DNA of 64,000 nucleotides from the human T2T-CHM13v2.0 reference genome, Homo sapiens, in the NCBI RefSeq assembly GCF_009914755.1, contig NC_060936.1. One strand, written 5' to 3'. Below, piece after piece: positions 1 to 64,000 of this stretch. Below the pieces are notes generated by a model. That model was not told where the DNA came from. It saw only the letters and a list, made by a program, of their open reading frames with translations, and did no database searches. A program made the position numbers and the translations under genes. Position 1 is the stretch's first letter. The number at the start of each line of letters is the position of its first letter.

Positions 1-430
1 ACTCTCCACCCGCTGCCCCCCTCCCCTCTGTATAAACACGACCACCTTTTTCCATGACCCCATCTCCAGCCTGGGCAGAGAACCCAGGCATCCTCTGCTC
101 TAGCCTGGGCCCCCAGCCTGCTCCCCAGGAGGCAGCAGTGGGCCAGGCTTCCTTGGCATTGTGCCATCCCTGGGGGAGTCCAGACCCTTGAGTCTCCACC
201 TCTCATCCCCAGGTGCCCTCCCTCCACCCTACTAGCCCCAGGGAGGGGCAGTGCCCAGGAGGCAGGCAGGCAATGCCAGTGGAATGTGTGTGGGCATCAG
301 AGGGCATGGACAGGGTGGGGCAGAGGGGGGAACTGGAGGTGCCAGTTAGGTGGCTTTCTGAGCCAGGGGTGGGGGTGTGCCGGGGTGTGGGGGGGCGTGC
401 CCCATGCTGCCTACTAGGCTGTAGGCCACA

Positions 431-434
<4 letters not shown>

Positions 435-476
<42 letters not shown>
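435..476. repeat. (GT)n microsatellite in RARG intron
   Basis: About 21 uninterrupted GT units; explains the CVCVCV ORFs in the track. Confidence 0.97.
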
Positions 477-480
<4 letters not shown>

Positions 481-762
481 CTGTCTATATGGGATACCCA
501 AGCTCCAGGCTCCCTGCACACACTACCCCCACTCCCCTGTCTTCTCTCTACTTGCCTCAAGGATATGAGATGCTGGCTATGGTCCTTGACCCCAACTCAG
601 CATCTGACCCTAAGGGCAGAAGCCTCAGACTTGAGGATTGGGATTCCAGCTGCCCAGGACCAGAGCCCTAAAGCGGGACAGTCATCTCAGTTTCTTGCCC
701 TGAAGACCTCCTACTCAGGCTCCCCTGCCCCCACCACCACTAACAACCAAGCATCTTCTTAC

Positions 763-829
763 CCGCTGGCCGCCTGCAGAGACTGGCTTCTACATACTGG
801 GTCAGGTTGAGGGAACTGGGCCGTAGCTG
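763..829 (-). other. RARG: RARG (RARgamma1) 5'UTR exon 2, non-coding, 67 nt
   Basis: Minus strand reads tctttag|CAGCTACGGCCCAGTTCCCTCAACCTGACCCAGTATGTAGAAGCC...GGCCAGCGG|gtaag; matches the RARG1 mRNA leader as I recall it; canonical AG/GT. Confidence 0.88.
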
Positions 830-1399
830 CTAAAGACAGAGAGGCAGCGTCAGTGGAACTCTGGGACCAGCACTCCTGGGTCCCTGTCCCGGTCTTCCTG
901 CTCTTTCTTTGTTCCATTTGGGCTTCCCTCAAGAATACTCCAGAGGTGCCCCCCACCTTGGCTGGAGGGAGCCAAGGCTCGCACCTGGGCTGGGAACGTG
1001 TGGGAGGGAATCCAGCGCTTCAAGGAAAGTTCACAGATCCCTATCCTATGCACCAGTCCTTCGGAACTCCTGGACGCGGAGGGCCAGGCTCACTTGCCTC
1101 TGGACGTTTTCCTTGCCTTCTGATGTCCAAGCTGTCCCATTCCACTGGGGAGGGAGGAACTTGGACCAGCATGGAACATCAAATCTACCCCTCAGAGCCC
1201 GGGGGTAAGGGGGTGGTAGTCTTTCCCCGCGAGAGGAAACCCTGTCTTCTCTCACATTCCCAGCACAAAAATATAAGGAGGAATGCCCCCTGGCTGAAGA
1301 CTTCCCCAAATGCTGTCCTCTGCTATGCACCAAAATGAAGGGCAGATGACCCAGCCCATCCTCAGCCTGTTAAAATCTTCCCCATTCCCTTCCCACAGC

Positions 1400-2100
1400 A
1401 GGACTGGCCTGGGTCGGGGCAAGAAGCCCCCCTCAAGCCCGGCGGCCAGCCTGGCCAGCCTCGGGAGGGCATTCGCCCGTGCAGCTCCTCCGCGCCCCCT
1501 CCCCCAGCCGCCTCGCCGGAGGACCCAGGCGACGGGGCGGGCGAGCCTGCTTCCCCGCCTGACTCACCTGGAGTGGGAGGGGGAAGGGAGGCGGCGGAGC
1601 CCCGAGGTCCCGGCGTCGGGCAGTCTCTTGGATGGAGCGTCGCAATGTCCGGGGCTCGCCGTACTGGGGGGCTCCTGGGGGGGCACGGCTCTAGGCTGGG
1701 ACTGTCCCGGGGCCTCTCGGAGCCCGCCCGCCCACGTGACCGCCCCAAAATATCCGACACATTTTCTCCCAAACCGCACACTGACTCTGCAGGCGGGGAC
1801 ACGGAAAATATTTTCTTTCTTTTTCTCCCTCCCCACCCCCCCCCCAACCTCCCTCCCTGCCCAACTCCCTCCTCCCCCTCCCGCCCTCGCTCCTCCCTCC
1901 CCTGCCTGCCCCTGCCCGGCTCCCTCCTCTGTGCCCTGGGGCTGGGGGGCGGAGGGATGGGTGGGCGGGAGGGGGACTGGGCGGGGCGGCCCGGGACGCC
2001 TGGGTCTCTGCCCTTCCCATTTGCTAGGCTTCCGTGACTCCATCCTCTGGGAGGCCGGGCACGGCTGGCAGAGGAGGTCAGTGTCCTGGCCCCGTGATGC
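1400..2100. promoter_or_regulatory. RARG: CpG island / RARG1 promoter with GC boxes, E-box CACGTG (1733-1738) and C-rich tracts (G4-capable on minus strand)
   Basis: High GC and CpG density around exon 1; GGGCGG/CCGCCC motifs; C-runs at about 1825-1930. Confidence 0.85.
1568..1810 (-). other. RARG: RARG (RARgamma1) exon 1, non-coding; 5' end approximate
   Basis: Minus strand ...CAGTACGGCGAGCCCCGGACATTGCGACGCTCCATCCAAGAGACTGCCCGACGCC...CCCACTCCAG|gtgagt; strong donor at 1568/1567; the coding exons lie left of the window. Confidence 0.85.
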
Positions 2101-2700
2101 CAACCTTTTCTCTCTGGCACTTTTCTCCTTTCTGCCTTTTGGGGGGACTAGTTGAGTTGTCTGTGGCCAGGCTGTGACTCTTGCGAGGCCAGTCTCTGGC
2201 GCCTCCCCAGGGTAGGCAATGGGGCGGTACCCACTCCCTCCCAGTGCTGGATTGGCCGGGCAGGAGTATGCCAGATCTAGAATAGATGCTCCTGCCCTTA
2301 CTCTTTGCTCAGCCTTCACCTGCAGATCCAAGTAGCCTCTCCCTTCCCCTAGCCCACCTCAGTCCTTTGGTCCCAGGAGCAAACTGGTTGACTAGTGGCT
2401 GTTGCTGGGGGTGCTGAGGCCAGGGCTCACAGACATCTTCCCTGTCATCTTGCCTGGAGTAAGCTCCAGGAGTTAGGGCGCCTGGGTCCCTGGCTGCCAG
2501 TTGTCCCCCACCTTTAGGCCTGGATTTGGAAGGGGAGAGGCTGGAGAGGAGGGCAGGAGGAACTGTGGCTGGGAGTGGGAGGAGCCTTGGGCTGGGTGTG
2601 AGAGAGAAAGCCCAGGCAGAGGGTGTGTGTCTGCCCTAGCCAGCACCGGCCTGCCTGCCTGCCTGCCTGGTAGATGTGCCATGAATGCTGTTGACTCCGG

Positions 2701-2734
2701 GTGTGTGTGTGTGTGCGTGTGTGTGTGTGTGTGT
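2701..2734. repeat. (GT)n/(GC) alternating purine-pyrimidine microsatellite
   Basis: Seen directly; followed by GCGCGTGCGCATGC (NRF1-like) at 2743-2756. Confidence 0.95.
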
Positions 2735-4559
2735 CTGTGCAAGCGCGTGCGCATGCCAGTGCCGAGAGTGAGTGTCTGTGTCTGATGGGGGCATTATCTG
2801 CTTCAACATAGACAGACTCTCAACCCTAGAGTGAGAGAACCCAGTGGTTTCACTCTGCATTCTACTGAGGACAGAGGGAGAGAAAAGAATGGGTCTGCAG
2901 TCCAAGCTCTGTGCACGGATCCCAAACACTCCCATGGGGACTGGAGTTGGGAGGGAGAAAGAGGAGAAGGGGAGAGTCTGAGCTAGGCTGATAGGCTGGA
3001 CAGACATACCCAAAGTACCTTCCCCAGCAATGCTCGCAGGGTGACCAGGACCTGGGACACAGACTCCTGGGTCACGTCACATTTTCCATACTGGAATTAC
3101 TTGGCTTTGTCCTTGCTCCCCCCTGGGGGCCAGGTGTCCTCCCTCCTGGGAAAGGCTGCTTTTGGTAGCCAAAGTCAGGTGAAGGAGATGGGGGAAAGAA
3201 GAGGCATGCTGTGGTTACCTCAGGGAATGGGAGATGGCAATGGGGGTGCAGACAAGCCCTCTCTTTCACTCCAGGGATAGGAAGAGCTAGGAATAGATAC
3301 TCCAGGGTCCCGTCCCCAGGTGGCCTAGCTGCTGTTGACTTTGCTTGGTTACCCTGGGAGCAGCTCTCAGCAGTGTGGGAGGGGCGGGTGTCAGGGAGTT
3401 GGACCCAGGCGTCCAGGCTGGGGTGGGATGGCGCCCCGCCTGTGTGGCAGGGCTCCTGCCAAGAGGCTGCAAAGTTAACCCCTCCTGCCCTGCCCTAGTG
3501 GTGGCTGGTGGGAGGAGGGCGGGCCCAGTTGTGGTTTGGGAATGTGGCCCTAATTTCCCCCTCCCCCTTCCAGCACATCTGTACTTGGTTTACAGTGAAT
3601 GAGCCTCCTGTCCTCATGAACCAGGCAAGGGCACCACTCCCTCCTTGGCCAGGCATTCTGACACAGAACCAGGCACCACCCGTGACACTCTCCTCTCCCT
3701 GCTGAGTATCATCTCTCTGAACTCTTCCCTTCTCCTTCTGTAGAGGGGCTTAGGGTTGGTCCCAAAGATCTACAGCTGGAGCTCTGAGACAGTGCATCTA
3801 GGTAGCAAATGGGGCCAGGGAAGCCTAAATCGGGGGACAAAACACTTGGGGTAGCCTCTGAAAACAGAGGGAGTCAGAATTCCAACTGTCTCTGCCCTCC
3901 CTTTGTCTTGGTTTGTCTGTCTGTCTGCCCGGGTCTTTGTCTCTGGTGGGCGTTTGTCTATCCATCCGTCTTGGTAACTGTAGCTCCTCCCTTCTGGCGG
4001 CCTCCTCGTCCCCAGCCGACGACAGCAGCCAAGCAGCGATGCCCAGGAAGACCCGCCCTATGCCGGCCCCTCCCCTTGGGATTGCCACTGCTTCCACCCC
4101 CGCCCCCTCTACCGCCCCTCCCCAGGACCCAGTGACTGGGGTCTGTTCACTGCAGCAGTTTGGAAGTCAAACCAAACAGCAGCAGCAGATTGGGGGACAG
4201 GGAAGAGGGGCATTGTGAGGGCTTCAGATTCTTCTCCCCACCCTCCACTCCCCAGCTTGCAACAGAGCCAGCTTTCTGTCCAGAGATTCCAGGAGGAGGC
4301 TTGGGAAGAGGGCTTCCCACTCTGGAAACTGGTGGAGGGGGCTCCCCTCATTCCTCTTTCCCTTGGGTCATCCCTATTTCTAGGCTTTGCTCTGTTTGTG
4401 GCTGCTCTACTTTGTCACCCTGGCAACTTGGAGAAATGATATCTTGGGGGCCCTAGTACCAGGCTTTGTTTGCTCCCCTCATCCCAGAGCAAAGACCAAA
4501 AGGAGAGATTATGAGGAGAGGAAAAGGATGCAGATATCTGTCCCACCTGTCCTGAAAGT

Positions 4560-4699
4560 CATGGGGAAATGACTTATTCAGTGCCCTGATGCTGGGGGGG
4601 CGGACAGTGGTGAGGATGAAAATTGCCCCACCCTAATTTTCACCCTCACCCCCTCCCAACCCTCCGGCATCAGGACACTGAATAGGTCATTTCCCCATG
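4560..4699. repeat. Ungapped inverted repeat: 65-bp stem, 10-nt loop
   Basis: 4560-4624 vs reverse complement of 4635-4699: 54/65 identical, outer 33 bp 31/33. Confidence 0.95.
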
Positions 4700-5184
4700 C
4701 CCAAATCTGGTGGTGTGGGGGATGTCCTATGCCATGCTCAGAGGTGTCTGGCAGATGACTATAGGGGGTGGTGGGGGAGCTGTGTTGCAGCCCCCAAAGA
4801 CATCATTAAGGCATGGAAGTGCTGTCAGGGCTTGGGGACCAGGGCACCCAGGGAGAGCGTGATGAAAACATGTTTTGTACAACACGTGTCCTCTCTTTTC
4901 CCTTCCTCCTCTCCTCTCCCACCTCCTCCCCCTAGGCAAGCTCTGTGCCAGTGCTGGTGCCAGCCCTGCCTCTGGTGCTTGCTCCACTCCATCCCTTGTA
5001 CTAGGCCTATTCTGCTGCTTGCCAGCTCGTTGACTCTCCTGGTGAGGGAGTTTGTGTGTAGAAGGTCCTTACCAGCCCCAGTGCTGCCCAGATCCCCACA
5101 TAGAATAAGGACTTAATTTTGAAGCTCAGGATTTTAGGATTAGCCTAAACACCTCTGGGAATTTCTTCCCTGAACAGGCACCAT

Positions 5185-5500
5185 GCATTAATTCAACAAA
5201 TCTTTATTAGGCATCCACTATGTGATAAGCACTGTGCTAGGTTCTGGGAATACCCAGGTATGGTCCCTGGCAAGTTCACAGTCGGATGGAGTCAGTTGTT
5301 AACCAAATAATCCACAAAACTGCAACTAGAATAATCAGTGTGGAGAGGCATGAGGGACCATGAGAATGGAGCAGAGGAGTATTCTCCGCCAAGGAGATCA
5401 GGAAAGTCTTCGGAGAAAAAATGAGGGAGATTAGAGAGAAGGAAGGGCAGTGAAATATATGTGCTGCTCAAGAGTATGTGCAAAGGCCCTGGAATTGATG
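5185..5500 (-). mobile_element. L2 LINE 3' fragment
   Basis: ATTCAACAAATCTTTATT...CTATGTG...CACTGTGCTAGG typical of the L2 3' end. Confidence 0.7.
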
Positions 5501-6257
5501 TCCTGGCCCTCAGCCAGTCTGCTCCCCCTGCCCCCAAAAAAGAGGGGCCTTCCATTCCTGTGACGTGCTTGGATTTCAATATGCCAAAAGGGAGGGATGG
5601 TAAGTACCTCCTTGTGGTCATAGCAGGACGCTGAGATACCTGAATGCATTCATTTCCTCCAGAAAGGGAAACAGAGACAGAGAGGGAAGACGACTCACAG
5701 GCTGAGACTTGAGATTATACTATGGAAAACAAGGCCCCATGCTGGCAAATCCTCCAGGGTGAGGGATTCCTGCATTTGCCCAGCTGGAGCCTCACCAGAC
5801 AGAAGGCCTTCTCCTCTGAGCCTGCTCTACCATGCCCCCACTCCCCCGATCCAGCCCTGACCTGTCCCACTCCCTGGAGCTAGCACGTCTGCCTCCACAG
5901 TTGCCTGGAGTGTGTGTGAGGCGAGTGCTACAGGTGTCTGCCAGCCAGTGTGTGGGTGGATGTAGCTGTCTGTTTTGCACAGAATCTCCATCCAGGGGAT
6001 ACGGGGTTCTCTTTCCCCTGTCCACTGGAGAGCTTCCAATTCCTCCTACCCAGACACAAAAGTTCCAAGTCTCTTCCTTTTGAAAAGGAATTGGGGGCCC
6101 CTTGAAAGAGGGAGCAGACCTCTTTGTGACTGTGCCTCCTCTAGAGCCAGCAAAGAGGTCATGGAACCAATGGGGTTAAGTCCCAGCCCTGCTGTGACCC
6201 ACTTTCCTCCCTGTGCCCACATCCCCTGGGGCCAGAGTGTTGGGTGGGGCCAGCCTG

Positions 6258-6339
6258 GCACCCCCACACCCACACCTGGGACTTCCCCTGGATGGAAACT
6301 CCCAGAACCCAGGCATCCTGCTTCCCCTGCCAACTCCCA
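6258..6339 (+). repeat. Copy A of a local diverged direct duplication (partner 10566-10648)
   Basis: 69/83 aligned columns identical to copy B. Confidence 0.9.
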
Positions 6340-6504
6340 CCAACTGCCTGGGTTCTATTCAGCTTCATTTAGATCTCCCTGTCTGCCAGCCTTTGACCAA
6401 ACTACATCTGTGCTCCAGCCCACCCTTTGGTGTCTGGCTGCCCCTTCTGGTGGACTCCTTTGAAGAAAAGATGTGGAGCTGGGGGAGGGGGCTGTGGAGA
6501 AGCC

Positions 6505-7580
6505 ATCTTTTATTGAGCACCTACTATGTGCCATGTATTGTGCTAGACATGTACATTATCTCATCCCCACTTAACAGAGCAGGGAGTAAGAACTGGAGAG
6601 GTTAAGTGACTTGCTCAATATTGCACAGCTAGGAAGTGGCACAGCTAAGAGGAGAACCCAGATCTTGGTGGTCCTGAGCTCTCTTCACTATAGCAGCGTT
6701 CTTCCACTTCTCTTGCAGCTGCCCACCTCTCTATGGGATGAGAGACTTGAGAAATTCAATTTAATCCAATTCAGCAAACACTGAGTATCTGCTATGTGCC
6801 AGGTACTGACAGGTACCAGAAATAAAGAGATCACTGTCCTCGAGGTCTGGTGAGAAAGACGAGCATTTGGAAGTGCTCTAACATCAGCATAATGACCTGA
6901 ACAAGGTGGCACGGAGCTGAGAAAGAAGCGGTACTTTTATTTCCTCCTTCTGTACAGAGTATATAAATATATTATGAACAGTATACAGAATAAATGGAAT
7001 AAAGTCAATACCTACTTCATTGCCATCCAGGTCAAAAACTGGAGTATTTCCTATACTTCAGAAGTTCCCCATGCATCCCTTTCACAATTCCCTCAGTCTC
7101 CTAAAAACGAACTACAATCCTGACGTTTGTAATAATCGTAAACACAGAAATTACTTGTTTTTCTTTATAGTTTTAGCACCTGTGTATGCCTTCATAAACA
7201 ATACTGCTCAACTTTGCCTGTTTTTGAAGTTTCTATAAATGGAATGATACTCTATTACTTTTTGCTTCCTACTTATTTTGTTCAACTTGTGAACTATATC
7301 CAAGTTGTTACACATAGCTGTCTTCCTATTATTGCATAGTATTCATTGCATGGATATACCACAAGTTATTTTTTTCATTCTACTGTTGGTGAATGTTTGA
7401 GTTGTTTTTAGTTTGGACTGTTATAAACAATGTAGCCATGAACATTCTTGTACATGTTTCCCAGTACACAGATGCAGGAGTTTTTCTAGGATATAGAACT
7501 AAGAGTTAAACTGTATATACAGGTTCAATTTTATCAGATAGCACCAAATAGATTTCCAAAGTGGCTGTATCAATTATATA
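6505..7580. mobile_element. MIR, L2 and old L1M fragments
   Basis: MIR core AGAGGTTAAGTGACTTGCTCAA (about 6600); L2 end at about 6760; AT-rich L1M-like 3' sequence at about 6950-7580. Confidence 0.65.
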
Positions 7581-7581
7581 A

Positions 7582-9563
<1,982 letters not shown>

Positions 9564-10046
9564 GCTGGTTTTCCCTTTTTACTTGGAATAAGATCCAAGT
9601 CCCTGCCATGTCTCACAAGACCCTGCATGGTAGGACCTCTGCCTTACTCTCTGACCTGTGCCACTATGACTCTCCTCTTTGCTCCTGGCACTTGCTGTCC
9701 CCACTCTCTGGAATGTTCTCCCACTAGATAATTCCATGACTTGCTCTCACTTCTTTCAGGTCTTTGCTCAGTGACACCTTCCCTGACCACTGAATTTTGG
9801 ATTGCCACCTCCAGCCTTCCTTATTCCTTTCTCAGCTTTATTTTTCTCCATAACCCAGCCACTCGGGTTCCATTCAGCCTCGGTCAGCTCTGCCTCCTCT
9901 GCCAGGGTTTGACAGACTGCATCTCCCCCAAAGCCCTTAAGGGTGGTCATACCTGATTGGGGGCTGGTCTAACTGTCACTTCTGATGGAGTCACCTCTCC
10001 GAGTCACTTTTTATCACATCACCCTGGGATAAGAATAGCCTTTCTC

Positions 10047-10648
<602 letters not shown>

Positions 10649-10814
10649 ACTACATCCCAGACTCCGTCTTTCAGAGCCCTCCTGTGGCCACTGCTATTGC
10701 CTGCTGCTGCTTCCCTGAGTCCCCTGTGGGAGCTGTTTGGGGTCCCTGAAGCAGCAGCTCTGGAGGTTAGTGTTGGAGAGACTCAGGCATCAGGGGCCTA
10801 GAGCTCAAGAAATA

Positions 10815-11142
<328 letters not shown>

Positions 11143-11515
11143 TGATTGAGTAAAGGAGAAGACTTCAGCAATGACAGGGCCTCGCCAGGTGAAGAAGGGA
11201 GCAGGGGCACTCAGAGCAGAAGGACCAGTGTGAACAAAGGACTAGAGGCCTGGGAGTACATGTCATATTTGAAGAAAGTGTTCTGATCTGGTGCTGTTGG
11301 AGGATTTTCAGGGGAGAGGGGTAGTAGGAGAGCTTTGCCGGCCTGGAAGGGGAGGGCTGGAAAAGGAGGGCTGGATGTGGAGGGCTGAGCTCCCTGCAGG
11401 ATCAGCAAGGCTCAGCATGTCTTAGGTTTAATCCTGCCCCCCACCGTCCGCCCCTCCTACTCCATCCCTGTCCTCCCCTTCACCCAGCCCCCAGCCTGGC
11501 CACAACTGCAGCTGA

Positions 11516-12034
11516 ATGGACTTCTCTCTGGGCCTACGCTTGGGGCCTAGGAATAAGAAGCCTGCCCACCAAGAGCCTCCTGCCTGCTCCAGGCATGGTC
11601 CACCTGCTGGCTCTCCTTGTCTGTCCTGTCCCCCATCTGCCTGTGCCTTCCCCTGCCATGGCTGTCCCCCACCCCCATGCTCCTGCACTGCCTGTCCCTC
11701 TAGTGCAGCTCCCTGCCCCGCTTGTCCCAGCCTCCCGGGCCCACCCTGCACCTGCTCTTGCCCCCGCTGCCCTGCCTGTCCTCCCTTGACTTGTCCCCAT
11801 AACTCCTGTGTCTCATGCTCCGGTCCACCCTTGACCTGCTGCCACCCCTCACCCTGCCCAGTTTACCCTTGCTCCATGAGCCGAGCTGCCTGTTTGAGCT
11901 CCCGTTTAGGCTGCAGTGATAGCTGTAGCTGTGGCCAAGGGGCTGCCTGGGGACCTCCAGGCTCCCTTGGCTGCTGTAGCTGCTGCTTCAGGGGACAACA
12001 ACGCACTTCTCGGGGGCGCTGTCTGATCATTTAG
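11516..12034 (+). CDS. Uncharacterised 172-aa Cys/Pro-rich protein with C-terminal CaaX box (CLII)
   Basis: ATG (+4 G, in-frame TGA directly upstream) to TAG in non-repeat sequence; 32 Cys and about 34 Pro; CxC/CxxC motifs; CaaX exactly at the stop; AATAAA at 12382-12387. Confidence 0.7.
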   Translation: MDFSLGLRLGPRNKKPAHQEPPACSRHGPPAGSPCLSCPPSACAFPCHGCPPPPCSCTACPSSAAPCPACPSLPGPPCTCSCPRCPACPPLTCPHNSCVSCSGPPLTCCHPSPCPVYPCSMSRAACLSSRLGCSDSCSCGQGAAWGPPGSLGCCSCCFRGQQRTSRGRCLII

Positions 12035-12381
12035 GTGGACTGTTGCCCACCAGGAGACTGTCAGTTTCCTGGAGCACTTCCGTACTGCTGCCCTGGCAAG
12101 GAGGCAGGAGCTGGGTGGAGTGGGAGAGGGATCAGCTGGACCCCTCCCTCAAGCAGGTAGAGGCAGCTGGCTTTCCCCAGTCCTGGAGAGGTGGCAGGGG
12201 GAATCTGCTTTGAAGTTAGTTTCTGGATGTGCTCCTGCTGGTTCCAGAACCTCTTCCTCTGCAACCTCTGGAATGGAAGGTGTTCTTCTCAGAGCCTCCC
12301 CCACGGCCCCTGAAGGTGAGCAAGTTGTCATTTCTTCCTCTCCACTGAGCCTCCATTGGAGTCTCCTCTGCAGTTCACATG

Positions 12382-12387
12382 AATAAA
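12382..12387 (+). terminator. Candidate polyadenylation signal for the Cys/Pro-rich ORF
   Basis: First AATAAA, about 350 nt after the stop codon. Confidence 0.55.
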
Positions 12388-12651
12388 TGGACTCTTCCTC
12401 TAGAGGAGCTGGAGTATCCTGGTCCAGAGGCCACTTCTTCTCCCTCTGACCTACACCCAAGATTGACCCAAGAGTCTCTGAATCCCTGACCTCTCACCTT
12501 GAGTCAGGCAGAGAGGGTCAGTGGCTTTTGGACCAGAAGAAGAGGCTGAGTGGAAGATATTTGGTTCCTCCCTCCACTTGGAAATCCTTGGCATCCTTTG
12601 TGGTCCTTTGTTTCTAGCCAGGAACCCTCTGCCTGGATGTCTTGTCTTTCA

Positions 12652-13273
<622 letters not shown>

Positions 13274-13666
13274 TCAAGCTTCTTTTTCTTAGCTGCCTTC
13301 TCTAGGACTCCTTTCGTTCTTGTCTTTATAGCTGTTTGTGTTTCCTTCTGTCTTTCTACCTCACTCTCTTCATTTCTGTTTCCTCCTCACTCTCTGTCAC
13401 TGGGACATTTTGCCTTCACCTAATTGTATCACCACATCTGTTTTCCCCACTCTCTATCCCTCTATTACTCTATCTAATTTGAAATCAATTTAACATATGT
13501 CTTCAGCACCATAGGAAAGGTTAAAAAAATTAGCATATGTGTTTTTCTTCCCCCTTCTCTTGTCTCAATCCTTGTCTTCATGCCTATTTTCTTCCTTGGT
13601 CTTTCCTTTTCCCTCATATCTCTCTGCTTTTCTGTCCTGTTCTGCTTCTGGGTGCATTTCATTCTT

Positions 13667-13966
13667 TTTGGGTTTTGTTGTTAGTTTTTTGTTGTTGTTT
13701 GGTTTTTTGAGACAGGGCTCGCTCTGTTGCCCAGGCTGGAATGCGGTGGTGCAATCAGAGCTCACTGAAGTTTCTAACTCCCAGGCTCAAGCGATCCCGG
13801 ACTACAGGCACGCACCACCACTCCTGGATAATTTTTTTTTAATTATTGTAGAGACAGGGTCTCACTATGTTACCCAGGCTGGTCCCAAACCTCTGGCCTC
13901 AAGCGATCCTCCCACCTCAGCCTCCCAAAGTGCTAGGATCACAAGTGTAAGCCACTGCACCTGACC
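13667..13966 (-). mobile_element. Alu (J-like) with TSD CATTTCATTCTT
   Basis: Direct repeats at 13655-13666 and 13968-13979. Confidence 0.9.
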
Positions 13967-14325
13967 ACATTTCATTCTTGATCTCTTCCATTTCTATTTC
14001 CCTTTCTTTGTCTCTCTTTCTGTCTTCTATGTCTAGCTGCTTTTTCACTTCCTATCTCTCTTTCTGCCTTCCCATATCTGGTTTGCTTTTATGCTGCCCC
14101 ATCCCCCCATCTCCCTATCTCTCTGGGTCCTGCACAATAGAGCACACTATGCCTGTCTCATGTCTTTGTCATTGCTGCCCAAGGGCCAGAACACTGAGCT
14201 CTCCACCAGTGTCTGTCATGGAAACACAGTCCATGCCCTGGAGTGAGCCGGGGTAGACATGTCTACCAGAATAGCCCCTCCTTTCCCCACTCACTATCCA
14301 GGCTATTCATTCCTGCTCAGCTTTA

Positions 14326-17000
<2,675 letters not shown>

Positions 17001-17060
17001 TCATCCACTGCCTTCATCCAGGATGACCTCCACCCCAAAGGAAATACCACTAAGAATTCA

Positions 17061-21280
<4,220 letters not shown>

Positions 21281-21322
21281 ACCGCCTCCCTCAGGTGTCT
21301 GGACCATACTGGCTTCTCTTGC

Positions 21323-21625
21323 ATGGAGGTCACTGCAGTGGGAGAGGAGGCAAACCAAGGAGACCTTCTCGGCTTCGGGCAGCGGTGCTGTTCCTTAGGA
21401 AGCTCCAACCCTTGGCTCTACCGGACTGCGGGCATCTTTCCCGAGCACTGCACGGAAGAAAAGAAAATTGGCACTTATTTCAGGGTGGCCCCTCAGGCAT
21501 CCAAGAGCCAGAGGAGCAGGTGTCACGGGATGGCAGCGAGCGAGGCCAGGCCAGGAGAAGCAACCGCAGCCTCCTATGGTCGCCCCTTCCCGACCCACCC
21601 CAGGCGTCAGGAGTTCCGCGCCCGG
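21323..21625 (+). CDS. MFSD5: MFSD5 long-isoform first coding exon (101 codons)
   Basis: ATG 21323; donor CGG|gtaagg; splicing to 22408 adds VVRGPT in frame with the main ATG, giving 557 aa, the length I recall for the long isoform. Confidence 0.7.
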
Positions 21626-22100
21626 GTAAGGGAAGGAGGGCGGGCGGGCGGGGCGGGGCGGGGTTTTGGCGCCGCGCCCCCGTCACGTGACGAAGCCATC
21701 ATGGCGGCGGCCAGAGGCCTGCCCGGCTCCCGGAAGCAGGCTGTGAGGGGCGGGAGCGCTGCTGGAACCCGAGCCGGAGCCGGAGCCACAGCGGGGAGGG
21801 TGGCCTGGCGGCCTGGAGCCGGACGTGTCCGGGGCGTCCCCGCAGACCGGGGCAGCAGGTGAGGCGGAGTCTGGGCGAGGTGCAAGTGGATGTGGCAGGG
21901 CTGGGCAGGGGCTAGGGGGCGCAGTGGGGTGCCAGTGACCTGGAGGAGTGGGCCTCTGAGATGCACACGCATGACCCTGAAGCAACTCGAGAGGCCTGCG
22001 CGGGTGGGAGGGATGCCCGGGACAGAGGATGAGACACTGAGGGCAAAAAGAGGCTCCGCAGCGAGGACGGGAGGTAATAGAAGGAAGTGTACGGGAGCTG
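21500..22100. promoter_or_regulatory. MFSD5: MFSD5 CpG-island promoter: GC boxes, E2F-like TTTTGGCGCC, CLEAR/E-box GTCACGTGAC (21682-21691), YY1-like ATGGCGGC, ETS CCGGAAG
   Basis: Motifs read directly at 21640-21740. Confidence 0.85.
21700..21858 (+). other. MFSD5: MFSD5 main 5'UTR exon 1 (5' end approximate)
   Basis: Donor CAG|gtgagg at 21858; acceptor ttcccag| at 22407. Confidence 0.75.
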
Positions 22101-22425
22101 CTGTGGGAAAGGGCAGTAGAATTTGCGGGAGCGGGATTATTGAAAGGGACTCCCTCTTCACAGGCAAGGATGGGGTGAGTGCCCAGTCCTCTCCCCTGTC
22201 TTCTTACCCCTCCCTGCCCCACAGTGTCCTAGGAGACAGCTTTGGCGTGGCCACTCCTCCCACCCACCCAACTGGTCCCTCCGGTCTGAGATCTTGGGGA
22301 GTGGAGTTGGCAGCGGGGTTGGGTGGAGCTGCCATCTGCTTAAGACAGCCCCTTGACCGTGCTGCCCGAAGGATGGATATGGCTCTGACTCCCACCTCTC
22401 TTCCCAGGTCGTCCGGGGGCCCACC

Positions 22426-23778
22426 ATGCTGGTGACTGCCTACCTTGCTTTTGTAGGCCTCCTGGCCTCCTGCCTGGGGCTGGAACTGTCAAGATGCCGG
22501 GCTAAACCCCCTGGAAGGGCCTGCAGCAATCCCTCCTTCCTTCGGTTTCAACTGGACTTCTATCAGGTCTACTTCCTGGCCCTGGCAGCTGATTGGCTTC
22601 AGGCCCCCTACCTCTATAAACTCTACCAGCATTACTACTTCCTGGAAGGTCAAATTGCCATCCTCTATGTCTGTGGCCTTGCCTCTACAGTCCTCTTTGG
22701 CCTAGTGGCCTCCTCCCTTGTGGATTGGCTGGGTCGCAAGAATTCTTGTGTCCTCTTCTCCCTGACTTACTCACTATGCTGCTTAACCAAACTCTCTCAA
22801 GACTACTTTGTGCTGCTAGTGGGGCGAGCACTTGGTGGGCTGTCCACAGCCCTGCTCTTCTCAGCCTTCGAGGCCTGGTATATCCATGAGCACGTGGAAC
22901 GGCATGACTTCCCTGCTGAGTGGATCCCAGCTACCTTTGCTCGAGCTGCCTTCTGGAACCATGTGCTGGCTGTAGTGGCAGGTGTGGCAGCTGAGGCTGT
23001 AGCCAGCTGGATAGGGCTGGGGCCTGTAGCGCCCTTTGTGGCTGCCATCCCTCTCCTGGCTCTGGCAGGGGCCTTGGCCCTTCGAAACTGGGGGGAGAAC
23101 TATGACCGGCAGCGTGCCTTCTCAAGGACCTGTGCTGGAGGCCTGCGCTGCCTCCTGTCGGACCGCCGCGTGCTGCTGCTGGGCACCATACAAGCTCTAT
23201 TTGAGAGTGTCATCTTCATCTTTGTCTTCCTCTGGACACCTGTGCTGGACCCACACGGGGCCCCTCTGGGCATTATCTTCTCCAGCTTCATGGCAGCCAG
23301 CCTGCTTGGCTCTTCCCTGTACCGTATCGCCACCTCCAAGAGGTACCACCTTCAGCCCATGCACCTGCTGTCCCTTGCTGTGCTCATCGTCGTCTTCTCT
23401 CTCTTCATGTTGACTTTCTCTACCAGCCCAGGCCAGGAGAGTCCGGTGGAGTCCTTCATAGCCTTTCTACTTATTGAGTTGGCTTGTGGATTATACTTTC
23501 CCAGCATGAGCTTCCTACGGAGAAAGGTGATCCCTGAGACAGAGCAGGCTGGTGTACTCAACTGGTTCCGGGTACCTCTGCACTCACTGGCTTGCCTAGG
23601 GCTCCTTGTCCTCCATGACAGTGATCGAAAAACAGGCACTCGGAATATGTTCAGCATTTGCTCTGCTGTCATGGTGATGGCTCTGCTGGCAGTGGTGGGA
23701 CTCTTCACCGTGGTAAGGCATGATGCTGAGCTGCGGGTACCTTCACCTACTGAGGAGCCCTATGCCCCTGAGCTGTAA
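22426..23778 (+). CDS. MFSD5: MFSD5, major facilitator superfamily domain-containing 5 (MOT2-type molybdate-anion transporter family), 450 aa, single coding exon
   Basis: Kozak CCACCATG; many hydrophobic helices; MFS motif A-like LVDWLGRK; ADWLQAPYLYKLY signature; recognised sequence. Confidence 0.97.
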   Translation: MLVTAYLAFVGLLASCLGLELSRCRAKPPGRACSNPSFLRFQLDFYQVYFLALAADWLQAPYLYKLYQHYYFLEGQIAILYVCGLASTVLFGLVASSLVDWLGRKNSCVLFSLTYSLCCLTKLSQDYFVLLVGRALGGLSTALLFSAFEAWYIHEHVERHDFPAEWIPATFARAAFWNHVLAVVAGVAAEAVASWIGLGPVAPFVAAIPLLALAGALALRNWGENYDRQRAFSRTCAGGLRCLLSDRRVLLLGTIQALFESVIFIFVFLWTPVLDPHGAPLGIIFSSFMAASLLGSSLYRIATSKRYHLQPMHLLSLAVLIVVFSLFMLTFSTSPGQESPVESFIAFLLIELACGLYFPSMSFLRRKVIPETEQAGVLNWFRVPLHSLACLGLLVLHDSDRKTGTRNMFSICSAVMVMALLAVVGLFTVVRHDAELRVPSPTEEPYAPEL

Positions 23779-23974
23779 CCCCACTCCAGGACAAGATAGC
23801 TGGGACAGACTCTTGAATTCCAGCTATCCGGGATTGTACAGATCTCTCTGTGACTGACTTTGTGACTGTCCTGTGGTTTCTCCTGCCATTGCTTTGTGTT
23901 TGGGAGGACATGATGGGGGTGATGGACTGGAAAGAAGGTGCCAAAAGTTCCCTCTGTGTTACTCCCATTTAGAA

Positions 23975-23980
23975 AATAAA
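23975..23980 (+). terminator. MFSD5: MFSD5 polyadenylation signal
   Basis: AATAAA about 200 nt after the stop, followed by T-rich sequence. Confidence 0.85.
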
Positions 23981-23989
23981 CACTTTTAA

Positions 23990-28405
<4,416 letters not shown>

Positions 28406-29292
28406 CTTTTATATTTTATTTTTTAACTTCTCCAATCCAGCTGAGCCTATCTAGATTTGAGTGTGGGAATGAGTGGACAGGACTGTAATGGGGTGTAGAA
28501 CTTTCCAATGCATCTTAGTGATTGGGGGATTCCCAGCAGCGTTTATCCTCAGTACTGGCCCAGATGGAATTATCGAGCTATTTGAGAAGGCTTCTACTCT
28601 GGGATATGTGAGCATCTGAGCTGGGTGTCAATGTGTTCCACTTGAACTCATTTCCTCTTCCTCTAGTGGGAAAGTCAGCTTGGGGTTAGACTGGATACAA
28701 CCACTATCTTTCACTAAGAGGCTCCTGATTTTCTGAATTTCCATCCAGCTGGAAACATGATTATTTGATCTGGAGCTTTTAAGCGATCCTGAGGAGAAAA
28801 GAGAAACATCCTGGGGACCCAGGAGCCAATGAACGAGGAGGCAGGAGGACTGGGGCAGGAAGACAGTACAGGGTTCTGAGGCCTGGAGGATGACCTCTTC
28901 CTGGAAATTCAGTCCCTGCCCTGGGAGGGGAGGGGGCTGTTCCCGGCTAATGGTCAGCTGAGTCTAGGTCCTCTCCTTATCGCTCTTCCCCTAACCCCAA
29001 TCCTGTGGTTTTCCTGCCCTTTTTATTATTTGCTGCCACTACCTCCCCATAGAACCACAGATTGGAAATGTAACACAAACAAATGTCATGCTTGAGATCA
29101 GATCTGATGTTATAAAAATACCTCACATTTACTTTAACTGTTTTTTTCATAAAGTTATATGGTCTCATTGTAAAATGGTCAAATGCAAATACAGAAATGC
29201 ATATTTTATATACATATGTGAATATCAGTATGTGCTAATTACGTTATAGTAGTATATTAAAATACATATATTTGTATTGCTATATAAATATA

Positions 29293-32910
<3,618 letters not shown>

Positions 32911-33524
32911 TACTTTAAATATACATATATGCATGTAGAAATATAAAACGTAAAAAATGACAGGCTCCCTTAATCCTGCTCATCAGAGATTACTACTATT
33001 AAATGTTTTGGGTCTAGACCAGCAGCAGATTTAATATCAAAGCTTTTTTTTTTTAGACAGAATCTCACTCTACTCACTCTGTCACTCAGGCGGAGTGCAG
33101 TGGTGTATTCTCGGCTCACTGCAACCTCTGCCTCCCGGGATGAAGAAATTCTTGTGCCTCGGCCTCCCAAGTAGCTGGGATTACAGGCATAAGCTACTAC
33201 ACCCAGTTCATTTTTGTATTTTTAGTAGAGATAGGGTTTTGCCATGATGGCCAGGCTGGTCTTGAACTCCTGGCTTCCAGTGATCCACCTGCCTTAGCCT
33301 CCCAAAGTCCTGAGATTACAGGTGCGAGCCACTACACCTGGCCAGTCTTTTTTCTTTTTTCTTTTTTTTTTAACAAAAATTGGATCATACCGTTCATATT
33401 TTTCTGCAACTTGTTTTTTATATATCTTATTTTTCTTTCCTTAAAAGTCCACAGGAAGACTGTAACAGTCATTCATGCATCTCTGACATCTTTATATGAT
33501 GATATGCTTGATATAGGACATGCT

Positions 33525-33900
33525 TTTTTATTTTATTGTTATTTTATTATACTTTAAGTTCTGGGATACACGTGCAGAACGTGCAGGTTTGTTACATAGG
33601 TATACACGTAACATGGTGGTTTGCTGCACCCATCAACCCGTCATTTACATTAAGTATTTCTCCTAATGCTATCCCTCCCCTAGCCACCCATCCCTCAACA
33701 GGACCCCGTGTGTGATGCTCTTCTCCCTGTGTCCATGTGTTCATTGTTCAACTCCCACTATGAGTGAGAACATGCGGTGTTTGGTTTTCTGTTCTTGTGT
33801 TAGTTTACTAAGAATGATCGTTTCCAGCTTCATCCATGTCCCTGCAAAGGACGTGAACTCATCGTTTCGTATGGCTGCATAGTAGTCCATGGTGTATATT
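33525..33900 (-). mobile_element. L1PA 3' end fragment
   Basis: TTATTATACTTTAAGTTCTGGGATACACGTGCAGAACGTGCAGGTTTGTTACATAGG... is the antisense primate L1 3'UTR. Confidence 0.92.
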
Positions 33901-33904
33901 TGCT

Positions 33905-37526
<3,622 letters not shown>

Positions 37527-37699
37527 TTCGTAGAAGTCTAAGCCCTTTTTTTCTAGTAACCCAAACCGCGTGAGTTCCTAAGTTCTTTTTGTTATTTCTC
37601 TTCTCTTGAAACTTAAACTCTTGCCTGAGCTCTGAAGATAAAGGAGGAAAAGGGGTGGCATTACCGATAGCGACTAAGCGACAGGTAGCTGAGAAACTG

Positions 37700-38250
37700 A
37701 GCTCTGACTGGAAAAAAGGGGGAAACCCGCACCCCCAAGAGGCCTTAACGCGCAGAGCAGCAAGACCCTCCGGGGCGCCGCGGGAGCGCGCAGCGCGGCG
37801 GGTAAACTACAACTCCCAGCGTGCCGCGCGCCCGGCGTTGCGCCGCGCCCGCTGATTGGCAGCCGCGGATATTTGAAAGGAGGGTCTGGCGCGGAAAACG
37901 AAGGTTACATTTTGGATCCTCGCGGAGTACTGGTCAGGCGGTTAAGTCCTGTACCTAGGAAAGAGGGCGAGCTCTGGGGCGGTAAGGCCGGAAGGGACTC
38001 GTGAGCGTGGGTACGTGCCGAAGTGAAGGGGATCCCCAGCGCTGACGCGAGGAGAGGCGTGGGTGGCTCCTGGAGGGAGTGTCGGGAGGCCTTGGGACTG
38101 CCCCGGGCCGCTGAAGGGCTGGGCCGAGGCCTCTGGGGTAGCGCGGCGAGTGGTGTGGTAGTGCGGTCGGGGATCTGCCCGGAGGAAGGAAGAGCGGAAT
38201 CGTCCTTTTATAACGGGAGCACGGCGTCCTGGCGTGGGTTTTCTCCCCGA
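37700..38250. promoter_or_regulatory. ESPL1: ESPL1 CpG-island promoter: ZNF143-type ACTACAACTCCCAGCGTGC (37806-37824), inverted CCAAT (37855-37859), CDE/CHR TTTGAA (37872-37877), E2F site (37888-37898)
   Basis: Motifs read directly; standard cell-cycle promoter elements. Confidence 0.88.
37880..37981 (+). other. ESPL1: ESPL1 exon 1 (non-coding; 5' end approximate)
   Basis: Donor GCG|gtaagg at 37981; acceptor ttccctag| at 38358. Confidence 0.85.
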
Positions 38251-38358
38251 TGAAATTTCTGATGTGATTCTTTGCCTCCTTCCACGACCTTCAGCCCTCT
38301 TCCCTTCCTCCAGTTAGCTTCATTAACAATCTTCTCTAATTGGTCTCCTTTTCCCTAG

Positions 38359-38517
<159 letters not shown>

Positions 38518-38627
38518 TGAAGAGATGGATAAGTAGGCGACCCTCTCTGAGTAATCCTATTTCTAGTTACTTTCTCTACCTCTTTCCTGCCTTTGCTAGC
38601 CCCATTCATATCTTTCTCTACTCCTAG

Positions 38628-39695
<1,068 letters not shown>

Positions 39696-39792
39696 TAAGG
39701 ACCTGGAGGTAGGGTGGGGACGTGGTCTGTGGACTCACTACCAGCCTAGGGTATTTGGCAAGATCTGGAGGTCCTGGCTCCCTCCTTGTTAA

Positions 39793-40215
<423 letters not shown>

Positions 40216-40218
40216 TGA

Positions 40219-40374
<156 letters not shown>

Positions 40375-41078
40375 TAGTGCCCTGGGTCCCAGGCACAGAG
40401 TTTGTGGGAGGGTCATCACCCATTAGGCAGGTGAATAGTACTTGCTGCGTGGTTCTGACCACTGTGAGGGTTCCTTATGGTTCAAGGAGGCAGTGAGAGA
40501 AATGTTTATAAGTACCAGCTACTCTGTGTTTAACACCAGTAGAGAAGTGATGAAGCTAACTTACAACAGCAGACACTATTTCCTCGACTGGAATCTAACT
40601 TGGCATTAACAGTTGCACCTAATATGCAACCTTATGACCTTTCAACATATTTTTTTATTTCTATATTTTTTAATGTTTTTTTTTTCCTTTTCTTCACTTA
40701 TCAGAATCCAGAAATCATTACAAATGACCTTTCTGTATATTTAAGTGGTTTTTTTTTTTTTTTTTTTTTGAGACAAGGTCTTGCTCTGTCACCTAGGCTG
40801 GAGTGCACTGGCACAATCACGGCTCAACACAGTCTCAACCTCCCAGGCTCAAGCGATCCTCCCACCTCAGCCCCGCAACGAGCTCACCTTGCAGGTTCAA
40901 GCGACTCTCCTGCCTCAGCCTCCCAAGTAGCTGGGACTGCAGGCGCGCACCACTATGACTGGCTAATTTTTGTATTTTTTGTAGAGATGATGTCTAGCCA
41001 TATTGTCCAGGCTGGTCTTGAACTCCTGGACTCGAGTGATCTGCCCACCTTGGCTTCCCTGAAACCCTGTCTCTACTA

Positions 41079-41366
<288 letters not shown>

Positions 41367-42205
41367 TTATTCAGCAAATATTTGTTGCCGGGCGCAGTGG
41401 CTCACGCCTGTAATCCCAGCACTTTGGGAGGCCGAGGCGGGCAGATAACGAGGTCAGGAGATCGAGACCATCCTGGCTAACAGTGAAACCCCGTCTCTAC
41501 TAAAAATACAAAAAATTAGCCGGGCGTGGTGGCAGGCGCCTGTACTCCCAGCTACTCAGGAGGCTGAGGCAGGAGAATGGTGTGAACCCGGGAGGTGGAG
41601 CTTGCAGTGAGCCAAGATCGTGCCACTGCTCTCCAGTCTGAGCGACAGAGCAAGACTCTGTCTCAAAAAAAAAAAAAAAATTTGTTGAGTACTCACTGTG
41701 TGCAACGCACTATTTGGAGTACTTGGATGTGTCGGTAAGCAAAACAAAGTTTCCTTCCCTCATGGAGCCACGTTCTAGTTTGGGGGGAAAAGATAAACAG
41801 ATTCAGTAAATAAGTGAATTATCAACATATTAGAACGTGATAAGAAATGTGGGGGAAAGGAAAAGTAGAGCAGGATAAGAAAGGGAATTGGGAGTCTAAG
41901 GTGCATGACGGGGGGCAAGTTACCACCTTAAATCAGGTGGTCAGGGTAGACCTCATTGAGAGGGTGACATGAGCAAAGGCTTGGAGAATGTGAGGGAGTC
42001 AGCCATGTGGGTTCCTGGAAAAGAACATCCCTGGCAGAAGAAACAGCCAGTGCTGAGGCAGGAGGGGGTCTCGTTTGTAAAATGAGTGCAGATGGGCTGA
42101 GTGGTGTGAAGGGCATGGGCCTATTTGGGGCAGGAAGGGGAGAGCCGCCCCTTCCCCATTCCTAGCAGTAGGGGTTCCTGTCTGATCTGGAAGCTGCTGA
42201 ACTGA

Positions 42206-42532
<327 letters not shown>

Positions 42533-42549
42533 TAATAGCAGCATGTTGA

Positions 42550-42899
<350 letters not shown>

Positions 42900-43012
42900 T
42901 GAGCCACCGCAGCCGGCCTGACTCACTTTTTATATTTAGCCTGGTCCTAAGCTACTGGTTTCCAGCCAAGCTGCACATTAGAATCACCTGAGTGACCTTT
43001 AAGAAAATTCTA

Positions 43013-43312
<300 letters not shown>

Positions 43313-43410
43313 CTACAGAGCAAGACTCCATCTCACATCTGAATATTTTCAAAGATCCCCCAGGTGGTCCTTTGAGCAAGGAGAGTGAGAACCTGGGTTC
43401 TTGGTTTTTT

Positions 43411-43441
<31 letters not shown>

Positions 43442-44238
43442 GGAGACTGAGTCTTGCTCTTGCTTTGTCACCCAGGCTGGAGTGCAGTGGCACGATCTCG
43501 GCTCACTGCAACCTCCACCTCCTGGGTTCAAGCAATTCTCTGCCTCAGCCTCCTGAGTAGCTGGGATTATAGGCATGCGCCACCATGCCTGGCTAATTTT
43601 TGTATTTTTAGTAGAGACGGGGGTTTCATCATCTTGGCCGGGCTGGTCTTGAACTCCTGACCTCATGATCCACCCGCCTCGGCCTCCCAAAGTGCTGGGA
43701 TTACCGGCGCAAGCCACCGCGCTGGGCAAGAACCAGTGTTCTTAAGCAAGAATACCTGTGAACTGATGCATTGGCGGGATTGGCAAGCAAGATGAGTCAT
43801 AGAGGGGCTTGGGTTTCATCTTAACTGAGATGATAAGCCTCTAAAGGATTTAAGTGGAGGCATGACAGCAGACAGGCATTTTGGATTTCCCTGACTTCGC
43901 TGTGATGAATGGAGTGCAGGAGAAAAGACCGGGTAATCAGGCTGCTATAGTATTCTAGGCAGGGAAGGGTGGGCTGAACTGAAGCAGCTGCACGAGGGAT
44001 GGAATGCAGTGGATCGGTGCGAGAAGCCAAGGATTAACCTGGTAGGTGACTGGCGGGAGGGAGAGCGAGAGAAGGGAACATCAGAGATGGCCCCACATTT
44101 CTTACTCAGGAGAAGGCAGTGCCATTTGCTGAGAAGGATTACAGGAGAAGCAGGTTTTCAAGGGTGTGGATGATGAACATAGGGGTGGAGTGGATTGCAG
44201 CCTCTGAGTTGAAGGCACTCAGAGTATTTCATTCTTAG

Positions 44239-44586
<348 letters not shown>

Positions 44587-44818
44587 TGAGTTGAGGGCCA
44601 GACGCAGTGGCTCATGCTTGTAATCCCAGCACTTTGGGAAGCCGAGGCGGGTGGATCACTTGAGGTCAGGAGTTTGAGACCATGGCCAACATGGTGAAAC
44701 CCCGTCTCTACTACAAATACAAAAATTAGCTGGGCATTGGCCGTGCACAGTGGCTCACACATGTAATCCCAGCACACATGTAATCCCAGCACTTTGGGAG
44801 GCCGAGGCGGGCAGATCA

Positions 44819-45101
<283 letters not shown>

Positions 45102-46099
45102 TCATGGTCATGTCCTTTCATCTTTATGTCTGAAAAATACTAATTCCTTCATTCATTAGTTATTCATTGAGTGCCCACTGTATGCTAGCCACTGTGCTAC
45201 TTGGGGGGTATAGTGGTGACAGTGGTCTTGCTTTCATGGAGCTTATATTCTACTTGGGGAGATATTTTTAAAAAGTACATTTTGCATTTTGTGTCTGTTC
45301 CTTTTTTTTTTTTTTTTTTTAATAGAGACAAGGTCTCACTATGTTGCCTAGGCTGGTCTTGAACTCCTGAGCTCAAGTGATCCTTCCACCTTGGCCTCCC
45401 AAAGTGCTAGGATTACAGGCATGAGCCAGTGCGCCCAGCCTTCACGTATGCTCTATGAAGACAATTAAACTGATTTGCTAAAAGAGGGAGCAACTTGAGG
45501 TGGGTTATTTAGGAAAACCCTTTTTGAAGAAGTGATAGATGAGACCTGAGGATGTGAAGGAATCTACTTTGTAAAGATCTCAGGGAGCCTGGGCAACAAA
45601 GCGAGACCTTGTCTCTACTTAAAAAATATTAGCCGAATGTGGTGGCATGAACCTATAGTCTATTTACACTTGGTTAGGAGGCTGAAGTGGGAGGATCACA
45701 TGAGCCTGGAAGATCAAGGCTGTAGTGAACCGTGATCACGCTATTGCACTCCAGCCTGGGCAACAGAGTGAGACTGTCTAAAAAAAAACAAACAAAAAAC
45801 TCAGGGAAGAGAATTCCTTGCAGAGAGAGTAGTAAATACAAAGGTTGCAAAGTGGGAACAAACTTGGGACCATGCTTGAGAAAGCCGGCATGCTGGGGGT
45901 AGTAGAATAGCGGTATAGGATGGGGAACCATATGGAATGAAGGTGGTCAAAGTGGGAAGCGGCCAGATCACACAGGGCCTTATAGGCCATGGTCAGGGCT
46001 TTGGAAATGATTCCTAGTGGGAGCCCACTGCCGTTTGTTAAACAGAGGAGCAATGCAATCTGATTTAAATTTTTAAAGCCATGACTGGAAACCTACTGA

Positions 46100-46435
<336 letters not shown>

Positions 46436-46448
46436 TAAGGAGTAGTAG

Positions 46449-46904
<456 letters not shown>

Positions 46905-46942
46905 TAGAGATGGGGTCTCTCTGTTGCCCAGGCTGGTCTTGA

Positions 46943-47191
<249 letters not shown>

Positions 47192-47274
47192 TAAATGGAG
47201 TGTGGCATGGGCATCTCCATGGCTTCCTAAGAGTGGAACAGGGACCCCTGGTGAGGGAAACCCTGACCTTGTAG

Positions 47275-47643
<369 letters not shown>

Positions 47644-48446
47644 TGATGGAAGCGCAGGGCTGTATCACCAGTCTTATTTTAAATCCAAGCTCCCTCATTC
47701 ATTAGTGTATGGCCTTGGGCAAGTTGCTTAACCTAAGCCCAAGTTTCCTTATCTCTAAAATAGGGGCCATGCTACTGCCTCGTGGCGTTATTATTCAGTG
47801 CAGCAGTGCATGGAAGAGGTATTGTGTAAATGGTATGCTCAAATGTTAGCTTTAGTCTGGGCAACACGGCGAAACCCCGTCTCTACAAGAAATAAAAAAA
47901 ATATAGCCCGGTGCGGTGGCATGTGCCTGTAATCCCAGCTACTCAGGTGGCTGAGGCAGGAGAATCCCTTGAGCCAGGAGGTAGAGGTTGCAGTGAGCCA
48001 AGATCGCGCCACTGCACTCCATCCTGGGGGACAGAGCAAGATGCTGTTTCACGCTATTTCATTAAAAAAAAAAAAAAGTTAGCTTTAATTATTAGATGAT
48101 TTGTTACCTATCAGAAAAATACATAGATGCCTTTAGACACAATTTTACATTCTTACATTCTTATGTGTGCCTTCTTTTTTTTTTTCAAGATGGAGTCTCA
48201 CTCTGTCGCCCAGGCTGGAGTGCAGTGGCGCAATCTGGGCTCACTGCAACTTCCGCCATCTGGGTTCAAGTGATTCTCCTGCCTCAGCCTCCTGAGTAGC
48301 TGGGACTACAGGCACGCAACCACGCCTGGCTACTTTTTTGTATTTTTAGTATAGACAGGGTTTCACCATATTGGCCAGGCCGGTCTCGATCTCCTCAGGT
48401 GATCCACCCGCCTCAGCCTCCCAAAGGGCTGGGATTACAGGCGTGA

Positions 48447-48813
<367 letters not shown>

Positions 48814-49308
48814 TGAAGCTCTACCCTAGACTCCACATTAGGAAACAAACAAACAAACAAAAAGCCTTTATACATGCTGTTAACTATGAGCTATTAAACC
48901 ATATTTCTAGCAGGGGAAGCTACCTCAGCCCTAGATTTGAGACTTGGTTCTGCCACATACCTGTTATATGAACTTAGACAAGCAACTTAACCCATGTGAG
49001 TCTTAGCTTCCTGTACTGTAAAATTGGGATTAGACTTGTTATGAAGGTTAAATGCACTGATGCATGTAAGCCTGGGCACAGTGCCTGGCACATAGTAAGA
49101 ACTCAGAAAATCCTGGCTATTGATGATGAATGGCATCTAGGCTTTAAAACAGTAGGGGTGGGGTGATGATTGCTTCATCTGGGTAACTACATTCCACCCA
49201 GGCCCTGAGGTCAAACTACAGTCCAAGGTCCCAAAGGGCTGGGGAGCAGAGGGTAGAAATAGAGGCTTGAGCAGGGGTGGAGTAAACTTGGCTGCTTCTG
49301 CTGACCAG

Positions 49309-49443
49309 CCCATGCAGGCTCTGGAGGTCCTCCTGCTGCTACGGATTGTCTCTGAGAGACTGAAGGACCACTCGAAGGCAGCTGGCTCCTCCTGCCACAT
49401 CACCCAGCTCCTCCTGACCCTCGGCTGTCCCAGCTATGCCCAG
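49309..49443 (+). CDS. ESPL1: Separase exon 12
   Basis: PMQALEV...SYAQ; AG/GT. Confidence 0.95.
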
Positions 49444-49849
49444 GTGAGTGCCCAACCAGCCTAGTCTGGGGACTGCAGGGGGCCCGTAGCTTTAGAGGCC
49501 CACCTCTGAGAAGACAGGATATCAAAGGGGCAGCTTCTCGGCCTTTTACCACCACAACTGGCTGGAGAATTGTGGAGTGTGGAGCAGTTGGAGGCAGCTG
49601 TAAGAAGGGGAGTCATCTTTGTCCTTCCTGCAAAACCAGTTGTTCATTAAGTTTACAGACTGCTGCAGGAACCTACCGCCAGTCTTGTATTTCCTAACTG
49701 GTTCTGTTGCCCTAGTTGATGCTTCATTGCTCATGTAAAGCTATCACAGTGTCTCCTGGTTGGTCTCCTTGCCTCCAGTTTCTCCCTTTTCTACTTCGTC
49801 TTCTTAACGACCACTGGTAGGCACAGGTGTGATGTAATCTCTTTCCTGC

Positions 49850-50285
49850 TTAACCCTGTTCCCTTTTGCCCCAATAATACTTGCCAGCGCTTACGGCTGC
49901 AGTGTTTACCCCTGGATAACTTTGCCACAAAATATCTCACTCTTACTATTTTTGCATCACTCTAGTATATTGACTTTGGAAACAGAAGACATCATTCTGT
50001 TTATAGCATTCTGTTTTTAGTGGTGTCATTTCCATTTCCATTTCCATTTCCACTTCCACGTCACCCTCCCGAGTAACTGGGACTACAGGTACATGCCACC
50101 ACACCTGGCTAATTTTTAAATGTTTTGTAGAGACAGAGTCTCACTATGTTGCCCAGGCTGGTCTTGAACTCCTGGGCTCAAGTGATCTCCCACCTCAGCC
50201 TCCCAAAGTACTGATAATACAGGCATGAGCCACCGTGCCCAGCTACTGCTTACTCTGTATATAGCTTTAATCTAAAAGTGGTTAA
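49850..50285 (+). mobile_element. MER75-like piggyBac-family element (TTAA target sites) with internal Alu fragment
   Basis: TTAA|CCCTGTTCCCTTTTGCCCC...GGCTGCAGTGTTTACCCC...GATAACTTTGCCAC resembles the MER75 5' end as recalled; right end AAAGTGG|TTAA is tentative. Confidence 0.7.
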
Positions 50286-50459
50286 CCAGGCTGAGCGCAG
50301 TGGCTCACACGTGTAATCCCAGCATTTTGGGAGGCTGAGGTGGGCAGATCACCTGAGGTCAGGAGTTGGAGACCAGCCTGACCAACATGGAGAAACCCCG
50401 TCTCTACTAAAAATACAAAATTAGCCAGGTATGGTGGCGCATGCCCGTAATCCCAGCTA

Positions 50460-50567
<108 letters not shown>

Positions 50568-50663
50568 CTAAAAAAAAAAAAGTGGTTAACCAAGTGTTAA
50601 ATGGACATTTTAGAGAGTGAATCAATAACTCCTATGCAGATTATAATATCTGAAATAATGTAA

Positions 50664-51033
<370 letters not shown>

Positions 51034-51082
51034 TGAAGAGCCTGGCTGCCTTTCCTCATGTGCCCTCTGATTGCTTCCTTAG

Positions 51083-51750
<668 letters not shown>

Positions 51751-51839
51751 AGGGATGGGGCCACGTAATCTCCAGGGCCTCTCAAGCTCTGGAGTGCCTG
51801 ACTGCCTTACTGCCTCCTCTGGCTCCTTCTCTCCTTCAG

Positions 51840-52011
51840 GTGACCAAGGGTGTCTCTCTGCTGCTGTCTGTGCTTCGGGATCCTGCCCTCCAGAAGTCCT
51901 CCAAGGCTTGGTACTTGCTGCGTGTCCAGGTCCTGCAGCTGGTGGCAGCTTACCTTAGCCTCCCGTCAAACAACCTCTCACACTCCCTGTGGGAGCAGCT
52001 CTGTGCCCAAG
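51840..52011 (+). CDS. ESPL1: Separase exon 14
   Basis: VTKGVSLL...LCAQ; AG/GT. Confidence 0.95.
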
Positions 52012-52216
52012 GTGAAAGAATAGGGTGGATGGCCCCCCTTGGATGACATGTATGGTCTGTCTGCTGTCAGCTCTTCTCAAACCTCATCCCCTCTGCTGGC
52101 TAACTATGTGGCCCAGCCTACCTAGAACCTGCACAGAGTAGGCCTGGGATAGCAGATGGGTTTCAGTTTGCCTGCTGACTCTAAACAATTGGTGACTGCC
52201 TGGAATACTAGGCTGA

Positions 52217-52357
<141 letters not shown>

Positions 52358-52586
52358 TAGCTGGGATTACTGGCATGCGCCACTACGCCCGACTAATTTT
52401 TGTATTATTAGTAGAGGTGGGGTTTCACCATGTTGGCCAGGCTGGTCTCAAACTCCTGACCTCGGGTGATCCGTCTGCCTCAGCCTCCCAAAATGCTGGG
52501 ATTACAGGCTTGGGCCACTGCGCCCAGCCAGCTGAAAGGATTCTGAGACCCCAGGGGATCTCAGAGGGAAGGAGTTATGAGATTGA

Positions 52587-53115
<529 letters not shown>

Positions 53116-53547
53116 TAAGTACAGGGCCAGAGGATATGGCAATGATGGCACCAAAGTGCCATGCACCCTTGAACATGGATTCCAAACTGTTCCACAGATT
53201 ACATGCTATGTTTAGATACATTCGTGGAAAAAGGCATTCCACAGCTAAATAAGTGGGAAATGCTGAGTTAATCAAGGTTAGATGTTTTTATTTCCTGTAG
53301 GACTCTCGTGTCCTTCAGTATGCGGATGTGCCTTGCAAATCTCCAAAAGGGAGATCTAGTGTACAGTGTTTCCCTAAGAATGTTTTCCCACAGGATTCTT
53401 TTATTGAGGAATGCAGTTTGGGAAATCCTGTCCCAAGGCACAAGGAGAGTTGGGATTAGAGAGAAGTGTAGAGGGTTTTCCCCAGGGAGCCTTTAAGTCA
53501 GCTTAAGGGAGTGAATGCCTTTTGGAGGCAGGGAAGGACTCAGGTAG

Positions 53548-53778
<231 letters not shown>

Positions 53779-55067
53779 TGAAATGACACACACTACAGCA
53801 CATCTTTCTATGTAAAGGTTTCGTTGCCTTTTTTTATTTTTGAGACAGAGTCTCACTTTATTACCCAGGCTGGAGTGCAGTGGCGTGATCTTGGCTCACT
53901 GCAACCCCTGCCTCCTGCCTCCTAGGTTCAGGTGATTCTCCTGCTTCAGCCTCCCAAGTAGCTGGGACTACAGGCATGCGCCACCACACCCGGATAATTT
54001 TTTTTATTTGTAGTAGAGATGAGGTTTCACTATGTTGGCCAGGCTGGTCTCGAACTCCTGACCTCAGGTGATCCACCCGCCTCGGCCTCCTAAAGTGCTG
54101 GGATTACAGGCATGAGCCACCGCTCCCGGCCTTTGTTCCCTTTTTAATCAGATACTGACTTCTGGTCCCAGGGCAACATTCCCTTGACTTTAGTCCAACC
54201 ATTGGTCTCCCTCTTTCAGAGAGCCTGTCCCAGACTTACCCTAGTTCTAGTTTTCAGTGCTTCCTAATACATTTTGGCTATTTAAATTTGATTTAGATAA
54301 TATTTAGGGCCGGGCTCGGTGGCTCATGCCTGTAATCCTAGCACTTTGGGAGGCTGAGGCAGGCGGATCATGGGGTCAGGAGTTCAAGACCAGCCTGGCC
54401 AACAAAGTGAAACCCCATCTCTACTAATAATACAAAAATTAGCCAGGCATGGTGGCGGGCACCTGTAATCCCAGCTACTCAGAAGGCTGAGGCAGGAGAA
54501 TAGCTTGAACCTGGGAGGCGGAGGTTGCAGTGAGGAAGATCGCACCATTGCACTCCAGCCCGGGTGACAGTGCGAGACTCTGACTCAAAAAAAAAAAAAA
54601 AAAAAGAAGAAAGAAAGAAAGAAAGATAATATTTAGAATTCAGTCCTCAGTCACACTAGCCACACTTCATGTGCTCAATAGCCACATGGCTAGTGGCTAC
54701 CGTATTGAGTAGCACAAACATATCCTCAGGAGGGCTGAAGCTAATAATAAAACATTGCATTGATGGCACATTTTGTCTCCCCAATCACATATACTTCTAG
54801 TACTTCATTTGCCCCACACTAGACCTCATAAAGCTGAGTGGGAGCATAGATTATTTTCATTTGTTAAATGAGAAAGTTGAGAAGTCTATGTTTGGGGCCA
54901 GCATCACAGGGTAGGAGGCAGGATTCAGGTGTGGGCCTGCTGGGGCCAGCCTGCTTTTCTCAGCCATGTGGCCCCTGAGCTGCAGGTGTGGGGGCTTTGT
55001 GGCCTGCATTTGATCCACTGTTGGTTGGAAAGAAAACAAAAATTTTACCTCCAAGGCGGGCGGATCA

Positions 55068-55415
<348 letters not shown>

Positions 55416-55455
55416 TTAGAGAATTGGGCCCCAAGGTCGCTCAGGAAGTGCTTGA

Positions 55456-56508
<1,053 letters not shown>

Positions 56509-56600
56509 TAGGTGGTGGTGATGGTGTTGGATGGGGTTAGTCCTGGAGGAGAGTGTTTTATAGAGCAGGTGTCCCTGTGGAATAGCTCCCCAGGGCCTAG

Positions 56601-56855
<255 letters not shown>

Positions 56856-56873
56856 TAACCAGGATGGTCTTGA

Positions 56874-57143
<270 letters not shown>

Positions 57144-57543
57144 TGATGGCCAGGCTGGTCTCAAACTCCTGACCTCAGGTGATCCGCCTGCCTCAGCCTC
57201 CCAAAGTGCTGGGATTACAGACGTGAGCCACTGTGCCAGGCCAACATCTTTCACAGCAAGACCTATTTCCAAGTCTCCCTTTGTTTCAGACAGAGACATT
57301 TTCCTTAACTCTAATGTTTCTTTTACCTTTTCATCCCACCTTCTGTTCCCTCATTTTCTCCCTCCTTCCACACCCAAGAGTCGCTGCCCCTGATCTAGAG
57401 TGTTGGCTGTCATGTGAGAAGTTAGTTCTGAAATCTTCCAGGGTCCTGTGTGATGGTGCCTGATGGTGCCTCCACTACGCCACCTGCTGTCACAAGGTGT
57501 CTTGTCACTGAAGACCTCTTAGCCCTTCACCCTTTCACTCTGA

Positions 57544-57987
<444 letters not shown>

Positions 57988-58091
57988 TAAGTGCTGCCAA
58001 GGAAGTACAGGAAGAATGTTCTTTTGCTGACTCTAAGGGAGTGGATTACAGAAGGAAGAACAGAGAATGGCAGGGGGAGGGAGCACTGTGA

Positions 58092-58382
<291 letters not shown>

Positions 58383-58618
58383 TGAACCTGTGTTTGAACC
58401 CCAGCACTCTATGAGCTGTGTGCAGGTCACTTAACCTCTCCAAGCTTCTATTCCTTCTGTAAAAATGGGGTTTAGGGAGCATGGTGGAATAAGTTGATGC
58501 CTGTTAGTTGCATGGCACCCCACTTGGCACATTGCCCTTCATAAATGGTAGTTGCTGTTTGCCATGTGGGAGATGAGATAGGGACTGTTCCTTCTTGGAA
58601 AGTTCCTATCAACTATGA

Positions 58619-59231
<613 letters not shown>

Positions 59232-59628
59232 TGAAGGAGTTTTAGGCATTGGTTAGTTTACATAGATTTATGACCCTTATGTCATACCTTTTCACCTGTT
59301 AGCATCTTACATCAGGAAGGTTTGTTGTTTTTTTTAAACCTCAACTTTGAATTACCAGCAAATTCAGTGTCTTTCCTCAGAGGTGAGTTCAGATGACTGG
59401 GGTCTTCTGTGCTAACATGAAACATATTCACATGATTTGAGTGCCTCACTTTGTTAGTTGCTGTGAGGGACACAAAGTACAAGTCATGGTCTCTGTGCAC
59501 AGGGAGCTATTAGAGCAAGGGAGAGCACCTTGACCTCTAGTGACCAGGGAAGGCTTCTTGATGCTGGCTTGAGTGATGGATAGGAATTGAGTGCCCAAGA
59601 CAGGGAAGGGAATTCCTTTAACAGCTGA

Positions 59629-60041
<413 letters not shown>

Positions 60042-60502
60042 GTGTGTGCTTCTGGGGTGGGGTCAGGCCTGCTCTAGGAATGACCCGGGGGGTCCCAGTG
60101 ACTTCTCTACCAGACGGCCTGGGTCAGTGCTAAAGCCACTTCAAATCCCTTCTGGAAGTGTAGACCTAAATTTAAAAATATGTCACCTGGGGAGAACTTC
60201 AGAGCCCAGAACTTGAAGAATATATGGGAATGGATATTTAAAGATACGCAGAAAAAAAACGACTTAAACCCAACTATCAGCTTCCCAGTTTTAGCTTTCA
60301 TTGCCACCTGTTCATATTTGTCACAACAGAGGGATAGATAATAGTCTATACTCTCCCAGTCTCAGAAAATGAAAAAAGTTTCTAGATTCTTGCCTTCTAT
60401 TAGTCATAACTTCTGTTAGTCATAACTAACAGAAAGATACGTAAGACAGACATGCACATTGGAAAACGCATTTTCTCATCTCCAAAATGTCAGTGCCTGT
60501 GA

Positions 60503-60835
<333 letters not shown>

Positions 60836-60851
60836 TGAAACCCTGTCTCTA

Positions 60852-61007
<156 letters not shown>

Positions 61008-61048
61008 TCAAAAAAAAAAAAAAGGATAGGCCCCTTGGCTTACGCCTA

Positions 61049-61612
<564 letters not shown>

Positions 61613-61696
61613 TGAATACCAACTCATCCCCATGCCCCTTCTGACTTCTGCATATACCTGGCTGGGGACAGTAACCTCTTAGTGCTTTTTGCCCAG

Positions 61697-61801
61697 GACT
61701 TGCAGAAGCTGCCGTGGGAAAGCATGCCCAGCCTCCAAGCACTGCCTGTCACCCGGCTGCCCTCCTTCCGCTTCCTACTCAGCTACTCCATCATCAAAGA
61801 G
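61697..61801 (+). CDS. ESPL1: Separase exon 27
   Basis: DLQKLPWES...VTRLPS...IIKE; AG/GT. Confidence 0.95.
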
Positions 61802-61969
61802 GTGGGGTTCAGGGCGTAGTGTCTGGGGATGACTGGCGACTGGGGAAGACGTCAACAAAGAAGGGCAGAGAAACCTGAGAAGATAGGAGAGGGTCCTAGG
61901 AATGGCTCAGACATGGAAAGGGGCTGAGATTGTTAGAGCTTGGGCCTCTTGGTGAGACAAGCATCCTAA

Positions 61970-62236
<267 letters not shown>

Positions 62237-62239
62237 TGA

Positions 62240-62371
<132 letters not shown>

Positions 62372-62486
62372 TGAGTGCTTAAGGCAGGGATGTGGGGAGA
62401 GGGGCAGTCCTGAGGATGGTATCACCATGGGTTGCTTTGGGACTTGAGAGCCTCTGAAGACACAGGCAGAGGCCAGGTATTACTAG

Positions 62487-62684
<198 letters not shown>

Positions 62685-62827
62685 TGAGTCTCCAAGGGCA
62701 AGACCCATCCTAGGGCATTAGGACTCCTGCCCTCACCCCAGGTTCTTTCCCAGGTCTGAATCTTGCCTCTCTTGTGCCCCATTTTCCTCCTATCCTAGTT
62801 AGTTCCCTGGCATGCCTGGACCATTAA

Positions 62828-63187
<360 letters not shown>

Positions 63188-63330
63188 CCCCATGGAGCTG
63201 TCTTATTGATGCTAGAAGCCTCATAACTGTTCTACCTCCAAGGTTAGATTTAATCCTTAGGATAACTCTTTTAAAGTGATTTTCCCCAGTGTTTTATATG
63301 AAACATTTCCTTTTGATTTAACCTCAGTAT

Positions 63331-63336
63331 AATAAA
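63331..63336 (+). terminator. ESPL1: ESPL1 polyadenylation signal
   Basis: AATAAA about 145 nt after the stop; GT/T-rich sequence downstream. Confidence 0.88.
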
Positions 63337-63673
63337 GATACATCATTTAAACCCTGTTTTGCGTAGTTTATCTGAGAACATTTAAAGACACGGCATGACT
63401 GCCCCCTTCCTACTATGTGGTACTGTAAGCTGACAGGAACAGGTTACAGCAGATCAAGTTTGAGTGCTTGGGGAAGAAAGGCAAAGACACAGGACAAAGC
63501 CTGCTGGGCCTGGCTGGGCCTCAGCAGACAAATCTGGAGGAGAAAGGGGCATCAAAATGCTAAGTAGAGACAGGCCCAAGGAAGGGTAGTGATAGACCCT
63601 TTGAGAGTGTTTTGGCCAGGTACCATCCGTCCGTCCTGTCTTCCTGCCGCAGGTATCTTTGGAGTGGCACTAG

Positions 63674-63982
<309 letters not shown>

Positions 63983-64000
63983 ATGGCACTAGTTTTAATG

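What the first reader, a model, noticed from the sequence alone, without database searches (positions are those of the whole stretch)
11516..12387. Candidate unnamed gene: intronless 172-aa Cys/Pro-rich protein between RARG and MFSD5
Seen: clean ATG-to-TAG ORF in unique DNA with a three-part layout: a non-repetitive head (MDFSLGLRLGPRNKK), a core with most of the 32 Cys and about 34 Pro in CxC/CxxC units (CLSC, CHGC, CSCTAC, CTCSCPRCPAC, CVSC), and a lipidation-type tail; AATAAA at 12382. The DNA is not a simple repeat, so the Cys periodicity looks selected at protein level. Known: the composition resembles disulfide-crosslinked structural proteins (KRTAP, LCE, SPRR, SMCP), CYSRT1-like Cys-tail proteins, or metallothionein-type metal binders. 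I recognise no name or function; it may already be an unnamed annotated locus. Inference: a membrane-anchored Cys-rich scaffold or metal-binding protein.
Basis: partly seen in the sequence, partly recalled or inferred. Interest (0 to 1): 0.88.

Follow-up and report, generated by a model that had tools for sequence, protein, structure and literature searches.

The report
Conserved prenyl-tailed Cys/Pro-rich orphan gene
This is a real, already annotated but never studied human gene (LOC122455340, mouse Gm9918) that placental mammals have kept intact, encoding a floppy cysteine- and proline-rich protein with a lipid-anchor signal at its end and a hint of eye-specific expression.

Summary
Window 11516-12034 (+) is a 172-aa ATG-to-TAG frame with 32 Cys and 34 Pro, ending in CLII. 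It is the coding part of RefSeq LOC122455340.

It is a real coding gene. 28 full-length relatives (164-180 aa, plus one 261-aa model) come from all four placental superorders. All keep the same start and the same stop. The head (residues 1-15) is 96% conserved, and the tail is C-[LQM]-I-[IV] in 29 of 29 sequences. Neutral drift would rarely keep this frame open.

The family stands alone:
- no Pfam family
- no solved relative
- no paralogue in the human genome
- nothing outside the placental clusters among 1.84 billion representative proteins

AlphaFold2 gives no fold (pLDDT 42.8).

Most likely it is a cytosolic, disordered, basic protein tethered to membranes by CaaX prenylation, probably geranylgeranyl. 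It may also be palmitoylated at an adjacent Cys cluster. What the cysteine array does (metal binding or acylation) is untested.

One paper places mouse Gm9918 in an eye co-expression module. I found no functional study in print. It is not a keratin-associated protein despite the automatic names.

The parts
11398..11434 (+). Proximal promoter block. It holds two TCAGCA words (11402-11407 and 11412-11417; MAF-type half-sites as I recall the motif) and one TAATCC (11429-11434; the K50-homeodomain CRX/OTX/PITX core as I recall it). They lie 59-91 bases upstream of the RefSeq start at 11493.
   Evidence: The paired TCAGCA occurs once in the window against 0.26 expected. TAATCC occurs 108 times in the window, so it is weak on its own. 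The 5' flank of another mammal, read through as the N-terminal extension of P0016, matches this stretch in shifted frames. This is a lead only.
11493..11515 (+). 5' UTR of NM_001395962.1 (23 bases). It has no upstream ATG and ends in an in-frame TGA at 11513-11515.
   Evidence: Hub annotation.
11516..12034 (+). Coding sequence of LOC122455340, 172 aa plus TAG.
   Evidence: 28 full-length relatives. Alignment A1. Neutral simulation.
11516..11560 (+). Head, residues 1-15 (MDFSLGLRLGPRNKK). It is the most conserved segment, with mean column identity 0.96. Its function is unknown; it may be a short binding or targeting motif.
11615..11986 (+). Cys/Pro-rich core, residues 34-157, with 30 Cys and 28 Pro. 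It contains six C-x-x-C-P units and few CC pairs. No fold is predicted for it.
11972..11986 (+). Cys cluster CCSCC, residues 153-157, lying 12-16 residues before the CaaX Cys. C157 is present in 29 of 29 sequences and C154 in 26 of 29. It is a candidate S-palmitoylation site (inferred).
11987..12019 (+). Basic linker, residues 158-168 (FRGQQRTSRGR). S165 is invariant and R159 and R163 are present in at least 90% of sequences. It may act as an electrostatic membrane contact and a basophilic-kinase site (inferred).
12020..12031 (+). CaaX box CLII, residues 169-172. This is the prenylation signal.
   Evidence: The consensus Caa[L/F/I/M/V] for GGTase-I comes from passages of PMC11304957 and PMC11152559.
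12035..12315 (+). 3' UTR as modelled by RefSeq. The model ends exactly at AAG|GTGAGC (12313-12321), which looks like a 5' splice site.
   Evidence: Hub annotation.
12382..12387 (+). AATAAA, the only canonical poly(A) signal in 11400-13000. It lies 67 bases beyond the RefSeq 3' end.

Best explanation
Window 11516-12034 (+) is the single coding exon of LOC122455340 (mouse Gm9918). It is a single-copy orphan gene inherited vertically since the placental ancestor.

How I think the protein works:
1. It has no signal peptide, no membrane span and no predicted fold, and it is basic (pI 8.5). It therefore stays on the cytosolic side. This is shown as far as sequence can show it.
2. Its C-terminal C-L-I-I box is recognised by a CaaX prenyltransferase. 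With Ile or Val at X and Ile at a2, this is most likely GGTase-I, adding geranylgeranyl, although farnesyl is not excluded. Cleavage of -LII and carboxymethylation would follow (inferred; about 0.8).
3. The prenyl group, the basic linker and probably S-palmitoylation of the CCxCC cluster 12-16 residues upstream hold the tail on a membrane (palmitoylation about 0.5).
4. The disordered core, with about 30 spaced cysteines (six C-x-x-C-P units) and three mostly conserved histidines, then lies along the membrane. It could act as a thiol array that binds Zn or Cu, or as further acylation sites (metal binding about 0.35).
5. The invariant 15-residue head is probably a docking motif for an unknown partner.
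6. Expression is probably tissue-restricted and eye-enriched, in photoreceptor or lens (about 0.6 in mouse, less certain in human).

Odds that it is a functional coding gene: about 0.97. The overall confidence given (0.6) is for steps 1-3 together, that is, a conserved coding gene whose product is a prenyl-anchored cytosolic membrane protein.
For: Coding and conserved:
- 28 of 28 hits cover 100% of the query at 62-94% identity. Lengths are 164-180 aa, plus one 261-aa model. The hits include Afrotheria, Xenarthra, Laurasiatheria and Euarchontoglires.
- 19 columns are invariant, including M1, D2, F3, S4, C169 and I171.
- Human Cys columns have mean identity 0.86, and 17 of 32 are kept in at least 27 of 29 sequences.
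- Cys count per sequence is 24-32 and Pro count is 27-41.
- The gene tree follows the species tree.
- A substitution-only neutral simulation at 0.35-0.5 changes per site keeps start, stop and frame in 0.5%-0.03% of runs. It gives 51-40% amino-acid identity and 47-36% of Cys kept. Observed identity to rodents is 65-73% (70-75% in alignment A1).
- The 5' flank of another mammal aligns to the human flank only across shifted frames, with stops. The coding part never shifts frame.

Tail: C 29/29; a1 is L in 24, Q in 3 and M in 2; a2 is I in 29/29; X is I in 10 and V in 19. The published consensus for GGTase-I is Caa[L/F/I/M/V], with branched aliphatic residues preferred at a2. Human GGTase-I modified CTII almost completely in yeast (passages).

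Cytosolic and disordered: the highest 19-residue hydropathy is 0.69 and pI is 8.52. AlphaFold2 with 29 sequences gave pLDDT 42.8, pTM 0.11 and no secondary structure.

Orphan: no Pfam family at E up to 10. Only 2 representatives at E<=0.001, both placental clusters. No PDB chain at E<=1. Only the gene itself in the human genome.

Eye: Gm9918 is listed among the 'high confidence' eye-module genes in Table 1 of PMC6951830 (section 3.3 read). The promoter is not a CpG island (observed/expected 0.14).
Against: - No lipid, metal or localisation data exist, so steps 2-5 are inference.
- CLII and CLIV themselves do not occur in the main text of the two prenylation papers I searched.
- CxxC and CxC counts are no higher than the composition gives. 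Several Cys positions vary between species (C153 in 13 of 29, C60 and C156 in 18 of 29). This fits a loose compositional constraint better than fixed metal sites.
- The eye link rests on one co-expression study in mouse. Its per-tissue tables (mmc3.xlsx, mmc1.pdf) could not be read.
- The promoter motifs are weak. TAATCC occurs 108 times in the window, and 23 of 100 shuffles give at least one paired TCAGCA.
- All relatives are predicted proteins, so broken copies would not appear in a protein database.
- The selection estimate uses neutral distances that I recalled and ignores indels. No orthologous DNA was available.
Confidence: 0.6

Rival explanations
1. It is a multiply S-acylated 'cysteine-string-like' membrane protein. 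After prenylation, many of the core cysteines are palmitoylated, so the whole chain is pinned flat to a membrane as a lipid-raft or vesicle scaffold, with no metal involved. This shares steps 1-3 with the best explanation and differs only in what the cysteines do.
For: - The CaaX box is invariant, and so is C157 close to it.
- The cysteines are spaced rather than adjacent, the chain is disordered and the net charge is basic.
- Individual Cys positions tolerate loss, as expected if number matters more than position.
Against: The classical cysteine strings that I recall are dense runs of adjacent Cys, whereas CC is depleted here (3 against 7.0 expected). Acylation cannot be tested with these tools.
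Confidence: 0.2
2. It is a structural cross-linking protein like high-sulfur keratin-associated or cornified-envelope proteins. It would be laid down in a terminally differentiating cell (hair cortex, epidermis or lens fibre) and locked by disulfides, or by transglutaminase through the Lys-Lys of the head and the Gln of the tail.
For: - Composition is 18.6% Cys and 19.8% Pro.
- Some sources name orthologues automatically as 'keratin-associated protein 12-4 / 9-8 / 5-9-like'.
- An Atlas cluster 'keratin-associated protein 3-1-like' scores 0.77, at rank 9.
- K14 and K15 are 97% conserved.
- The eye module also contains lens genes.
Against: - No KRTAP, LCE, cornifin or other Pfam family matches at E up to 10.
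- The Atlas score of 0.77 is below the tool's own lead threshold.
- CC pairs are depleted.
- The gene is single copy with one-to-one orthologues, not a clustered, expanding family.
- Intact copies exist in a beaked whale, a manatee and a pangolin. These are lineages where I recall hair keratin-associated genes being widely lost.
- A conserved CaaX box has no place in those families.
Confidence: 0.12
3. It is not a functional protein. The frame would be a chance ORF in GC-rich DNA inside a RefSeq-annotated enhancer (11404-12316), and any transcript would be noncoding.
For: - 51 of 1000 shuffles give an ORF this long.
- RefSeq annotates an enhancer over the same stretch (hub table).
- The base at -3 of the start codon is T, a weak Kozak context.
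- I found no proteomic or ribosome-profiling evidence.
Against: - Start, stop and frame are kept in 28 of 28 relatives across placental mammals.
- Neutral simulation gives at most a 0.5% chance per lineage at rodent-like distance.
- The upstream flank shifts frame while the coding part does not.
- Cys columns are the best conserved of the abundant residues.
Confidence: 0.03

Closest known systems
CaaX-prenylated, dually lipidated peripheral membrane proteins (tails of Ras/Rho GTPases, paralemmin; recalled)
   Same: A C-terminal Ca1a2X box is invariant in 29 of 29 sequences. Cysteines sit just upstream and could take palmitate. Basic residues and a conserved Ser lie between them.
   Different: There is no GTPase or other folded domain. 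The whole body is a disordered Cys/Pro-rich chain. No sequence relation to any of these proteins was found.
High-sulfur keratin-associated proteins (KRTAP)
   Same: Composition is Cys, Pro and Ser rich, the gene is intronless, and some orthologues carry automatic KRTAP names.
   Different: No Pfam match. CC dipeptides are depleted. The gene is single copy and lies outside any such cluster (hub table). It has a CaaX tail. It is kept in whale, manatee and pangolin.
Metallothioneins
   Same: Many cysteines occur in CxC and CxxC spacing. No fold is predicted without metal. The protein is small and cytosolic.
   Different: Cys content is 18.6%, not the roughly 30% I recall for metallothioneins. Pro content is 20%. 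Phe, Tyr, Trp and His are present. It is 172 aa long with a lipid tail. No Pfam match. The motif counts are no higher than composition gives.
Immunoglobulin G hinge core (recalled, short motif only)
   Same: Repeated C-P-x-C-P units (CPACP and CPRCPACP here; six C-x-x-C-P in all, 8 of 5000 shuffles reach this). In hinges, as I recall, such units form a stiff polyproline stretch with parallel inter-chain disulfides.
   Different: This is a resemblance of a five-residue motif only, with no homology. A cytosolic prenylated protein would normally be reduced.

Membership tests
CaaX prenylation substrates | Cys at the fourth position from the C-terminus | tested here: met
   C169 is present in 29 of 29 aligned sequences, and all end four residues later.
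CaaX prenylation substrates | Aliphatic a2 and an X residue accepted by FTase or GGTase-I | tested here: met
   a2 is Ile in 29 of 29. X is Ile in 10 and Val in 19. The consensus Caa[L/F/I/M/V] is quoted in passages of PMC11304957. CTII was nearly fully modified by human GGTase-I. CLII and CLIV themselves do not occur in those main texts.
CaaX prenylation substrates | Tail exposed to the cytosol (no signal peptide, no membrane span) | tested here: met
   The highest 19-residue Kyte-Doolittle mean is 0.69. The head is short and charged. No dedicated signal-peptide predictor was available.
CaaX prenylation substrates | Isoprenoid actually attached | not testable with these tools
   Needs metabolic labelling or mass spectrometry.
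Keratin-associated proteins | Match to a KRTAP family profile | tested here: not met
   Zero Pfam families at E up to 10. The Atlas similarity of 0.77 is below the lead level.
Keratin-associated proteins | Cys-Cys-containing short repeats (recalled definition) | tested here: not met
   CC is 3 against 7.0 expected, and 4960 of 5000 shuffles have at least 3. There is no tandem repeat in the DNA.
Keratin-associated proteins | Member of a clustered multigene family | tested here: not met
   The human genome search gives only the gene itself, with 22 candidates scored. Its neighbours are RARG and SLC61A1 (hub table).
Metallothioneins | Match to the family profile | tested here: not met
   Zero Pfam families at E up to 10. 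No PDB chain at E<=1.
Metallothioneins | CxC and CxxC motifs in excess; metal-thiolate clusters | tested here: inconclusive
   The motifs are present but no more frequent than the composition gives. Metal binding cannot be tested here.
Late cornified envelope / small proline-rich proteins | Match to the family profile | tested here: not met
   Zero Pfam families at E up to 10. The location on chromosome 12 comes from the hub table. That these families lie in the epidermal differentiation complex elsewhere is recalled.
CYSRT1-like Cys-tail proteins | Sequence similarity to CYSRT1 | not tested
   No direct comparison was made because no tool supplied a CYSRT1 sequence. Indirectly, no protein outside the orthologue clusters reached E<=0.001, and the human genome gave only the gene itself.

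The most novel reading that the evidence does not exclude
This would be a placental-specific invention: a geranylgeranylated, palmitoylated, intrinsically disordered thiol-array protein of photoreceptor (or lens-fibre) membranes. It would buffer or deliver Zn/Cu, or sense redox state, at the membrane. Its invariant 15-residue head would recruit a partner, and its prenyl tail would be carried by prenyl-binding chaperones. That would make it an unrecognised candidate gene for inherited retinal disease or cataract.
Probability: 0.2. Interest if true: 0.65.

Novelty: already known. Interest (0 to 1): 0.4.

Why it matters
The gene is already in RefSeq, and orthologues are annotated in many mammals, so nothing new is discovered at the level of the locus. 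What remains open is everything about the protein. It has no family, no fold, no paralogue and no detectable relative outside placental mammals. Even so, about 100 million years (a recalled figure) of selection have kept its head, its roughly 30 cysteines and its prenylation box. It is a clean, small and tractable piece of the human 'dark proteome'. The prediction that the C169-dependent lipid anchor controls localisation is testable, and there is a concrete tissue to look in first, the eye. If the eye link holds, the gene belongs on candidate lists for unsolved retinal or lens disease.

Tried and rejected
- Pfam at E up to 10: no family.
- Profile search against PDB sequences at E up to 1: nothing.
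- ESM Atlas: best score 0.84, to unnamed clusters, which is below the tool's lead level. No structure is held.
- AlphaFold2 with the 29-row alignment: no fold (pLDDT 42.8). I therefore ran no fold search.
- Profile search of 1.84 billion representatives: only the two placental clusters, so no distant family was found.
- Six-frame search of the human genome: only the gene itself. A recent retrocopy or a paralogue is rejected.
- Rfam on 9000-15000: nothing.
- Heme-regulatory Cys-Pro idea: CP is 10 against 6.8 expected, and 417 of 5000 shuffles reach it. Not supported.
- Excess of CxxC or CxC: not supported.
- TAATCC near the start site as evidence for CRX-type control: weak, because Alu copies give 108 sites in the window.
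- Paper searches for LOC122455340 and for NM_001395962, LOC123619506, LOC107401800 and A0A8C9ADG4: 0 papers each.
- Gm9918: 2 papers. One only lists it as a predicted target of a tRNA fragment (PMC10878346, one passage of Table 3).
- Supplements of PMC6951830: the readable text file has no Gm9918. mmc3.xlsx and mmc1.pdf could not be read.
- No complex prediction was run, because no binding partner is claimed.

Full report
**1. The observation**

The + strand of the window carries an ATG at 11516 and a TAG at 12032-12034, giving 172 codons. A TGA sits directly in front of the ATG. The translation has 32 Cys, 34 Pro and 24 Ser and ends in CLII. AATAAA at 12382 is the only AATAAA or ATTAAA between 11400 and 13000.

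The DNA is not repetitive. Tandem Repeats Finder reports nothing inside the frame; its two small arrays lie upstream at 11343-11387 and 11398-11417. The repeat finder gives only six short, imperfect two-copy direct repeats.

Two points need correcting:
- Length alone is not convincing: 51 of 1000 shuffles of the local 1.2 kb give a frame this long.
- The 'periodicity' is largely composition. In 5000 shuffles of the core, CxxC (9 against 6.9) and CxC (5 against 6.9) are unremarkable. C-x-x-C-P is enriched (6 against 1.57; 8 of 5000 shuffles reach it) and CC is depleted (3 against 7.0).

**2. It is a coding gene under selection**

The hub table shows that the frame is the coding part of RefSeq LOC122455340 (NM_001395962.1, one exon, 11493-12315).

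A search of 5.8 billion proteins returned 28 clusters at E <= 0.01, from 253 candidates. All cover 100% of the query at 62-94% identity. Lengths are 164-180 aa, apart from one 261-aa model. Named sources include:
- primates and many rodents (mouse and hamster entries are called 'predicted gene 9918')
- camel, pig, a beaked whale, donkey, meerkat, pangolin, bats and a mole
- an anteater (Xenarthra)
- a manatee and a tenrec (Afrotheria)

In the alignment, 27 of 29 sequences start at the same Met. The two longer ones carry species-specific upstream extensions. All 29 stop four residues after the same Cys. Residues 1-15 have mean identity 0.96. Human Cys columns average 0.86, the highest among the abundant residues, and 17 of 32 are kept in at least 27 of 29 sequences. 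C24 is specific to the human sequence (1 of 29). The gene tree reproduces primates, rodents, Laurasiatheria and Afrotheria-plus-Xenarthra, as expected for one-to-one orthologues.

Orthologous DNA was out of reach, so I simulated substitution-only neutral drift of the human coding sequence. At 0.35-0.5 changes per site (my recalled range for the human-rodent neutral distance), start, stop and frame all survive in 0.5%-0.03% of runs. Amino-acid identity falls to 51-40%, and only 47-36% of Cys remain. Observed identity to rodents is 65-73% in the search table (70-75% in alignment A1).

An internal control came by luck. The 261-aa model P0016 reads through its 5' flank. That extension matches the human 5' flank well, but only by hopping between reading frames and across stops. 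The coding part never changes frame. The chance-ORF reading is therefore all but excluded.

**3. What kind of protein**

Nothing known matches:
- no Pfam family at E up to 10
- no PDB chain at E up to 1 with the family profile
- no paralogue in a six-frame search of the human genome, with 22 candidates scored and only the gene itself passing
- only the two placental clusters in a profile search of 1.84 billion representatives

No relative outside placental mammals was found. An unannotated marsupial copy cannot be excluded, because only predicted proteins were searched.

AlphaFold2 with the 29-row alignment gives pLDDT 42.8, pTM 0.11 and no secondary structure. The ESM Atlas gives only sub-threshold neighbours. 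The chain is basic (12 Lys+Arg against 3 Asp+Glu, pI 8.52). It has no hydrophobic stretch (highest 19-residue hydropathy 0.69). It should therefore be cytosolic.

**4. The tail**

The last four residues are C-[L 24, Q 3, M 2]-I-[I 10, V 19]. Cys and the a2 Ile are present in 29 of 29 sequences.

Passages of PMC11304957 give Caa[L/F/I/M/V] as the GGTase-I consensus, with branched aliphatic residues preferred at a2. Passages of PMC11152559 report near-complete geranylgeranylation of CTII by human GGTase-I in yeast. Neither main text contains CLII or CLIV.

Twelve residues upstream lies a Cys cluster (C157 in 29 of 29, C154 in 26 of 29). Between the cluster and the CaaX box is a basic stretch with an invariant Ser (S165) after a nearly invariant Arg (R163).

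This layout is the one I recall from dually lipidated tails of small GTPases and paralemmin: prenyl plus palmitoyl or basic residues, sometimes with a regulatory phospho-Ser. My best reading is a prenyl-anchored peripheral membrane protein, probably also palmitoylated.

**5. The cysteine array**

A cytosolic location argues against disulfide cross-linking in living cells. The remaining options are soft-metal binding (Zn, Cu) or multiple S-acylation.

For metal binding: there are spaced CxxC pairs, five of them highly conserved (35/38, 47/50, 67/70, 85/88, 98/101), and mostly conserved His residues (alignment).

Against fixed metal sites: the motif counts are no higher than composition gives, and several Cys positions come and go between species.

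I give metal binding about 0.35 and an acylation scaffold about 0.2. The enriched C-x-x-C-P unit recalls immunoglobulin hinge cores, but that is a five-residue resemblance from memory, not a test.

**6. Not a keratin-associated protein**

Some sources name orthologues 'keratin-associated protein 12-4 / 9-8 / 5-9-like'. Against membership:
- no profile match
- CC pairs depleted
- a single copy between RARG and SLC61A1 (hub table)
- a conserved CaaX box
- intact copies in a whale, a manatee and a pangolin

**7. Where it may act**

'LOC122455340' and four other identifiers gave 0 papers. 'Gm9918' gave 2.

PMC6951830 (section 3.3 read, plus passages) lists Gm9918 among the 'high confidence' genes of a mouse eye co-expression module. 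Photoreceptor genes (Arr3, Cnga1, Pde6h, Kcnv2, Samd7) and lens genes (Cryba4, Crybb3, Grifin) are in the same list. It records one human and no zebrafish orthologue, and no phenotype. [quoted passage not shown] Its spreadsheets could not be read, so I cannot say whether retina or lens drives the signal. The other paper only lists Gm9918 as a predicted tRNA-fragment target.

The promoter is not a CpG island (observed/expected 0.14, against 0.65 at the SLC61A1 promoter). That fits tissue-restricted use. It carries two TCAGCA words and a TAATCC 59-91 bases upstream of the annotated start. These appear conserved in the one other flank I could see. As I recall the motifs, they suit NRL+CRX in photoreceptors or MAF+PITX3 in lens equally well. 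Statistically they are weak.

**8. Transcript ends**

The RefSeq model stops at 12315, exactly at AAG|GTGAGC, which looks like a 5' splice site. No poly(A) signal precedes that point. Either the mRNA runs on to about 12400, or it is spliced to a downstream exon. I could not decide this without RNA data.

**9. Verdict**

As a locus it is already known. As a protein it is an uncharacterised, placental-restricted orphan. It has a strongly conserved prenylation box, a conserved head motif and a plausible eye connection. Interest is moderate.

Noticed in passing
window 12313-12321 and 12382-12387: The RefSeq 3' end (12315) coincides with a consensus-like 5' splice site, AAG|GTGAGC, and has no poly(A) signal before it. 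The only AATAAA is 67 bases downstream. The single-exon model may be cut short or may miss a downstream exon.
   Followed up: partly
window 11343-11387: A 14-base unit (CTGGAAGAGGAGGG) is repeated 3.2 times just upstream of the promoter. Its meaning is unknown.
   Followed up: no
window 11398-11434: Two TCAGCA words 10 bases apart and a TAATCC lie 59-91 bases before the annotated start. The same words can be read from the 5' flank of another mammal, translated as the extension of P0016. This may be a MAF plus K50-homeodomain promoter.
   Followed up: partly
whole window: TAATCC occurs 108 times against 22 expected from shuffles. My reading is that this reflects the Alu content of the window; 36% of the window is masked as repeats in the hub table. 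Single CRX-type sites here therefore mean little.
   Followed up: no
alignment A1 / tree: The mole (Talpa, tip 0.38) and the tenrec (0.41) have the longest terminal branches, against a median of 0.13. The mole also lacks five residues of the core. This could mean relaxed constraint in a species with reduced vision, or just fast lineages. The tree tool did not flag either branch as long.
   Followed up: no
window 11534-11800 (-) and 11595-11789 (+): Overlapping frames of 88 aa (antisense) and 64 aa (another + frame) are open inside the gene. I take them as by-products of the GC-rich, stop-poor composition. They were not searched.
   Followed up: no
P0019 (pig) and P0016 (unnamed source): Two orthologue models carry in-frame upstream extensions of 10 and 91 residues. 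These are not conserved, and in human they are closed by a TGA at 11513. They are likely annotation artefacts in those species.
   Followed up: partly
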